Shown here: in pieces, positions 1-41,511 of the stretch
How the letters are laid out: the number at the start of each line of letters is the position of its first letter
How positions within the stretch are numbered: position 1 is the stretch's first letter
IMG/VR virus record: IMGVR_UViG_2802429229_000003
Strand: one strand, 5' to 3'
Length of the DNA: 41,511 bases
Source: a virus
Taxonomy: Duplodnaviria > Heunggongvirae > Uroviricota > Caudoviricetes
The notes under the pieces: generated by a model
Seen by the model: the letters and a program-made list of their open reading frames with translations, nothing else
Databases searched by the model: none
What the model was told of the DNA's origin: nothing
Translations under genes and position numbers: made by a program

Positions 1-588
1 TTTGTTCTGCAGCTGGTCTGTGGTGCTGTCCGGCGTCATCCTGCGCATCCGGATATTGAACGGGCGCGGCGGCAGGTTATCCACCACCACCGAGGCCAGA
101 TACTGTGAGGTGGTTTTTCCCTTAATGGTGATGTCTTTTTCCGTCACCCAACCACCGTTACGTTGTATCTGAACCAGCAGGCGGACTTCCGACGGATTCC
201 GGTCCCCCTTTGAGGTGGTTTCCACCAGTGCCTGCACGCCGAAAGTAAAACGCAGACGGTCAATGTTTGCCGACGTGATGGTCCGGGTGATCGGCGTGTC
301 ATATTTCACTTCTGTACCGAGCACCGTCTCGGAGCCGGAGGATTCAAATCCCTCCGGCGGTGTCTGCTCCTGCTCACCGGCCCGGAACACCACCGTGACG
401 CCGGAGATGTTGGTATTCCCCTCACTGTCCAGCACTGGCGTACTGTTCAGCAGCACGCTTTTTAATCCATCCACCGGACCTTCAATCGGCCCTTCACTGA
501 TGGCGTCTATCACGCTCAGCATCTGGGATGATTTCAGGTTGTCCTTCGCTTCGCGCGGGGTATGCCCCTTACTGCTGCCTTTACCCAT
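1..588 (-). CDS. J: Tail tip host-specificity protein J, N-terminal part only (truncated by window start)
   Basis: Minus-strand ATG at 588 with GGAG-containing RBS; translation starts MGKGSSKGHTPREAKD, matching my recollection of the lambda J N-terminus. No stop before the window edge. Confidence 0.8.
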   Translation of the reverse strand, partial: MGKGSSKGHTPREAKDNLKSSQMLSVIDAISEGPIEGPVDGLKSVLLNSTPVLDSEGNTNISGVTVVFRAGEQEQTPPEGFESSGSETVLGTEVKYDTPITRTITSANIDRLRFTFGVQALVETTSKGDRNPSEVRLLVQIQRNGGWVTEKDITIKGKTTSQYLASVVVDNLPPRPFNIRMRRMTPDSTTDQLQNK

Positions 589-610
589 TCCTCACGCTCC
601 AGAAACGACA

Positions 611-630
611 AAACCGCCCGCAGGCGGTTT
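611..630 (-). terminator. Terminator-like hairpin between I and J: 8-bp stem AAACCGCC/GGCGGTTT, 4-nt loop, followed on the minus strand by a U-rich tract
   Basis: Inverted repeat read directly; the downstream tract (TGTCGTTTCTGG) is interrupted, so termination efficiency is doubtful. Confidence 0.3.
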
Positions 631-648
631 CACATAAAACGTTTTTCA

Positions 649-1290
649 TCAACGACCAATCACCACAACCTGACCACCATCCCCTTCGTCTGCCGTGCTG
701 ATCTCCTGAGAAACCACGCGTGACCCCACGCTCATTTCACCGTACAGAACCGGCAGAACATTGCCCAGGGCAACCATGTTATCCAGTGAGGAGAAATAGG
801 TGTTCTGTTTGCCGTTATCCGTTGTCTGTGTGCGGGGGGTTTTGGGTTTAGGGGCCAGCATCTGTGCAACACCGCCAAGCGTCATACTGGCACCGAGAGA
901 AAACAGCAGATTACTCGCCATAATTCCTACCCCCGGCATCCATATAGCAACCGCCATAACAGCCGCCCCCAGCACAGCCTGAAACACACCGCCACTTTTG
1001 GCTCCTGCCAGACGCGGCACGATATGGATCACAGCACCATTTGCCAGCGGTTCATTAAGACGGGCTGATAATTCCGTTTCACCTGTATCACGCCCGGCAA
1101 TGCGTACCTGATACCAGCCGTCGCTCAGCTTCTGACGAAACGCCGGGATCTGCATGGCCAGCGCCCGGATGGCTTCGGCCCCCGTTTTCACACGCAGATC
1201 GATGCGGCGGCCAAATCGTTGCAAATCCCCGTAAAGGCAGATGCGTGCCATGCCTGGTGACGCCAGAGGGAGTGTGTGCGTCGCTGCCAT
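649..1290 (-). CDS. I: Tail assembly protein I
   Basis: 213-aa ORF; N-terminus MAATHTLPLASPGMARICLYGDLQRFGRR and C-terminus TADEGDGGQVVVIGR match my recollection of lambda I. Confidence 0.85.
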   Translation of the reverse strand: MAATHTLPLASPGMARICLYGDLQRFGRRIDLRVKTGAEAIRALAMQIPAFRQKLSDGWYQVRIAGRDTGETELSARLNEPLANGAVIHIVPRLAGAKSGGVFQAVLGAAVMAVAIWMPGVGIMASNLLFSLGASMTLGGVAQMLAPKPKTPRTQTTDNGKQNTYFSSLDNMVALGNVLPVLYGEMSVGSRVVSQEISTADEGDGGQVVVIGR

Positions 1291-1931
1291 TTGTCGGTAT
1301 ACCTCTCTCGTTTGCTCAGTTGTTCAGGAATATGGTGCAACAGCTCGCCGTCGCCGCAGTAAATGGCGGCATGATTCGGCACCGATGAACCAAAACAGCA
1401 CAGCAGCACATCGCCCGGCTGCGCCGCTGACAACGGCACCTGATACAGCCCTGTGGCCTCCAGATTATCCAGATAGAGATTCTGACCTGATTTCCACCAG
1501 TCATCATGTCGGTAAAAATCCGGCAAATCGATACCTGCAAGATGATAGGCATCGCGGAACAGCGTATAACAGTCTGTCACCCCGTGCTCAAAACGCCGCC
1601 CGGTGAGATGCGGCACACAGCGGAACTTATGAATCACTCCCCGGCAGACCAGCCACCACGGCAAATCACTCTGCATCTGCAGCCGCCTGTCAGCCTCACT
1701 CAGCCAGGGCAGACCACCGGGGTGGCTGTGGACCAGCGCCACAATCTCACCCTGCATTTCTGCCTGCAGCCAGTCTTCCGGCGACATCCGGAAATACGCC
1801 TCCGGCTCACCGGAGATATTCACACAGGGAAAATATCTTTCCTCCTCCGGCGTGCTTACCACGAAGCCGCACGACTCCGCTGGCGCACATCGCCGGGCGT
1901 GCGCCAGAATCGCTGATTCTGTCTGTGTCAT
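1188..1931 (-). CDS. K: Tail assembly protein K (HSHPGG JAMM/MPN-type motif plus NlpC/P60-like Cys-His region)
   Basis: ORF begins MTQTESAILAHARRCAPAESCGFVV as I recall for lambda K; overlaps the start of I by about 100 nt. True start codon not verified. Confidence 0.75.
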   Translation of the reverse strand: MTQTESAILAHARRCAPAESCGFVVSTPEEERYFPCVNISGEPEAYFRMSPEDWLQAEMQGEIVALVHSHPGGLPWLSEADRRLQMQSDLPWWLVCRGVIHKFRCVPHLTGRRFEHGVTDCYTLFRDAYHLAGIDLPDFYRHDDWWKSGQNLYLDNLEATGLYQVPLSAAQPGDVLLCCFGSSVPNHAAIYCGDGELLHHIPEQLSKRERYTDKWQRRTHSLWRHQAWHASAFTGICNDLAAASICV

Positions 1932-1936
1932 GGGAT

Positions 1937-2635
1937 TTACTGCGAAAGTTTGTTAATGGAAAGGAAGCCGCCAAAGTTGCCGACGTTATTGCGAAACTTA
2001 CAGCCACTCAGGCATTTGCTGCATTTATCCTTCGTGATATCGGACGTCGGCTGGTCATATTCATCCGCGACTGCCGGACCGTGATAACCGCACTCATCGC
2101 CGCGATAGGTCCAGGTGCAGGTGTTGGCCAGCATGATACGTCCCGGAAAAACAGCGCCGTCCGTTTCCGTCGGCGTGGACAGTACAAAAGAGGCACTCAC
2201 CGCGCTCAGTTCGCTGCACTGCTCGATGCGCCAGCGGCTGATCACCTCCTGCTCCGGATCGGCGTCACTGTTTCCGTTGACGAAGTTCACCGCATCCAGA
2301 AAACGGGCGTAAACCTTACGCCGGACCACCGTTCCGCCGACCAGACTCTGCAGGTCTTCCGCCATACCGGTGACCATGCCGTGCAGGTTAGAGACCGTCA
2401 GCGTGGGGCGCGTACTGGTGCCTTTGCCATTCAGTTCAAAACCGCTCCCCTGAATGGGATACGGCTGATACTGTCGCCCCTGCCAGGTGACCGGCTCACC
2501 TTTTTCGTTCTGCTCATTACAGAAAAAATAACGTTCTCCACCGACCTCTGTCAGGTCGATTTCCCAGAGCACCACGCTGGCCGACTGCTCCGCACGAATG
2601 CATTCATTCAGCGTTTCCTGTTGTATGTCCTGCAT
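1937..2635 (-). CDS. L: Minor tail protein L
   Basis: 232-aa ORF, the same length as lambda L, with near-identical recalled sequence ([12 protein letters not shown]...GGFLSINKLSQ). Confidence 0.85.
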   Translation of the reverse strand: MQDIQQETLNECIRAEQSASVVLWEIDLTEVGGERYFFCNEQNEKGEPVTWQGRQYQPYPIQGSGFELNGKGTSTRPTLTVSNLHGMVTGMAEDLQSLVGGTVVRRKVYARFLDAVNFVNGNSDADPEQEVISRWRIEQCSELSAVSASFVLSTPTETDGAVFPGRIMLANTCTWTYRGDECGYHGPAVADEYDQPTSDITKDKCSKCLSGCKFRNNVGNFGGFLSINKLSQ

Positions 2636-2973
2636 CAGATCACCACTTCGTCAAACTGACACGAAAAATCGGTATAGGTGATATGTTCTGTCGCTGACCA
2701 CGTTCGACACACCACTCTGATTTTTCTGTTAATACCCGGCGGGCGCCAAAAAAAAGATTTATAGCCTTCATGCCGGGCTAAAAATTTTTCAAATGAATCA
2801 CGTTCATTCGCCTCAACTTTGAAATCACAGGTGAAAACGCGCAGAGAATGATTAAGTCCATTTGGACTTCGTTGCTCATAACCATCACCAAATCTTACAG
2901 TTTTTATCGATGGTTTATTTTCTGTTTTCATTCCATCCTCTGGTAACCAGTGAAATTCTTCCGTATTAGCCAC
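2635..2973 (-). CDS. M: Minor tail protein M
   Basis: 112-aa ORF between the tape measure gene and L with motif [10 protein letters not shown] as in lambda M; start overlaps the tape measure stop. Confidence 0.75.
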
Positions 2974-5900
2974 TTAACATTCCCCCATCACGTCGCATAT
3001 TTAACAGATTGCCCTGCACCCGCTGATCAACCATCCCCATAAGTGCTTTTATTGCCTGAGGGCCAATCTCTCCATTCTGGCCGTCATTTTGAATAGTGAT
3101 TTGGTATACAGGGGCATAGGTAATATCTCCGCCTCCATTACCACTTTTACTATTAATAGCTCTGACACCAAGAGAACCATCGGAAGTTCGTGTTAATGGC
3201 ATAATGGCTTCCGGTCCAGCCTCACCAAAAACACCAGCCCCTTTTGCAAAAGCAAAAAATTGCGGGGAATCATAAATACCGTTCGAATACGTGCTCAATG
3301 ACGGAGACTCATAAACACCGCCCTTTGCATTCGGAATAAATTTACTAATAGCACTCCCGATAGTTCCTAAAATCCCCCCAGAAGAACTGTTACTAATGCT
3401 GTCGAAAATCCCAGTAATTGAAGCCTTTAATGCTATTCGACTAAGATCCGAAATCACGGAAGTAGCGAAAGAACGAAAATTTGCCTTGCCTGTCGTGACA
3501 AAATCACCCAGCGCATCGGTCATTCCATCAAACATCTGAGTCGTGGTTGATTTTATCTGCTCACTGATATCCTTAGTGTCATCCAGCCAGTTATTGAATC
3601 CCTGGGAGGCACCACTAACCCAGTCTCCTGCCTGAATATCGAGCTGCTCGTTTTTCTGTCTGACAATTTCTTTTTCCCGTTCCAGAGCATCATTCAGAGC
3701 CTGCATTTTCTCTTGAAAAACATGATCTGACATTCCACGGGATTTATCTGCATAGTCACGTTCAAGTTGCAGACGCTGATTGTTATATCCATGTTCAATC
3801 CGCAGTAATTCCTGCTGGCGTTGCTGATTTTTATCGCCAACCCCATAACCAGCAATCTGAATATCATACCCCTGCTGACGATTATCAATCGAAGCCTGCA
3901 ATGAATCACGCCATGCTGTTATTTCGGCGGATTCCTTGATTAGCCTGTTATTTTTTTCAATCGCAACATTTTTCTCCATCAACGTGGTTATTTCTTCCCG
4001 GTGTAAGAGAAGCGATTTCTGATCCTGGGTTAATTTCGATGATGGTCGTGACTCTAGGTCGGCAATCCGCTGACGCCACTTAACCAGTTCCTGTTCAGAG
4101 GAACTTAATTTAACGGTCAACTCAGCTTGTGAACTTAGTAACGCATTCTGTTGATTCAGATGATCAATCATTCGTTGGGCTGCATCATCAGAATAATCTT
4201 TCGCCTTTGGTTGCTTTGGATCTTTATAACGCTCATTTATTTGAGCGATAAGATTATTATATTCTTCCTTTGAATACTGATTCTTTAGCTTTTCCAGTTT
4301 TGCAAGTTCACTAGCTCTCTGCTGCTCCCGGGTCTGATATTGTTTTGAAAAGGCATCTGCTCTCTGTCTGAGTTCAATTCCTTCCTGTTGTCGCTTGTTG
4401 TAATCGTTTATTGATGAATTTAGTACGTCCTGAGCAATTTTTTCTGCTTGAAGTACGCCCAATTGCTGCTTTAATCGTGCCAGCCTTTTATTTTGAGCTC
4501 CGCCATCTCCAATGCCACCTAACCCGAAAACTCCGGGTCGGGTATTTTTTTCTATTTCATCAATTTGACGGAGAACATCTGAGATTTTTTGATCAAGGGA
4601 GGCCTCACGGCCAATATCCAGCATGGAATCCCATGCCCATTTTGCGGAGTCTGCGACAGCTTTCCATGCAGTCTCAAGATAACCAAGATTTTCTTTAATC
4701 TGGTTGGTGCGCTGGATCATTGAGGATGAGTATTCTTCTGTCGCAATGCGGGCGGCCTCCTGCTGGTTCCCTTCATCCTGTAGCGCCTTAATCTGGTTAT
4801 AAGTCGCAAGTGTCAGAAAATGGTACTGATCATTAAGTTTTGATATGGCACTGACAGGATCCTTTGCAATTTCATTGAAGTCATTAACCAGTTGTTCGGT
4901 TGATATTCCTGTTACTTCGCTCGTTTTTACTATCGCTGTCGTCACTTGCTCCAGCGAACTGCTCGCTACCTTTCCCGAACGCACAAGCTGATTTAATACT
5001 GCCGCCGCAGCACCAGTTGTCGAATCAGCCGCATTCCCGGCACGTTGAGCTATATCGCCCAATTGCCCGCTGGTTGTCCCCAACTGATTTCCGGTAAGAA
5101 TAAGAGATTTATTAAATTCGTCCTGCTCCTGAGAGCCTTTATAGTAAGCCAGTCCTAAGACCCCAACGGCTGCTGCGGCCAGGGTAAAAGGATTAATTAA
5201 TCCCAGCACATAAGAACCTACACCTTTGATCGCCGGGCCAATCCCACCGAACATATCTTTTAGCTGGCCGCCCTGCTGCATTAACACCATAAATGGCGAC
5301 TGACCAGTGGACAACCCAACAACAATATCCGTCATTTGTGCAGGCAACATGCGCATAGCAAAAGCCGTTTGTTTTGCCGACATTCCGGTTTTGCTTAATT
5401 GTGATTGAGTAACCTCAAGCTCACTCCGCATAGCACGAAGTTTTCCAGAAAGCTCCTCATACATTTCAGGAGAAAGCATCCCCTTAGCTTTTGCTTCATT
5501 GAGCTGTTTCTGTTGTTCTACCAGACGATTAAAAGCAGTTCCGACAGGATCAAGTTGAGCAATCAGACGTTGCAAAGCAACAACCTGTTCATCATGCGCT
5601 TTTGCTGCTTCTCGCTCTGCCTGAGCCTCTCCAGTAAGCTCTCGCCGTGTTTCCTGTATTTTTCGGCTATAATTCTCAAACTGAGAACCATTTATTTTCC
5701 CGGATGCAAACGCAGCATTAAGTTCATCATGCTGTTGTTCAAGATTTCTTAGCGCCGCAGCCAGAGGGTCGATCTTGTCCAGCATTCTTTGAAAGGCCTG
5801 AGCCTGCGCTTCCTGCTGGGCGGCAGCAAGTTTTCCGGCCTTCTCGGCTTCTCTCTGCGCTTGCGCAACCCCGCTCAATTCCTCTGTGGTTTCATTAAGT

Positions 5901-6199
5901 TTACGGACAAGAAATTCATATTCTTCTTTATCAATAAGCCCTTTATCGAAAAATTTCTTTAATTCAGAATAGCGTCGACCGACAGTATCAATTGCGGCAC
6001 CAACTGGATCAATAGCTGCTTTTAATTTTGCGAGCGCGTTCTTCTCATCTTCTGTTGCCTTAGTCACTTTCCCTGCGCTATTTGCAGCAGTTTCCCCAGC
6101 CTGCGTCATTTTGACTAATGAGGAGGTCAGATTGTCAGCATTATTTTTCGCTCCAGTGCTATCAATAATTATTGCGAGACGCGAGGTTTGCTCTGCCAT
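2966..6199 (-). CDS. Tail tape measure protein (H-position), 1077 aa
   Basis: Very long coiled-coil-rich ORF between the G/T chaperone genes and M; AGGAG RBS before ATG at 6199 (MAEQTS). Longer than the 853 aa I recall for lambda H. Confidence 0.85.
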
Positions 6200-6215
6200 T
6201 TATTAAAACTCCTGA

Positions 6216-6248
6216 CAACAAAAAACCCACCGCGAAGTGGGTTTCAGG
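6216..6248 (-). terminator. Intrinsic-terminator-like hairpin about 17 nt upstream of the tape measure start
   Basis: Minus strand reads AAACCCAC-UUCGCG-GUGGGUUU followed by UUUGUUG; lies inside the 165-nt gap between the GT stop (6365) and the tape measure start. Confidence 0.4.
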
Positions 6249-6364
6249 CGACATAATAGTAGATATAGCGATTACGAGGCCACGCAATGCTTTTCTCCAG
6301 GAGCATCATCGATTTAATTAAAGACACCATCACATCTCTGTAACAGAGTGTACGTAATTAACAA

Positions 6365-6685
6365 CTACACACACTGCTCCTGAAAATACTGGTCATCCAG
6401 TGCAAAGATCACTGCTTCAAATTCATCGCGCTCAATCAATACCGGATGAGTGGCTAAATATTCATTTATCTCTGTCAGAGATAAAGGCAAAGGCACCCCA
6501 GCCATTCCAGCATAACGTCGGGCACGGGATATTACCGAATAGGCGTACAACAACTCCTTAAGCACCGGGTCTATTTCTGGTTCCGGTATCGGTGGCAACC
6601 TGAGTTTTTCTCGCTTCCATCTTGCCTTTTCCCCCCTTTCTCCCCCGAACTCCGATAACCACCGCTGGGCAGCTATGGCTTTTTT
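6365..6685 (-). CDS. Tail assembly chaperone GT, -1 frameshift extension (T part); fusion product continues from G
   Basis: The -1 frame entered at the slippery heptamer stays open to a stop at 6365 and is the frame of the 6365-6598 ORF; no stop codon between the slip site and that ORF. Confidence 0.6.
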   Translation of the reverse strand, partial: KKAIAAQRWLSEFGGERGEKARWKREKLRLPPIPEPEIDPVLKELLYAYSVISRARRYAGMAGVPLPLSLTEINEYLATHPVLIERDEFEAVIFALDDQYFQEQCV

Positions 6686-7134
6686 ATCGTATCCTGCTTC
6701 TGCTGCTCTTTACCCTGGGCGATGCTGGCTGCTTCTGCAAGGATCTGCCAGTACAAATCTGGATTCTGCTTAAGCAGCGCGATCCCTCGTTCTGCCGTAT
6801 ATTCCAGTGCAACCTCAACACCATTAACCAGTTCACCAACCCCTTTCCAGTCTTTCAGCAGATAACGAGCGGCATTATCAATGAGTAAATCATCAACAGA
6901 ATCCACCTCGGAAACCTTTGAAATATCAAACTCCTTCGTTCCGACGTGCAAACTGGCATCCATTTTCTCAATGTGGCGACGGATTAATGCATTACGGGAG
7001 CGATACTGATCGTTATCGCTGCTTGCCACCAACAGTTTTAACCCGTCTACAGGTTTTAAGTCCTTCATTGGCGTAAACCAGCGTTCTCCACCAATGAGAA
7101 TTTTCTGATTAAGAATAAACATCCATAACCTCAT
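6673..7134 (-). CDS. Tail assembly chaperone G (zero-frame product)
   Basis: 153-aa ORF immediately upstream of the tape measure region; ends ...IKKP-stop directly after the slippery heptamer; RBS-like GAGG before ATG at 7122 or 7134. Confidence 0.65.
   Translation of the reverse strand: MRLWMFILNQKILIGGERWFTPMKDLKPVDGLKLLVASSDNDQYRSRNALIRRHIEKMDASLHVGTKEFDISKVSEVDSVDDLLIDNAARYLLKDWKGVGELVNGVEVALEYTAERGIALLKQNPDLYWQILAEAASIAQGKEQQKQDTIKKP
6679..6685 (-). other. Programmed -1 ribosomal frameshift slippery heptamer A-AAA-AAG
   Basis: Minus-strand codons AUA AAA AAG CCA UAG; heptamer A_AAA_AAG three codons before the G stop, the conserved position for tail chaperone frameshifting. Confidence 0.6.
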
Positions 7135-7182
7135 TCAATGCGTCCCCCTGTAGGGCAGTACCACAGGAGGAATAACGGAAAA

Positions 7183-8145
7183 TCAACTAATCGCCTCAGC
7201 ACTGGCTTTTGCGATCACGGCAGCCGGGGAATTTTTTTTTCTGGTTATCGTAGGTGCTTCATCTGCTGCGGTAATGCTCAATTGAACCTGGATAATGTCG
7301 CTATTACCCCCATCAGGCCATTCACCTGACACCTGAACCTTCGGGAAACTGAAAGTGTATGCCCCCTCTCCATTCGAAAGCGTGAAGCTGAACGGAACTG
7401 TTTCTCCAGTCAGTGTTTTACTCCAGATTTCCCACGCGGCTTTAGACCATGAAAGCGTCACCGTACCGGACGGTGTAAAAGTAGTCGGAATATTTGCTCC
7501 TGCATAAGGCGAGCCAGTCCCGATACAACGCTGTGTCTGGAGTTTGTTATCGAACTGAATATCAAAACTGTCGATACAAAAACCGTTACCTCCGGCAACA
7601 CCATTCAGGCTTACTGCTGAAACCTCCTTAAACGAATAACGTAGCTTTCCTGCACTATCCACAGGTTCGCCTTTGATAAAATTCGTATCATCGGCCTTTG
7701 ATTCCCAGTCCAGTCCGGCAAAGGTTACGGTCGCTGTAATATCGCCGTCGTTAGGGATCTGCATTTTCCATGAGCCAACCTGCGCTCCTCTGACGACAGA
7801 GGCAATTCCGACATCGGACGCATAGGTCGCCAGAGAAAATGTTATTCGCTCATTCCCCATTGTCAGAGAATCGCCTGACCATTCCGCGCCGAAACAGGAT
7901 GCAAGAAAATCATCATGTTGACCCCAGCGAAATTTGGTACCAACATCACCGCCGACATCCACAGTGCCAGGCGTCGCCCCCTGAGCCATCCGGGAGCCAC
8001 CAATCTCATTATTTTCGCCTTTATTCTGGGTGGGTTTTACTCCCCAGCTTGTGCGTTTTAATAAACTCCAGTCACCACTTGCTGGCGTAGTGCCTGCAAC
8101 CGTCTCCCGGATAAATGCCGAGATAACCTTTGCACCTGAACTCAC
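7183..8145 (-). CDS. Major tail protein (V-position), 320 aa
   Basis: GTG start at 8145 preceded by UAGGAGG RBS; lies between the U-position gene and G. Assignment is by position and size; sequence is not lambda V as I recall it. Confidence 0.6.
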   Translation of the reverse strand: MSSGAKVISAFIRETVAGTTPASGDWSLLKRTSWGVKPTQNKGENNEIGGSRMAQGATPGTVDVGGDVGTKFRWGQHDDFLASCFGAEWSGDSLTMGNERITFSLATYASDVGIASVVRGAQVGSWKMQIPNDGDITATVTFAGLDWESKADDTNFIKGEPVDSAGKLRYSFKEVSAVSLNGVAGGNGFCIDSFDIQFDNKLQTQRCIGTGSPYAGANIPTTFTPSGTVTLSWSKAAWEIWSKTLTGETVPFSFTLSNGEGAYTFSFPKVQVSGEWPDGGNSDIIQVQLSITAADEAPTITRKKNSPAAVIAKASAEAIS

Positions 8146-8171
8146 AGGAGCCTCCTATGTCATTAATTGCG

Positions 8172-8564
8172 CTAGAGCGCGCGATATGGAATTTGAAGAT
8201 TAAGCTGGAACCAGCCATTCTTTTCGCCAACGGCTATTGAGGAAACAGCCTGGTAACTGAGACGATCGTCATCCTGAAACTCAAACAGTTCCCGCAATTT
8301 ATCGGCTGTCTCAGTAATGAGTTTTGAACCAGAACCTGCGGGGACAAATAACTGAATAATGATTATCCCCGTGCGATAAACAACCGGCCCCGCGCCAATT
8401 TCATTAACTCCAGCCTGCCCGGGAATATTACTTAACCGCGCCCAGATTAACTTACCGGAAGGATCGAACGTTGGCCCGTTCGGATACAATACATCTTTTC
8501 CATCAATAATCGTCTGTGCCGTCATTCTGGAAATAACCGTATTTCTGATTTCAGTAAACTTCAT
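8172..8564 (-). CDS. Tail terminator protein (U-position), 130 aa
   Basis: Size (lambda U is 131 aa) and position immediately upstream of the major tail gene; start overlaps the upstream stop. Confidence 0.5.
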   Translation of the reverse strand: MKFTEIRNTVISRMTAQTIIDGKDVLYPNGPTFDPSGKLIWARLSNIPGQAGVNEIGAGPVVYRTGIIIIQLFVPAGSGSKLITETADKLRELFEFQDDDRLSYQAVSSIAVGEKNGWFQLNLQIPYRAL

Positions 8565-8941
8565 TTGTAAGCCTGTAAAACACCATGAAAAGCGTTGGCA
8601 TACACGCCAGTTGGCGCTTGTTGTGAATGACCGTTTTCAAGAGCCTCTGCATAAGGAAGGTTATTCTGGATATAAATAACCCCGTAATTTGCAGCTTTCG
8701 AAATAACCCCGATCCCACGCTGAACAGCAATCGTACCATTCGGATCCACGTTATCAGATATACCAAAATCGGGATGCTGTAACGACACCAGGTTGTTATT
8801 TCTGAAACGTCCGGTATCAACCGGAGCAGCAATATCAATAACAGTAAGAATCTGCATAGCGATGTAGCGAATCTTCAGCCCTACATCTTCCTCAATCATC
8901 CCGGCAAATATTGACGGTTCTATATCCCATGCCTTTGCCAT
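8561..8941 (-). CDS. Tail completion protein (Z-position), 126 aa
   Basis: Position in conserved head-tail joining gene order; coupled to neighbouring genes. Confidence 0.45.
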   Translation of the reverse strand: MAKAWDIEPSIFAGMIEEDVGLKIRYIAMQILTVIDIAAPVDTGRFRNNNLVSLQHPDFGISDNVDPNGTIAVQRGIGVISKAANYGVIYIQNNLPYAEALENGHSQQAPTGVYANAFHGVLQAYK

Positions 8942-9325
8942 TTACGCTCTCCTTAACTGGATAGAGTAAACTGATGCTGAAGGATCTACACTTGCTGTAA
9001 TTACCTCGTATCGTTGTAACTGCCTTGATACAGGATCATAAATCTCAATAATATGGTCGACAGCTGGTTTATCCGTAACCTCGCATACCAGAGCGGTTAA
9101 TTTAAGGTCACCATGCAAAATATTAATCCCATCAATTCTGCCCAGCTTATAACGTGTCAACACGCCTCGCCCGGTATAGATTGCGGTGGATTCGCCGCCA
9201 GTTTCCGTCACAGGATCCCAGTGCCGGTGCGTAACGTAAGAACCAGAAAAATCACTCACGGCGTCCGCTAAATCCTCATCAAAAGCAGCGGCAACCTCTG
9301 ACTGAATCTCTTCACGAAGCCCCAT
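8942..9325 (-). CDS. Head-tail joining protein (FII-position), 127 aa
   Basis: Position and size only. Confidence 0.45.
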   Translation of the reverse strand: MGLREEIQSEVAAAFDEDLADAVSDFSGSYVTHRHWDPVTETGGESTAIYTGRGVLTRYKLGRIDGINILHGDLKLTALVCEVTDKPAVDHIIEIYDPVSRQLQRYEVITASVDPSASVYSIQLRRA

Positions 9326-9720
9326 TATCCCCCCCTCACAACCCTGACTTGTGAGCGACTAAGTCCGTACGGTTTCAGCAGTGCTATCGCAAGCTGTAAA
9401 TCGGGTTCAAGCAATGCAGTGCTGTTTGCTGGCAACTCAGAAAATGATTTCGATACACTGACCCCGTCAGCCGACACGGCTTTACTGATAACAACGCCAG
9501 AATCATTTTTCTGCTGAAACAACTTACCGAATGAGGCAATTCTGGCTGCATATGCTCCCGCAAGTTTTACCTCTTCCGGAATACGGGATGGGTTAATTTT
9601 CAGGTTGAAGCCATTAAGCCAGGCATTAGCCATTAAAACAGCTTTATTTTTAGCGTTCTCACTCGTCCAGGCGTTCCCAAACGCATTATCAACGTCATCA
9701 CAGGTCACGTAAGTGATCAT
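9325..9720 (-). CDS. Head completion / head-tail adaptor protein (FI-position), 131 aa
   Basis: ATG at 9720 preceded by CAGGAG RBS; position downstream of the capsid gene. Confidence 0.45.
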   Translation of the reverse strand: MITYVTCDDVDNAFGNAWTSENAKNKAVLMANAWLNGFNLKINPSRIPEEVKLAGAYAARIASFGKLFQQKNDSGVVISKAVSADGVSVSKSFSELPANSTALLEPDLQLAIALLKPYGLSRSQVRVVRGG

Positions 9721-9723
9721 GTG

Positions 9724-9900
9724 TTACTCCTGAGTTTTCCAGCCCATAGCCTTCCAGTTGTCAACTTCATCAGGATGAACATTAGCGATAGTTGGTGCGC
9801 CGGGAAACATCTGATAATCGGTCACCATAACCACTAACTCAATTTGCGTTTTTTGTGCGGCTTCACGCTGTGCTCTTTGCTCTTTAGTTAATCCGGCCAT
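9724..9900 (-). CDS. Small hypothetical protein, 58 aa (MAGLTKEQRAQREAAQ...)
   Basis: ATG at 9900 just after a GGGGGG tract; stop codon sits inside the RBS of the next gene, typical of packed phage operons. Too short for the ORF track. Confidence 0.35.
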   Translation of the reverse strand: MAGLTKEQRAQREAAQKTQIELVVMVTDYQMFPGAPTIANVHPDEVDNWKAMGWKTQE

Positions 9901-9909
9901 ATGCCCCCC

Positions 9910-9933
9910 ATTAAAAATGGGGCCGAAGCCCCG
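9910..9933 (-). terminator. Intrinsic terminator (GGGGC-UUCG-GCCCC plus U5) directly after the major capsid gene
   Basis: Minus strand reads CGGGGCUUCGGCCCCAUUUUUAAU, 10 nt after the capsid stop; GC stem with UUCG tetraloop and U-run. Confidence 0.6.
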
Positions 9934-9942
9934 TTTGAATGT

Positions 9943-11082
9943 TTAACCAAGAATCAGACAACCATGTGCCGGCTTCACTGATGAAACACCCCATGCCAGT
10001 CCAACTTCATAGCGCACCTGGCGATACTGACGATACAGTGCAATCTGGAACGTAATCCCTGAAATCGGGTCCGTAACATTCATTACATCATCAGCATTAT
10101 CGCCACCTTCCGGCATTGCCGGAGTACGGGATGCCAGCAGAAACGCGTTGCGATCAAACGCCATATTTGCAGTAAAGGCCCCAACAACTGTGATGGCAGT
10201 ATCATCGGCCAGATCCTGACGCAGTCCGGGCGCTGCAAGAGTAATCAGATTGCTGGTCGCTGCTGCCACAACATACTGATTCGGATCACCAGCGAACGTA
10301 ACAATCTGACCTGCAGAAATACTCCCCGAACCAGTATCAATGGAAATAAGAACATCGCCTTCTTTTTTCTCTCCATTCACGAGATAACCAGTTGCAGCAA
10401 CCTTTGGCGCTCGTTTCACACCTGCCGAACTGTGAATATTGAATCCCTCCAGACGCCCCAACACGCCCTCACGCAGTAGCTGTTCAGTGCCGGATTCATT
10501 CACTTTAAACAATACAGACTGTTTTCCGCGCAAATTAGCAATGGCAGTGGAGCCAAGCACCATCTGCAGATCGGTTGTCGGTGCGCCGTTATCCTCCAGA
10601 ACCTGACGAGCCAGAGCAGCATCAGAAAGATCATCTTTAACACCAAACGGCGTTGTCCCTGCGGTTCCCACGGCGCGGGAAGCACCGAAATACAACGCAC
10701 CAAGATCAGCCTCAACCTCGTTTGCAAGGGCGCGAAAAGCCTGCTTGAACTGATCAGCCAGAATGGTGTTGTAAGTCCCTGAAGGGCCAAGAGCCAGTTG
10801 TTCTTCACCATTCCATTTAACCGGTGCCATTTTGGATTTAGTAATTTTTACATCAACAGTGCCAATATTTTGATCACCGGTATTCGGAGCTGACGGCCCC
10901 GGTACGATATCTTCGGTTTTCGCCTCAGGCGCAACTGGCGCGGTTACCGTCTGATCTTTTGCTGCGGCGTCAGCTTTTGCGTTTTTTGCTACCGCAGGGA
11001 TAAAACCTACCTGCTCACGGGATACAACATCCAGGGCGGTATAAATAGTCGGGATCAACCCGGTCAGGGTATTTCCAGCCAT
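9943..11082 (-). CDS. Major capsid protein, about 379 aa
   Basis: ATG at 11082 (MAGNTLTG) preceded by AAGGAA RBS; the track ORF extends further upstream to 11175. Position after the scaffold-like gene. Confidence 0.7.
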   Translation of the reverse strand: MAGNTLTGLIPTIYTALDVVSREQVGFIPAVAKNAKADAAAKDQTVTAPVAPEAKTEDIVPGPSAPNTGDQNIGTVDVKITKSKMAPVKWNGEEQLALGPSGTYNTILADQFKQAFRALANEVEADLGALYFGASRAVGTAGTTPFGVKDDLSDAALARQVLEDNGAPTTDLQMVLGSTAIANLRGKQSVLFKVNESGTEQLLREGVLGRLEGFNIHSSAGVKRAPKVAATGYLVNGEKKEGDVLISIDTGSGSISAGQIVTFAGDPNQYVVAAATSNLITLAAPGLRQDLADDTAITVVGAFTANMAFDRNAFLLASRTPAMPEGGDNADDVMNVTDPISGITFQIALYRQYRQVRYEVGLAWGVSSVKPAHGCLILG

Positions 11083-11180
11083 AATTAAATATTCCTTAAA
11101 AATTTGCGTAATTGTGAATAGATGGAGTAATGAGCTATCCAGCCCTGACACCAGCTCCCATCCGGAAGCTGACAAATGTG

Positions 11181-11945
11181 TTAATCAACGATTGTGATAC
11201 CGTCTTTCAATGCGTTTTGCTTACCTGCAACATCCAGTGCATCAAAAGCAGAGCGTTTCATCGTTTTCTGACCAATATCATGCTGTGTCGGACGGGAGCC
11301 GCCGCCATTGTTGCCACTGGCTTTCAGGATGTAGTCTTTCTGAGGGTAATTTTCGACAAGGAACTCCAGCGCCTCATCAAACTGCGCCAGTTCGCCAGGC
11401 TTCGCGCGGGAATAAATTTTGTTGCCGGAAGCGTCATAAGCAACGATCCTCCCTTCTTCCACTTTGAATGCCTGCCCGAAGCGGGCTTGTAATAAATCTG
11501 CCGGGATCGCAATTTTATCGGCAATATATTTTGAACCCGCAAAACTACCGCCAATCATAGAATCGTAAAGCTGCTTCTCCAGCATCTGAGAGCGTTGCTT
11601 TTCTTCATCTAATTGCTGCTGAAAATTTTTCGTAATTTCTGCCTTAACCTGGTCAACCTGTCCCGCATCGAGCAGCTTTTTCTGGTCGATTTTTGACAGC
11701 ATTTCCAGTGCCTCGATCGCCTTCTTCGGGTCTTCGATAGCGGCAAACTTAGCCAGTTTTTCCTCTGCAGCTTCTTTAGCCAGGCGATGATTTTTTGCCT
11801 CGCCATTAAGCTCTGTAATTTTTTTTGTCGCCAGCGGTGCATCGAAGCCAATTTCTTTACCATCGTCGTGCACATAAACTGGCAGGCCAGCAGTATCAAT
11901 TTCTGCGTATTGTTTTCCGTTAATCTCGACCGTTTTCAGTTTCAT
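11181..11945 (-). CDS. Capsid scaffolding-like protein (charged, coiled-coil rich)
   Basis: ATG at 11945 (MKLKTVEINGK); composition KEAAEEKLAKFAAIEDPKKAIEALE typical of scaffold proteins; position between the F-like gene and the capsid gene. Confidence 0.5.
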   Translation of the reverse strand: MKLKTVEINGKQYAEIDTAGLPVYVHDDGKEIGFDAPLATKKITELNGEAKNHRLAKEAAEEKLAKFAAIEDPKKAIEALEMLSKIDQKKLLDAGQVDQVKAEITKNFQQQLDEEKQRSQMLEKQLYDSMIGGSFAGSKYIADKIAIPADLLQARFGQAFKVEEGRIVAYDASGNKIYSRAKPGELAQFDEALEFLVENYPQKDYILKASGNNGGGSRPTQHDIGQKTMKRSAFDALDVAGKQNALKDGITIVD

Positions 11946-12004
11946 ATTAGTACCTGGTTTAAGTCTTCCGACAGTTACGCTGCTCACCATCCGGATCGCA
12001 GCAA

Positions 12005-12030
12005 TAAAAAAGGCCACCCGAAGGTAGCCT
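12005..12030 (-). terminator. Terminator-like hairpin with UUCG loop and U6 between the F-like head gene and the scaffold gene
   Basis: Minus strand AGGCUACC-UUCG-GGUGGCCU followed by UUUUUUAUU; one mismatch in the stem. Confidence 0.45.
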
Positions 12031-12049
12031 GTTGTAATAAATGATTTAT

Positions 12050-13165
12050 TTAAATCCCTGCTTTTCTGAATACCTGTGCATCACGCTCACGGAGCTGCTT
12101 CAGCGTCAGCCATTCGCCTTTATCGGTGTAAAATTCATCTGGCGACATACCACCATCCCGAATCAGCTTTGCTCGGGTTTCCCCCACAATCTGTTTTTGT
12201 CTGGTGTAAGGCTGACGCAAAAACCATTCCCTGTAGGTTGTATCTCCGGCCACCACGCCATCCATGCTGGCCCGCTCAGCCGGGGAAATATCGCGAACAT
12301 CAATACCCAGTTCCTTCGCTGATTTCAGAATGAACGTTTCCGTTGAGCGGCAGCAGAAATGAATTTTTCCCGGCCCCTGCAAATAAGGCACGCTGTGATC
12401 TACAGGTTTATTATTCAGCGTATATTTGAGGCGATCCCTGATTCGACATTGTGGCGTAGTACGATTATCAAGCGTTGATAACCATTGCTTACCCTTAATC
12501 AAATCATTATTCGCGCTGGCAAAACTCTCACGGGCAGTAGCAGCAAGATGTCCAACCGCTGTTTTTGCAATGCTGGCCGCATTAGCCCGGCTCATCTGCA
12601 ATGCACCATCCTGAAATCCCTTACTGACATGTCCCCGAATTTTTCTTGCGATCTGCTCATTGGTATCCCCCAGCAAAAAACCCTGACGCACTGTATTTGT
12701 TATGCGTCTGAGCCGATCCGCCTCAAGATCTGAGGCCCACTCACTGAGCAGTCGTCCCTGGAATGGTCGCGCCATTGCAGCGGCATAAAGTGCATCAGGA
12801 GAGATACCAACCAGAGGGTGAACATCAGCAACAAAATCAGGTAGCATAGAATCAAACAGACTTAACTGATAACCAGCCTCATAAATTGCCAGCTCGTTCA
12901 GCTCTCCGGAGAGACTGGTAAACATGCTGTTAATAGCAGTGCGGTTAACCTTTCTGACGCTCGCCAGAAGTGACTCCAGGCGCTTAACGGTAAAATTACC
13001 TGGATCGAGGCTGTCCAGTGCTATCAGCAGGCGAGCAGTAAGTTCCGCATCGCTGTCATTCAGTATTTTCACCATTCTGGCAGCCACGCCAGTGCTATAG
13101 CGGGATATCCAGACTGCATGAGCAATTGATTCATCACGCAGCCGTTCATTCACGGTTTGCATCAT
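12050..13165 (-). CDS. Phage head morphogenesis protein (Mu F / SPP1 gp7-like minor head protein)
   Basis: 371-aa ORF directly downstream of and overlapping the portal gene, the conserved position of F-like proteins. Confidence 0.55.
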   Translation of the reverse strand: MMQTVNERLRDESIAHAVWISRYSTGVAARMVKILNDSDAELTARLLIALDSLDPGNFTVKRLESLLASVRKVNRTAINSMFTSLSGELNELAIYEAGYQLSLFDSMLPDFVADVHPLVGISPDALYAAAMARPFQGRLLSEWASDLEADRLRRITNTVRQGFLLGDTNEQIARKIRGHVSKGFQDGALQMSRANAASIAKTAVGHLAATARESFASANNDLIKGKQWLSTLDNRTTPQCRIRDRLKYTLNNKPVDHSVPYLQGPGKIHFCCRSTETFILKSAKELGIDVRDISPAERASMDGVVAGDTTYREWFLRQPYTRQKQIVGETRAKLIRDGGMSPDEFYTDKGEWLTLKQLRERDAQVFRKAGI

Positions 13166-14552
13166 TGATTTCCATCAGCATTACACTCTGATTTTTTAAT
13201 TCATCGATCACTTCCTCTGGACGGGAATCCTGATCGATAAATTTCAACGCCTGCAACACCCGAACCGCATCAATCTGACGTATATCACCGCCCTGACGCA
13301 ATGACTGAACAGCCAGCGCGGAGGATGAGTCAAACACCTGGGCAGATACATCCAGTTCAGTGCGCACATCCACATTGCCACCGCAACTCTCTCCGATCCA
13401 TTCCGCCATTATCTGGAGAATATTATCGAGGGCATCTTCGAGGGAGTTCGCCATTGTATAAAGCGGCGAGTTTTCCTGCATTCGCTCTTCATTAGTCTGA
13501 TCAACAGATTTGGTGGATGTATTTTCAGCACGCAGAAGTTTAGCGCCGGCATGACGCATCTGATTTTCCAGCTTCTCAAGTGATGTTTCGCCAGATTCTA
13601 TCGCTGCGCCACTATGTTCAACATATTCGAGGCCATTTTTTGTTCTGTCCTCAAAAATCGTAGCGGTGGATGCACCAACCGTCAGTTCTTCATTCCTGTC
13701 CAGCCCGTAGGCCACCAGCAATGGAACGCGGGTAACATGAAGAATATTGTCCTGCTCGCTCTGGCTTTGCCAGTGCTTGATATTCAGCAAGCCAAGATTA
13801 AGCAATGGCGGTGTACCACGCATAAATCCTGTTTTCTTCGTGTACAGTGTTACCAGAGGAATATCATCACGGCTGGTATTCCATGACTCATGAAGCGTCC
13901 AGACAGATTCGCCATTAGTGCCTTCGCTACGTCGATAAATTTCAACTCGACGGGGCATAATATGGCGGATCTGCTCCACCTTCTTCTGCCCGAAATCATC
14001 ACCATCAATAATGATGACCTCTTTTATACGCAAATCAGTGAGAACAACTTTCCCTTTTTCAACTTTCGATTTCCATCCAATAACCTGGCGTGGATTCAGC
14101 ATCGTAACGTACGGACGACCACCGGTCGCGTTTTCATCGGCTTTTGTCCGAATCTCTTTCATATCCGTTCGTGGATAGTCCACCAGCGCATGTGCCACAC
14201 CATACTGAAATGCGAGGCTGAAAAATTGCTGCGCCCACACATCCAGTCGGCTCCCCTCCATGTCGATATTTTCTGCATATTCCCTGATTTTTGCCGGCGT
14301 TTCCTCACTCAATACTGTCGGCTCTGCAAATATGCGCCCAATATTTTGCTTGATGCTTTCTTCATACACAGGAAGTAGCGTAGCCACAGACAGGCGTTTT
14401 TTATAAGCGTCTTCATCTTCGTTAGGCCATTTTGGGAGATAATTTTCCCCCTGCCTGCGCATTTCAAGCGTACCGCCCATCAGTGCGTCGTTAATATCCC
14501 ACGCCTCCAGCATATCGTTATAGTCGAGGTTGGGTGTTGATATATCAGCCAT
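13146..14552 (-). CDS. Portal protein, 468 aa
   Basis: Size and position immediately after the large terminase gene. Confidence 0.7.
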   Translation of the reverse strand: MADISTPNLDYNDMLEAWDINDALMGGTLEMRRQGENYLPKWPNEDEDAYKKRLSVATLLPVYEESIKQNIGRIFAEPTVLSEETPAKIREYAENIDMEGSRLDVWAQQFFSLAFQYGVAHALVDYPRTDMKEIRTKADENATGGRPYVTMLNPRQVIGWKSKVEKGKVVLTDLRIKEVIIIDGDDFGQKKVEQIRHIMPRRVEIYRRSEGTNGESVWTLHESWNTSRDDIPLVTLYTKKTGFMRGTPPLLNLGLLNIKHWQSQSEQDNILHVTRVPLLVAYGLDRNEELTVGASTATIFEDRTKNGLEYVEHSGAAIESGETSLEKLENQMRHAGAKLLRAENTSTKSVDQTNEERMQENSPLYTMANSLEDALDNILQIMAEWIGESCGGNVDVRTELDVSAQVFDSSSALAVQSLRQGGDIRQIDAVRVLQALKFIDQDSRPEEVIDELKNQSVMLMEINDANRE

Positions 14553-14554
14553 AA

Positions 14555-15865
14555 TTAAATCCGAAGTGATGTGACTCTTCCGGTCGGTTTGACAATAGGG
14601 AATTGCTTAACGATGAAATAACCTCCGGCATCATTCGGGTGATCATTGCCAGATTTTTTATCAGGCTCCCCCTTCTCATCCCAGACCTGTTGCTCCAGAG
14701 ATTCGGCATATAACGGGCAACGCTTCACATTAACTTTATAGCGACGCTCACCATTGGCATTGCAGAACATTGCATTCATTGAGTTAACGCGATCTTTTAC
14801 TGGCGGGTTCGAGCTGTTCACCACAACGTTAAAACCAGCCTGCTTAAGCTGGGCTATATCCGTCGTACTTGCGTTACTTGATTTTCTGGAATCCCCGGAA
14901 GCATCTGGATAAATATAAATTTCCCTCACTTTCCGGTAATCATTCCCATCATACAGCCAGAAGCGTTCTTTAATGATGCGGATCATATCCGGCGTATCGT
15001 AGGCATTGATGATTTCAGTTACCGCACATGGAAGCCCCAAACGCAGCACATGGACGATTCCCGCCATCTTTCCAACGTTAAAATCCATCCCAATATAAAT
15101 CGGCTCCCCTGGCTGCTCCACTTCTTCGCAATTATTCAGTTTCCGGTCAAACTGATGGTAAACAGTACCACTTGTCAGGTTAGTAAACTGTCCTCGAAGA
15201 TAGGCTTTAATCAGCTCTGGAGGGTATGATTCAAGAAGCGAAGGAATGTAATCTGCTGGCAGGTTCTTTTCATTATCGAAAGTAGATGCCTGCACCAGAC
15301 CATACAGTGAGGCCAGCTCTGTTTTTTCACGCACGGCTTTAACAAACTGCTCGTAGACAAATTTGAATCCTTCCGGCGTGGTTGTAACGTCAATACCGTT
15401 GCGAAGTCCATCAATCTTATAACGCATACGTGCAATTATCTTGCGCCACGCCGTTCTGGCTTTTTCCTTCGGCAAAATGTCCAGTTCATCCACCAACGCA
15501 TTACCAATTTTGAAACCGACGATCGTTTGTGGCTTCTCCATCGATCTGCAGATAGTGGTTCCCCGATACTGGCGTCCGTAATAAAAGTGAACCTCTTTAT
15601 TTCCCTCATTAATTTTTACGTTCAATCCCCAGTCAGCAGCAACTTCTTCCACTGTAGGGTAAAAAATATCGCGAATTTGGGGATACGTTGGCGCAAAATA
15701 TCCCTGATTTATACCTGGATGCTCCCAAATCCCCTTGCATATGCCGCCACACCCAACCCATGTTTTGCCCGAGCCAAAACCAGCAATATAGGCTTTAAAT
15801 TTATGGGGCATTGAAAGAAATCGCGCCTGAGGCACATTAAGCGTCGGAGAGATCATCTTCATCAC
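14555..15865 (-). CDS. Terminase large subunit
   Basis: Walker A motif AGFGSGKT near the N-terminus; 436 aa; position between small terminase and portal. Confidence 0.8.
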   Translation of the reverse strand: MMKMISPTLNVPQARFLSMPHKFKAYIAGFGSGKTWVGCGGICKGIWEHPGINQGYFAPTYPQIRDIFYPTVEEVAADWGLNVKINEGNKEVHFYYGRQYRGTTICRSMEKPQTIVGFKIGNALVDELDILPKEKARTAWRKIIARMRYKIDGLRNGIDVTTTPEGFKFVYEQFVKAVREKTELASLYGLVQASTFDNEKNLPADYIPSLLESYPPELIKAYLRGQFTNLTSGTVYHQFDRKLNNCEEVEQPGEPIYIGMDFNVGKMAGIVHVLRLGLPCAVTEIINAYDTPDMIRIIKERFWLYDGNDYRKVREIYIYPDASGDSRKSSNASTTDIAQLKQAGFNVVVNSSNPPVKDRVNSMNAMFCNANGERRYKVNVKRCPLYAESLEQQVWDEKGEPDKKSGNDHPNDAGGYFIVKQFPIVKPTGRVTSLRI

Positions 15866-16931
15866 TCCTTACTCTGGCATCAACCACATTAATATTGATC
15901 GCCACAGGCTGGGGATGTTCATTATCTTCCACCGTTTCGATCTCTTTGCGCAGCTTCTGGTTTTCCATTCTGCGCCGTTCAATTTCCAGTTCCTGTAGCC
16001 GTTTATCTGCACATAAAGCCCCGCCAGCAGAAAACAAACGCAACAATTCACGCCGGGCGGCAGCCTTATCCTCCAGCAGGATCTCAACGCCGAATTTTCC
16101 GAATTTTGCCCCTGCATATAATTGCCGCGCATCCCCATCAAGCAGAGTGGTATCAGCCATATAAAGCTGTCCCGTTCCCTCACCGCAGCACTTCGGGCAG
16201 TCCGGATTGGGTATGGCGTTATCAACAAAGCCGAGGCCTCCATATTCCGGTTCGGGTTTGCCATCTCTGGAAGCCTGCGCCGCTGCCTTGTCGAATTCTG
16301 CTATATCGCGCCACTGGTAGAGATGATTCTCGCCCCAGCAATAACGGCAGTTAACACGGCGAAATTGTGCAAGCTGATTGGGGTCGGCCAGGACAATAGC
16401 CATCAACTGACTCACTAGTAAATCCAGGTCTGCGGTATAGCGTTTCTGGTACTGATTGCGGAAGTAGCTGATAGCGCGAAAAACCCTGGCATTTCTAAGC
16501 ATACGACTGGCGTTGCTGTTAGCTGTCGCACCTTGCCCCTCATAACCGGCTAGTCGGTACGCCTCTGTCGGCTTTTTACCCTGAGCAACAAGCATCGCAA
16601 ACTTAGCCTGCTGGTCAGAAATGCCGAATTCATCGGGACAGAACGAAAATTCCTCCGCGTCGCCCTCATTCAGGCCCGCATCGAATACTGGCTTTTTTTC
16701 CTGAGATTTTTCGTTCCGCTTTTGTGCAGTCTGCGCAGATTTTTTCTGCGCACTTTTTTGCGCAGTTTTGCACATTTCTGTCTGCGCATTTTTCGGAGTT
16801 TTTTTGATGTAACGACGGGCTGTTGCGTAATTCAGTCCCCTTGCTTCACACCATGCCACCGGAGATATACCGGAGCGGGTGTATTCAGCAATATACTCCT
16901 GCTGCAACGCCCCCCAGTCCGGTCTGCTCAT
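15837..16931 (-). CDS. Terminase small subunit (N-terminal HTH plus terminase small-subunit region)
   Basis: HTH-like ISPVAWCEARGLNYATARRYI and motif KFAMLVAQGKKPTEAYRLAGY...ASRMLRNARV; overlaps the large terminase start. Confidence 0.65.
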   Translation of the reverse strand: MSRPDWGALQQEYIAEYTRSGISPVAWCEARGLNYATARRYIKKTPKNAQTEMCKTAQKSAQKKSAQTAQKRNEKSQEKKPVFDAGLNEGDAEEFSFCPDEFGISDQQAKFAMLVAQGKKPTEAYRLAGYEGQGATANSNASRMLRNARVFRAISYFRNQYQKRYTADLDLLVSQLMAIVLADPNQLAQFRRVNCRYCWGENHLYQWRDIAEFDKAAAQASRDGKPEPEYGGLGFVDNAIPNPDCPKCCGEGTGQLYMADTTLLDGDARQLYAGAKFGKFGVEILLEDKAAARRELLRLFSAGGALCADKRLQELEIERRRMENQKLRKEIETVEDNEHPQPVAININVVDARVRSDEDDLSDA

Positions 16932-16934
16932 CAG

Positions 16935-17186
16935 TTAGTCCTGATTTTTATCCACCCTGAGTAGTTCGCGCAGAGCAAAGGCATCCCCTTTTCTGGCAAG
17001 CTTAAACAATGCCGCTCGTAACTCGGCTTCACCTTTCGCTCTGCCCTTACGGATGGCCGCATAAAAATCTGTCATTGCTTCCCGATTTTCTTTCAGTCGG
17101 TTCAGATCAACATCCAGAACGTCAGCGATTTGTTGTGCAGTCATCCGGCACGCTGCCAGAGACTCGACTTTCGAATACGGAATCAT
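16935..17186 (-). CDS. Hypothetical small protein upstream of the small terminase gene (69-83 aa depending on start)
   Basis: ORF with possible starts at 17186 (GGGGGTGA RBS) or 17144; no recognised motif. Confidence 0.4.
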   Translation of the reverse strand: MIPYSKVESLAACRMTAQQIADVLDVDLNRLKENREAMTDFYAAIRKGRAKGEAELRAALFKLARKGDAFALRELLRVDKNQD

Positions 17187-18054
17187 TTGTCACCCCCATT
17201 GATATGCAGGGTGTCTTCTTCCTGTATTTTTCGTGAAGGATTTTTACTGCAGCGTTGTTCCAGGTGACCTGATGGTGAATGCGTTTATGGCTGGCACCCA
17301 TCAGTGAGATTTTTACGCACGACGGCGCATACATGACGGAGTAAAAACTTTTAACGTAGGTTCCGGAATCCAGATACAGCTCGGTCATTCCGCCGCTGTT
17401 TTTCTGCGTCTGTTTCTGCCCTAACTGGACAGCACCGATCGTCATAAACAATTCACCACAGCGACCGAGATTCGTGTACGTATTCACATCCTCGTTAATG
17501 CGCCCCATGAATGAGAACGGTCGATCAACCGAACAGATAAAGCTGTTCATTGCCTTGCGTTTCACCCACGAAGCATGGCCGCCATTGTCACCAAGAAAAT
17601 CCCCGCCCTGCGACATAGCGATGGAAAGAGCAGGTATTGATTCGTAGTACGCCAGCATTTCAGAAAGGATCGCATCCAGTTTCCTTATCGGAAAATAGGC
17701 CTGGTCATAGTTGCGATCCACCCGAAACTGGAACTCGTGATAATCATCATCGAGCTGAATGAAGTATTTACACCCGACCAGTTTTGCCAGGTCGAAACAG
17801 GCATTACGGGCGTAAAAAATTGAGCGGCGGTCACAGAAATTATCGGCTTCGTCAAAACGACTGGCGATATCGGCTTTGGAAAACACCAGCACCTGTTCAC
17901 CAAATTCAGCCATGTACTGATGCCGTGTCTTATCTTCATCATCAACAACGATAAAAATTTTCCCGGTATAGCCAGCACGACGCAACGTCCGGTAAGTCAG
18001 AACTTTGTCCGGTCGCCCGTGAGTCAGAATAAAGGCGCAAAAATCATCACGCAT
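17122..18054 (-). CDS. Hypothetical protein with glycosyltransferase GT-A-like motif pattern, 310 aa (function uncertain)
   Basis: ATG at 18054 after GGAGGAGG RBS, overlapping the ParB-like stop (ATGCGTGA). Motif series AFILTHGRPD, KIFIVVDDED and YFIQLDDDYHEF parallels the beta1 / DxD pattern of GT-A transferases such as SpsA. Confidence 0.55.
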   Translation of the reverse strand: MRDDFCAFILTHGRPDKVLTYRTLRRAGYTGKIFIVVDDEDKTRHQYMAEFGEQVLVFSKADIASRFDEADNFCDRRSIFYARNACFDLAKLVGCKYFIQLDDDYHEFQFRVDRNYDQAYFPIRKLDAILSEMLAYYESIPALSIAMSQGGDFLGDNGGHASWVKRKAMNSFICSVDRPFSFMGRINEDVNTYTNLGRCGELFMTIGAVQLGQKQTQKNSGGMTELYLDSGTYVKSFYSVMYAPSCVKISLMGASHKRIHHQVTWNNAAVKILHEKYRKKTPCISMGVTNDSVFESRVSGSVPDDCTTNR

Positions 18055-18838
18055 ATTCCTCCTCCTCACCACCATGCATGATCTCCACCATGCGCTGCGT
18101 CATCCGGACAAATCCATTTTCAATAGCCTGCTGATAATCAATGATCACCAGCGCCGACTCCTCGAAAAAACACTGAATTTCAGAGGGGGCGTGAGCGTAA
18201 TAGTCCGCAATTCTGCTGAAATTAAACACCGTGTGACGTTCTGCCGCACACAGGAGGAATTTCTCAATATCAGGCTCAAGGGACGCCGAACGTATCCGGC
18301 TGATCAGCTCCTGAGTTTTCGTATCGTCGTACAGTTCACTGATATCCGGTTTACCGCCCGACGGCTCATAAACAGGCGTATCAATTTTCGTCGTATACGG
18401 CTCCTCCTCATTTCCTGTACCGGGCAAAACATCCGTCAACAGTTCATCAATTTCTGTCGGGATGAAGCCTGTCAGGGAGACATCAAAATCAGCATTGATT
18501 AGGTCCGACAGCTCCATCCGCAACAGATCTTCATCCCAGCCAGCATTCATCGGCAGGCGATTATCTGCCAGGCGGTACGCCTTTTTCTGCTCATCCGTCA
18601 GGCCAGACAGAACAATGACCGGAACAGAATCCATTTTGAGCATTTCAGCCGCCATAACACGACCGTGACCCGCAATAATTTCGCCCTTTTCGTCAATCAG
18701 CACCGGATTAGTCCAGCCGAATTGCTTAATACTTTCTACCAGTTGTGCCACCTGCTCAGTACTGTGCGTCCTGGCGTTGTGCGCATACGGTGACAATTCT
18801 TGTAATGGGCGATAGACTATCTTTAATTTCTCGCTCAT
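18047..18838 (-). CDS. ynaK: ParB-like nuclease domain protein (YnaK-like), 263 aa
   Basis: N-terminal region YRPLQELSPYAHNARTHSTEQVAQLVESIKQFGWTNPVLIDEKGEIIAGHGRVMAA has the ParB / sulfiredoxin GxGR signature; position matches ynaK next to trkG in Rac as I recall. Confidence 0.7.
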   Translation of the reverse strand: MSEKLKIVYRPLQELSPYAHNARTHSTEQVAQLVESIKQFGWTNPVLIDEKGEIIAGHGRVMAAEMLKMDSVPVIVLSGLTDEQKKAYRLADNRLPMNAGWDEDLLRMELSDLINADFDVSLTGFIPTEIDELLTDVLPGTGNEEEPYTTKIDTPVYEPSGGKPDISELYDDTKTQELISRIRSASLEPDIEKFLLCAAERHTVFNFSRIADYYAHAPSEIQCFFEESALVIIDYQQAIENGFVRMTQRMVEIMHGGEEEEYA

Positions 18839-18975
18839 ACAGCCTTGCTTTATGAATAAAACGCACCCCAGCAGCCAGTGCTACTGGGGACGGAGGTGTT
18901 GCTGGTAAAGTTAGGTATTGGATCAATGAGTGAGTCAACATAATATTAAACTCACAATTATAAATCAGCCATATA

Positions 18976-20433
18976 TTAGGAGCGCCAAAAAAAACCTGAA
19001 AACAATATAATAACAGGATAAATTTCAAGGCGACCAAGAATCATAGCTATGCACATTAAACATTTTGCAATGTCATTAAGTACTCCGAATGACGATGCAG
19101 TAGCCCCAAAACCTAATCCCATATTATTAATACATGCAGCCACTGTTGCAAATGATGTAAGAAAATCATATCCCATACCATTTAACACCAGTATAAAAAA
19201 CACCGTAAAGAGAGTATAAAGAAAAAAGAAACTCCATACAGACCTCATTACACGATCTGTAACTATCTTCCCTCCTACATTTACACTCAACAACGCTCTG
19301 GGATGAGAAAGCTGATTTATCTCGTGTTTGCTTTGTTTGAAAAGTATAAGAAATCGAAGTGACTTAATTCCACCACAAGTTGAACCTATACATCCCCCAA
19401 AGAAACTTGACAACAGCAAAAATACTATCGTGTGCGTGGGCCAACTTGCATAATCCTGCGTAGCTAAACCATTATCAGTGAGCATGGAGCTGGCAAGAAA
19501 AAACGAATGAATAAAACTTCCATGCAAGTCATACATACCTATATGCCAGACCTGGAAAGAGGTAACAATGATCACCCCTAAGGCTATTAACAGAAAGAAA
19601 CGAAGTTCAATATCTCTGATTAAAGGTTTTATCGTTTTCCTGCTAATAACAATATACCAAAGAGTGAAGTTGAAAGCCGATAGCAGGGAAAAAGAACCAG
19701 CCACCAGCTCAACCAAATAGTTATTAAAATATCCGATACTCTCGCTATGAGTTGAGAAACCACCAAGCGAAACTGTGGAAATCCCGTGACAAATAGCATC
19801 AAACAAAGGCATTCCTGCAAGTCTATAACAGACAATACAAGCAATACCTAATAAAGAATAAGTTATCCACAGTGTCCGTGACGTATCGGCCAGGCGGGGA
19901 GTGAGTTTGTCATCCTTAAATGGCCCCGGCATTTCTGACTGATAAAGCTTTGCACCACCAATACCCAATAATGGCAATACAGCAACCGCCAGAACAATAA
20001 CTCCTAAACCACCTATAAAATTTAACTGTGACCGATAGTACAAATATGCCCGAGGTAATGAACTAACATCATCAATTACAGTTGCTCCTGTTGTTGTTAT
20101 TCCAGAAACCCCTTCAAACAGAGCATCAATGAACGTTAAATTAAGTTCTGAGTCAATCCATAAAGGGAATGCACTAATAACAGAAAACAAAATCCAAAAC
20201 ATTACAATTATAATAAACCCATCACGGGTACGTAATTGAATGCCAGATTTCTTAGTTGTATACCACGCTCCGCCACCAATGCAAAAAAATATAACGAAAG
20301 TTATAAAGAAAACGAACAGGCTTTTTTCTTTATAAAACAATGCTACAACCATTGGTGGCAACATTGAAAGACTATAGAGCCAAACCAGGAACCCACACAT
20401 ATGAGTAACAACTCTTACATGAGATGTATTCAT
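18976..20433 (-). CDS. trkG: Trk system potassium uptake protein TrkG (Rac prophage moron), 485 aa
   Basis: Polytopic membrane protein with repeated GGxK and Gly-rich pore-loop motifs; sequence from MNTSHVRVVTHMCGF matches my recollection of TrkG. AT-rich relative to flanking phage genes. Confidence 0.85.
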   Translation of the reverse strand: MNTSHVRVVTHMCGFLVWLYSLSMLPPMVVALFYKEKSLFVFFITFVIFFCIGGGAWYTTKKSGIQLRTRDGFIIIVMFWILFSVISAFPLWIDSELNLTFIDALFEGVSGITTTGATVIDDVSSLPRAYLYYRSQLNFIGGLGVIVLAVAVLPLLGIGGAKLYQSEMPGPFKDDKLTPRLADTSRTLWITYSLLGIACIVCYRLAGMPLFDAICHGISTVSLGGFSTHSESIGYFNNYLVELVAGSFSLLSAFNFTLWYIVISRKTIKPLIRDIELRFFLLIALGVIIVTSFQVWHIGMYDLHGSFIHSFFLASSMLTDNGLATQDYASWPTHTIVFLLLSSFFGGCIGSTCGGIKSLRFLILFKQSKHEINQLSHPRALLSVNVGGKIVTDRVMRSVWSFFFLYTLFTVFFILVLNGMGYDFLTSFATVAACINNMGLGFGATASSFGVLNDIAKCLMCIAMILGRLEIYPVIILFSGFFWRS

Positions 20434-20570
20434 ATCTAAATATTCTTTCAATTATAACCACCTTGCTGCAATATTATGATTATACTGTATAAAATTTAAC
20501 TCCTCTTAGATCTTACTTCACTGTTCCTTATGAAACAATCATCAAAATGAATCATATTGTAGTTAAGATT

Positions 20571-21035
20571 TTACTTTAAACACTGCTCGGTTATGTATTG
20601 CTGAGCACCTTCAAGTTGGGCCTGCATCATTACCAGTCGTTCCCGGAGGGTGAAATAATCCCGTTCAGCGGTGTCTGCCAGTCGGGGGGAGGCTGCATTA
20701 TCCACGCCGGAGGCGGTGGTGGCTTCACGCACTGACTGACAGACTGCTTTGATGTGCAACCGACGACGACCAGCGGCAACATCATCACGCAGAGCATCAT
20801 TTTCAGCTTTCGCATCAGCTAACTCCTTCGTGTATTTTGCATCGAGCGCAGCAACATCACGCTGACGCATCTGCATGTCAGTAATTGCCGCGTTCGCCAG
20901 CTTCAGTTCTCTGGCATTTTTGTCGCGCTGTTCTTTGTAGGCGATGGCGTTATCACGGTAATGATTAACACCCCATGACAGGCAGACGACGATGCAGATA
21001 ACCAGAGCGGAGATAATCGCGGTTACTCTGCTCAT
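20571..21035 (-). CDS. Rz: Spanin inner-membrane subunit Rz
   Basis: 154-aa [24 protein letters not shown]... closely matching lambda Rz as recalled; follows the endolysin gene. Confidence 0.85.
20630..20815 (-). CDS. Rz1: Spanin outer-membrane lipoprotein Rz1, embedded in the +1 frame of Rz
   Basis: 61-aa ORF with lipobox LVVVGC and proline-rich [18 protein letters not shown], entirely inside Rz. Confidence 0.8.
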
Positions 21036-21508
21036 ACCTCAATCTCTCTGACCGTTCCGCCAGCTTCTTTGAATTTTGCAATCAGACTGTCAGCCTTATG
21101 CTCGAACTGACCATAACCAGCGCCCGGCAGTGAAGCCCATATATTGCTGCAACGGTCGATAGCCTGACGGATATCACCGCGATCAATCATCGGCAAAGCG
21201 CCACGCTCTTTAATCTGCTGCAGCGCTACAGCATCCTGACTTTCTGGAGAAAAATCTTTCAGGCCAAGTTGCTTGCGGTAGGCATCCCACCAGCGTGAAA
21301 GAAGCTGGTAACGTCCAGCGGCTGTTGATTTGAGTTTCGGATTTAGCGTGACAAGTTTGCGGGGGTGATCGGAGTAATCAGTGAACAGTTCGCCACCGAC
21401 AATAACATCATAACCGTGATTTCTGGTTTTCTGCCGTCCGTTATCTGTTCCTTCTGACCATGCCACCATATCAAGGAAAGCTTTACGCTGGGAATTAAGT
21501 GTCTGCAT
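21032..21508 (-). CDS. R: Endolysin R (lambda-type transglycosylase), 158 aa
   Basis: [50 protein letters not shown] matches lambda R closely as recalled. Confidence 0.85.
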
Positions 21509-21511
21509 TAA

Positions 21512-21853
21512 TTACTCCTTATGGGCACCGAACTTGTTACCGATGACCCTCATTGCCGCACCACGAATAGCATCAACACCAATCAGCCCCACCCCACCAC
21601 CAATGGCAACAGAAAGTGATTTAGGCCATCCGACATACTCAAGCGCGGATGCAAAGGTCAGCGTCAGAGCACCACAAAGCAGAATCTCAAGCGTTTTTCG
21701 TTTCCAGCCGCCGCCACCGCCAAAATAGGCAATGCGCAAACCAGCCATAATAATTGACATAACCACTGCACCCAGCGGCGTATCTCCACGCCACCAACTT
21801 TGTAAGAGTTCCAGTAAGTCAGGCCAGGAATGAGGGGCATTGTGCATTTTCAT
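21512..21853 (-). CDS. Holin with Met-Lys-Met dual-start motif (non-lambda holin family)
   Basis: GGAGGUGA RBS, then AUG AAA AUG (starts at 21853 and 21847); hydrophobic segments and charged C-terminus; immediately upstream of R. Confidence 0.65.
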   Translation of the reverse strand: MKMHNAPHSWPDLLELLQSWWRGDTPLGAVVMSIIMAGLRIAYFGGGGGWKRKTLEILLCGALTLTFASALEYVGWPKSLSVAIGGGVGLIGVDAIRGAAMRVIGNKFGAHKE

Positions 21854-21951
21854 AAGCCTCACCTCCGAGAGTTCGGATGGTGCTAAGTGTAAGATTCAGG
21901 CTCTCAGGCTTGCTAACAAGAAGTCGAGGATGTTTCCGGAGCCTAACAACG

Positions 21952-21976
21952 AAAAAGCCCCGGGACATGCCGGGGC
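21952..21976 (-). terminator. Intrinsic terminator (GCCCCGG stem plus U5) about 100 nt upstream of the holin gene
   Basis: Minus strand GCCCCGG-cauguc-CCGGGGC followed by UUUUUCGUUGUU. Confidence 0.55.
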
Positions 21977-22070
21977 CAGATGGAGTGCCAGATTAAGCTT
22001 CTGGCGGTATATACTCGTGTTTGATATCGTTAAATCGCCAAAAGTAACAATTCAAACAAAGAGGATTTTT

Positions 22071-22232
22071 ATGTCTGAAAAAAACAAACCACAAGGTGAA
22101 AATAAACCTCAGCAACCCGTGGCACCAAAACCAACTCCAACACAAAGTACTACAGACTTTGCTACACGTCGTGTTTTTGTTGGAGATTCTGCCGACTCAG
22201 TCATTGAACATATAAAAAAACAGCCGAGATAA
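22071..22232 (+). CDS. Hypothetical small protein, 53 aa, Pro/Gln-rich (MSEKNKPQGENKPQQPVAPKPTPTQSTT...)
   Basis: ATG at 22071 with AGAGGA RBS at 6-nt spacing; convergent with and overlapping the 3' end of the 189-aa gene by about 30 nt. Confidence 0.3.
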   Translation: MSEKNKPQGENKPQQPVAPKPTPTQSTTDFATRRVFVGDSADSVIEHIKKQPR

Positions 22233-22770
22233 ACATCGCCGCTACCGGAGCAAGGATGGTATACATCCTTGCTTTATCGAGACTCGTGCGGATTTTCTCA
22301 TTTTCCAACAGTAACTCTCTTGCTGTATCACTCAAGTCAACAAGGCGATACCTTCGTATAAGCGGCAATAACTTATCAGGTCCTAAATATCCTGCATCAG
22401 CGAATATTTTAAAGCTCGAGGGCTCCATATCCTTATATTTTTCATGATATAGATGATCAGGAGGGGCATTGATCAGGCCCCTAACCTTCACAGATAAACC
22501 AGTACATACCAAGTAAATGGCGCACCATGTCCATAGTAATGTAAATGTGGTAATTCCGGCGGTGAGAAAATCGAAATTAGTTTTCTGTGTCAGCAATAAA
22601 AAAGATGAACCAATTCCAACAATCTGAATGTTCAGAAGTTTGTATCCATTCTCAACATTGGTTTTGTTAGAAAGATGAATCTCTCGTATCGTCTCTTCCC
22701 CTTGTTTTTCAAGATAATCGACGAGCTCATCATCTACTCCTAAAAAATAATCTTTAGGTAGTTCTCTCAT
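22201..22770 (-). CDS. AT-rich moron: hypothetical membrane protein, 189 aa
   Basis: ATG at 22770 with GGAGGUGAG RBS; hydrophobic segments around aa 60-110 and 170-189; sampled 60-nt line about 33% GC. Confidence 0.6.
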   Translation of the reverse strand: MRELPKDYFLGVDDELVDYLEKQGEETIREIHLSNKTNVENGYKLLNIQIVGIGSSFLLLTQKTNFDFLTAGITTFTLLWTWCAIYLVCTGLSVKVRGLINAPPDHLYHEKYKDMEPSSFKIFADAGYLGPDKLLPLIRRYRLVDLSDTARELLLENEKIRTSLDKARMYTILAPVAAMFISAVFLYVQ

Positions 22771-22798
22771 CTCACCTCCACATCCTGTACTGAAAACA

Positions 22799-22807
22799 AT
22801 TTTACCA
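22799..22807 (-). promoter_or_regulatory. Candidate extended -10 promoter element (TGgTAAAAT) upstream of the 189-aa moron gene
   Basis: Minus-strand TGGTAAAAT about 30 nt upstream of the ATG at 22770; no convincing -35 hexamer. Confidence 0.3.
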
Positions 22808-22877
22808 GAATGTCTCGATTCTAGGTATTCCGCCAGGAATCGCGCTCCAGAAATGAAACATCAGGTTCGCCAGTACC

Positions 22878-22910
22878 AGAAACAACAAAACCCGCTCAAT
22901 GGCGGGTTCT
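22878..22910 (-). terminator. Terminator-like hairpin downstream of the putative Q gene (candidate tR'-type terminator)
   Basis: Minus strand AACCCGC-cauuga-GCGGGUU followed by UUGUUGUUUCUGG; about 85 nt after the Q stop. Confidence 0.45.
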
Positions 22911-22991
22911 GGTAAAGTTCATGCGCTTGGTTCGCCTCGCGATACAGCTTTGCGAAGCATACCGGAATTGAAGCAGTTTATGCGTAAAAAA

Positions 22992-23534
22992 TCAAGCTAT
23001 TTTTTGAGCAAATGATTCTCGCATGGGAATATATAGGGCATACTCAGCAACAGCCAACCAATTAGCAATTCGCTTTTCGCATGTGCTAAAACACCACTCA
23101 GGATGTGCATCATTTAGCAATTCAGCCATTTTGCGCTTAGTCATCCCCCGTCCTTCATACCGTTGCCGGAGGACACTAATCAATCCAGGATGCTCTGCCA
23201 GCACCTCACTTATGACTCTATCAATACATAACGCCTCTGCATCAGTACAATGCGCCAGCCAGGTCTTTTGCTTGCCATTGATCATCTCTCGCAAAAACGC
23301 TTCCAGCTCAGGTTTCTCTATTCCCGCTTTTTTCATCCTGCGCAGGGCTTCATTGACGGCTGTTTTCGTCAATTTTTTGGATGCCAGCAACTGGTTAAAC
23401 ATATTTCCCGTCTTACCGCCGCCAATATACGACCAGCGCCCCCACATGCGCAGTTTTCCCTGAATCCAGACACTTTCCAGCGTGGTGAGACGAAGGTGTT
23501 CCCCGCTTTTGCCTGTATTTGTTGGGTAAATCAT
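22992..23534 (-). CDS. Putative late-gene antiterminator Q, about 180 aa
   Basis: Last gene of the nin region before the lysis cassette; ATG at 23534 overlaps the upstream stop (ATGA) with GGAGAAAGGAAGG RBS. Assigned by position; no sequence similarity to lambda Q recalled. Confidence 0.5.
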   Translation of the reverse strand: MIYPTNTGKSGEHLRLTTLESVWIQGKLRMWGRWSYIGGGKTGNMFNQLLASKKLTKTAVNEALRRMKKAGIEKPELEAFLREMINGKQKTWLAHCTDAEALCIDRVISEVLAEHPGLISVLRQRYEGRGMTKRKMAELLNDAHPEWCFSTCEKRIANWLAVAEYALYIPMRESFAQKIA

Positions 23535-23821
23535 AAATAACCTTCCTTTCTCCAGATTTCTTGTGTGCGAAAAACACCTTCTGCATGCATCAGGCGTAAT
23601 TCTTCTTTGGTGTAATCGCTGGTTTTTACCCGCCCGTCGATTAAATCGTGGCATGAGCTACAGGCAATCGCTGCCTGCATATCGTGTGGTTTTGTCGCTG
23701 TTCCGCACGTCCCCGCCAGCCTGTAATGCGCCAGCACAGATGTTTCGGGATTGTGATTGCAGTAGCCAGGAATTCTGACGGTGCACATCTGCCCCCGCGC
23801 CGCTTTACGTAAATCCACCAT
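23531..23821 (-). CDS. nin-region protein, 96 aa, Cys-rich (YbcO-like)
   Basis: Paired cysteines (CNHNPETSVLAHYRLAGTCGTATKPHDMQAAIACSSCHD); size and position as for ybcO-type genes upstream of Q. Confidence 0.5.
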   Translation of the reverse strand: MVDLRKAARGQMCTVRIPGYCNHNPETSVLAHYRLAGTCGTATKPHDMQAAIACSSCHDLIDGRVKTSDYTKEELRLMHAEGVFRTQEIWRKEGYL

Positions 23822-24420
23822 TACGCAAACTCCAGTAACTGTGCGGCCACATTTTCGACTTCCTCCGGAGAGGAAAATTTACGGAACAGGATCCAGTTCC
23901 ACAGCACATTCAGTACAGATTTATAAACCTGCTGAAACTCGGTTTCGTCCATGTTCGCAAAAGCGATGGATTTCGCCAGACGCCCATGGCTACCGTCCGG
24001 ATAAAAATGTTCGGTGTAAAATCCAGCCTGAATGGTTACCCACTCGCGAAAAGCCTCAAACGACTTTAGCAATGCCGTATCCCGGGTTCTGCGTGTCGCA
24101 ACTGTATTCAGATATTGCTCTGCGGCATCACTCAGGGCTGGCGTGTGTTCCCGACCAACTGATTCGCACAGGTAATCAACGAAACCAGACAGCAGTTCTC
24201 GTTCGCGAGGCGTGATCGCCCCACCGACCGGAGTCCAGTAATCGAATCCCAGTTGCAGGAGTTTGAAAAAACGCTTGTGGAATGCGTAGTTACGCACACG
24301 CTTAAAGTCTGCGTGTATCCACTCACCTATTTTGATTTGATGCAGAAAATCGCAACTCTCCGGCGTCGCCGGGAGAAGTAAACCAGAAGAAGTTTGTTTG
24401 ACCAGTTGTATATGCGCCAT
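23821..24420 (-). CDS. nin-region hypothetical protein, 199 aa
   Basis: ORF in the delayed-early operon upstream of Q; no motif recognised. Confidence 0.5.
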   Translation of the reverse strand: MAHIQLVKQTSSGLLLPATPESCDFLHQIKIGEWIHADFKRVRNYAFHKRFFKLLQLGFDYWTPVGGAITPRERELLSGFVDYLCESVGREHTPALSDAAEQYLNTVATRRTRDTALLKSFEAFREWVTIQAGFYTEHFYPDGSHGRLAKSIAFANMDETEFQQVYKSVLNVLWNWILFRKFSSPEEVENVAAQLLEFA

Positions 24421-24694
24421 TTCTCAATCTCTCGATGGCGCAGTGCAGCAGATGCCAGTTGTTCAGGCTGACGTATAAAGTATAAATAAACTGGTTCCAG
24501 TGTAAAGCCCCCACATTGATGGAATAAAAATCAAACAATAGATTGCTGGGATAAAATACAACGCTTATTATTAAAAGCGGTTAGACAAATTAAATTTTAA
24601 TGTTATGCAAATCTGCCAGATCAGCATAATATCTCATTTGAAAACCGCTGAAATAACAATCCTATCAGGATTAATCATATTAAGGTGAGTAAAT

Positions 24695-24781
24695 ATGGAA
24701 AACAACAAATCTGCACATTACGCTCCTTTTTTATCTGTAATACTTTTTGTTTTTTGCTGTGTATGGGCATTATTTTTATAA
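24695..24781 (+). CDS. Candidate small hydrophobic peptide, 28 aa (MENNKSAHYAPFLSVILFVFCCVWALFL)
   Basis: ATG at 24695 preceded by AAGGUGAG RBS at 5-nt spacing; single hydrophobic helix; in an AT-rich intergenic region. Below the ORF track cutoff. Confidence 0.3.
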   Translation: MENNKSAHYAPFLSVILFVFCCVWALFL

Positions 24782-24858
24782 AAATATTCACAGATAAAAT
24801 AAACTCGCCGAATCAGGTTAAGTGTGGGTGCGTTGAGGATGCCTGACACATCAGAGGC

Positions 24859-24880
24859 GGCGAGGGATTTCTCCCTCGCC
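24859..24880 (-). other. Stable 9-bp GC-rich hairpin at the 3' end of the hok transcript
   Basis: GGCGAGGGA-uuuc-UCCCUCGCC, about 10 nt after the hok stop. Confidence 0.5.
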
Positions 24881-24889
24881 TGGTCACTC

Positions 24890-25045
24890 TTACTCCTCAG
24901 GTTCGTAAGCTGTGAAGACAGCGACCTCCGTCTGACCGGTTCGGATTCGCACCTCGCAGAGGTCTTTCCTCGTTACCAGTGCCGTCACTATGACGGTTAA
25001 ACAGATGACAATCAGTGCGACTAACATCGCCTTTTGCTGCTTCAT
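24890..25045 (-). CDS. hok: Hok/Gef-family type I toxin, 51 aa
   Basis: MKQQKAMLVALIVICLTVIVTALVTRKDLCEVRIRTGQTEVAVFTAYEPEE: N-terminal TM helix and conserved RKDLCEVRIRTGQTEVAVF core. Confidence 0.85.
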   Translation of the reverse strand: MKQQKAMLVALIVICLTVIVTALVTRKDLCEVRIRTGQTEVAVFTAYEPEE

Positions 25046-25102
25046 AGCCTGCTTCTCCTTGCCTTCCGGCGCGTAAGAGGCTAACCTACATGTGCAAAGC
25101 AT
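24890..25102 (-). CDS. mok-like in-frame upstream extension of hok, 70 aa
   Basis: In-frame ATG at 25102 gives MLCTCRLASYAPEGKEKQA then the Hok sequence, the same arrangement as chromosomal mok/hok loci. Confidence 0.5.
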   Translation of the reverse strand: MLCTCRLASYAPEGKEKQAMKQQKAMLVALIVICLTVIVTALVTRKDLCEVRIRTGQTEVAVFTAYEPEE

Positions 25103-25260
25103 GAAATTGGCCTCAGATTAATGTTAAGCGTCTTGCCGGACGCGTAATGTTATCTGGGGCTTTTCTCTATCTGCCGTTGGTGTTCATGCCCGAGGCAGAT
25201 AGCCTCAAGCACCCGCAGCAATTCTACTTAACCCCCGTCACCTCGCCAATATAAAATCAA

Positions 25261-25479
25261 TCAGAAAGGCGATCCATAAGAACAACAGCAAGACAATAAA
25301 TTGCCATTACAGCCGCAATAGCTAGCGCACATTTGAGAACCAGCACGACAACCTCCTGTATTGGGCGTACACCAGTCCTGATAAATATGAGGATGTCTCG
25401 TCAGTGATTCAATGCAACTATTGGGTATAGTTTCTGTGATTTTGTTCTGTAGAAATGGAACACAACAACCAGTCACCAC
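25261..25479 (-). CDS. Doubtful small Cys-rich ORF, about 72 aa (11 Cys)
   Basis: GTG at 25479 preceded by AAGGAAG; lies between the KAP terminator and the hok locus. Could be non-coding hok leader. Confidence 0.15.
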   Translation of the reverse strand: MVTGCCVPFLQNKITETIPNSCIESLTRHPHIYQDWCTPNTGGCRAGSQMCASYCGCNGNLLSCCCSYGSPF

Positions 25480-25640
25480 CAGCACTTCCTTAAATGCTCT
25501 AAGTCAGAAACAAGCCAACATTTTAGTCCGCTTTGAGCGAAGAGCGGACGCTCGCATCTGTCCCAACACACTGAGGGCTTCACGAACACCTAGGTGTACT
25601 CGTCAACTGGGAAAAAGTCAGATTATCTGCGTAAGTTTCA

Positions 25641-25672
25641 GCGTAAAAATTGGGCACTATAAAAGTGCCCAA
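25641..25672 (-). terminator. Intrinsic terminator of the KAP NTPase gene (9-bp stem plus U5)
   Basis: Minus strand UUGGGCACU-uuuau-AGUGCCCAA followed by UUUUUACGC, starting about 22 nt after the KAP stop. Confidence 0.6.
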
Positions 25673-25693
25673 ACTGTAGAAAAATACATAATG

Positions 25694-28600
25694 CTATGTA
25701 TCTGAGCCAAACATAGAGCGCCGCCTTGTTATTTTATAATAAGTGGGATTTTCATTATCCACCTCAAAATCAGAGAAGAAGTGGTTATCTCTTAATGCTG
25801 TTAATAAACTTTGATTAGTTGAATCAACTTCAATTTTAGGTTTGCCTCGCCCCAAAATTTTACTGAACTCCGATAAACCAAGCAGATCAAGATACTCTTT
25901 GCAAGTCGTCTTACTCAAATCCTTACCCGGCAACAAAGCGATTAGCAGTGCTATTTTATTCTGCATATTCAGTCCCTCTGCGACAAACAGGTTTTTTAGT
26001 AACGGTTCAGAAACATCATTAGGACTTGCTATCAATGCTGATATATCCTGTATTGCTCGACTCAAGATGAGCGACTGAGTAGAGGTTCCCCAAGTTTTAT
26101 AAGATGACGTCAAGATTAGAAGTTCATCTGGTTTAAAATTATTTTCTAAAATATAGTCATTAACGACCTGAGAGTAATTCTTACTATAAATAGCCAACGG
26201 AGTTTTAACAAACTCGAGTAGCTTAACTTTCAAATCATCATCAACTTTCCAAGAAAGTATTGATATAGCCTCATCCAAAATAAAGTTATCAATCGTCATT
26301 AATTCAACGTATGCCCTGATATTCTTATGAATATAATAGGAAAGTTGCTCTGAATAGTTATCTCGTATGAAATTAAGTGGCGCAACATTCATACGAATAA
26401 TATTTTTATCCACTAATATTTTGAACTTATCACTCGCGATATTACTAGCGCTAAAGGATGTTTTACAAATAATATTTAGTGAGCAAATTAATTTTTCATA
26501 TTTATCATTTGATAAATCATTACAGATAACAATCGATTTAAATAATTTACCTTTAAGCTCGTTATCAATATTAATATTTTGAAAATTCAGGTCTACATCA
26601 GTTCTATTGATAAATTCGATAAGTGAGTCATCCAGTCCATCAACATGTTCAAAATAAGAGACAATATTTTCCTCAGAGCACACTGCTCTATCTTTATCCA
26701 ACAAAGATGACCATAAAGATTCGCTCTCAACCTCACTCAGAGATGTCACGAAAGTTTGCAAAGCGTTTATATACTGGCCTTTTTGTTCATCAGATATTCC
26801 CTCATTATTAAGAACGGATAAAACAATGGATTCATCATCCACGATTGAACCATCACAACTAGATAAAACCATATCCAGATAGTCCCTAATATGGTTATTA
26901 ACATAACTAGCCAAGGGAGAATCAGGTTGTGACATCACTAGTGTATAGTTCTTATGGCGAATATCATCTTCACTATTAAGCGTGTAAACCTTACTCAGCA
27001 TTAAGGTCAGGTTGGAAAAATTAATATCATAAAGTGAATGCTGGTAAACCGCATCAAAGAGTACTTTATTTGCGTTTTCAAATTTAATACTGACAAAAGA
27101 GACGTTAAGCAACTTAAAACCACTAATTAATTTGTCAACCTTCGGTTCTGATATTGCTAAATAACCTGCCGAATCAGAGATGTAATCAGTCAGACAATCA
27201 TCAATATTAATGGCCTCGATGGCGTCATTGGCAGAATAATAAAACGTGCCTATAGAGTAGAGTTTAACCCAATCAGCAGAAAATTCACTCTCTGTCAGCG
27301 CATAAGAAAAAAACTCAGGCCACTGTGTATTTAATCGATTAATGAAGACAGGCTGAGCCCTCTCAGTTTCAAAGTAACCACGAATAAACTCAACTCTTCT
27401 ATCTTTTCTTAGTTGTTTGAATAAACGTTTTATTAAGTTTACCTGGGCTGGCGTTTGAAGCAGATAAGCTAATAAATCAAAATTAAGCGCCTCTTCCTGT
27501 TCAAAATCCACTTCTCGAAGGCGGGCAACGACCAGCTTGGGGTTCTTGAGTTGATAAGTGAACTCTTTGCCTTTTTGATCGGTAATGCTGCGTAAAAACA
27601 TCTTATCAATTCGACTCAGGCTATTTTCATAAAAATAGGTCATATAGTCGGTATAGGTTTCATCAATATAACCATCACGAATAAGGTATTTAAGCAAGTC
27701 AAAATACTCACTGCTTTTTATTTCATTAAAGTCTCTTTCCTCTCCAATTTCATTGGTATAGGTGAGTTTAAATATTTCATCAATGTTTTCTCTAGTTATT
27801 ACTTCTTTAAGTCTTTTGTTTCTAAAATCAACCAAACTTTCTCTTGATCTTGATATAAGCTCATTAATTTCTTCTATTTTACCATTAAATTTATTTTCAA
27901 CACTTTCTTTTCTAGCCGCCCTTCTCTTTGCTATATCAGCTTTCTCAGCCTGATTATAGTGAGGATGATTATTATATCTAGATAATTCCTTATCGTATAT
28001 AGCATCAACCTCCTGACTAGAGTTGAGTATTTCATCATTGATTGCCTCAATCTCTTTTTTTCTATCTCTAATATCTTTTTCTATTTTCTTTATTTCTTCA
28101 ATAATAAGGTTGTCTTTTTCACTAAATATGGTATAAACCATACCTTGATTAAGTTGCAACTCACTAAAATCTCTTGGGAAAATATTCTTATAGGCAATAA
28201 TGGCCAACATTTTATTACAGTCAAGTTCTGTCGTGTTTAATTTGTTATAATAAATTTGAAATTCGTTATAAATATTCTTCAATATTCTCATATCATCAAT
28301 ATATAAAGACATCCCTTGTAGAAATCTTTCATTGAACAACTTGAGAATACCACCACCATCAAAATGTGTGATAAACTGATCGTAAGAGTTAGAACTATCA
28401 ACAACAGGAATAACTGGAATGATATAATCAAAGAATTTGGTTCTATCCTTCGAAATGAAGATATCATCACGAAGCAAGTAAATAAAACGTAACGTCGATT
28501 TCTTGTGCCCTGCTGTGTCCCGTTGAATATTAACCAGTCTGTTAACCTCATGAAGACGTTCAAAGATGTTATTACTATTAAAACGGTCCATGTCTTCAAA

Positions 28601-29326
28601 AACAATGGCATCAGCATCAACGTTCTCGAAAAGGTACAATACTTCATTTAAATATCTATCGAAATAAGACTCGTTACTTTCTTCAAAAATCTCTATTTCA
28701 TTACCCTGTAAATTTATTTTCTTAAGAACATTACGATTCTTTTGGGTTTTTATTAACTTGTAAATGAAAATACAAGATAGGATAGTACATATAAACCCAC
28801 TAATTAAAAGCGTATCGTATTTAGTTGATAATGTAAGTAGTGTCTTTATATTACCTTCAGATAAAAGTGAAACAAACTTTTCCCACTTATTAAATAGCGT
28901 GATATGTAGTATCATAGCGATAAATAACACCGTAAAGATGGTGTTTATCACAATGTTGTTAGTTTTTATTTTTTTCTTTACTTTAAAATGTGTCTGGGGA
29001 ATATCATCAGCATTAATTTGGTGAATTAACTGGTTAAGAACTTTACCTTCTAACGCGGTTTCATTTATATCTTTACTTGGTTCATTAGTTTCAGCTTCCT
29101 CAATCGATCTGAAATGAGCAAGTGAGATATGAACAAACTTTATATTTGAATGACTTTTCTTATAGGATTCGATAAGACTACTTTTTCCTGCGCTATATTG
29201 CCCTGATATCGCAACATTTTTTAGATCGTTATTGGCAAAAACAAAATCTATCGCATTTTTATATACACCCAGCTCAACATCGCTGAACGGCGTTAACTTT
29301 TGAAATTTATAGCTATCATCACTCAT
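25694..29326 (-). CDS. KAP-family P-loop NTPase, 1210 aa, with two transmembrane helices inserted between Walker A and Walker B; AT-rich moron
   Basis: Walker A GQYSAGKSS (aa 42-50, nt 29177-29203); hydrophobic helices at aa ~123-145 and ~172-192; Walker B DAIVFEDMDR (aa 239-248, nt 28583-28612); about 950-aa C-terminal region with a coiled-coil-like stretch. RBS GGGAAGGGA before ATG at 29326. Sampled lines about 25-30% GC. Confidence 0.8.
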   Translation of the reverse strand: MSDDSYKFQKLTPFSDVELGVYKNAIDFVFANNDLKNVAISGQYSAGKSSLIESYKKSHSNIKFVHISLAHFRSIEEAETNEPSKDINETALEGKVLNQLIHQINADDIPQTHFKVKKKIKTNNIVINTIFTVLFIAMILHITLFNKWEKFVSLLSEGNIKTLLTLSTKYDTLLISGFICTILSCIFIYKLIKTQKNRNVLKKINLQGNEIEIFEESNESYFDRYLNEVLYLFENVDADAIVFEDMDRFNSNNIFERLHEVNRLVNIQRDTAGHKKSTLRFIYLLRDDIFISKDRTKFFDYIIPVIPVVDSSNSYDQFITHFDGGGILKLFNERFLQGMSLYIDDMRILKNIYNEFQIYYNKLNTTELDCNKMLAIIAYKNIFPRDFSELQLNQGMVYTIFSEKDNLIIEEIKKIEKDIRDRKKEIEAINDEILNSSQEVDAIYDKELSRYNNHPHYNQAEKADIAKRRAARKESVENKFNGKIEEINELISRSRESLVDFRNKRLKEVITRENIDEIFKLTYTNEIGEERDFNEIKSSEYFDLLKYLIRDGYIDETYTDYMTYFYENSLSRIDKMFLRSITDQKGKEFTYQLKNPKLVVARLREVDFEQEEALNFDLLAYLLQTPAQVNLIKRLFKQLRKDRRVEFIRGYFETERAQPVFINRLNTQWPEFFSYALTESEFSADWVKLYSIGTFYYSANDAIEAINIDDCLTDYISDSAGYLAISEPKVDKLISGFKLLNVSFVSIKFENANKVLFDAVYQHSLYDINFSNLTLMLSKVYTLNSEDDIRHKNYTLVMSQPDSPLASYVNNHIRDYLDMVLSSCDGSIVDDESIVLSVLNNEGISDEQKGQYINALQTFVTSLSEVESESLWSSLLDKDRAVCSEENIVSYFEHVDGLDDSLIEFINRTDVDLNFQNINIDNELKGKLFKSIVICNDLSNDKYEKLICSLNIICKTSFSASNIASDKFKILVDKNIIRMNVAPLNFIRDNYSEQLSYYIHKNIRAYVELMTIDNFILDEAISILSWKVDDDLKVKLLEFVKTPLAIYSKNYSQVVNDYILENNFKPDELLILTSSYKTWGTSTQSLILSRAIQDISALIASPNDVSEPLLKNLFVAEGLNMQNKIALLIALLPGKDLSKTTCKEYLDLLGLSEFSKILGRGKPKIEVDSTNQSLLTALRDNHFFSDFEVDNENPTYYKITRRRSMFGSDT

Positions 29327-29732
29327 TGATATCCCTTCCCAATCTTCACCGAGAGAGCTGGCTTTCGGAGTTAATCAAACAAAATCATGCAGATAAAATT
29401 TCGCCTTATTATAGCAGACACAACTGCAAAGATTAGCTAAAGCCTCGTTGTTTTCTTCATCTATCCCTATAATTTTACACTACAGTTAGCACTTACTATA
29501 CCTGAAAGCTTTGCTCGTAAAGAGCACAATCGCAAGTCAGCAAAGCACGACTTTGCAATCGAGCGCCGCTAAAACAGTGCTGAATCGCTACGACTTAGGC
29601 AGCCATCTTATCGGTTGGCAGATAATTTCTAACTTCCGCTTCTGGCACAAAGCGGACAACCACGCTAGCTCTCCCCTGTGCCAGAAAAATGTCAATTTAC
29701 ATATGAACTAATGCTCTTTGATCTAGTAACGT

Positions 29733-30149
29733 CTATAAATACCGAAGATTTCCTTGATAAAATGCCAGTACACGTTTCATAACTTCACTCTTCCGGCACT
29801 CGCGACAGATTATGTTCTGACGCCTGTCATAGCGGCGTATTTCTCCGTCTGGTAATGACCAGATAAGGTCAGGATCAACCACAACCGTTTTTTTCACCTT
29901 TGCCCTGGATAGTTTTTTGCGGGCGTTTTTCCAATCCTTACGAGCCTGTTCAGACGGGAATAACCCATAGCCAGAGTTGTATACATCGCCACTGGCAACC
30001 AACTCTCTGGCAAGAATGCTCATCAGATATCTTGTCGCACCTGTCTTGGCCTCCAGTTGCCTTAACGTCTCGCGCCCACTCTGGCGTACCAACTCAACAA
30101 CCTGCTCCTTAATTTTTTCACGCTCTTCCTGTGTAAAAACTTTTGCCAT
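29733..30149 (-). CDS. Hypothetical protein, 138 aa, possible winged-helix DNA-binding protein
   Basis: ATG at 30149 with GGAGG RBS; no counterpart recalled in K-12 Rac. Confidence 0.5.
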   Translation of the reverse strand: MAKVFTQEEREKIKEQVVELVRQSGRETLRQLEAKTGATRYLMSILARELVASGDVYNSGYGLFPSEQARKDWKNARKKLSRAKVKKTVVVDPDLIWSLPDGEIRRYDRRQNIICRECRKSEVMKRVLAFYQGNLRYL

Positions 30150-30164
30150 AAGCGCCTCCGGCAA

Positions 30165-30926
30165 TCACTTTTCCGACACAATACGACTGGAGGAATCGAC
30201 AATCTGTCGGACAATATCCCGGTGCTTGTTCAGCTCCCGCAGCGCGGCGCAGACTCGCTCCCACTTCTGGACATGATTTTTCGCCCGACGCAGTTCGCGG
30301 TTTGCCATATGCAGCGATGGTAAAACTAGGTCATCCGCTTGCGTTTCAGTAAACGATGGCAGCGACTGCACAATGTCCGCCACAGTTTCTGTTTTAATAT
30401 CTTCCTGTGTTGCCGCTTCCTGTACTGGTAACGCAACACCGGCTGGCTGAGGAAAGGCTTTACCATCAGTTTCCGCTACCGATGCAGCTTTCGGCTCTGC
30501 TGGTAAATTATCGCCCGGCATGCAGTAACGAAATTTACCGTTCTGGTTTACGCGAATCAGGCGTCCTTTGCTGATTGCCATTGCCAGCGTTGAAGCAACT
30601 TTGCGGGATGTTGTACCGAACAGCGTAGCCAGTTCATCCGCCGTTTGTGGTCCGCGTTGTTCAATCGTCGCGGTTAAATCGCACTCTGAGATTTTCACTA
30701 CAGTTGCCGTGGTGGTTTCTTCCGGCAGTTCTGCCTGCATTGGCTGTTCCTGCTGAACGTTGTTATCAGCCACACGCCAGGTGTACGCGCTTTTATCAAC
30801 GAAACCAGCTTTTTTCAGTTCCCATAGTTCGTTCAGCACTTCTTCACGACTGATATCAAGTCGCGCAGCAAGTTCTATGGATGTGGCTTTTCCCATTGCT
30901 TTCAGTGCGTCAAAAACAGTCTCCAT
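30165..30926 (-). CDS. YdaW-position protein, 253 aa, two winged-helix-like segments
   Basis: ATG at 30926 with GGGAGGAAA RBS; N-terminal [28 protein letters not shown] and a second similar segment; follows the ydaV-like gene. Confidence 0.5.
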
Positions 30927-30948
30927 AAAAATTTCCTCCCGGTAAAAA

Positions 30949-31695
30949 TTACTTCTCAATTCCTGGCTGGACGACATTCGGACGCCAGCTCTCCCAGTTA
31001 AAATTCACCCATCGCCCGCCGTTCATGGTCATGCGATCCATAATCCGCTCGCCGAGCAATGTTTTCATGGCCTCATAGTTCAGGTTTGTCAGCATCCCCA
31101 CGCTGCGCATCGACGCTGTCCGGCGATCAACAATCTGGTGCAGCACCACCTGCTCGTTTTTCGTCTCGCGCTGAATGCCAATTTCATCAAGAACCAGCAG
31201 ATCCACTTCGCATAGTTCCCGCAAAAATTTTTCGCCTGACTGCCCATCGTCATAGCTGGCGTGCAGGGCACTCATAACATCAGCCACGGTAACCACAATC
31301 ACTGTCTGACCGTCTTTCAGCAGGCGATTCCCGATAGCTGCCGCTAAGTGGTTCTTCCCGGTACCAGGTTTTCCGCTGAACGCAAAATTTGTACACCCGG
31401 TCATCAGTTCATCAGCGATGGATTTCGCCTGACTCAACGCGTATCGCTGCGCTTCGTTCTGCACCTGGTAATTCGAAAACGAGCATTTGCGGTGCAATGG
31501 CTGGATGCCAGAGCGATTCAGAATTTTTTCCACCCGCAACTGACGATTCTGACGGTTGATCTCCTCACAACGTTTCTGGCCTTCGGAAAGTTGCCACTCG
31601 CGCCACTCCGCTACCGTCTTGAATGGCGCGGTTACATGTGACGGGGCCAGTCTGCGGATACGTTCAAGAACGTCGCCTGTCGCAATATTTTTCAT
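30949..31695 (-). CDS. ydaV: DnaC/IstB-like replication helper ATPase (YdaV-like)
   Basis: Walker [16 protein letters not shown] and Walker [10 protein letters not shown]; 248 aa; position after the replication initiator. Confidence 0.8.
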
Positions 31696-31701
31696 GGTCA
31701 G

Positions 31702-32559
31702 TTACCCCCTGAAGCCTGGCGGGATCGCACTATCCGGTAACGAGACGGTGTTAACCTGTCGGAGTAACGTCTCAGGTCGAACACCTTTCGGCGCGAACAA
31801 GCCCTGGTATTCATTGGCGATGCTGTGTCGAATCACCTGCTCAGGTGAAAAACCCTGCTGGCGGAATTTTTCCAGCTCCCGTATCGCCCCGTTAGCGCCC
31901 TGCTCCGTTCGAATCGGTTTTCGCAATGCCTGGCGAAATTCAACCCACTCACGCCAAAGCGAGACAGAAATCCAGTTCGGCAAAGCAATATCCAGAGGGT
32001 CAAACTTTTTGACACCTCGATTCCCCCGGGGGGGATTTAGGGGGGGATCTGTTTTTAGATCTTTATCTGTATCTTTATTAGTTGCCTTTGTGTTGACATC
32101 ATGTTCAAACACCACTTCAACATCTGTTTGAACACCTGTTAAATTTCTCTCTTGTTTTGTTTGAACATCTGCTTCCTTTCTGCTTCTTCTGGCCTGAACA
32201 GATGCTTTTCCTGCGGCTGATTTTTTGGTTAATTTTTCCCTGACTGATGCCAGATCTTCCTCAATCCGAAGATGCACCCATTCCTCGCCGTTATCGCAAA
32301 AAAACTCCTGCAAGGATGGTTCAACATCAGCCCATCGCTCGTTAGTCAGACGGGCAATTTTTGCCAGCCTGTTTTTAGGTATTGGCTTTCCTGTTTGCCA
32401 GTAATTGAACATCAGCAACAAATACGCACCATGCTCCTCTGCTGACAAATGCATGGTGTCAGCCAGGTAATCAGCTATGTACAGTTGCATGTATGGTAAT
32501 GCGGCCATAATTGCCCCGTATGATGCTGCCCGGTGGCTTAGAATAAGCACAAACAGCAT
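31702..32559 (-). CDS. ydaU: Replication initiation protein (YdaU-like)
   Basis: 285-aa ORF, same length as YdaU as recalled; upstream of the DnaC-like gene. Confidence 0.65.
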   Translation of the reverse strand: MLFVLILSHRAASYGAIMAALPYMQLYIADYLADTMHLSAEEHGAYLLLMFNYWQTGKPIPKNRLAKIARLTNERWADVEPSLQEFFCDNGEEWVHLRIEEDLASVREKLTKKSAAGKASVQARRSRKEADVQTKQERNLTGVQTDVEVVFEHDVNTKATNKDTDKDLKTDPPLNPPRGNRGVKKFDPLDIALPNWISVSLWREWVEFRQALRKPIRTEQGANGAIRELEKFRQQGFSPEQVIRHSIANEYQGLFAPKGVRPETLLRQVNTVSLPDSAIPPGFRG

Positions 32560-32571
32560 GGAAACTTTTGC

Positions 32572-32994
32572 TTAATGAACAATGACAGAATCGTCGGAAG
32601 ACCCGCCGCCGCTGAAATGCGCTTTCCGGTAAACGGCTTGGACTGCATCATCATGCGCATCAATTGCCGTACTTAACGCTTCCTGCGCCGCCAGTAATGC
32701 ACGGCGTTCCAGGGTATCGAAGATGCAGAGTCGGTGACGCAGCTCGCGCGGAAGGATTGCCAGAATTGCTGGGATCAGCTTCTGAATTTTTTCTCTTTGC
32801 GTTTTCGTTTCACCTTTCAACCAACGGTGATAGATATTCTGCTGATTATTCCAGTCCTTGCCTGGTACCAGGGGCAATTCGCCGCCCCCCTGGCGCAGAT
32901 ATTCTTCAGTAATGGCATTGGCTACCCATGCCTGCCCTTTTTCGGCTGCCAGGGCTAACAACACTGACTCGATGTGCTCATGCTTGATTTTCAT
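32572..32994 (-). CDS. ydaT: YdaT-like protein (reported cell-division-inhibiting toxin of Rac), 140 aa
   Basis: Size and position after the Cro-like gene, as in the Rac immunity region. Confidence 0.6.
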   Translation of the reverse strand: MKIKHEHIESVLLALAAEKGQAWVANAITEEYLRQGGGELPLVPGKDWNNQQNIYHRWLKGETKTQREKIQKLIPAILAILPRELRHRLCIFDTLERRALLAAQEALSTAIDAHDDAVQAVYRKAHFSGGGSSDDSVIVH

Positions 32995-33245
32995 GAATCA
33001 ACTCCCATCAGCTTTTTCGTAGTAGTTTTATTTCTGCCAATAGTTAAAATTACATCAGCAGAAAATAATCCGTTTGATGCATGAGCGATTTTTTCAGCGT
33101 AATTTGTTTCGCCGGTATATTCTGTGCGAGGCAATTTTCCGTTATCCATCCATTTGTAGATTGCTCTTTGGCTGACACCACAAACGTCGGCCACAACAGA
33201 AACGCGAACAGTTTTGATTACATCTTCAAGTGTTTTCTGGTTCAT
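32991..33245 (-). CDS. Cro-like HTH protein (YdaS-position), about 84 aa
   Basis: ATG at 33245 with GAGGGUGAU RBS; HTH VSVVADVCGVSQRAIYKWM; divergent from the repressor gene. Shorter than the 98 aa I recall for YdaS. Confidence 0.55.
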   Translation of the reverse strand: MNQKTLEDVIKTVRVSVVADVCGVSQRAIYKWMDNGKLPRTEYTGETNYAEKIAHASNGLFSADVILTIGRNKTTTKKLMGVDS

Positions 33246-33260
33246 ATCACCCTCACAATG

Positions 33261-33304
33261 TGAACTTTGAGTACATGCTATAACAGAACTGACAGTACAT
33301 TCAA
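33261..33304. promoter_or_regulatory. Candidate rightward operator region: two 16-bp direct repeats sharing GAACT and AGTACAT
   Basis: TGAACTTTGAGTACAT (33261-33276) and AGAACTGACAGTACAT (33285-33300) in the 79-bp divergent region between the Cro-like and repressor genes. Confidence 0.45.
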
Positions 33305-33324
33305 GAGCGAATATCATTGAACTT

Positions 33325-33744
33325 ATGGTTCATGAAGATAAAGCGCGTAAAGAGTTCGCCAGTAGGCTTGCGCTAGCCTGTGAAAACGCTGGTTATGAAC
33401 AACATGGAAGGCAGGCAGAAATTGCCCGTCGAATGAAATTAACACCAAAAGCGGTTAGCAAATGGTTTAATGGCGAAACAATTCCTCGCCGAGAGAAATT
33501 AAGGGAATTAGCAACACTCATTGGAACAACACCAACCTATCTTTTGGGAGAGGATACAGAAGAAAGTGGACAGGTACGTTTCTATCAGGAGTTAAATCCA
33601 AGACAAAAAATCATCATTGACCTTCTGGACGAGCTCCCTGACAGTGAGACAGATGAACTTTTAAAAACTCTTGAGGAGAAAAAACAGAAGTACAATGCAA
33701 TTTACGAAGAGCTAGCACGAAAGAAAAAACAAAAAGCCTCTTAA
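33325..33744 (+). CDS. racR: CI-type prophage repressor (RacR-like), 139 aa
   Basis: XRE-family HTH QAEIARRMKLTPKAVSKWFNGETIPRREKLRELATLIGTTPTYL; divergent from the Cro-like gene. Confidence 0.65.
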   Translation: MVHEDKARKEFASRLALACENAGYEQHGRQAEIARRMKLTPKAVSKWFNGETIPRREKLRELATLIGTTPTYLLGEDTEESGQVRFYQELNPRQKIIIDLLDELPDSETDELLKTLEEKKQKYNAIYEELARKKKQKAS

Positions 33745-33818
33745 ACCAGCATAAATCCGGTAGCGTCCCCCTCCGGGTTTGTGCTTCACTTTATCCCATC
33801 TCATTTTTTTACACACAA

Positions 33819-33866
33819 AATGTACTTAAAGTACTTTACACAATGAACACAAAGTACATTATATAC
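33819..33866 (+). promoter_or_regulatory. Candidate early-left promoter with operator copies (AGTACAT motif x3 and GTACTTAAAGTAC palindrome)
   Basis: ATGTACTT, AAGTACTTT and AAGTACATT within 45 bp; -35-like TTTACA (33835-33840) and -10-like ATTATA / TATATA 17-19 nt downstream. Confidence 0.4.
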
Positions 33867-34033
33867 CTACCAACCCACCCCGCCCCACAGAACGCAGGGC
33901 AATACTTCGAGTTACCAGGCAGTGGTCAGGGGTTAAGTAGCCAGCCCGAGGCGTATGAACATGACGGCAGGGTTCAGATTTTGCAGTGCAGCAGGTTTCA
34001 GTTCCGCCACCCGGCGTTAAGGGGAGAGATAAG

Positions 34034-34168
34034 ATGGTGCATTACGAAGTAGTTCAGTATTTGATGGATTGTTGCGGTATCACTTACAACCAGGCTGTGC
34101 AGGCTTTACGCAGCAACGACTGGGATCTCTGGCAGGCAGAAGTCGCTATACACAGCAACAAGATGTGA
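34034..34168 (+). CDS. ydaG: YdaG-like small protein, 44 aa
   Basis: ATG at 34034 after GGGGAGAG RBS; MVHYEVVQYLMDCCGITYNQAVQALRSNDWDLWQAEVAIHSNKM; same length as Rac YdaG as recalled. Confidence 0.55.
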   Translation: MVHYEVVQYLMDCCGITYNQAVQALRSNDWDLWQAEVAIHSNKM

Positions 34169-34178
34169 GATTCGCAAA

Positions 34179-34334
34179 ATGCAAAAAATCGACCTCGGCA
34201 ACAACGAATCCCTGGTGTGCGGCGTGTTCCCCAACCAGGATGGAACGTTCACTGCCATGACGTATACCAAAAGCAAAACATTTAAAACCGAAACTGGTGC
34301 GCGCCGATGGTTGGAGAAGCATACAGTAAGCTAA
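34179..34334 (+). CDS. ydaF: YdaF-like small protein, 51 aa
   Basis: ATG at 34179; MQKIDLGNNESLVCGVFPNQDGTFTAMTYTKSKTFKTETGARRWLEKHTVS. Below the ORF track cutoff. Confidence 0.5.
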   Translation: MQKIDLGNNESLVCGVFPNQDGTFTAMTYTKSKTFKTETGARRWLEKHTVS

Positions 34335-34819
34335 CGATTAAAACGTCTACTCCTGCTGTTCCAGAATAACTTCATAAAATGGGAGTATTTTTCGGTGACG
34401 AGATAATAAGAACAGTTTGCGCTATCACTCTGATGTTGAATGATGCCCTTCCGTTCTAATTTTTTCATAACCGGGTTACGGCAAGGAGAAGTGATAATAA
34501 GATTTCCTGTTTTAAGGAAATCTTTAAATACAGCGATTTCTTTCTCAGATAAACGAAGCAATACTCGTTGCTCTGGTAGTAATGAATAATGCTTTTGAAT
34601 ATGTGCTCGCAATCTTGAGAAGGAAATGGCGACCACGAAAGAAAAGGCAAAAACGATAATCTGAAAGAGCCAAGGTATTTCAGTATAAGCATTGAATGCG
34701 ACAGTAAACTCTTTCGGTATCAGCCAGAGAGTGAGACCAAAAATGATAATCGTATACATAAGTATTTCGAGTGGCTCGTTAGCAAAAAGTTTCAACAATG
34801 GAGTAAATACATCCAACAT
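34331..34819 (-). CDS. sieB: Superinfection exclusion protein SieB, 162 aa
   Basis: ATG at 34819 (MLDVFTPLLKLFANEPLEILMYTIIIFGLTLWLI...); two N-terminal hydrophobic helices; length matches Rac SieB. Confidence 0.8.
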   Translation of the reverse strand: MLDVFTPLLKLFANEPLEILMYTIIIFGLTLWLIPKEFTVAFNAYTEIPWLFQIIVFAFSFVVAISFSRLRAHIQKHYSLLPEQRVLLRLSEKEIAVFKDFLKTGNLIITSPCRNPVMKKLERKGIIQHQSDSANCSYYLVTEKYSHFMKLFWNSRSRRFNR

Positions 34820-35037
34820 ATCAATAACTCTCAACTGTAAGGGTATTGAAATGTTAACACAAGCTCTCGCTGTAGGGGTATAGCCGAGACCACCGAAGCC
34901 CGGAGGTGGTGAAATAAAACCGGGCACAACACGAAGGCGCATTTCCGATATCCATAAAGAGTCGGTCTTGTCTGTTAAATTTAAATGGTGGGAGTGCGCC
35001 TCCGGTTGTAAATAACGACATTGCTGTGTGTAGTCCT

Positions 35038-35085
35038 GGCGGCATCAGTTTTTTTCTTGAAGTTCGGCTGATGTCCGCCCTTTTT
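35038..35085 (+). terminator. Plus-strand terminator-like hairpin between sieB and kilR (11-bp bulged stem, 19-nt loop, then CUUUUU)
   Basis: GGCGGCATCAG (35038-35048) pairs with CTGATGTCCGCC (35068-35079) with one bulged T; followed by C plus T5. Confidence 0.35.
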
Positions 35086-35260
35086 AAAGTGAATTTTGTG
35101 ATGCGGTGAATGCGGCTAAGCGCACGTGGCACAGTTAAAAGTCATGTTAGTCCTTATTGGTTTGGGTGGGAAAGCCGACTGTAATTGTTAACTGGTTGCA
35201 GTCACCTGGAGGCACCAGGCACCGCATCAACAAAGTTCATTTGTAAAAATGGAGATAATT

Positions 35261-35482
35261 ATGATTGCACATCACTTCGGAACTGATGAAATACCACGTC
35301 AGTGTGTGACTCCTGGCGATTATGTTCTTCATGAAGGCCGGACATATATTGCCTCGGCAAACAATATTAAAAAGCGAAAACTATATATTCGTAACCTGAC
35401 CACAAAAACATGCATTACTGACCGCATGATTAAAGTCTTCCTCGGTCGTGATGGTTTACCTGTAAAGGCGGAGTCATGGTGA
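35261..35482 (+). CDS. kilR: KilR, Rac prophage killing protein (FtsZ inhibitor), 73 aa
   Basis: ATG at 35261 after GGAGA RBS; [42 protein letters not shown]... matches KilR as recalled. Confidence 0.8.
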
Positions 35483-35652
35483 TGACTAAGAAAATAAAAT
35501 GTGCTTACCACCTTTGCAAAAAAGACGTTGAAGAAAGCAAAGCTATTGAAAGAATGCTTCACTTCATGCACGGGATTTTATCAAAAGACGAACCGAGAAA
35601 ATATTGCAGTGAAGCTTGTGCCGAAAAAGACCAGATGGCACATGAACTTTAA
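35482..35652 (+). CDS. ydaE: YdaE-like Cys-rich small protein, 56 aa
   Basis: ATG overlapping the kilR stop (TGATG); [56 protein letters not shown]. Confidence 0.65.
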   Translation: MTKKIKCAYHLCKKDVEESKAIERMLHFMHGILSKDEPRKYCSEACAEKDQMAHEL

Positions 35653-35726
35653 TTAATTGACTATTCGAAACTGAATTTATGCCAGAAATGGCAGGTATTC
35701 GCTCAACCTTAATTAAGGAGAAAAAC

Positions 35727-36002
35727 ATGATTACCAATTATGAAGCCACTGTTGTAACTACCGATGACATTGTTCACGAGGTGAATCTGGAAGGAAAGCG
35801 CATTGGCTACGTAATTAAAACAGAAAATAAAGAAACCCCATTCACTGTGGTTGATATCGATGGTCCATCAGGCAACGTAAAAACACTTGATGAAGGTGTC
35901 AAAAAAATGTGCCTGGTGCATATCGGAAAGAATCTGCCCGCAGAAAAAAAAGCCGAATTTCTGGCAACTCTAATTGCAATGAAATTAAAAGGTGAAATCT
36001 GA
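35727..36002 (+). CDS. racC: RacC-like protein, 91 aa
   Basis: ATG at 35727 after AAGGAG RBS; directly upstream of recE. Confidence 0.65.
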   Translation: MITNYEATVVTTDDIVHEVNLEGKRIGYVIKTENKETPFTVVDIDGPSGNVKTLDEGVKKMCLVHIGKNLPAEKKAEFLATLIAMKLKGEI

Positions 36003-36007
36003 AAGAA

Positions 36008-36032
36008 ATAGCCTGCGTATGGCGCAGGCTAT
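36008..36032 (+). other. Perfect 10-bp inverted repeat hairpin (ATAGCCTGCG / CGCAGGCTAT, 5-nt loop) between racC and recE
   Basis: Read directly; begins 6 nt after the racC stop; no U-tract follows on the plus strand. Confidence 0.5.
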
Positions 36033-36103
36033 GAACAGTGTGTATCCGGCAAGATCATTCACTGAACAAAACGAATTTTAATCTGAGTTGAGGTTAAAAA
36101 ACA

Positions 36104-38725
36104 ATGAGCACAAAACCACTCTTCCTGTTACGGAAAGCGAAAAAATCATCCGGTGAACCTGACGTCGTCCTGTGGGCAAGCAACGATTTTGAATCGACCT
36201 GTGCCACTCTGGACTACCTGATCGTTAAGTCAGGTAAAAAACTGAGCAGCTATTTTAAAGCTGTTGCCACGAATTTTCCTGTCGTTAATGACCTGCCCGC
36301 TGAAGGTGAGATCGATTTTACCTGGAGTGAACGCTATCAACTCAGCAAAGACTCCATGACATGGGAACTAAAACCGGGAGCAGCACCAGACAACGCTCAC
36401 TATCAAGGCAATACCAACGTCAACGGCGAAGACATGACTGAGATTGAGGAGAATATGCTACTCCCAATTTCTGGCCAGGAACTGCCCATTCGTTGGCTTG
36501 CTCAACACGGCAGCGAAAAACCGGTAACGCACGTTTCACGCGACGGACTCCAGGCATTACACATTGCTCGGGCTGAAGAACTACCGGCTGTTACTGCCCT
36601 GGCTGTTTCCCACAAAACCAGCCTGCTCGACCCGCTGGAAATTCGCGAACTCCACAAACTGGTTCGTGACACTGACAAAGTTTTCCCTAATCCTGGTAAT
36701 TCAAACCTGGGACTGATAACTGCTTTTTTCGAAGCATACCTGAACGCTGACTACACCGATCGAGGACTGCTGACAAAAGAGTGGATGAAGGGTAATCGTG
36801 TTTCACACATCACTCGCACGGCTTCCGGTGCTAATGCTGGCGGCGGAAACCTCACCGATCGCGGCGAAGGTTTCGTACACGATCTGACGTCACTGGCGCG
36901 CGACGTAGCCACTGGCGTACTGGCCCGTTCAATGGATCTGGACATCTATAACCTTCATCCGGCACACGCTAAACGCATTGAGGAAATTATCGCTGAAAAT
37001 AAACCGCCCTTTTCTGTTTTCCGCGACAAATTCATCACCATGCCTGGCGGGCTGGATTATTCCCGCGCCATCGTGGTTGCGTCCGTAAAAGAAGCACCAA
37101 TTGGGATCGAGGTCATCCCCGCGCACGTCACTGAATATCTGAACAAAGTACTGACTGAAACCGATCATGCCAACCCTGATCCGGAAATCGTGGATATTGC
37201 CTGCGGTCGCTCCTCTGCCCCGATGCCGCAGCGAGTAACAGAAGAAGGAAAACAGGATGATGAAGAAAAACCGCAACCATCTGGAACAACGGCAGTTGAA
37301 CAGGGAGAGGCTGAAACAATGGAACCGGACGCAACTGAACATCATCAGGACACGCAGCCGCTGGATGCTCAGTCACAGGTAAATTCTGTTGATGCGAAAT
37401 ATCAGGAACTGCGGGCAGAACTCCATGAAGCCCGGAAAAACATTCCATCAAAAAATCCTGTCGATGACGATAAATTGCTTGCTGCATCACGTGGTGAATT
37501 TGTTGACGGAATTAGCGACCCGAACAATCCGAAATGGGTTAAGGGGATCCAGACTCGCGATTCTGTGTACCAGAACCAGCCAGAAACGGAACAAAACACG
37601 CCAGAAACGGAAAAAACCAGCCCGGATGTGAAACAACCTGAGCCAGTAGTGCAACAGGAACCGGAAATAGTCTGCAATGCCTGCGGTCAGACTGGCGGGG
37701 ATAACTGCCCTGACTGTGGTGCGGTGATGGGCGACGCAACATACCAGGAAACATTCGATGAAGAGAATCAGGTTGAAGCTAAGGAAAATGATCCGGAGGA
37801 AATGGAAGGCGCTGAACATCCGCACAATGAGAATGCAGGCAGCGATCCGCATCACGATTGCAGTGATGAAACTGGCGAAGTCGCAGATCCCGTAATCGTA
37901 GAAGACATAGAGCCAGGTATTTATTACGGAATTTCGAATGAGAATTACCACGCGGGTCCCGGTGTCAGTAAGTCTCAGCTCGACGACATTGCTGATACTC
38001 CGGCACTGTATTTGTGGCGTAAAAATGCCCCCGTGGACACCACAAAGACAAAAACGCTCGATTTAGGAACCGCTTTCCACTGCCGGGTACTTGAACCGGA
38101 AGAATTCAGTAACCGCTTTATCGTAGCACCTGAATTTAACCGCCGTACAAACGCCGGAAAAGAAGAAGAGAAAGCGTTTCTGATGGAATGCGCAAGCACA
38201 GGAAAAACGGTTATCACTGCGGAAGAAGGCTGGAAAATTGAACTCATGTATCAAAGCGTTATGGCTTTGCCGCTGGGGCAATGGCTTGTTGAAAGCGCCG
38301 GACACGCTGAATCATCAATTTACTGGGAAGATCCTGAAACAGGAATTTTGTGTCGGTGCCGTCCGGACAAAATTATCCCTGAATTTCACTGGATTATGGA
38401 CGTGAAAACTACGGCGGATATTCAACGATTCAAAACCGCTTATTACGACTACCGCTATCACGTTCAGGATGCATTCTACAGTGACGGTTATGAAGCACAG
38501 TTTGGAGTGCAGCCAACTTTCGTTTTTCTGGTTGCCAGCACAACTATTGAATGCGGACGTTATCCGGTTGAAATTTTCATGATGGGCGAAGAAGCAAAAC
38601 TGGCAGGTCAACAGGAATATCACCGCAATCTGCGAACCCTGTCTGACTGCCTGAATACCGATGAATGGCCAGCTATTAAGACATTATCACTGCCCCGCTG
38701 GGCTAAGGAATATGCAAATGACTAA
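36104..38725 (+). CDS. recE: Exodeoxyribonuclease VIII (RecE), 873 aa
   Basis: Long ORF with acidic low-complexity middle region; C-terminal nuclease region matches RecE as recalled; stop overlaps the recT start. Confidence 0.85.
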
Positions 38726-39527
38726 GCAACCACCAATCGCAAAAGCCGATCTGCAAAAAACTCAGGGAAACCGTGCACCAGCAGCAGTTAAAAATAGCGA
38801 CGTGATTAGTTTTATTAACCAGCCATCAATGAAAGAGCAACTGGCAGCAGCTCTTCCACGCCATATGACGGCTGAACGTATGATCCGTATCGCCACCACA
38901 GAAATTCGTAAAGTTCCGGCGTTAGGAAACTGTGACACTATGAGTTTTGTCAGTGCGATCGTACAGTGTTCACAGCTCGGACTTGAGCCAGGTAGCGCCC
39001 TCGGTCATGCATATTTACTGCCTTTTGGTAATAAAAACGAAAAGAGCGGTAAAAAGAACGTTCAGCTAATCATTGGCTATCGCGGCATGATTGATCTGGC
39101 TCGCCGTTCTGGTCAAATCGCCAGCCTGTCAGCCCGTGTTGTCCGTGAAGGTGACGAGTTTAGCTTCGAATTTGGCCTTGATGAAAAGTTAATACACCGC
39201 CCGGGAGAAAACGAAGATGCCCCGGTTACCCACGTCTATGCTGTCGCAAGACTGAAAGACGGAGGTACTCAGTTTGAAGTTATGACGCGCAAACAGATTG
39301 AGCTGGTGCGCAGCCTGAGTAAAGCTGGTAATAACGGGCCGTGGGTAACTCACTGGGAAGAAATGGCAAAGAAAACGGCTATTCGTCGCCTGTTCAAATA
39401 TTTGCCCGTATCAATTGAGATCCAGCGTGCAGTATCAATGGATGAAAAGGAACCACTGACAATCGATCCTGCAGATTCCTCTGTATTAACCGGGGAATAC
39501 AGTGTAATCGATAATTCAGAGGAATAA
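38718..39527 (+). CDS. recT: Recombinase RecT (single-strand annealing protein), 269 aa
   Basis: ATG at 38718 overlapping the recE stop; [47 protein letters not shown]... matches RecT as recalled. Confidence 0.85.
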
Positions 39528-39583
39528 TTCAGCCTGGCGGTGTAATGCACCGCCAACTTGAAATATTTTTTATGAGAAAAATT

Positions 39584-39778
39584 ATGAGATATGACAATGT
39601 TAAACCATGTCCATTTTGTGGTTGTCCATCAGTAACGGTGAAAGCCATTTCAGGATATTACCGAGCGAAGTGTAACGGATGCGAATCCCGAACCGGTTAT
39701 GGTGGAAGTGAAAAAGAAGCACTCGAAAGATGGAATAAACGAACCACTGGAAATAATAATGGAGGTGTTCATGTATAA
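39584..39778 (+). CDS. ralR: Restriction alleviation protein Lar (RalR), 64 aa
   Basis: MRYDNVKPCPFCGCPSVTVKAISGYYRAKCNGCESRTGYGGSEKEALERWNKR; zinc-ribbon CxxC...CxxC. Confidence 0.7.
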   Translation: MRYDNVKPCPFCGCPSVTVKAISGYYRAKCNGCESRTGYGGSEKEALERWNKRTTGNNNGGVHV

Positions 39779-39980
39779 AATTACCGCCACTATTGAAAAG
39801 GAAGGTGGCACTCCTACTAACTGGACAAGATATTCAAAATCTAAACTAACGAAATCAGAATGCGAAAAAATGCTCTCAGGTAAAAAAGAAGCAGGCGTTT
39901 CCAGAGAGCAGAAAGTAAAACTGATAAATTTTAATTGCGAGAAACTTCAGTCCTCGAGAATTGCATTGTATTCAAATTAA
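39771..39980 (+). CDS. ydaC: YdaC-like protein, 69 aa
   Basis: ATG at 39771 overlapping the lar stop; MYKITATIEKEGGTPTNWTRYSKSKLTKSECEKMLSGKKEAGVSREQKVKL... Confidence 0.6.
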   Translation: MYKITATIEKEGGTPTNWTRYSKSKLTKSECEKMLSGKKEAGVSREQKVKLINFNCEKLQSSRIALYSN

Positions 39981-39991
39981 AACTTCATAGC

Positions 39992-40007
39992 TGATTATTA
40001 ATAATCA
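39992..40007. repeat. Perfect 16-bp AT-rich palindrome TGATTATTAATAATCA between ydaC and xis
   Basis: Sequence equals its own reverse complement; 52 nt upstream of the xis ATG. Confidence 0.6.
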
Positions 40008-40058
40008 ACATCGGGCGTCAATTTCAGTCTAACATTGGCGCCTGCCAGAGGTGATGCG

Positions 40059-40274
40059 ATGGCACAAGTAATCTTTAATGAAGAGTGGATGGTTGAATAC
40101 GGCCTGATGCTTCGCACTGGTCTGGGGGCCAGACAAATTGAAGCATACCGCCAGAACTGTTGGGTGGAGGGCTTCCACTTCAAACGAGTATCTCCTTTAG
40201 GTAAGCCAGACAGCAAACGAGGGATTATCTGGTACAACTATCCAAAGATAAATCAGTTTATCAAAGACTCATGA
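40059..40274 (+). CDS. xisR: Excisionase (XisR / YdaQ-like), 71 aa
   Basis: ATG at 40059 after AGAGGUGA RBS; small basic protein immediately upstream of and coupled to int (stop and start 1 nt apart). Confidence 0.65.
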
Positions 40275-40275
40275 T

Positions 40276-41511
40276 ATGTCTAAATTACCAACAGGTGTCG
40301 AGATTAGAGGTAGATACATTCGCATCTGGTTCATGTTTCGAGGAAAACGATGTCGGGAAACATTAAAAGGCTGGGAGATTACAAACAGTAATATTAAAAA
40401 GGCCGGAAATTTAAGAGCGCTGATAGTTCATGAAATAAACTCCGGTGAATTTGAGTATTTAAGACGTTTTCCCCAGTCCAGCACTGGGCCAAAAATGGTG
40501 ACAACGAGAGTCATAAAAACGTTCGGAGAGCTTTGTGATATCTGGACAAAAATTAAAGAGACAGAGTTAACAACAAACACAATGAAGAAAACGAAATCAC
40601 AATTAAAAACACTCAGAATAATAATTTGTGAAAGTACCCCGATATCACATATTCGTTATAGCGATATCTTAAACTACCGGAATGAACTGCTGCATGGAGA
40701 AACGCTTTACCTGGATAATCCAAGATCCAACAAAAAAGGAAGAACCGTGCGCACAGTTGATAACTATATCGCCCTGCTCTGTTCGCTGTTGCGTTTTGCG
40801 TATCAGTCGGGATTTATATCAACCAAACCATTTGAAGGAGTAAAAAAATTACAGCGAAACAGAATAAAGCCTGATCCGTTATCTAAAACAGAATTCAATG
40901 CATTAATGGAAAGTGAAAAAGGACAGAGCCAGAACTTGTGGAAATTTGCCGTTTACTCAGGACTTCGTCACGGGGAACTGGCAGCTCTGGCGTGGGAGGA
41001 TGTGGATCTCGAAAAGGGAATAGTGAATGTCAGAAGAAACCTGACGATACTTGATATGTTCGGTCCCCCAAAAACAAATGCCGGGATCCGAACAGTAACA
41101 CTACTGCAGCCTGCTCTTGAAGCACTGAAGGAGCAATACAAACTGACCGGGCATCATCGCAAAAGCGAAATCACCTTTTATCATCGGGAGTACGGCAGAA
41201 CCGAAAAGCAAAAACTGCATTTTGTTTTCATGCCCAGGGTGTGTAACGGAAAACAAAAACCTTATTACTCGGTAAGCAGTTTGGGGGCAAGGTGGAATGC
41301 AGCAGTAAAACGTGCTGGTATTCGCCGCCGTAATCCGTACCATACGCGACATACTTTTGCCTGCTGGCTGTTGACGGCAGGAGCGAACCCGGCATTTATA
41401 GCCAGCCAAATGGGGCATGAAACTGCGCAGATGGTGTATGAAATTTACGGTATGTGGATTGATGACATGAACGACGAACAGATAGCCATGTTGAATGCGC
41501 GGTTATCGTAG
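40276..41511 (+). CDS. intR: Tyrosine integrase (IntR-like), 411 aa
   Basis: C-terminal catalytic region with R...HxxR...Y (NPYHTRHTFACWLLTAG...QMGHETAQMVYEIYGMWI); stop at the last base of the window. Confidence 0.85.
   Translation: MSKLPTGVEIRGRYIRIWFMFRGKRCRETLKGWEITNSNIKKAGNLRALIVHEINSGEFEYLRRFPQSSTGPKMVTTRVIKTFGELCDIWTKIKETELTTNTMKKTKSQLKTLRIIICESTPISHIRYSDILNYRNELLHGETLYLDNPRSNKKGRTVRTVDNYIALLCSLLRFAYQSGFISTKPFEGVKKLQRNRIKPDPLSKTEFNALMESEKGQSQNLWKFAVYSGLRHGELAALAWEDVDLEKGIVNVRRNLTILDMFGPPKTNAGIRTVTLLQPALEALKEQYKLTGHHRKSEITFYHREYGRTEKQKLHFVFMPRVCNGKQKPYYSVSSLGARWNAAVKRAGIRRRNPYHTRHTFACWLLTAGANPAFIASQMGHETAQMVYEIYGMWIDDMNDEQIAMLNARLS

Follow-up and report, generated by a model that had tools for sequence, protein, structure and literature searches.

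A probably intact hok/mok/sok type I toxin–antitoxin cassette of the hokD/hokW subtype in a Rac-like lambdoid prophage

Introduction

The mechanism of the hok/sok locus of plasmid R1 has been summarized in PMC9841398, where the alternative pairing of tac, ucb and the mok Shine–Dalgarno (SD) region in R1 hok mRNA is also described. Among the chromosomal relatives, hokD of K-12 is regarded in the published view as inactivated by rearrangement, and hokC carries a Tyr-to-Cys editing site (PMC12214031). The same article, in a passage citing Pedersen & Gerdes 1999, places hokC at a fixed chromosomal site, interrupted by an IS in K-12 and not phage-borne. HokD was toxic in the assays of 10.1101/2025.08.07.668861, and hok is already known from published work to be enriched in prophages.

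In the present work, a hok locus was analyzed in a stretch of 41,511 nucleotides, which as a whole is referred to as the window. The locus is very probably an intact hok/mok/sok type I toxin–antitoxin cassette of the hokD/hokW subtype, carried as cargo by a Rac-like lambdoid prophage of E. coli and predicted from its sequence to follow an R1-type mechanism. It is already known, as hokD and, in phage 933W, as hokW/mokW/sokW, and nothing about it is novel.

Sampling and occurrence of the cassette

The sample comprised 80 IMG/VR prophage or phage loci with a near-identical HokD, 72 of which had alignable full-length cassettes. Together with the copy in the window, these yielded 66 unique cassette sequences, to which the conservation counts below refer. 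The cassette was about 430 bp long; when the IMG/VR loci were compared, homology typically extended over window positions 25232..24801, and the flanks diverged.

A 751-nt query around the locus was covered to at least 80% in 1454 of 5426 complete E. coli genomes, with the gene annotated as hokD (RefSeq). The cassette was also present in 109 phage records, including 933W, VT2-Sakai, many Stx phages, mEp460 and "phage Rac". Proteins identical to Hok occurred on at least 998 contigs, and those identical to the 70-aa Mok on 716. It was evident that the cassette is one of the commonest accessory cassettes among lambdoid prophages and not unusual.

The hok and mok coding region

The following features were assigned to the coding region and its ribosome-binding sites.

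24890..25102, minus strand: mok frame of 70 codons, in frame with hok and with a common stop (from the ORF list)
24890..25045, minus strand: hok toxin gene of the hokD/hokW type, 51 aa (Pfam HOK_GEF; the identical locus is named hokD in RefSeq)
25060..25055, minus strand: hok SD, AAGGAG
25110..25117, minus strand: mok SD region, UCUGAGGC, with GAGG 8–9 nt ahead of the mok ATG

The mok ATG lies at 25102, the internal ATG at 25045 starts Hok, and the stop codon occupies 24892..24890, all on the minus strand. The 51-aa Hok sequence, MKQQKAMLVALIVICLTVIVTALVTRKDLCEVRIRTGQTEVAVFTAYEPEE, matched the Pfam family HOK_GEF (PF01848) with 82.4 bits (cut-off 22, E 1.6e-23) over profile positions 1–42 of 42. 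A preliminary description of this DNA had proposed precisely this 51-aa Hok with an in-frame 70-aa mok, and was right, as the Pfam match and the Rfam RF01794 match of 111.4 bits confirm. The NCBIfam Hok subfamily models stayed under their cut-off for this protein (49 vs 73); RefSeq calls the identical protein HokD. A PADLOC search gave no match for Hok or Mok.

A chance ORF, or a Hok-like similarity without biological meaning, can be given a negligible probability. It has the small size of the ORF in its favor and nothing else, as opposed to E-values of 1.6e-23 in Pfam and 1e-24 in Rfam, an exact protein found on about 1000 contigs, and annotations as hokD or hokW in RefSeq and GenBank.

Across the 66 unique cassettes, the sole difference within Hok was isoleucine or valine at residue 9. 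The mok ATG was kept in all 66, and the mok frame comprised 70 codons in frame with hok in 59; in the other seven, mok was a 19-codon frame whose UGA overlapped the hok AUG. The CTGAGG of the mok SD was conserved in nearly all cassettes. As read from the sequence, the overlap of mok and hok would allow coupled translation, given a mok ATG with an upstream GAGG and a shared frame.

The hok mRNA and its folding elements

The elements assigned to the hok transcript were as follows.

25221..25249, minus strand: hok promoter, −35 TTGGCG (25249..25244), 17-nt spacer, −10 TAGAAT (25226..25221), with 9/12 matches in a promoter scan
24826..25214, minus strand: full-length hok mRNA of about 389 nt, from the putative +1 at G25214 to the fbi end (Rfam position 1 falls on 25214; both ends predicted)
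25202..25214, minus strand: tac element, GGGUGCUUGAGGC, the mRNA 5′ end, invariant in 66/66 cassettes
25186..25196, minus strand: ucb, or anti-SD box, GCCUCGGGCAU, pairing with tac in the truncated RNA
24859..24880, minus strand: post-stop 9-bp G+C hairpin, GGCGAGGGA-GAAA-UCCCUCGCC, present in the sequence and in both the full-length and truncated folds
24826..24838, minus strand: fbi element, CCUCAACGCACCC, complementary to tac (pairing and conservation)
24795..24819, minus strand: degraded remnant of an intrinsic terminator after fbi, AACCTGATTCGGCGAGTTTATTTTAT, dG −2.0

The −10 hexamer TAGAAT was found in 60 of the 66 unique cassettes. A TAnnnT box located 6–7 nt ahead of a conserved 5′ end was present in the hok loci of Escherichia, Kluyvera, Serratia, Pantoea, Atlantibacter, Franconibacter, Citrobacter and others; its recurrence at this place in many genera supports the proposed +1 at 25214.

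The leader (25214..25040) matched Rfam RF01794 with 111.4 bits (gathering threshold 59, E 1e-24) over model positions 1–157 of 157. The match lay on the hok-sense strand and covered 175 nt through the hok AUG. As matched here, RF01794 describes the hok leader and not the 64–71-nt Sok. The Rfam scan of 24400..25750, evaluated by E-value, returned RF01794 alone.

Although RF01794 is labeled "sok", its match was rejected as the antitoxin gene, as it is in the hok sense and ends at the hok AUG.

The 389-nt RNA (25214..24826) folded with a minimum free energy (MFE) of −157.9 kcal/mol (z = −6.4) and with both ends paired, the first 12 nt, belonging to tac, being joined to CCUCAACGCACCC at 24838..24826. 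The duplex between tac and the tail reached −21.5 kcal/mol, compared with −13.2 ± 2.2 for dinucleotide-shuffled tails, and only 2 of 2000 shuffles attained the observed value. A 17-nt segment containing fbi (GCATCCTCAACGCACCC, 24842..24826) was identical in 58 of the 66 cassettes.

Because tac never varies and fbi hardly does among the hokD cassettes, covariation was sought in other hok subfamilies, which were gathered by scanning genome contigs for a conserved core pattern. Among at least five subfamily variants from many genera, tac and fbi covaried, and the 3′ end of fbi was found 360–399 nt from the +1 throughout the subfamilies compared. The covarying pairs included the following.

tac GGCGCUU with fbi AAGCGCC
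tac GGGCGCCUGAGGC with fbi GCCUUCAGGCGCCC
tac GGGUGCUCUGGAU with fbi AUCCAUGAGCACCC
tac GGGUGCUUGAGAC with fbi UCUCAACGCACCC

When the last 29 nt were removed, tac formed an 11-bp stem with ucb in the truncated fold. The duplex of ucb with the mok SD (UCUGAGGC, 25117..25110) was calculated at −13.5 kcal/mol, and compensatory changes were observed in the ucb region of Kluyvera and Serratia relatives.

The full-length MFE structure sequestered the mok SD with GCCCC and not with ucb, unlike the ucb–SDmok pairing of the literature, so that ucb is a candidate partner of the mok SD in the closed state.

The 9-bp hairpin at 24880..24859 had been recognized in the preliminary description and does exist. 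Its placement there at the 3′ end of the transcript did not hold for the full-length mRNA, which by homology continues to fbi at 24838..24826. The hairpin showed compensatory variants among the cassettes and, in the alignment to the R1-type locus, corresponded to the hairpin GGCGGGCGCAGGCCCGCC. From its sequence and position, it probably protects the 3′ end of the processed mRNA, near which it is located, and plausibly serves as the processing stop.

Downstream of fbi, at least 45 of the 66 cassettes carried an intact terminator, AACCCGCTTCGGCGGGTTTTT (AACCCGC-TTCG-GCGGGUU followed by a U-run), with dG from −11 to −16. The corresponding sequence in the window, in full AACCUGAUUCGGCGAGUUUAUUUUAU, reached only −2.0, and the degraded variant was common to RefSeq strains with the same DUF1367 neighbor; E. 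coli TUM9757 and HS30-1 likewise carry it. This is the one sign of decay in the window cassette. The primary 3′ end of hok may differ here because the terminator is degraded; hok itself would remain translatable.

Alignment to characterized hok/sok loci, which had been called for earlier, located tac, fbi, ucb, the mok SD and the hok SD, all intact and conserved. Decay of regulatory elements such that hok becomes untranslatable, named in the preliminary description as a reason to abandon its reading, was not found, the terminator after fbi being the sole decayed element.

Sok antisense RNA

Two features were placed on the opposite strand.

25059..25087, plus strand: sok promoter, −35 TTGCCT (25059..25064), 17-nt spacer, −10 TAACCT (25082..25087), read from the sequence
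25094..25164, plus strand: predicted Sok antisense RNA of 71 nt, +1 at G25094, to which the 933W sokW misc_RNA (AF125520.1) maps exactly

Whether sok is present had been left undecided at first, and alignment to the R1-type locus and to 933W sokW now points to a gene with a promoter and a terminator. A generic sigma-70 scan missed the promoter, whose −10 TAACCT agrees with the consensus at 3 of 6 positions; it was placed by homology to the R1-type locus, where TTGCGC-17-TATCCT occupies the same position, and to the 933W sokW annotation. A weak sok −10 is the norm in this family. Both promoter hexamers were unchanged in 53 of the 66 unique cassettes.

The predicted Sok folded with −33.1 kcal/mol (z = −5.8) and ended at 25164 in a hairpin followed by UUUU (GGGGCUUUU). 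Its 5′ tail is complementary to mok codons 1–3, with the mok SD falling inside the hairpin that follows. The putative Sok gene, with its own promoter and terminator, thus overlaps the mok initiation region. Promoter, hairpin and U-run were conserved among the cassettes. The 13-nt 5′ end of Sok was hypervariable, with at least 10 variants among the 66 unique cassettes, a pattern that would fit a diversifying recognition sequence.

The presence, conservation, complementarity and covariation of the cassette elements were thereby documented for every element, and all sequence-level features of the family that were tested were found, except for the precise pairing of the mok SD in the closed state.

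The cassette could still be a non-functional relic comparable to the chromosomal hok loci of K-12, its parts intact and its killing or regulation lost. The degraded terminator and the weak sok −10 can be cited for this reading, as can the 5′-truncated hokD of K-12 and the inactivity of other chromosomal hok loci in post-segregational killing (PSK) assays. On the latter point, a preprint summary states that chromosomal hokA, hokB and hokC gave neither post-segregational killing nor activation by rifampicin. The window, however, retains every regulatory element, unlike K-12 hokD. An invariant tac, a fbi segment identical in 58 of 66 cassettes, a mok ATG kept in 66 of 66 and a Hok with one conservative I/V polymorphism are accompanied by flanks that diverge freely around the conserved cassette, as expected of a module that is under purifying selection throughout. 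A relic is accordingly considered quite improbable, and an intact cassette remains the preferred interpretation.

Putative TadA editing site

One further feature was assigned within hok.

24904..24907, minus strand: UACG at the Tyr47 codon, putative TadA A-to-I site (Tyr to Cys)

The mRNAs of hokC, hokD and hokE are edited from A to I by TadA at this tyrosine, which is thereby changed to cysteine (PMC12214031; 10.1101/2025.08.07.668861), and the logic of the editing motif is given in 10.1101/2025.08.07.668861. In the MFE structure of the window RNA, codon 47 (UAC) and the following G fell within the loop CUUACGAAC, which CAG and CUG close to form a small hairpin. The 13-nt segment containing UACG, TTACGAACCTGAG, was invariant in all 66 cassettes. 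Judged from these features, Tyr47 UAC-G appears to be of the hokC/D/E type, with a loop resembling tRNA-Arg2 and the C-terminal Cys position.

Editing of K-12 hokD mRNA was reported at 6% (PMC12214031). This low level, the 3/6 match of the sok −10, the degraded terminator, the GCCCC pairing of the mok SD in the full-length fold and the negative results for chromosomal hokA, hokB and hokC count against the explanation favored here.

Proposed mechanism and significance

By homology, we infer transcription and processing of the hok mRNA, the action of Sok, the toxicity of this allele, and a biological role in prophage maintenance and/or abortive infection. In the model adopted from R1, a weak constitutive promoter would yield the hok mRNA as a stable transcript of about 389 nt. 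In this RNA the 5′ tac would pair with the 3′ fbi and the mok ribosome site would be sequestered, so that neither translation nor Sok binding takes place. The 3′ end would then be slowly trimmed to the post-stop hairpin, with loss of fbi, after which tac would pair with ucb and make the ribosome site of mok accessible together with the target of Sok.

In a cell that retains the prophage and transcribes normally, the short-lived 71-nt Sok would pair across the mok start and block mok translation; hok translation would be blocked too because it is coupled to that of mok, and the Sok/mRNA duplex would be degraded. If Sok synthesis stopped, either through loss of the element or through transcriptional shut-off, the stored mRNA would be translated, and Hok would enter the inner membrane and kill or arrest the cell. 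TadA-dependent recoding of Tyr47 UAC-G to cysteine may act as a further gate on toxicity.

With coordinates for the promoter, tac, ucb, Sok, the editing site and fbi, the annotation of the locus as a complete cassette is settled. The element-by-element map could help in testing the activity of prophage-borne hok/sok loci, and likewise the variable defense-gene slot upstream.

Prophage context and the variable slot

The surrounding DNA had been described as Rac-like, which agrees with the genes found: an integrase, recE, the RalA sRNA, replication genes of the ydaU/ydaV type, and DUF1627 and DUF977 genes, together with the 1210-aa NTPase, hok/sok, DUF1367, YbcO, a DUF1133 (Q-like) gene, lysis genes and trkG. 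The proposed NTPase neighbor was likewise recovered upstream of hok, as a 1210-aa P-loop NTPase of the YobI family (Pfam YobI-ATPase, E 1.7e-122). It matched PADLOC Tmn with E 2e-66 over aa 9–439 of 1210 alone, and had no NCBIfam match. By these matches it is a Tmn-like NTPase and a candidate defense gene in a variable cargo slot. The small accessory island between replication and nin/Q genes, suggested at the outset, found support in this slot.

The interval from DUF977 to hok was variable: 79 IMG/VR loci showed 59 different arrangements of three ORFs. The gene immediately upstream was a DUF551 phage gene in 30 of the 79 loci and QueH in 6, and strain TUM9757 carried a DUF262/AAA-ATPase trio in the slot. 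PADLOC-positive genes were found in 10 loci, namely PD-Lambda-2, Kiwa KwaB, Septu PtuA/PtuB, PDC-S15, PDC-S39, a PD-T4-6-like kinase and Hp2/Hp3; the scan covered 20 cluster representatives, and the loci are not independent of one another.

It is possible, though doubtful, that the main function of the cassette is abortive infection against phages, in which it would either cooperate with the adjacent Tmn-like NTPase or stabilize it as part of a prophage defense islet. A phage shutting off host transcription would cause Sok to decay, and Hok would kill the cell before the phage cycle is completed. The Tmn match of 2e-66 is consistent with this, as are PD-Lambda-2, Kiwa, Septu, PDC-S15, PDC-S39 and the PD-T4-6-like kinase in the slot elsewhere, and the exclusion of T4 that Pecota & Wood 1996 state for R1 hok/sok on a high-copy plasmid. 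Genome-wide, however, hok was near defense systems in 12% of cases vs 9.4% expected, which is not an enrichment (10.1101/2025.08.07.668861). The DUF551 and QueH neighbors also argue against it, and the recurrence of the cassette with many unrelated neighbors suggests an independent module. A functional link between hok and defense is unproven, and the cassette is preferably read as prophage cargo with an R1-type mechanism.

A broader reading of the slot was also considered. The hokD/sokW cassette, often accompanied by a conserved upstream stretch of about 320 bp (containing a 29-aa hydrophobic ORF, for which nothing was found in Pfam or NCBIfam), might form the fixed right border of a cargo-exchange hotspot, with hok/sok functionally tied to the cargo; this we hold to be unlikely. 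If true, the hotspot would span the DUF977 gene to the nin/Q genes in Rac-like and other lambdoid prophages and would swap anti-phage systems, Tmn-like here and Septu, Kiwa, PD-Lambda-2, PD-T4-6-like, PDC-S15 and PDC-S39 elsewhere. The role of hok/sok would then be that of an addiction element keeping the cargo, or of a back-up abortive-infection switch. The published genome-wide analysis would miss such a link because all hok paralogues were pooled. A search of the literature for a described lambdoid defense hotspot beside hok returned nothing specific.

Comparison with known systems

The hokC (gef)/mokC/sokC locus of K-12 presumably resembles the window locus in having an in-frame mok extension of about 69–70 codons, and we take its Hok core, RKDLCEV.IRTGQTEVAVFTAYE, to be closely related.

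The R1 hok/sok (parB) locus and the window had the same order and spacing of elements and the same folding logic. In both, the −10 box stands 6–7 nt before a 5′ end of the form GG(G/C)..GCUUGAGGC. Downstream of this end come ucb and the Sok hairpin, then AGCCUCUUAC..CAAGGAGAAG and the post-stop hairpin, with fbi lying about 390 nt from the +1. The tac/fbi pair GGCGCUU/AAGCGCC in R1 is replaced by GGGUGCUU/AACGCACCC in the window, which is a compensatory difference. The proteins, in contrast, were strongly divergent, with a different N-terminal half; in R1 Hok, the Tyr at the corresponding position is encoded in the DNA, and the C-terminus is not the same either. In addition, mok is out of frame with hok in R1 and in frame in the window, and the R1 locus is carried by a plasmid whereas the window locus is in a prophage.

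As stated in the preliminary description, K-12 hokD (relF) lies beside relBE in the cryptic prophage Qin and is near-identical to the window Hok. The two proteins were one residue apart (V9 in the window, I9 in K-12), and the coding region, post-stop hairpin and fbi were homologous. Homology starts only about 20 nt before the hok ATG, with relE upstream, and K-12 hokD therefore has no hok promoter, tac, ucb, mok start or sok. It retains the intact terminator that is degraded in the window. The K-12 reference gene is thus a truncated derivative of such a prophage cassette; truncation of the Qin type, with homology from just upstream of the hok ATG, was seen in 2 of the 80 IMG/VR loci. Linkage to relBE as in Qin was rejected for the window, relBE being missing from its ORF list, as had been noted before.

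The hokW/mokW/sokW locus of Stx2 phage 933W (AF125520.1) showed about 93% nucleotide identity to the window over the cassette of about 415 nt. The promoter, tac, ucb, Sok hairpin, sok promoter, hok SD and fbi were identical. Differences were found in a few C-terminal residues of Hok and in the region of the Sok 5′ end and mok codons 2–4, which reads CTTTGC in the window and CTGAAC in 933W, so that the recognition sequence may differ. The cassette is located near the right end in 933W and between the DUF977 and DUF1367 genes in the window. Both loci carry the same 70-codon in-frame mok, annotated as mokW in 933W, and a cassette of the 933W type is also present in VT2-Sakai and other Stx phages.

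Variation in the Sok 5' tail and in mok

Among the 66 unique hokD cassettes, which include the window copy, the 13 nucleotides at 25088-25100, which specify the 5' tail of the antisense RNA Sok and correspond to mok codons 1-5, occurred in at least ten variants. The promoter and the hairpin flanking this segment were conserved in the same cassettes. This pattern suggests that Sok-hok recognition has diversified among co-resident paralogues.

Variation also extended to the mok reading frame. In seven IMG/VR cassettes (L024, L033, L036, L050, L055, L065 and L069), the 70-codon in-frame mok was replaced by an out-of-frame mok of 19 codons, whose UGA stop overlaps the hok AUG (AUGA). This is a putative different coupling geometry inside one subfamily.

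Sequences flanking the hok cassette

Two features were located at the borders of the cassette:

24795-24819, minus strand: degraded intrinsic terminator 3' of fbi, with three substitutions
25257-25346, minus strand: hydrophobic 29-aa ORF, MLVLKCALAIAAVMAIYCLAVVLMDRLSD, which starts with GTG and is preceded by a strong SD (AGGAGG) at 25352-25357

The dG of the terminator was -2.0 in the window, compared with -11 to -16 in most hokD cassettes, and the degraded variant was common to the RefSeq strains TUM9757 and HS30-1. On the other side, the 29-aa ORF ends 8 nt upstream of the hok -35 element. At least 14 IMG/VR loci differing in upstream cargo have kept it, the changes among them being synonymous or conservative, and 146 contigs carried it under the label 'hypothetical'. 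Pfam and NCBIfam searches returned no family match for the ORF, and it may encode a small membrane protein or, alternatively, a second small toxin.

Cargo slot and the YobI-family NTPase

Upstream of the cassette, the following were delimited:

DUF977 gene (29733-30164) to hok cassette: variable cargo slot
25694-29326, minus strand: YobI-family P-loop NTPase, 1210 aa, with hydrophobic segments C-terminal to the Walker A region

The slot showed 59 distinct architectures in 79 loci from the set L005-L084. Among its contents were Septu, Kiwa, PD-Lambda-2, PDC-S15, PDC-S39, a PD-T4-6-like kinase, a KAP-like NTPase, DUF5677, QueH, and MFS and ModA-like genes.

The 1210-aa NTPase matched the PADLOC defence-system model Tmn (2e-66) over aa 9-439 only, and no family was assigned to the approximately 770 C-terminal residues by Pfam, PADLOC or NCBIfam searches. 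It was found in none of the 80 IMG/VR hokD loci; among complete E. coli genomes, about a dozen carry it.

The same arrangement of YobI-NTPase and hok was observed in E. coli strain 1-62 (L085, 11112-11661). Its hok is annotated as a truncated CDS of 41 aa, followed by an opposite-strand DUF1971 gene; this copy is a decayed version of the NTPase-hok locus of the window.

R1-type hok loci on other contigs and the RalA sRNA

The genome-contig scan also returned R1-type hok loci on short contigs (L101, L105, L149, L156 and L158) labelled Collinsella, Xanthomonas, Ferruginibacter, Streptomyces and Oscillibacter. In the two checked, L149 and L158, the 5' region was identical to the IncFII R1-type reference, and these contigs are probably plasmid or E. 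coli contamination of the assemblies.

One further RNA was identified in the window:

39777-39955, minus strand: RalA sRNA (Rfam RF02694, 225 bits, full length)

It faces an ORF on the opposite strand (39699-39980, plus strand). In Rac, RalA serves as the antitoxin in the type I toxin-antitoxin system RalR/RalA, and the prophage of the window therefore contains a second RNA-antitoxin system.

Follow-up and report, generated by a model that had tools for sequence, protein, structure and literature searches.

The 1210-residue open reading frame at 25694..29326 (minus strand, ATG start) of the window, the 41,511-nucleotide stretch of viral DNA analysed here, probably codes for a divergent Tmn-family protein, which would place it within a known defence family as a self-contained, single-gene anti-phage sensor-effector. 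The initial annotation had called this reading frame correctly and had proposed a role in defence for it, as a KAP-family NTPase of a kind on which no validated defence system was known to be built. Such a system does exist: Tmn, reported in Gao 2020, has been validated as an anti-phage system that consists of one gene, has a model in PADLOC, is annotated as anti-phage by NCBI and has been characterised (PMC13001434, PMC11846954, 10.1101/2022.08.21.504612). The defence hypothesis itself is backed by homology to Tmn and by the defence cargo found in the same slot elsewhere. On this assignment the Tmn family would extend to a subfamily that is borne by prophages and islands, has a sensor arm of its own and is only partly covered by current defence-finder profiles, and phage therapy would have to reckon with one more restriction determinant that pipelines label only ‘hypothetical’ or ‘YobI family’.

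The KAP label does not hold in the strict sense. [quoted passage not shown] Both labels have been applied to Tmn in the literature: the first description called it a KAP NTPase, and recent work treats YobI, which has two transmembrane helices within its P-loop domain, as separate from KAP proper. The PADLOC Tmn profile PDLC02220 matches with E 2e-66 and again in a second stretch, at profile positions 539-709, with E 4.6e-13, so that positions 27-474 and 539-709, about 49% of 1273, are covered. [quoted passage not shown] BLASTP against the Tmn of F plasmids, which NCBI names ‘anti-phage transmembrane ATPase’ (e.g. WP_251122276.1, 1271 aa), finds 27% identity over aa 4-453 and a motif match at aa 540-612, with no detectable similarity to plasmid Tmn past aa 612, and the distal ~570 aa searched alone against the PADLOC Tmn model give no match. 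Profile-profile comparison reaches farther: when an alignment of 66 family sequences is compared with F-plasmid Tmn by hhalign (probability 100%, E 1.5e-51, 941 aligned columns), the homology extends to about aa 970, into the distal arm. NCBIfam and PHROGs hold no match for the protein, and the gene is in no phage record of INPHARED. Its RefSeq counterpart WP_001278661.1, one residue different, is named ‘YobI family P-loop NTPase’, and a literature search for the accession WP_001278661 returned no mention. PADLOC LeoA and Pfam Dynamin_N were rejected as identities, their matches being confined to the P-loop.

Conservation of functional residues points in the same direction as the profiles. In Tmn-25, which comes from E. 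coli ECOR25, defence is abolished by mutation of G66/K67, Y262, D276/R279, N297, K325/F326 and R374 in the NTPase, and of F506 and Y541/R544 in the proximal arm (PMC13001434). All nine of the essential NTPase residues are kept here and are invariant in 66 homologues (G47, K48, Y231, D245, R248, N266, K297, F298 and R347). The proximal arm is more variable: R472 preserves Tmn-25 R544, Y541 is replaced by R469 (the position is Y in 56/66 family sequences), and F506 falls within a segment that is missing from the subfamily.

The architecture is likewise that of Tmn (Table 1). Both Walker motifs lie exactly at the nucleotide positions first assigned to them, and the two transmembrane helices proposed inside the P-loop NTPase are borne out by hydropathy peaks and by AF2 helices between the motifs. 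In a Kyte-Doolittle scan of the full protein, with a threshold of 1.6 over 19-aa windows, two segments are hydrophobic and no others, both between K48 and D245. As read from the sequence, the K-rich HFKVKKKIK ahead of helix 1 is compatible with a cytoplasmic N-side and the K/R-rich KTQKNRNVLKK after helix 2 with a cytoplasmic C-side. The C-terminal 950 residues, in which the initial annotation could name no motif, are not without recognisable features: the AF2 model shows a proximal coiled coil and then a distal alpha-solenoid in these arms. The model as a whole (mean pLDDT 82, near 90 in the C-terminal half) comprises the NTPase, a TM hairpin, the coiled coil, with long helices at about aa 404-501 of the proximal arm, and the solenoid, with roughly 50 short helices in the distal arm (pLDDT about 90, aa 600-1200); because the pTM is 0.41, it does not establish how these domains are arranged. 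Foldseek gives only weak matches (best E 6.9e-4), every one of them to an ARM/HEAT solenoid protein.

Table 1. Features of the Tmn-like gene, its protein and its surroundings (window coordinates).
Feature	Position	Strand	Basis or remark
Walker A GQYSAGKSS (K48), aa 42-50	29177..29203	-	exact motif; G47/K48 align with Tmn-25 G66/K67
Transmembrane helix 1, about aa 124-146	28889..28957	-	hydropathy peak 2.29; helix in AF2 model
Transmembrane helix 2, about aa 172-192	28751..28813	-	hydropathy peak 2.16; helix in AF2 model
Walker B DAIVFEDMDR (D245, R248), aa 239-248	28583..28612	-	aligns with Tmn-25 D276/R279; invariant in 66 family members
Proximal arm, aa about 400-640, long-helix coiled coil and conserved GYIDETYxDYMTYFYENSLS	27407..28129	-	AF2, PADLOC, BLASTP
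Distal arm, aa 641-1210, alpha-solenoid, presumed trigger-sensing region	25697..27406	-	AF2, Foldseek
Extended -10 promoter-like motif TGcTATAAT	29408..29416	-	consensus match, by eye only
Intrinsic-terminator-like hairpin and T-run	25650..25672	-	22 nt past stop codon
Boundary palindrome ‘A’ GTCCGCT-TTGAGCGAAG-AGCGGAC, 24 nt	25526..25549	+	homology to other cassette contexts and to other-cargo prophages breaks here
Boundary palindrome ‘B’ tTCCGCT-TCTGGCACAA-AGCGGAC, 24 nt	29634..29657	+	cassette limit

Tmn and the gene described here each encode a single polypeptide of ~1200-1270 aa with a Walker A motif, two TM helices and a Walker B motif, a proximal coiled coil with a GY..(D/T).Y..Y motif and a distal alpha-solenoid, and both are carried by mobile elements without conserved partner genes. 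Unlike the Tmn of F plasmids, this gene resides on prophages and chromosomal islands and has a GC content of 33%. The YobI-like family PF20693, named after B. subtilis YobI, shares the full-length profile match, but its profile covers the N-terminal 400 aa only and is silent on the arms and on function. KAP NTPases (PF07693), among them Kidins220/ARMS and PifA (Aravind et al. 2004), resemble the protein in being membrane-associated P-loop NTPases that carry alpha-helical repeat extensions and have links to defence; in Enterococcus, a defensive role of KAP-domain proteins was recently demonstrated. Avs and bacterial STAND NTPases differ in that the Tmn-like protein has no separate effector domain, the membrane-embedded NTPase being the proposed effector, and Tmn-25 has been reported as a decamer, whereas Avs proteins form tetramers (PMC13001434).

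The genomic setting shows a gene that is autonomous from its neighbours. The prophage is Rac-like (RecE, RecT, SieB, TrkH/TrkG and an integrase), and the gene lies between DUF1376, a DnaC/IstB-like gene, DUF1627 and DUF977 upstream and hok, DUF1367, YbcO and a Q-like gene downstream, which matches the context first described for it. The same 4.1-kb cassette, at 97-99.8% nucleotide identity, occurs in five contexts: this Rac-like prophage, a Qin-like prophage, an E. coli island beside Hachiman and an ABC-three-component system, a CP4-like island, and Klebsiella integrative islands. These five neighbourhoods have only the cassette in common; the gene is a single, mobile cassette, and its proposed horizontal acquisition is supported. 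Tabulating what other prophages carry in the slot, a step put forward in the initial annotation, revealed different cargo and, elsewhere, known defence genes.

Does the cassette serve its host against phages, or the element that carries it? As a YobI-family membrane NTPase, the protein could act mainly in the competition between elements or in their maintenance, for instance by excluding rival plasmids or prophages or by stabilising its own element. Plasmid tmn lies in the conjugative leading region and has been proposed to aid plasmid maintenance in inter-MGE conflict, the cassette lies on a mobile element in every context examined, and the direct phage assays concern other Tmn proteins, those compared here being 27% identical over the N-terminal 450 aa. 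However, all Tmn homologues assayed so far restrict phages, and canonical anti-phage systems occupy the same slot elsewhere. The pattern of selection also speaks for defence. Measured against the Klebsiella orthologue, dN/dS is 0.26 overall, with 0.12 in the NTPase region, 0.10 in the proximal arm and 0.48 in the distal arm; the protein is under purifying selection and its distal arm evolves faster, as for an arms-race sensor. A role mainly in competition or maintenance is judged very unlikely.

It is also quite improbable, by a slightly wider measure, that the gene at present does nothing in E. coli, as a xenogeneic passenger that is silent or in decay. Its composition invites the thought: at 32.7% GC (GC3 30%) in a host of ~50% GC, it is consistent with H-NS-type silencing, and the AT-rich gene may indeed be silenced in E. 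coli. The marked AT-richness noted at the outset stands, but not the figures attached to it, which were 25-30% for the gene and roughly 50% for the backbone; the remaining window has 46.9%. The gene is also rare (32/5426 complete E. coli genomes), and one copy (H8) is broken by IS elements. Against a passenger stand the intact ORF in all contexts examined, a protein whose identity among at least eight enterobacterial genera is 92-100%, the dN/dS values of the whole protein and its catalytic core, and the retention of every catalytic residue. The gene also has expression signals of its own, much as first proposed. An SD-like GGGAAGGGA ends 5 nt ahead of the ATG, the upstream intergenic region, estimated at about 400 bp, measures 406 bp (29327-29732), and a terminator-like hairpin follows the stop codon. 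A self-contained gene with its own promoter and terminator is thereby supported, with the promoter-like motif recognised by eye only and absent from the output of a promoter scan that required a -35 hexamer.

If the protein works as a Tmn, its action would follow the model for Tmn-25, which comes from one 2026 preprint with an 11.6 Å map (PMC13001434). By homology, it would form an inner-membrane oligomer whose NTPase and arms lie on the cytoplasmic side. Both arms, distal and proximal, would bind a phage early protein, which for Tmn-25 is T2 RIIB (PMC13001434). Trigger binding would speed up ATP turnover, coupled to Mg2+ export and ATP depletion; plasmolysis of the cell would follow, and phage development would stall, sometimes reversibly. 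Because its distal arm is unrecognisably unlike clade-I Tmn in sequence, the protein is expected to have another trigger and another phage range than clade-I Tmn. A predicted membrane protein encoded by a prophage that also has SieB could alternatively act in superinfection exclusion, blocking phage DNA entry at the inner membrane with no intracellular sensing. This is very unlikely: the loop between the two TM helices is only ~25 aa and ~1000/1210 residues are predicted cytoplasmic, Tmn-25, its homologue, senses RIIB and takes effect once early genes have been expressed, and a conserved ATPase core is atypical of Sie proteins.

Least credible of all is a two-part abortive-infection module with the hok toxin, a link implied in the initial annotation. 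In its favour, hok/sok lies ~600 bp downstream on the same strand. Against it, hok is outside the boundary at 25526-25549, and three of the five contexts (the E. coli, CP4-like and Klebsiella islands) have no hok beside the gene; hok occurs without the Tmn-like gene in hundreds of prophages, is found at 92-93% identity in prophages lacking that gene and is separated from it by an IS3 in strain E21845/O/A, and Tmn works as a single gene. The hok gene belongs to the prophage backbone and is incidental to the cassette.

The Tmn-like cassette is delimited by two short palindromes, the only matches in the window, where 0.09 would be expected by chance. They follow a consensus in fixed order, with ‘A’ (GTCCGCT-yTGAGCGArr-AGCGGAC) and ‘B’ (GTCCGCT-yyTGGCACAr-AGCGGAC) on either side of the cargo, and where cassettes are stacked they meet in 66-nt B-18nt-A junctions. 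These junctions recall the attC sites of integrons, whose short imperfect palindromes also part promoter-poor or self-contained cargo in tandem arrays; integron cargo, too, is enriched in defence genes, and the 66-nt composite junction, like attC, is able to fold as one long imperfect hairpin on one strand. The arms, in contrast, are GTCCGCT/AGCGGAC and do not match the attC core RYYYAAC/GTTRRRY. The genes flanking the arrays have no recombinase family in common and include no integron integrase among the 25 families listed. An integron cassette array was rejected in the absence of attC cores and of a linked IntI among these flanking families. Rfam yields no family other than sok, and covariation tests under two-hairpin and long-hairpin models show no excess over shuffles; a search with a relaxed loop motif gave too much noise to be of use. 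Searches with sequence strings and with integron-like and moron/stem-loop terms returned no description of the palindromes within the searchable literature.

Could the boundaries be of greater significance than the gene itself? They may be. The palindromes fix the limits of the cassette to the base pair; they also mark a defence hotspot and offer a possible search handle for uncharacterised cargo. One tentative reading, with the odds against it, is that a palindrome-bounded platform for cassette exchange, previously undescribed in the literature searched, carries the Tmn-like gene as one of its cargoes. Were this true, the palindromes would be a sequence tag for new defence genes; and if they are recombination sites, or homology arms for phage recombinases such as the prophage’s own RecET, they would allow an integron-like shuffling of immune genes among phages.

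The same two palindromes also delimit other cassettes, sometimes in tandem arrays, across Enterobacterales. Such units, with diverse low-GC defence genes, lie in several hotspots of lambdoid and P2-like prophages and of islands. About half of the larger cargo proteins have no PADLOC match, and the cargo bounded elsewhere includes a type III-A retron, PD-T7-1, and TIR, SIR2, HEPN and GmrSD genes.

The AT-rich NTPase gene is a divergent member of Tmn, a known and experimentally validated defence family. The initial annotation called it a KAP-family protein and knew of no validated defence system with this architecture. The KAP label fits earlier usage for Tmn but fails the profile test, with no match to the KAP_NTPase Pfam model even at E<=1; the second statement was wrong, as Tmn, first reported, according to papers that cite it, by Gao et al. 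2020, is already known to act against phages as a single gene. A search of the PADLOC defence-protein library brings up "Tmn" at E 2e-66, and RefSeq WP_001278661.1, one amino acid off the NTPase protein, is named "YobI family P-loop NTPase" or hypothetical. How far does the likeness extend? BLASTP against the F-plasmid Tmn WP_251122276.1 (1271 aa; NCBI name "anti-phage transmembrane ATPase") finds 27% identity over aa 4-453, further similarity at a conserved motif (aa 540-612), and none past aa 612. Only positions 27-474 and 539-709 of the PADLOC Tmn profile are matched, about 49% of 1273, and the last 570 residues searched alone have no PADLOC match. Comparison by hhalign of the plasmid Tmn with 66 aligned full-length relatives (enterobacterial orthologues, 92-97% identical, and more distant sequences from Fusobacterium, Cetobacterium, Ruminococcus and metagenomes, 36-52%) gives a probability of 100% and E 1.5e-51 over 941 columns. 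Judged from sequence, Tmn homology is secure and reaches far into the C-terminal part.

Mutagenesis data for Tmn-25, the E. coli ECOR25 form, mapped onto this alignment show that 9 of the 9 NTPase residues required for defence are kept; G47, K48, Y231, D245, R248, N266, K297, F298 and R347 are invariant in the family. In the proximal arm, R544 of Tmn-25 corresponds to R472, whereas Y541 is replaced by R469 (Y in 56 of the 66 aligned sequences) and F506 falls in a segment missing from this subfamily. By homology, the protein probably belongs to Tmn and serves in defence.

The ORF and both Walker motifs (A, GQYSAGKSS, aa 42-50; B, DAIVFEDMDR, aa 239-248) lie exactly where the initial annotation placed them, and the two hydrophobic helices between them are recovered at aa ~124-146 and ~172-192 by Kyte-Doolittle analysis. 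These are the only segments in the whole protein above 1.6 in a 19-residue scan, and the outer flanks of both are Lys/Arg-rich. For aa 11-1210, AlphaFold2 with the 66-sequence alignment as input gives a model whose mean pLDDT is 82 (~90 over aa 600-1200) and whose pTM is 0.41, so that its domain arrangement is unreliable. The model has an alpha/beta NTPase that two long helices split where the hydrophobic segments lie, followed at aa ~404-501 by four long helices, which account for the "coiled-coil-like stretch" described earlier and correspond to the Tmn proximal arm. After these, about 50 short helices form an alpha-solenoid, the counterpart of the distal arm (aa 641-1210). Searched with phmmer against 1.84 billion cluster representatives, the distal 570 aa find 1270 proteins at E<=1e-3, of which 342 reach E<=1e-30; in the best 150 listed, the match lies at the C-terminus of proteins mostly ~1200 aa long, and the shorter ones are probably fragments. 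This position in proteins of that size assigns the distal-arm type to a large subfamily of like architecture.

Comparison with the Klebsiella orthologue gives a dN/dS of 0.26 for the whole gene; by region it is 0.12 (aa 1-400), 0.10 (aa 401-640) and 0.48 (distal arm), a pattern of purifying selection on what would be a working enzyme with a faster-evolving presumed sensor, the distal arm. Variability in Tmn is likewise reported to be concentrated in the C-terminal region and to determine phage specificity. Tmn-25 is reported to form a decameric membrane complex whose cytosolic alpha-helical arms sense phage T2 RIIB, leading to higher ATP turnover, Mg2+ export and phage-arresting plasmolysis, and the ATP collapse caused by Tmn activates Gabija and Septu (PMC13001434). 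In the NTPase protein the TM hairpin would insert into the inner membrane with both termini cytoplasmic. By analogy with Tmn-25, the protein may oligomerise there, its arms may bind an early phage protein, and Mg2+ export and plasmolysis would ensue. With a distal arm this dissimilar, the trigger is unlikely to be RIIB. Our confidence in these details is lower than in the family and defence role. What the analysis itself establishes is family membership, topology signals, catalytic residues, arm architecture, autonomy and selection; expression in the lysogen and oligomeric state, like the trigger, Mg2+ export and plasmolysis, we infer from Tmn-25.

Across Escherichia, Shigella, Klebsiella, Serratia, Yersinia, Pectobacterium, Enterobacter and Morganella, the protein keeps 92-100% identity. 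The locus is uncommon in E. coli, with 32 of 5426 complete genomes matching >=80% of it at >=99% identity. In strain NN5 (NZ_CP126348.1) the match is in three pieces, split by the IS5-family elements ISKpn26 and IS903B. The gene is AT-rich as claimed, though somewhat less extremely than estimated (GC 32.7%, GC3 30%, against 46.9% for the remaining window). Its Fusobacterium, gut Firmicutes and metagenome relatives are consistent with a low-GC origin. Outside the enterobacteria, identity peaks at ~50-52%, in sequences from gut Firmicutes and metagenomes; Ruminococcus sp. Marseille-P6503 is one example. The best full-length relative among plasmid-collection records comes from Fusobacterium vincentii SB055 (L002 5977-9699; 36% identity at 99% coverage), a 2.1-Mb record that PLSDB lists as a "plasmid" and that is evidently a mislabelled chromosome.

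The gene has its own upstream region (406 bp intergenic, with an SD-like GGGAAGGGA) and its own terminator, a GC-rich hairpin then a T-run 22 nt past the stop codon, both as first annotated, and its ~4.1-kb cassette (window about 25526-29657) recurs in five settings (see table). Only 2-3 nt separate the three E. coli coding sequences compared; the flanks of the E. coli cassettes compared are 88-93% identical or unrelated. In the island of strain 2018-02-2CC the cassette directly adjoins an ABC-three-component-system protein and an AAA ATPase, a B-18nt-A junction (L004 19885-19950) separates it from the neighbouring unit, and Hachiman (HamA and a DEAD/DEAH-box helicase) lies a few kb away. Could hok, whose proximity had implied a link, be part of the system? 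Such a module is ruled out: hok/sok lies outside the cassette boundary, occurs in hundreds of prophages without the NTPase gene and is missing from three of the five settings, and is prophage backbone incidental to the gene. That a conserved operon is reported lacking for Tmn agrees with the gene travelling alone.

Homology between settings stops at two 24-nt palindromes, A and B, the sole matches in the window to GTCCGCT-N10-AGCGGAC with <=2 mismatches (0.09 expected). Where prophages hold different cargo between hokD and DUF977, both palindromes are retained, and homology to the window disappears precisely in the interval they enclose. Exact scanning of IMG/VR yields at least 120 loci; by their 10-nt centres these sort into the same two families (consensus A, GTCCGCT-yTGAGCGArr-AGCGGAC; B, GTCCGCT-yyTGGCACAr-AGCGGAC). 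The order is consistently A-cargo-B, with 45 clean cases of 0.4-4.1 kb and GC 0.31-0.49, and the low-GC cargo sits in many enterobacterial prophages and islands. Stacked cassettes, up to 3-4 per array, are joined by a 66-nt junction of B, 18 semi-conserved nt and A (23 distinct junctions). Scanned exactly (27 specified bases) in one genome for each of ~100,000 species, this composite junction occurs at 35 loci, all in Enterobacterales bar a single short contig that carries the label Veillonella. Among the cargo are a complete type III-A retron, PD-T7-1, PDC-S35, a pAgo-associated nuclease, NsnA and HNH nucleases, together with TIR, SIR2, HEPN, GmrSD, deaminase and NUDIX domains. The pattern is independent context evidence that the NTPase gene sits in a defence-gene slot.

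The palindromes are a well-supported, unexplained pattern at the sequence level; a limited literature search found no description of them, and Rfam has no family. That they delimit a cassette platform is a tentative and rather doubtful proposal. They are candidate portable homology arms for phage recombinases, on which RecET, a short-homology recombination system encoded in the window prophage, could act. They are also candidate sites for a site-specific or structure-specific enzyme. As ssDNA, one strand of the composite junction folds into a single long imperfect hairpin (-16.4 kcal/mol, z -3.8) and the other folds less well (-10.1, z -1.5); in covariation tests, neither structural model exceeds shuffles. 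The genes flanking the arrays are heterogeneous (tail-fibre assembly, integrases, DUF968, DUF1627, DUF977, P2-type tail genes), with no single linked recombinase among them. Transcript-level insulators are a further candidate.

Features of the NTPase locus, its surroundings and related loci (window positions unless a compared locus, L, or an accession is named)
Feature	Position	Strand	Details
NTPase gene	25694-29326	-	1210 aa
Extended -10 motif	29416-29408		TGcTATAAT, upstream of NTPase gene, by eye
Palindrome A	25526-25549		GTCCGCT-TTGAGCGAAG-AGCGGAC
Palindrome B	29634-29657		tTCCGCT-TCTGGCACAA-AGCGGAC
hok/sok	24890-25214	-	complete type I toxin-antitoxin; Pfam HOK_GEF E 1.6e-23; Rfam sok 111 bits, 25040-25214
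Upstream neighbours			DUF1376, DnaC/IstB-like gene, DUF1627, DUF977
Downstream neighbours			hok/sok, DUF1367, YbcO, Q-like gene
RecE, RecT	36104-39527	+	RecE: Exonuc_VIII and PDDEXK domain
Integrase	40276-41511	+	
Setting 1			Rac-like prophage of the window
Setting 2	L001		Qin-like prophage, strain E21845/O/A; IS3 (L001 18183 to 19345) between NTPase gene and hok
Setting 3	L004, NZ_AP021896.1 598837-642903		non-prophage island, E. coli 2018-02-2CC; cassette 99.8% nt identity
Setting 4			CP4-like island near cadC
Setting 5			Klebsiella integrative islands, adjoining methylase/HNH pair and IS110
Further palindrome sites	L009 3637-3660 and 4645-4668		also in L023, L066, L104, L140, L142 and others

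RecE, RecT, SieB, TrkH/TrkG, YdaT and the integrase elsewhere in the window identify it as a Rac-like prophage. The SieB superinfection-exclusion homologue (34331-34942, minus strand) is a second exclusion gene of this prophage. Adjacent ORFs at 17122-18838 (minus strand), beside the TrkH/TrkG homologue (18976-20451), have matches to TAGT, the TET-associated glycosyltransferase (E 3.8e-35), and to a ParB N-terminal domain; they may serve the prophage as a module for DNA modification or anti-restriction.

What the first reader, a model, noticed from the sequence alone, without database searches (positions are those of the whole stretch)
29327..29732. Roughly 400-bp structured non-coding region upstream of the KAP NTPase gene
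Unusually long for this compact genome. It contains nested inverted repeats (CTGGCACA ... TGTGCCAG; CCGCTT ... AAGCGG; GCAAAG ... CTTTGC) and a minus-strand TGTAAAAT element near 29471-29479 that could be an extended -10 promoter, giving the KAP mRNA a leader of about 140 nt. It could hold a regulated promoter, a riboregulator or an sRNA controlling the NTPase.
Basis: partly seen in the sequence, partly recalled or inferred. Interest (0 to 1): 0.35.

Follow-up and report, generated by a model that had tools for sequence, protein, structure and literature searches.

The report
Border palindrome of a mobile defence cassette
The 400-bp gap is not one regulatory RNA but a seam: the NTPase gene's own upstream DNA, probably holding its promoter, joined to the prophage at a 24-bp palindrome that marks where anti-phage gene cassettes are swapped between phages, islands and chromosomes.

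Summary
The gap (29327-29732) and its inverted repeats are real, but it is not one structured leader. It is a mosaic of three parts.

(1) 29327-29633 travels only with the YobI/KAP (Tmn-like) NTPase gene. It is found in 32 of 5426 E. coli genomes and diverges at a near-neutral rate. It is no more structured than shuffled sequence. It holds a conserved TGcTATAAT (29408-29416, minus strand) and a Shine-Dalgarno sequence.

(2) 29634-29657 is a 24-bp palindrome, "R" (stem GTCCGCT/AGCGGAC, centre TGGCAC). A partner, "L" (centre GAGCGA), lies at 25526-25549. Together they delimit a 4.13-kb AT-rich cassette. The same cassette occurs in four unrelated contexts, and each time homology ends inside the palindrome centres.

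(3) 29658-29732 is prophage backbone found in about 990 E. coli genomes whatever the cargo.

L/R pairs bracket at least 43 different cargos, mostly defence genes. They occur in lambdoid prophages, at the P2 Z/fun locus, in islands and in chromosomes, sometimes as arrays (L-cargo-R-18 bp-L-cargo-R). A review credits Nilsson et al. 2004 with inverted repeats and site-specific exchange at fun(Z). This is therefore a new member or extension of a known kind. The recombination mechanism is inferred and the enzyme is unknown.

The parts
29733..30164 (-). DUF977 gene, last backbone gene of the prophage early-right (replication) block before the variable region
   Evidence: Pfam PF06163 E 3.3e-31. The same gene flanks the variable region in L001, L002 and L004-L007.
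29658..29732 (.). Backbone segment 3' of the DUF977 gene ('module B'). It carries the distal arm TGTGCCAGAA (29677-29686), which is complementary to the centre of R.
   Evidence: Window ~29626-29732 (R plus this backbone segment) matches in 991 of 5426 E. coli genomes at 82-97% identity, irrespective of the cargo to its left. TGTGCCA lies 19-20 nt after R in 47/49 lambdoid and 20/30 P2-like backbones and in 0/21 internal doublets.
29634..29657 (+). R palindrome: T-TCCGCT-TC-TGGCAC-A-A-AGCGGAC. It is the right border of the cassette and the junction between cassette-specific and backbone DNA.
   Evidence: Invariant core in 7 loci with different neighbours (A1). The block shared with a CP4-like island ends exactly at 29657. 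At least 120 IMG/VR contigs and at least 120 genome contigs carry the exact pattern. Conservation drops to nothing a few bases to its left.
29640..29686 (.). 10-bp inverted repeat TTCTGGCACA / TGTGCCAGAA (27-nt spacer). Its left arm lies within R, so it forms an alternative structure that competes with the R hairpin.
   Evidence: I4. It is the dominant helix in minimum-free-energy and centroid folds on both strands. 1% of shuffles reach 10 bp.
29327..29633 (-). Cassette-internal upstream region of the NTPase gene ('module A'); holds the probable promoter and 5' UTR
   Evidence: Found in only 32 of 5426 E. coli genomes, single copy. The eight copies whose context was inspected all lie next to this gene. 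31 copies are identical and one is 92.2% identical. It has 0 variable columns among 7 copies. It shows 7.8% divergence in strain A30 against 7.6% at third codon positions. Not structured beyond shuffles.
29408..29416 (-). TGCTATAAT, candidate extended -10 promoter of the NTPase gene (start site expected near 29401)
   Evidence: Read directly. It is the only match on the minus strand in the window, but the motif alone is weak: 3 matches in the window against 1.38 expected. It lies within an 18-nt block unchanged in the diverged A30 copy. No experimental support.
29472..29479 (-). It contains a TAAAAT -10-like hexamer without a correctly phased TG. On the plus strand the same spot reads TATAAT (29468-29473).
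   Evidence: TAAAAT is kept in A30, while the plus-strand TATAAT becomes TATGAT.
29332..29337 (-). Shine-Dalgarno AAGGGA, 5 nt upstream of the ATG (29326-29324)
   Evidence: Direct reading. The 36 nt before the ATG are identical in A30.
25694..29326 (-). Cargo gene: 1210-aa YobI-like/KAP-type P-loop NTPase, Tmn-like candidate anti-phage protein
   Evidence: Pfam PF20693 YobI-ATPase E 1.7e-122. PADLOC Tmn E 2e-66 over residues 9-439 only. GC is 0.29-0.36 against 0.46-0.53 in the flanks.
25650..25672 (-). Intrinsic-terminator-like hairpin plus T-run just after the NTPase stop codon, inside the cassette
   Evidence: TTGGGCACTTTTATAGTGCCCAA followed by TTTTTACGCT.
25526..25549 (+). L palindrome GTCCGCT-TT-GAGCGA-AG-AGCGGAC, the left border of the cassette. 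It has the same stem as R, and its centre is an inverted variant of the R centre (2 differences).
   Evidence: Found as a 2-mismatch inverted match to the R pattern. It coincides with the left end of the block shared with L003. The same element lies on the far side of the cargo in L001, L003, L004, L006, L250 and many IMG/VR loci.

Best explanation
The gap is the right-hand seam of a 4.13-kb mobile cassette (window 25526-29657) inserted in the variable spot between the DUF977 gene and hok/sok of a Rac/Qin-like lambdoid prophage.

The cassette is a self-contained moron. It has its own upstream region with a probable extended -10 promoter and a Shine-Dalgarno sequence, one AT-rich gene for a Tmn-like KAP/YobI NTPase, and its own terminator. 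It is bounded by two 24-bp palindromes with the same 7-9-bp arms (GTCCGCT.. / ..AGCGGAC) and different 6-bp centres: L = GAGCGA and R = TGGCAC.

These palindromes are shared border elements of a pool of exchangeable cargo cassettes, mostly defence genes. They are found in lambdoid prophages, at the P2 Z/fun locus, in CP4-like and other islands, and in enterobacterial chromosomes.

Shown: the mosaic structure, the shared borders, the arrays, and the fact that homology between copies of a cassette in different contexts ends inside the palindrome centres.

Inferred: recombination (R with R, L with L) within or next to the 6-bp centre swaps or inserts cassettes. This could be done by an unidentified trans-acting site- or structure-specific enzyme, or by short-homology annealing. 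It is also inferred that the NTPase gene is transcribed from its own promoter in the lysogen, and that the backbone TGTGCCA arm modulates or marks the terminal R site.
For: Mosaic. The block 25526-29657 is 99.86% identical in a CP4-like island whose flanks are unrelated. About 29626-29732 (R plus the backbone beyond it) occurs in 991 genomes, 29327-29634 in only 32.

Borders. The R core is invariant while the sequence to its left differs between loci (A1; profile). L lies at the far end of the cargo.

Four contexts for the same cassette, each cut inside L and R: lambdoid prophage, CP4-like island, a chromosomal array next to an ABC-three-component system, and strain A30 near ldtA/cobT. A second cassette (1009 bp) shows the same pattern between lambdoid and P2-like backbones.

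Crossover position. In R, position 17 follows the right flank (A in 49/49 lambdoid, G in 28/30 P2-like), while positions 1 and 8-9 follow the cargo. In L, the left half follows the backbone and the right half follows the cargo.

Pool and arrays. 43 cargo families sit between L and R in about 125 viral contigs. Arrays of the form L-cargo-R-18 bp-L-cargo-R occur. 7 of 10 cargo proteins tested hit PADLOC models: DRT UG17, TIR, CBASS cyclase, HNH effector, PDC-S33, NsnA and Hp2.

P2 link. The contigs of right cluster 1 carry P2 tail genes. P2 itself keeps a decayed L copy beside fun(Z). A review states that fun is flanked by inverted repeats enabling site-specific exchange, citing Nilsson et al. 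2004 (PMC8987985).

Moron features. Terminator; AT-rich composition; conserved TGCTATAAT and ribosome-binding block.
Against: No recombinase or other enzyme is linked to the palindromes. The only adjacent integrase-like gene (PF12835, strain A30) is absent from all other loci.

The number of independent context switches analysed is small: two cassette families and about six junction pairs. A 24-bp identity could also support ordinary or RecET/Red-type short-homology recombination.

The same hairpin is a REP-like repeat between housekeeping genes in soil Alphaproteobacteria. The element may therefore have a general, non-recombinational role, for example in mRNA or nucleoid biology.

The promoter is a motif match only, and the TGNTATAAT count in the window is not above chance. 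Nilsson et al. 2004 could not be read, so identity of their repeats with L/R is presumed, not verified.
Confidence: 0.65

Rival explanations
1. The gap is a long structured 5' leader, riboregulator or sRNA locus whose inverted repeats control expression of the NTPase.
For: The inverted repeats are real, and 29625-29700 is strongly structured. -10-like hexamers exist on the minus strand. The gene needs a promoter somewhere in the gap.
Against: The two strongest repeats belong to elements present with unrelated cargo in about 990 genomes, and they lie upstream of both candidate promoters. There is no Rfam family under the gap and no terminator. Whole-region and leader folds are not better than shuffles. 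Divergence is near neutral in the one diverged copy.
Confidence: 0.08
2. L and R are REP/BIME-like extragenic palindromes that act on RNA or DNA topology (mRNA 3'-end protection or processing, insulation of cargo from phage read-through, gyrase or nucleoid-protein binding). Cassette borders coincide with them only because they are the sole conserved sequences around variable cargo.
For: The doublet architecture is BIME/REPIN-like: two palindromes with the same stem and inverted, slightly different centres, 18 nt apart. The identical hairpin forms multi-copy extragenic clusters between housekeeping genes in Alphaproteobacteria and lies between ordinary accessory genes in Pantoea, Mixta and Leclercia. 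L folds better on the plus strand through T.G wobbles.
Against: Cargo lies in either orientation relative to the hairpins. No U-tract follows either hairpin. The strand on which L is most stable is antisense to the prophage operon and to the NTPase gene. The split of variable positions between cargo and backbone points to exchange inside the element itself. The wobble asymmetry is not significant once shared descent is considered.
Confidence: 0.2
3. There is no dedicated system. The 24-bp palindromes are only short homology anchors used by general or phage-encoded recombination (RecA, RecET of this Rac-like prophage, Red-type annealing) when related elements meet.
For: The window encodes RecE (36104-38725). 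24 bp is near the minimum for annealing-based recombination (my own knowledge). No recombinase co-occurs with the sites.
Against: This does not explain why the same 24-bp palindromes, with conserved centres, are kept in unrelated backbones (lambdoid, P2, islands, chromosomes). It also does not explain the doublets with a fixed 18-nt spacer, or why crossovers fall between positions 9 and 17 rather than across the whole element.
Confidence: 0.2

Closest known systems
Inverted-repeat-flanked fun(Z) module of P2-like coliphages (Nilsson, Karlsson and Haggard-Ljungquist 2004, Mol Biol Evol 21:1; as summarised in PMC8987985)
   Same: Non-essential cargo flanked by inverted repeats. The same borders occur in phages and in enterobacterial genomes. 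Exchange at the repeats was proposed. The L/R pair found here brackets variable cargo at exactly that P2 locus, between tail-fibre assembly gene G and sheath gene FI, in 30 P2-like contigs. P2 itself keeps a decayed L copy.
   Different: Here the site lies in a lambdoid prophage between DUF977 and hok/sok, and the cargo is a Tmn-like NTPase. The original paper could not be read, so I cannot say how much of this it already contains.
Integron gene cassettes and attC sites
   Same: Imperfect palindromes separate single- or few-gene cassettes. Arrays have uniform site orientation. The cargo is rich in defence genes. The crossover lies inside the site.
   Different: There are no RYYYAAC/GTTRRRY boxes and no adjacent IntI. 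The sites are 24 bp (or 66-bp doublets) rather than 57-141 bp. Cassettes carry their own promoter, and cargo lies in either orientation.
pdif (XerC/XerD-site) modules of Acinetobacter plasmids (from my own knowledge, not checked here)
   Same: Discrete modules are bounded by short inverted recombinase-type sites (arm, 6-bp centre, arm). They are found in many replicons without a linked recombinase gene, and a host enzyme is presumed to act in trans.
   Different: The arm sequences are unrelated to dif/XerCD sites. There are two heterospecific centres. The hosts are phages and islands of Enterobacterales.
REP/BIME/REPIN extragenic palindromes
   Same: Short palindromes occur in inverted pairs with a short spacer, are extragenic, and exist as families with variant loops. 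The identical hairpin is a multi-copy extragenic repeat in Alphaproteobacteria.
   Different: The sequence differs from the classical E. coli REP consensus as I recall it (no alignment was run here). In E. coli the element is low-copy and tied to variable spots of mobile elements. No RAYT transposase was found.
Morons of lambdoid phages (Juhala et al. 2000, from my own knowledge)
   Same: An AT-rich gene with its own promoter-like and terminator-like signals is inserted between two backbone genes that are nearly adjacent in relatives (L005: 249 bp between L and R).
   Different: Classical morons are not defined by conserved border palindromes.

Membership tests
Inverted-repeat-bounded exchangeable module (P2 Z/fun type, Nilsson et al. 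2004) | Non-essential cargo bracketed by a pair of conserved inverted repeats | tested here: met
   L at 25526-25549 and R at 29634-29657. L matches the R pattern in inverted orientation with 2 mismatches.
Inverted-repeat-bounded exchangeable module (P2 Z/fun type, Nilsson et al. 2004) | The same repeats are present at the Z/fun locus of P2-like phages | tested here: met
   30 IMG/VR loci have R next to the P2 G-like gene and L next to the FI-like gene. L009 is 100% identical to P2 in the E/E' genes. P2 carries TTCCGCTTCTCGCTCAAAGGAAAC beside fun(Z). No R copy is found in the P2 reference.
Inverted-repeat-bounded exchangeable module (P2 Z/fun type, Nilsson et al. 2004) | Identical cargo in different replicons, with homology ending at the repeats | tested here: met
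   The Tmn cassette in 4 contexts and the 1009-bp cassette in lambdoid and P2 backbones.
Inverted-repeat-bounded exchangeable module (P2 Z/fun type, Nilsson et al. 2004) | The repeats described in the 2004 paper are the same sequence as L/R | not testable with these tools
   The paper is not held. Only a one-sentence summary in PMC8987985 is available.
Inverted-repeat-bounded exchangeable module (P2 Z/fun type, Nilsson et al. 2004) | Recombination at the repeats demonstrated, and the enzyme identified | not testable with these tools
   This needs experiments. No co-occurring recombinase was found.
Integron cassette / attC | attC with R''/L''...L'/R' boxes (RYYYAAC ... GTTRRRY) | tested here: not met
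   The sequences of R, L and the R-18-L doublets lack these boxes.
Integron cassette / attC | Integron integrase and attI next to the array | tested here: not met
   The neighbours are DUF977, hok/sok, P2 tail genes, DinI and a GTPase. The only integrase-like neighbour (PF12835) is unique to one locus.
REP/BIME/REPIN | Extragenic palindromes in inverted doublets with a short spacer | tested here: met
   R-18 bp-L doublets. Doublets and triplets with a 45-nt period occur in Alphaproteobacteria.
REP/BIME/REPIN | High copy number dispersed around the host chromosome | tested here: inconclusive
   Up to 14 copies per 8 kb in alphaproteobacterial MAGs. In E. coli the R-containing segment has a median of 1 place per genome.
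REP/BIME/REPIN | A cognate RAYT (Y1/HUH) transposase flanked by the repeats | not tested
   None was noticed among ORFs next to inverted clusters in L227, L231, L144 and L165, but no profile search was run.
cis-regulatory leader / riboregulator / sRNA | Match to a curated RNA family | tested here: not met
   Rfam at gathering threshold finds only RalA and sok elsewhere in the window. At E<=10, the only hit inside the gap (29327-29732) is a chance-level miRNA-model match (E 8.7).
cis-regulatory leader / riboregulator / sRNA | Thermodynamic structure beyond composition, or conservation beyond the neutral rate | tested here: not met
   z -0.78, -0.56, -0.11 and +0.86. 7.8% divergence against 7.6% at third codon positions. 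Covariation could not be assessed, because the copies are identical but for one.
Moron | Own promoter and terminator, deviant composition, and insertion between genes that are adjacent in relatives | tested here: met
   Terminator. GC 0.29-0.36 against about 0.5. L005 has only 249 bp between L and R. The promoter is a motif match only.
Tmn / KAP NTPase defence protein (the cargo) | KAP/YobI P-loop NTPase domain | tested here: met
   PF20693 E 1.7e-122 over residues 22-398. Two hydrophobic helices inside the domain were read from the sequence.
Tmn / KAP NTPase defence protein (the cargo) | Full-length similarity to validated Tmn, and anti-phage activity | tested here: inconclusive
   The PADLOC Tmn model matches only residues 9-439, to profile positions 27-474 of 1273. 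Activity is untested.

The most novel reading that the evidence does not exclude
The L and R palindromes are the recombination sites of an unrecognised, trans-acting cassette-exchange system. Two heterospecific 9-6-9 sites, R with R and L with L, would make it functionally like recombinase-mediated cassette exchange or a promoter-bearing integron. The system would move defence genes between lambdoid phages, P2-like phages, genomic islands and chromosomes of Enterobacterales. It would be evolutionarily related to a REP-like repeat family of soil Alphaproteobacteria. This would supply the missing mechanism for the rapid defence-gene swapping that recent surveys (PMC9122126, PMC13586616) describe as unexplained.
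Probability: 0.3. Interest if true: 0.85.

Novelty: new member of a known kind. Interest (0 to 1): 0.55.

Why it matters
Surveys of phage and satellite hotspots report that defence genes are swapped extremely fast, even between unrelated mobile elements. They state that the recombination process is unknown and that defence systems carry no mobilisation function (PMC9122126; PMC13586616).

This window shows a concrete, sequence-defined candidate. Two 24-bp palindromes bracket the cargo, recur at several hotspots in different element types, form arrays, and contain the breakpoints. That makes the question directly testable by site mutagenesis, exchange assays and a search for the enzyme.

It also gives a simple rule for harvesting unknown defence genes: take whatever lies between an L and an R. 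For annotation, it warns against reading such conserved hairpins as gene-specific riboregulators.

Tried and rejected
- **Rfam, gathering and E<=10:** nothing under the gap.
- **Small ORFs in the gap (36, 66 and 35 aa):** no Pfam hits. The 66-aa ORF runs across R and is taken as spurious.
- **Sigma-54 promoter idea (TGGCAC):** rejected by reading, because there is no TTGC at the -12 spacing.
- **Intrinsic terminator role for R or L:** rejected. No T-run follows them and the scan found none.
- **svsR, a prophage sRNA:** it lies at the 3' end of cI and is unrelated.
- **Integron attC:** rejected (see the membership tests).
- **Integrase_1 (PF12835) gene next to the A30 copy as the recombinase:** absent from all other roughly 260 loci.
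- **K-12 Rac:** the region after ydaW is deleted or rearranged, so it is uninformative.
- **The search for related loci with the NTPase protein:** returned only identical copies, so no covariation test of the leader was possible.
- this used the wrong coordinates of L009 (stored orientation). It hit P2 genes E/E' instead of the R region. It is useful only as proof that L009 is P2-like.
- **Strand asymmetry of wobble pairs in L (T.G 19 against C.A 1 at pair 4-21):** not significant given shared descent, and absent in R.
- **Literature searches for the motif or for hairpin-flanked cassettes:** they found no description apart from the citation of Nilsson et al. 2004.
Full report
**Setting.** The window is a Rac/Qin-like lambdoid prophage. 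Rfam finds RalA (39777-39955, minus) and sok (25040-25214, minus). The ORF list shows late genes, a replication block and an 873-aa recE-like ORF. Related loci are annotated with recE, kilR, sieB, dicA/dicC, ydaT-like genes, DUF977 and hokD.

The gap 29327-29732 lies between the start of a 1210-aa minus-strand gene and the stop of a DUF977 gene. The large gene is a YobI-like P-loop NTPase (PF20693, E 1.7e-122). Its N-terminal 430 residues match the PADLOC Tmn model.

**Checking the observation.** All three inverted repeats are present. The 10-bp repeat TTCTGGCACA/TGTGCCAGAA is reached by 1% of dinucleotide shuffles. The 76 nt around it fold far better than shuffles on either strand (z -3.9 and -3.5).

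- The 406 nt as a whole are not unusually structured (z -0.78 and -0.56).
- The stretches that would form the leader are not either (z -0.11 and +0.86).
- The gap is not exceptional in length for this window.
- A correctly phased TGCTATAAT lies at 29408-29416 on the minus strand. That motif alone is not above chance in the window: 3 matches against 1.38 expected.

**The gap is a mosaic.** BLAST against 5426 complete E. coli genomes splits it in two.

- Positions about 29626-29732 match in 991 genomes at 82-97% identity, always after a DUF977-type gene, whatever lies on the other side.
- Positions 29327-29634 occur in only 32 genomes, in single copy. The eight copies whose context was inspected all lie next to the NTPase gene.
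- The two parts overlap on one 24-bp palindrome: T-TCCGCT-TC-TGGCAC-A-A-AGCGGAC (29634-29657), here called R.

In an alignment of seven loci with different neighbours, the R core is invariant and the sequence to its left is unrelated between loci (A1). In 93 distinct IMG/VR contexts, information content falls to zero about 4 nt to the left of R.

**A second palindrome and a cassette.** An inverted, 2-mismatch copy of the R pattern lies at 25526-25549: GTCCGCT-TT-GAGCGA-AG-AGCGGAC, here called L. The block that the window shares at 99.86% identity with a CP4-like island (next to a GTPase gene and Ag43) runs exactly from 25526 to 29657, that is from L to R.

The cassette is AT-rich (GC 0.29-0.36 against about 0.5 in the flanks). 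It carries a terminator-like hairpin plus T-run right after the NTPase stop codon (25650-25672).

The same cassette occurs in two further contexts:

- In a chromosomal array next to an ABC-three-component system near ydeP, arranged as R-18 bp-L-cassette-R.
- In strain A30 near ldtA/cobT, at 95% protein identity. There the outer halves of both palindromes are degenerate while the inner halves are kept.

In all four contexts the cargo-proximal half of each palindrome stays with the cassette and the distal half changes with the context.

**A general system.** After orienting on R, an L element lies 249-5804 bp to the left in most loci. In 21 loci an L lies 14-22 nt (typically 18 nt) to the right of R. 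Some loci show L-cargo-R-18-L-cargo-R arrays, all co-oriented.

Sequences between L and R fall into 43 families of 1-7 ORFs on either strand. Seven of ten tested cargo proteins hit defence models: DRT UG17 reverse transcriptase, TIR, CBASS cyclase, HNH effector, PDC-S33, NsnA and Hp2.

The backbones are:

- **DUF977-type lambdoid prophages:** 49 loci with at least 12 cargo types.
- **A second lambdoid lineage:** DinI, DUF968 and Q on one side.
- **P2-like phages:** 30 loci with at least 20 cargo types, where the pair sits between the tail-fibre assembly gene and the sheath gene. This is the classical Z/fun locus.

Phage P2 itself retains a decayed L copy beside fun(Z) and has no R.

**Where the exchange happens.** R has few variable positions.

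- Position 17 tracks the right flank: A in 49/49 lambdoid backbones and G in 28/30 P2-like backbones.
- Positions 1 and 8-9 are fixed within each cargo family.
- The Tmn cassette keeps TC at positions 8-9 in its three near-identical copies (the diverged A30 copy has CC), but has A, G, A and T at position 17 in its four contexts.
- The 1009-bp cassette keeps GT at positions 8-9 and switches A to G at position 17 between lambdoid and P2 backbones. Its unusual right arm of L (AGCAGAC) stays with the cargo, while position 4 of L follows the backbone.

The junctions therefore lie between positions 9 and 16-17, at or beside the conserved 6-bp centres (TGGCAC in R, GAGCGA in L). With arms of 9 bp, the sites have the 9-6-9 layout typical of tyrosine-recombinase core sites. 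The two different centres would make R and L heterospecific. This is an analogy and an inference, because no enzyme is identified. The only adjacent integrase-like gene (PF12835, strain A30) is absent from about 260 other loci. Short-homology annealing, for example by the prophage's own RecET, remains a live alternative. The number of independent events examined is small.

The distal arm TGTGCCAGAA belongs to the backbone. TGTGCCA lies 19-20 nt after R in 47/49 lambdoid and 20/30 P2-like backbones. It is never found after internal (doublet) R copies, and nothing comparable precedes L. It competes with the R hairpin in every fold. Its role is unknown. It may be a mark or modulator of the array-terminal site, a second protein-binding half-site, or merely shared ancestry of about 50 bp.

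**The cassette-specific 308 bp.** Thirty-one copies are identical. The A30 copy differs at 24 of 308 positions (7.8%). This equals third-codon-position divergence of the gene (7.6%), so most of this DNA is not under detectable constraint.

The unchanged blocks include CGTTGTGTCTGCTATAAT and the last 36 nt before the ATG, with AAGGGA 5 nt upstream. I therefore assign the probable promoter to 29408-29416 and a leader of about 75 nt. This is a sequence inference only. The roughly 220 bp between that promoter and R have no assigned function. Recent work describes similar leftover intergenic DNA in defence hotspots as remnants of recombination (PMC13586616).

**Literature.** Two hotspot studies do not mention border palindromes, and both state that the exchange mechanism is unknown:

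- Rousset et al. 2022 (PMC9122126).
- The 2026 NAR study of P2/P4 hotspots (PMC13586616).

[quoted passage not shown] That paper is not held. I therefore treat the border repeats as previously described at the P2 locus. I treat the lambdoid DUF977-hok/sok site, the arrays, the two centre types and the breakpoint mapping as extension rather than discovery.

**An unexpected relative.** About one chance match would be expected from my own estimate for 20 specified bases in roughly 1.2e12 scanned positions.

- In Enterobacterales (Pantoea, Mixta, Klebsiella, Enterobacter, Citrobacter, Leclercia and others) the element occurs as R-L doublets between accessory genes.
- Most hits are soil Alphaproteobacteria (Pseudolabrys, Xanthobacteraceae, Hyphomicrobiales). 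There ATGTCCGCTwTTGGCACAwAGCGGACAT forms co-oriented, multi-copy clusters between ordinary chromosomal genes.
- These clusters have sister hairpins 45 or 91 nt away that keep the stem but have other loops.

This is REP/BIME-like behaviour. It keeps open a general, non-recombinational function for the hairpin.

**Verdict.** The regulatory-RNA interpretation is largely not supported. The gap is the junction of a self-contained defence moron with its prophage, made at a conserved border palindrome of an exchangeable-cassette family.

Noticed in passing
L129-L248 (e.g. L146, L242, L207): The exact R hairpin is a REP-like, co-oriented, multi-copy extragenic repeat in soil Alphaproteobacteria MAGs, with up to 14 copies per 8 kb. 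Sister hairpins with the same stem but other loops (TTCGGGGGTAA, TTTGACCCAA, ATTGGAGTAAC) lie at a 45- or 91-nt period. Single hits come from MAGs labelled Acidobacteriota, Actinomycetota and Terriglobales, and from a Pseudomonas.
   Followed up: partly
window 29677-29686; flanks of R in L008-L127: The backbone motif TGTGCCA, complementary to the R centre, sits 19-20 nt after R in 47/49 lambdoid and 20/30 P2-like backbones. It is never found after internal R copies. Its function is unknown.
   Followed up: partly
L261:142-1026 (E. coli A30): A 294-aa PF12834/PF12835 'Integrase_1' protein is encoded about 170 bp from the L end of the diverged Tmn cassette. It was not found in any other fetched locus.
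   Followed up: yes
window 39777-39955 and 25040-25214: Full-length Rfam matches to RalA (antitoxin RNA of RalR, 225 bits) and sok (111 bits). The hok/sok locus lies about 310 bp from the L border of the cassette.
   Followed up: no
L001:1364-5000 (E. coli ST2350): In this strain the Tmn gene is annotated as three separate hypothetical CDSs (2142, 552 and 681 nt), so the cargo appears disrupted. In L002 an ISEc8 (IS66-family) element replaces the left end of the cassette, including L.
   Followed up: no
L038, L049, L065, L067, L081, L091, L108, L123: The commonest cassette in the IMG/VR sample is 1009 bp. It encodes one 269-aa Cys-rich protein with no PADLOC hit, and it occurs in both lambdoid and P2-like backbones. 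It is a candidate unknown defence gene.
   Followed up: partly
L128:1941-1964 (phage P2 17440-17463): Reference P2 carries a half-decayed L-type palindrome (TTCCGCTTCTCGCTCAAAGGAAAC) between fun(Z) and the pF activator site, followed by TGTCAGATT. In P2-like contigs, TGTCAGATT follows R and its reverse complement AATCTGACA precedes L, so the two form inverted flanks of the array.
   Followed up: partly
L242, L207, L165 (alphaproteobacterial loci): Spurious ORFs beginning MSAFDPKRT arise from translating the hairpin ATGTCCGCTTTTGACCCAAAGCGGACA. This could seed false protein families in MAG annotations.
   Followed up: no
L231:3151-4176: An IS110-family-like transposase ORF (recognised only from its N-terminal sequence; no domain search was run) lies about 700 bp from a cluster of the REP-like hairpins in a Pseudolabrys-type MAG. 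IS110-family elements are known to target REPs (my own knowledge).
   Followed up: no

Follow-up and report, generated by a model that had tools for sequence, protein, structure and literature searches.

The window analysed here, a stretch of 41,511 nucleotides, is a Rac-type lambdoid prophage located at ttcA, in an orientation reversed relative to K-12. Its genes follow the order ydaV, ydaU, ydaT, a cro-like gene, a repressor gene, ydaG, ydaF, sieB, kilR, ydaE, racC, recE, recT, xis and int. The cro-like and repressor genes are divergent, with an intergenic region of 79 bp between them, and both reading frames are intact (Table 1). Rightwards of about position 33871 the window is again near-identical to K-12, and this near-identity, together with the 99% identity of YdaT on the other side, indicates that an immunity cassette of about 870 bp (approximately 33001-33870) has been swapped. 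The left edge of the swapped cassette is the YdaT-box, which is the sole exact TTGATT-N6-AATCAA in the window and holds the ATG of ydaT inside its spacer. This box has been footprinted at the same position in K-12 Rac (PMC11879457) and has been footprinted in CP-933P too (PMC9986795), with one base different in each case.

Table 1. Genes, predicted promoters and predicted operator sites around the repressor gene (window positions)
Feature	Position	Strand	Description
YdaT	32572-32994	-	Pfam YdaT_toxin; 99% identity to K-12 YdaT
YdaT-box	32984-33001	-	TTGATTCATGAAAATCAA (minus strand); spans the cro-like stop and the ydaT start
Cro-like protein, 84 aa	32991-33245	-	62% identity to HK022 Cro over 73 residues, E = 2e-34
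O1 (OR1-like), predicted	33261-33275		TGAACTTTGAGTACA; exact motif; matrix score 16.7, rank 2; aligns with HK022 oR 3057-3071
PR-like promoter, predicted	33277-33304	-	-35 TTGAAT (33304-33299), 16-bp spacer, -10 TATAGC (33282-33277)
O2 (OR2-like), predicted	33285-33299		AGAACTGACAGTACA; one mismatch; matrix rank 4; aligns with HK022 oR 3033-3047, TGTACTATCAGTTCC
PRM-like promoter, predicted	33289-33317	+	CTGACA-N17-TATCAT; consensus scan, 10 of 12 matches
O3 (OR3-like), predicted	33318-33332		TGAACTTATGGTTCA; exact motif; highest matrix score, 19.6
Immunity repressor, 139 aa	33325-33744	+	Pfam HTH_3, E = 1.8e-9, no other domain
O4 (OL2-like), predicted	33821-33835		TGTACTTAAAGTACT; one mismatch; matrix rank 3; aligns with HK022 oL 2225-2239
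PL-like promoter, predicted	33835-33862	+	TTTACA-N16-CATTAT; consensus scan; aligns with HK022 pL -35/-10
O5 (OL1-like), predicted	33844-33858		TGAACACAAAGTACA; exact motif; matrix rank 5; aligns with HK022 oL 2201-2215

According to the original prediction, the heptamer AGTACAT recurs on both sides of the repressor gene as an operator motif. When the sites were compared jointly, AGTACAT turned out to be one half of a 15-bp pseudo-palindrome, TGWAC-N5-GTWCA. Exact AGTACAT occurs seven times in the 41.5-kb window against 3.4 expected from shuffles, a total that is unremarkable alone (seven or more copies were reached in 7 of 100 shuffles). The density is not uniform across the window, and a search for clustering bore the prediction out: four of the seven copies (33270, 33294, 33820 on the minus strand, and 33853) are located in two short control regions, the 79-bp cro/repressor intergenic region and about 60 bp past the repressor gene, which make up about 146 bp or 0.35% of the window (binomial estimate, about 5e-9). 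Exact TGWAC-N5-GTWCA is present three times (33261-75, 33318-32 and 33844-58), all three in the control regions, where the information content of the pattern leads one to expect about 0.16 in the window. With at most one mismatch the number in the window is eight, five of them in the control regions, which adds the sites at 33285-99 and 33821-35. We also made a symmetric weight matrix solely from the five operators annotated in the HK022 record X16093, which is therefore independent of the window. With this matrix the same five sites rank 1 to 5 among about 41,500 window positions (19.6-12.5 bits, next best 9.7), and in shuffled windows a mean of 0.86 sites attain the score of the fifth site.

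Three of the five sites are on the side of the cro-like gene and two are past the repressor gene. Two 16-mers had been described between the cro-like and repressor genes as direct repeats; both are present, TGAACTTTGAGTACAT at 33261-33276 and AGAACTGACAGTACAT at 33285-33300, but they are 15-bp pseudo-palindromes rather than simple direct repeats, and a third site, which lies over the repressor ATG at 33318-33332, had been missed. Past the repressor gene, the palindrome GTACTTAAAGTAC was found as predicted (33822-33834), while one of the three AGTACAT copies reported there reads AGTACTT (33830-36), one mismatch away, and the three half-sites make up two operators. The series starts with O1, which is 1 bp past the -10 of the rightward (Cro) promoter. 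O2 occupies the spacer of the same promoter and reaches into the -35 hexamer of the repressor promoter, and O3 overlaps the repressor start codon (ATG 33325-27). O4 adjoins the -35 of the leftward early promoter, and O5 is within the spacer of that promoter and overlaps its -10. Measured from centre to centre, the spacings are 24 bp for O1-O2, 33 bp for O2-O3 and 23 bp for O4-O5. The last value is 24 bp in all relatives examined and is 23 bp here because of a private 1-bp deletion in the O4-O5 stretch of the window, which was found in none of 5426 complete E. coli genomes and might weaken this copy.

The promoters were assigned with different degrees of certainty. For the leftward promoter, a TTTACA/TATATA pair had been proposed. 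TTTACA holds (33835-33840) and is invariant in all relatives examined, but TATATA (33861-66) is 20 bp off and therefore too far for a -10; the hexamer in register is CATTAT (33857-62), which is separated from TTTACA by a spacer of 16 and aligns with the annotated -10 of HK022 pL. Judged from the sequence, this promoter probably drives ydaG, ydaF, kilR, recET, xis and int. The PR-like promoter is in register with the annotated HK022 pR, TTGACT-N16-CATAAT, and would serve the cro-like gene, ydaT and the replication genes. Its -10, TATAGC, is preceded by TGT and is without the consensus final T, and the promoter was below threshold in the consensus scan, so it was assigned by homology. The weakest assignment among the promoters and parts is the PRM-like promoter, of which positions 1, 2 and 6 of the -10 (T, A, T) and the -35 CTGA(C/T)A are kept in the relatives and in HK022. 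The repressor mRNA is predicted to start at or adjoining the ATG at 33325, that is, to be leaderless or near-leaderless, and no Shine-Dalgarno sequence precedes this ATG. No intrinsic terminator was found 3' of the repressor gene, and the 171-nt PL leader has structure no greater than shuffled sequence (z = +1.7).

The immunity region of HK022 was reportedly studied by Oberto et al. in 1989 and by Carlson and Little in 1993. What we state on HK022 operators and binding is based on the annotation of GenBank X16093 and on PMC8053113. The record annotates 15-bp repressor binding sites that belong to the same family as the window sites: TGTACTTAAAGTTCA and AGTACCAATAGTACA in oL, and TGAACCATAAGTTCA, present twice, and a second sequence, TGTACTATCAGTTCC, in oR. 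The copy of TGAACCATAAGTTCA at 3000-3014 is over the cI start and its reverse complement is identical to O3, which is thus identical to oR1 and oR3. The HK022 oR sites are spaced by 24 and 33 bp, with the third on the cI start codon, and the oL sites by 24 bp. In a pairwise DNA alignment of the window OR and OL with HK022 oR and oL, the operators and the pR and pL hexamers are in register. The two systems are therefore alike in having TGWAC-N5-GTWCA operators, three OR sites at 24/33 bp and two OL sites flanking the pL -35. They differ in the repressor, since HK022 CI has 235 aa with an S24 peptidase/oligomerisation domain whereas the window repressor has 139 aa with a short helical tail; in the CII function, which YdaT would supply in the window; and in the flanking genes, which are of Rac type in the window (ydaG, ydaF, sieB, kilR, recET), with no nun gene.

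Two further HK022 sites were looked for. No site with two or fewer mismatches was present at the window position expected for an HK022-type OL3 (53 bp from OL2) or at that expected for a distal OFR (about 300 bp right of OR); the OFR sequence is at 3324-3338 in HK022, and an OL3 analogue is present in Klebsiella phage 2b. An HK022 put/nut-type element past the leftward promoter was considered and rejected, as the window has no homology to the HK022 stretch past pL that contains put, and Rfam gave no match in 32400-35300 except for sRNA-like ones near kilR. Our literature search found no paper in which Rac-type prophages are linked to the immunity of HK022. At OR and at OL, HK022 CI occupies adjacent operators cooperatively, and it forms a loop between the two regions (PMC8053113). 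The window repressor is without the dimerisation and cooperativity domain of HK022 CI, and stoichiometry, cooperativity and looping are therefore not transferable from HK022.

The repressor consists of an HK022-CI-type HTH domain (about residues 1-76) followed by a short helical C-terminal tail. Residues 4-102, a stretch of 99, are 47% identical to HK022 CI (E = 6e-32), and tblastn against phage genomes gave about 51% identity to the 933W-type CI for residues 1-73. Throughout the family the HTH segment TPKAVSKWFNGE is near-invariant, and it differs from HK022 TPKAISKWFNGE by one conservative change. The LexA-like S24 peptidase domain, to which an HK022-type CI owes RecA-dependent induction and cooperative oligomerisation, gave no match in the repressor, which ends at residue 139. 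In the AlphaFold2 model the HTH (1-75) is confident, the linker (80-89) is of low confidence, and two helices (92-102 and 106-138) are of moderate confidence; the modelled C-terminal helices would fit a small helical dimerisation module, which is a fit and no proof. Among solved structures, a search for close relatives of the repressor returned only weak matches to the N-terminal domains of P22 C2 and 434 repressor (E at least 0.006). LexA boxes (CTGT-N8-ACAG), which would point to an SOS-controlled antirepressor, are absent from the whole window.

To see how far the arrangement is kept, we compared the loci of E. coli (L008-L010), Salmonella (L005-L007), phage Tritos, Klebsiella phage 2b LV-2017, Citrobacter phage Omnitron and the ttcA prophage of O157:H7. 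All loci examined have three OR sites spaced by 24 and 33 bp, with the third over the ATG, and all relatives examined have two OL sites beside the conserved TTTACA. Across the four genera the half-sites are kept and the central five bases vary, as would be expected if the sites are held by protein contacts. A higBA-like pair lies between the repressor gene and OL in Salmonella, and about 2.7 kb intervene in the Klebsiella phage, so the OL pair follows the leftward promoter and not the repressor gene. The 139-aa form of the repressor has E. coli versions of 88-100% identity and Salmonella versions of 62-65% (138 and 151 aa), and Raoultella, Klebsiella and others have relatives of 235-240 aa in which the same N-terminal domain is fused to S24. 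Of 5426 complete E. coli genomes, 1045 (about 19%) carry the 106-bp OR segment, one of them an O157:H7 strain that has it in its prophage at ttcA. An identical 139-aa repressor and the same five sites are present in phage Tritos, which is prophage 3 of E. coli LF82.

On this evidence, the region is very probably a lambdoid OR/OL switch with HK022-type immunity, carried by a Rac-type prophage. The idea of one operator motif shared by both sides of the repressor gene gains support from the HK022 oR/oL alignment, the protein homologies and the conserved layout of three plus two sites. As for the lambda-like OR/OL architecture that had been proposed, the operators do overlap divergent early promoters, but the nearest model is HK022 (and 933W), not lambda. 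Within this reading we infer the binding itself, the order of occupancy, cooperativity, looping and the promoter hexamers that are used. The five sites would be shared by the 139-aa repressor and the 84-aa Cro-like protein as their predicted binding sites. During lysogeny, repressor dimers on O1 and O2 would cover the rightward promoter in its start region and spacer and keep the cro-like gene, ydaT and the replication genes off, and dimers on O5 and O4 would cover the leftward promoter in its spacer and at the edge of its -35 and keep ydaG, ydaF, kilR, recET, xis and int off. Because O3 overlaps the start of the probably leaderless repressor mRNA, negative autoregulation is expected at high repressor levels. 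At the lytic turn, Cro on the same sites would stop repressor synthesis after de-repression, and for establishment YdaT, a functional equivalent of CII, would act at the box of the cro/ydaT junction as a CII-like input. As the S24 autocleavage domain is missing from the repressor, we predict that induction does not depend on RecA-stimulated self-cleavage.

The regulation of the repressor promoter allows another reading. The -35 hexamer CTGACA (33289-94) is overlapped by O2 (33285-99), which is centred at about -33, a reason not to presume that OR2 activates as in lambda; this geometry suggests that repression is favoured over such activation, and that either the PRM assignment or its regulation may differ. 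It is conceivable, if rather unlikely, that the operators are real and the wiring is HK022/Rac-like and not lambda-like, with O2 repressing the repressor promoter and synthesis in the lysogen depending on some other promoter, for example a YdaT-activated antisense promoter or read-through. Beside the overlap itself, this would agree with the activation by YdaT of a reverse promoter for racR in K-12 Rac (PMC11879457) and with the view of the loopometer authors that the HK022 operator arrangement suggests another use of looping at the immunity promoter (PMC8053113). However, the TATNNT -10 and the CTGA(C/T)A -35 are kept in the relatives and are positioned for a start at the ATG, and in LF82 lysogens, when ydaT should be repressed, the Tritos repressor gene is well expressed, with transcription 24-fold over local background (PMC9928086).

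That the sites are instead non-functional remnants of an HK022-like ancestor in a cryptic prophage copy seems to us very improbable. Rac-type prophages are frequently defective, and the deletion between O4 and O5 is private to the window copy. Nevertheless, 999 of the 1045 carrier E. coli genomes have the OR segment at 99% identity or more, the half-sites are conserved over genera while the spacers drift, and the repressor and Cro frames have stayed open. Moreover, Tritos, which is produced spontaneously and forms plaques on an MG1655 derivative (PMC9928086), works with the identical repressor and the same sites. A chance cluster of an AT-rich heptamer, or a set of sites for another factor (IHF, or integrase arm-type sites), would accord with the AGTACAT total, which is within the shuffle range, but is effectively refuted by the clustering, the inverted-repeat structure, the fixed spacings, the top-five matrix ranks and the homology to annotated operators.

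The HK022-type switch that we prefer can be set beside three other systems. Phages 933W and phi24B (EF517298) likewise have three annotated OR and two annotated OL sites with a 15-bp core, GWAC-N5-GTWC (for example TGAACCAATAGTTCG and CGTACTGAAAGTACG), whereas their outer operator bases are C/G and not T/A as in the window, they have a full-length CI that includes S24, and they differ in phage backbone. K-12 Rac, with RacR, YdaS and YdaT, shares with the window the backbone, the ttcA site, YdaT and the YdaT-box, and the downstream early genes, and RacR is also without S24; in contrast, the two are unrelated in repressor, Cro-type protein and operators, with a weak 33-residue HTH match only for RacR. 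The control regions of K-12 Rac, which served as a negative control, contain no TGWAC-N5-GTWCA sites. K-12 Rac has its own motif, ATTAGGC, on either side of the RacR gene. As both repressors and operators are unrelated, the window prophage and K-12 Rac should be heteroimmune. In CP-933P of E. coli O157:H7 (PaaR2, YdaS, YdaT) the lambdoid layout, a non-cleavable HTH repressor, a divergent Cro-like gene, YdaT as the CII equivalent, a leaderless repressor mRNA and one operator motif at both OR and OL are similar to what is seen or predicted here, whereas the operators are 18-bp palindromes based on GTTTAGTAA, the repressor and Cro families are different, and a toxin-antitoxin pair is located 3' of the repressor (PMC8630535). 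PaaR2-type operators were ruled out as a model for the window, since the consensus differs.

The operator set is a further example of a known lambdoid architecture and of low surprise, and current understanding stands; the one unusual feature is the repressor without S24. We tentatively suggest, with the balance tilting somewhat against the suggestion, that this protein represents a naturally arisen form of HK022-type CI, with a short helical tail in place of S24 and with the full operator geometry retained. If the tail by itself suffices for dimerisation and pairwise cooperativity and HK022 operators are recognised, about 19% of complete E. coli genomes, O157:H7 included, would carry an SOS-insensitive repressor; the repressor would give standing immunity against phages with HK022-type immunity; and induction would need a route other than RecA, such as an antirepressor, dilution, or competition by Cro or YdaT. 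The near-identical recognition helix and the shared operators mean that the prophage is possibly homoimmune with HK022. Strains with this cassette are predicted to be heteroimmune to K-12 Rac, and their prophage to be unresponsive to SOS via repressor cleavage. The analysis allows a correct annotation of the control region in a prophage type that is among the commonest of E. coli, and it indicates that the imm region in the classical sense, which measures about 870 bp here, swaps as a unit, with boundaries just outside the operators and the YdaT-box. With respect to drug response, Tritos was not among the prophages induced by ciprofloxacin, and its yield was slightly lowered by trimethoprim (PMC9928086), which is consistent with a repressor incapable of self-cleavage.

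Between the OL operators O4 and O5, which lie downstream of the repressor gene, we found that 1 bp is deleted in the window relative to all relatives examined (33835-33845, ACAACAATG changed to ACACAATG), so that the O4-O5 spacing is 23 bp and not 24, and the spacer of the overlapping PL-like promoter is 16 bp and not 17. None of the 5426 complete E. coli genomes searched contains the 81-bp OL segment in identical form; the closest match among them was 98.8%, corresponding to one gap. Either the mutation is private to this sequence, or the base was lost through a sequencing error.

Additional operators were present in two related phages (Table). HK022 has an unannotated operator with one mismatch directly after cro, which agrees with OFR, a distal operator already published and referred to in PMC8053113, and Klebsiella phage 2b has an OL3 analogue whose centre lies 53 bp from that of OL2; the window has a counterpart to neither of these sites. 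In two Salmonella loci, the repressor gene and OL are separated by an inserted gene pair, in a slot that lambda fills with rexAB and CP-933P with paaA2-parE2.

Table. Coordinates of control-region features in the window and in related loci
Feature	Locus	Coordinates	Remark
YdaT-box, TTGATT-N6-AATCAA	window	32984-33001	perfect; covers cro-like stop and ydaT start
Untranslated leader, ~160 nt	window	33871-34033	between PL-like promoter and ydaG
HigB-toxin/HTH pair	Salmonella L005	3553-4220	between repressor gene and OL
HigB-toxin/HTH pair	Salmonella L006	3588-4255	between repressor gene and OL
Operator after cro	HK022 (L003)	3324-3338	
OL3 analogue	Klebsiella phage 2b (L013)	5188-5202	
ATTAGGC-type repeats, first place	K-12 Rac (L002)	3458-3765	racR-ydaS intergenic region
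ATTAGGC-type repeats, second place	K-12 Rac (L002)	4243-4365	downstream of racR

The repressor (33325-33744) lacks an S24 peptidase domain and ends in a helical tail of acidic and basic residues (about 77-139), in which helices were predicted at residues 92-102 and 106-138. Relatives in Klebsiella, Raoultella, and Citrobacter have the same DNA-binding domain, but fused to S24. Previous work reported that ciprofloxacin did not induce phage Tritos, which carries an identical repressor (PMC9928086).

K-12 Rac follows the same control logic as the window with a different motif, and its ATTAGGC-type repeats occur in two places, the second of which adjoins a TTGACA...TATAGT promoter and looks like the OL of RacR. 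The YdaT-box of the window and the one footprinted in K-12 Rac differ at a single base, and the immunity cassette has its left recombination boundary at the position of the window box. K-12 Rac, although heteroimmune, has a near-identical copy of the leader between the PL-like promoter and ydaG, and several E. coli phages that look unrelated (Evi, vB_EcoM-606R7, and others) have one with about 90% identity. The leader matched no Rfam family and its predicted structure was not in excess.

Upstream of kilR, on the plus strand, two sub-threshold Rfam matches were observed, namely DicF at 35025-35080 (39 bits against a gathering score of 48) and STnc100 at 35082-35268 (35.5 bits against 47), and in this region the sRNA KilS is annotated in K-12 and DicF in Tritos.
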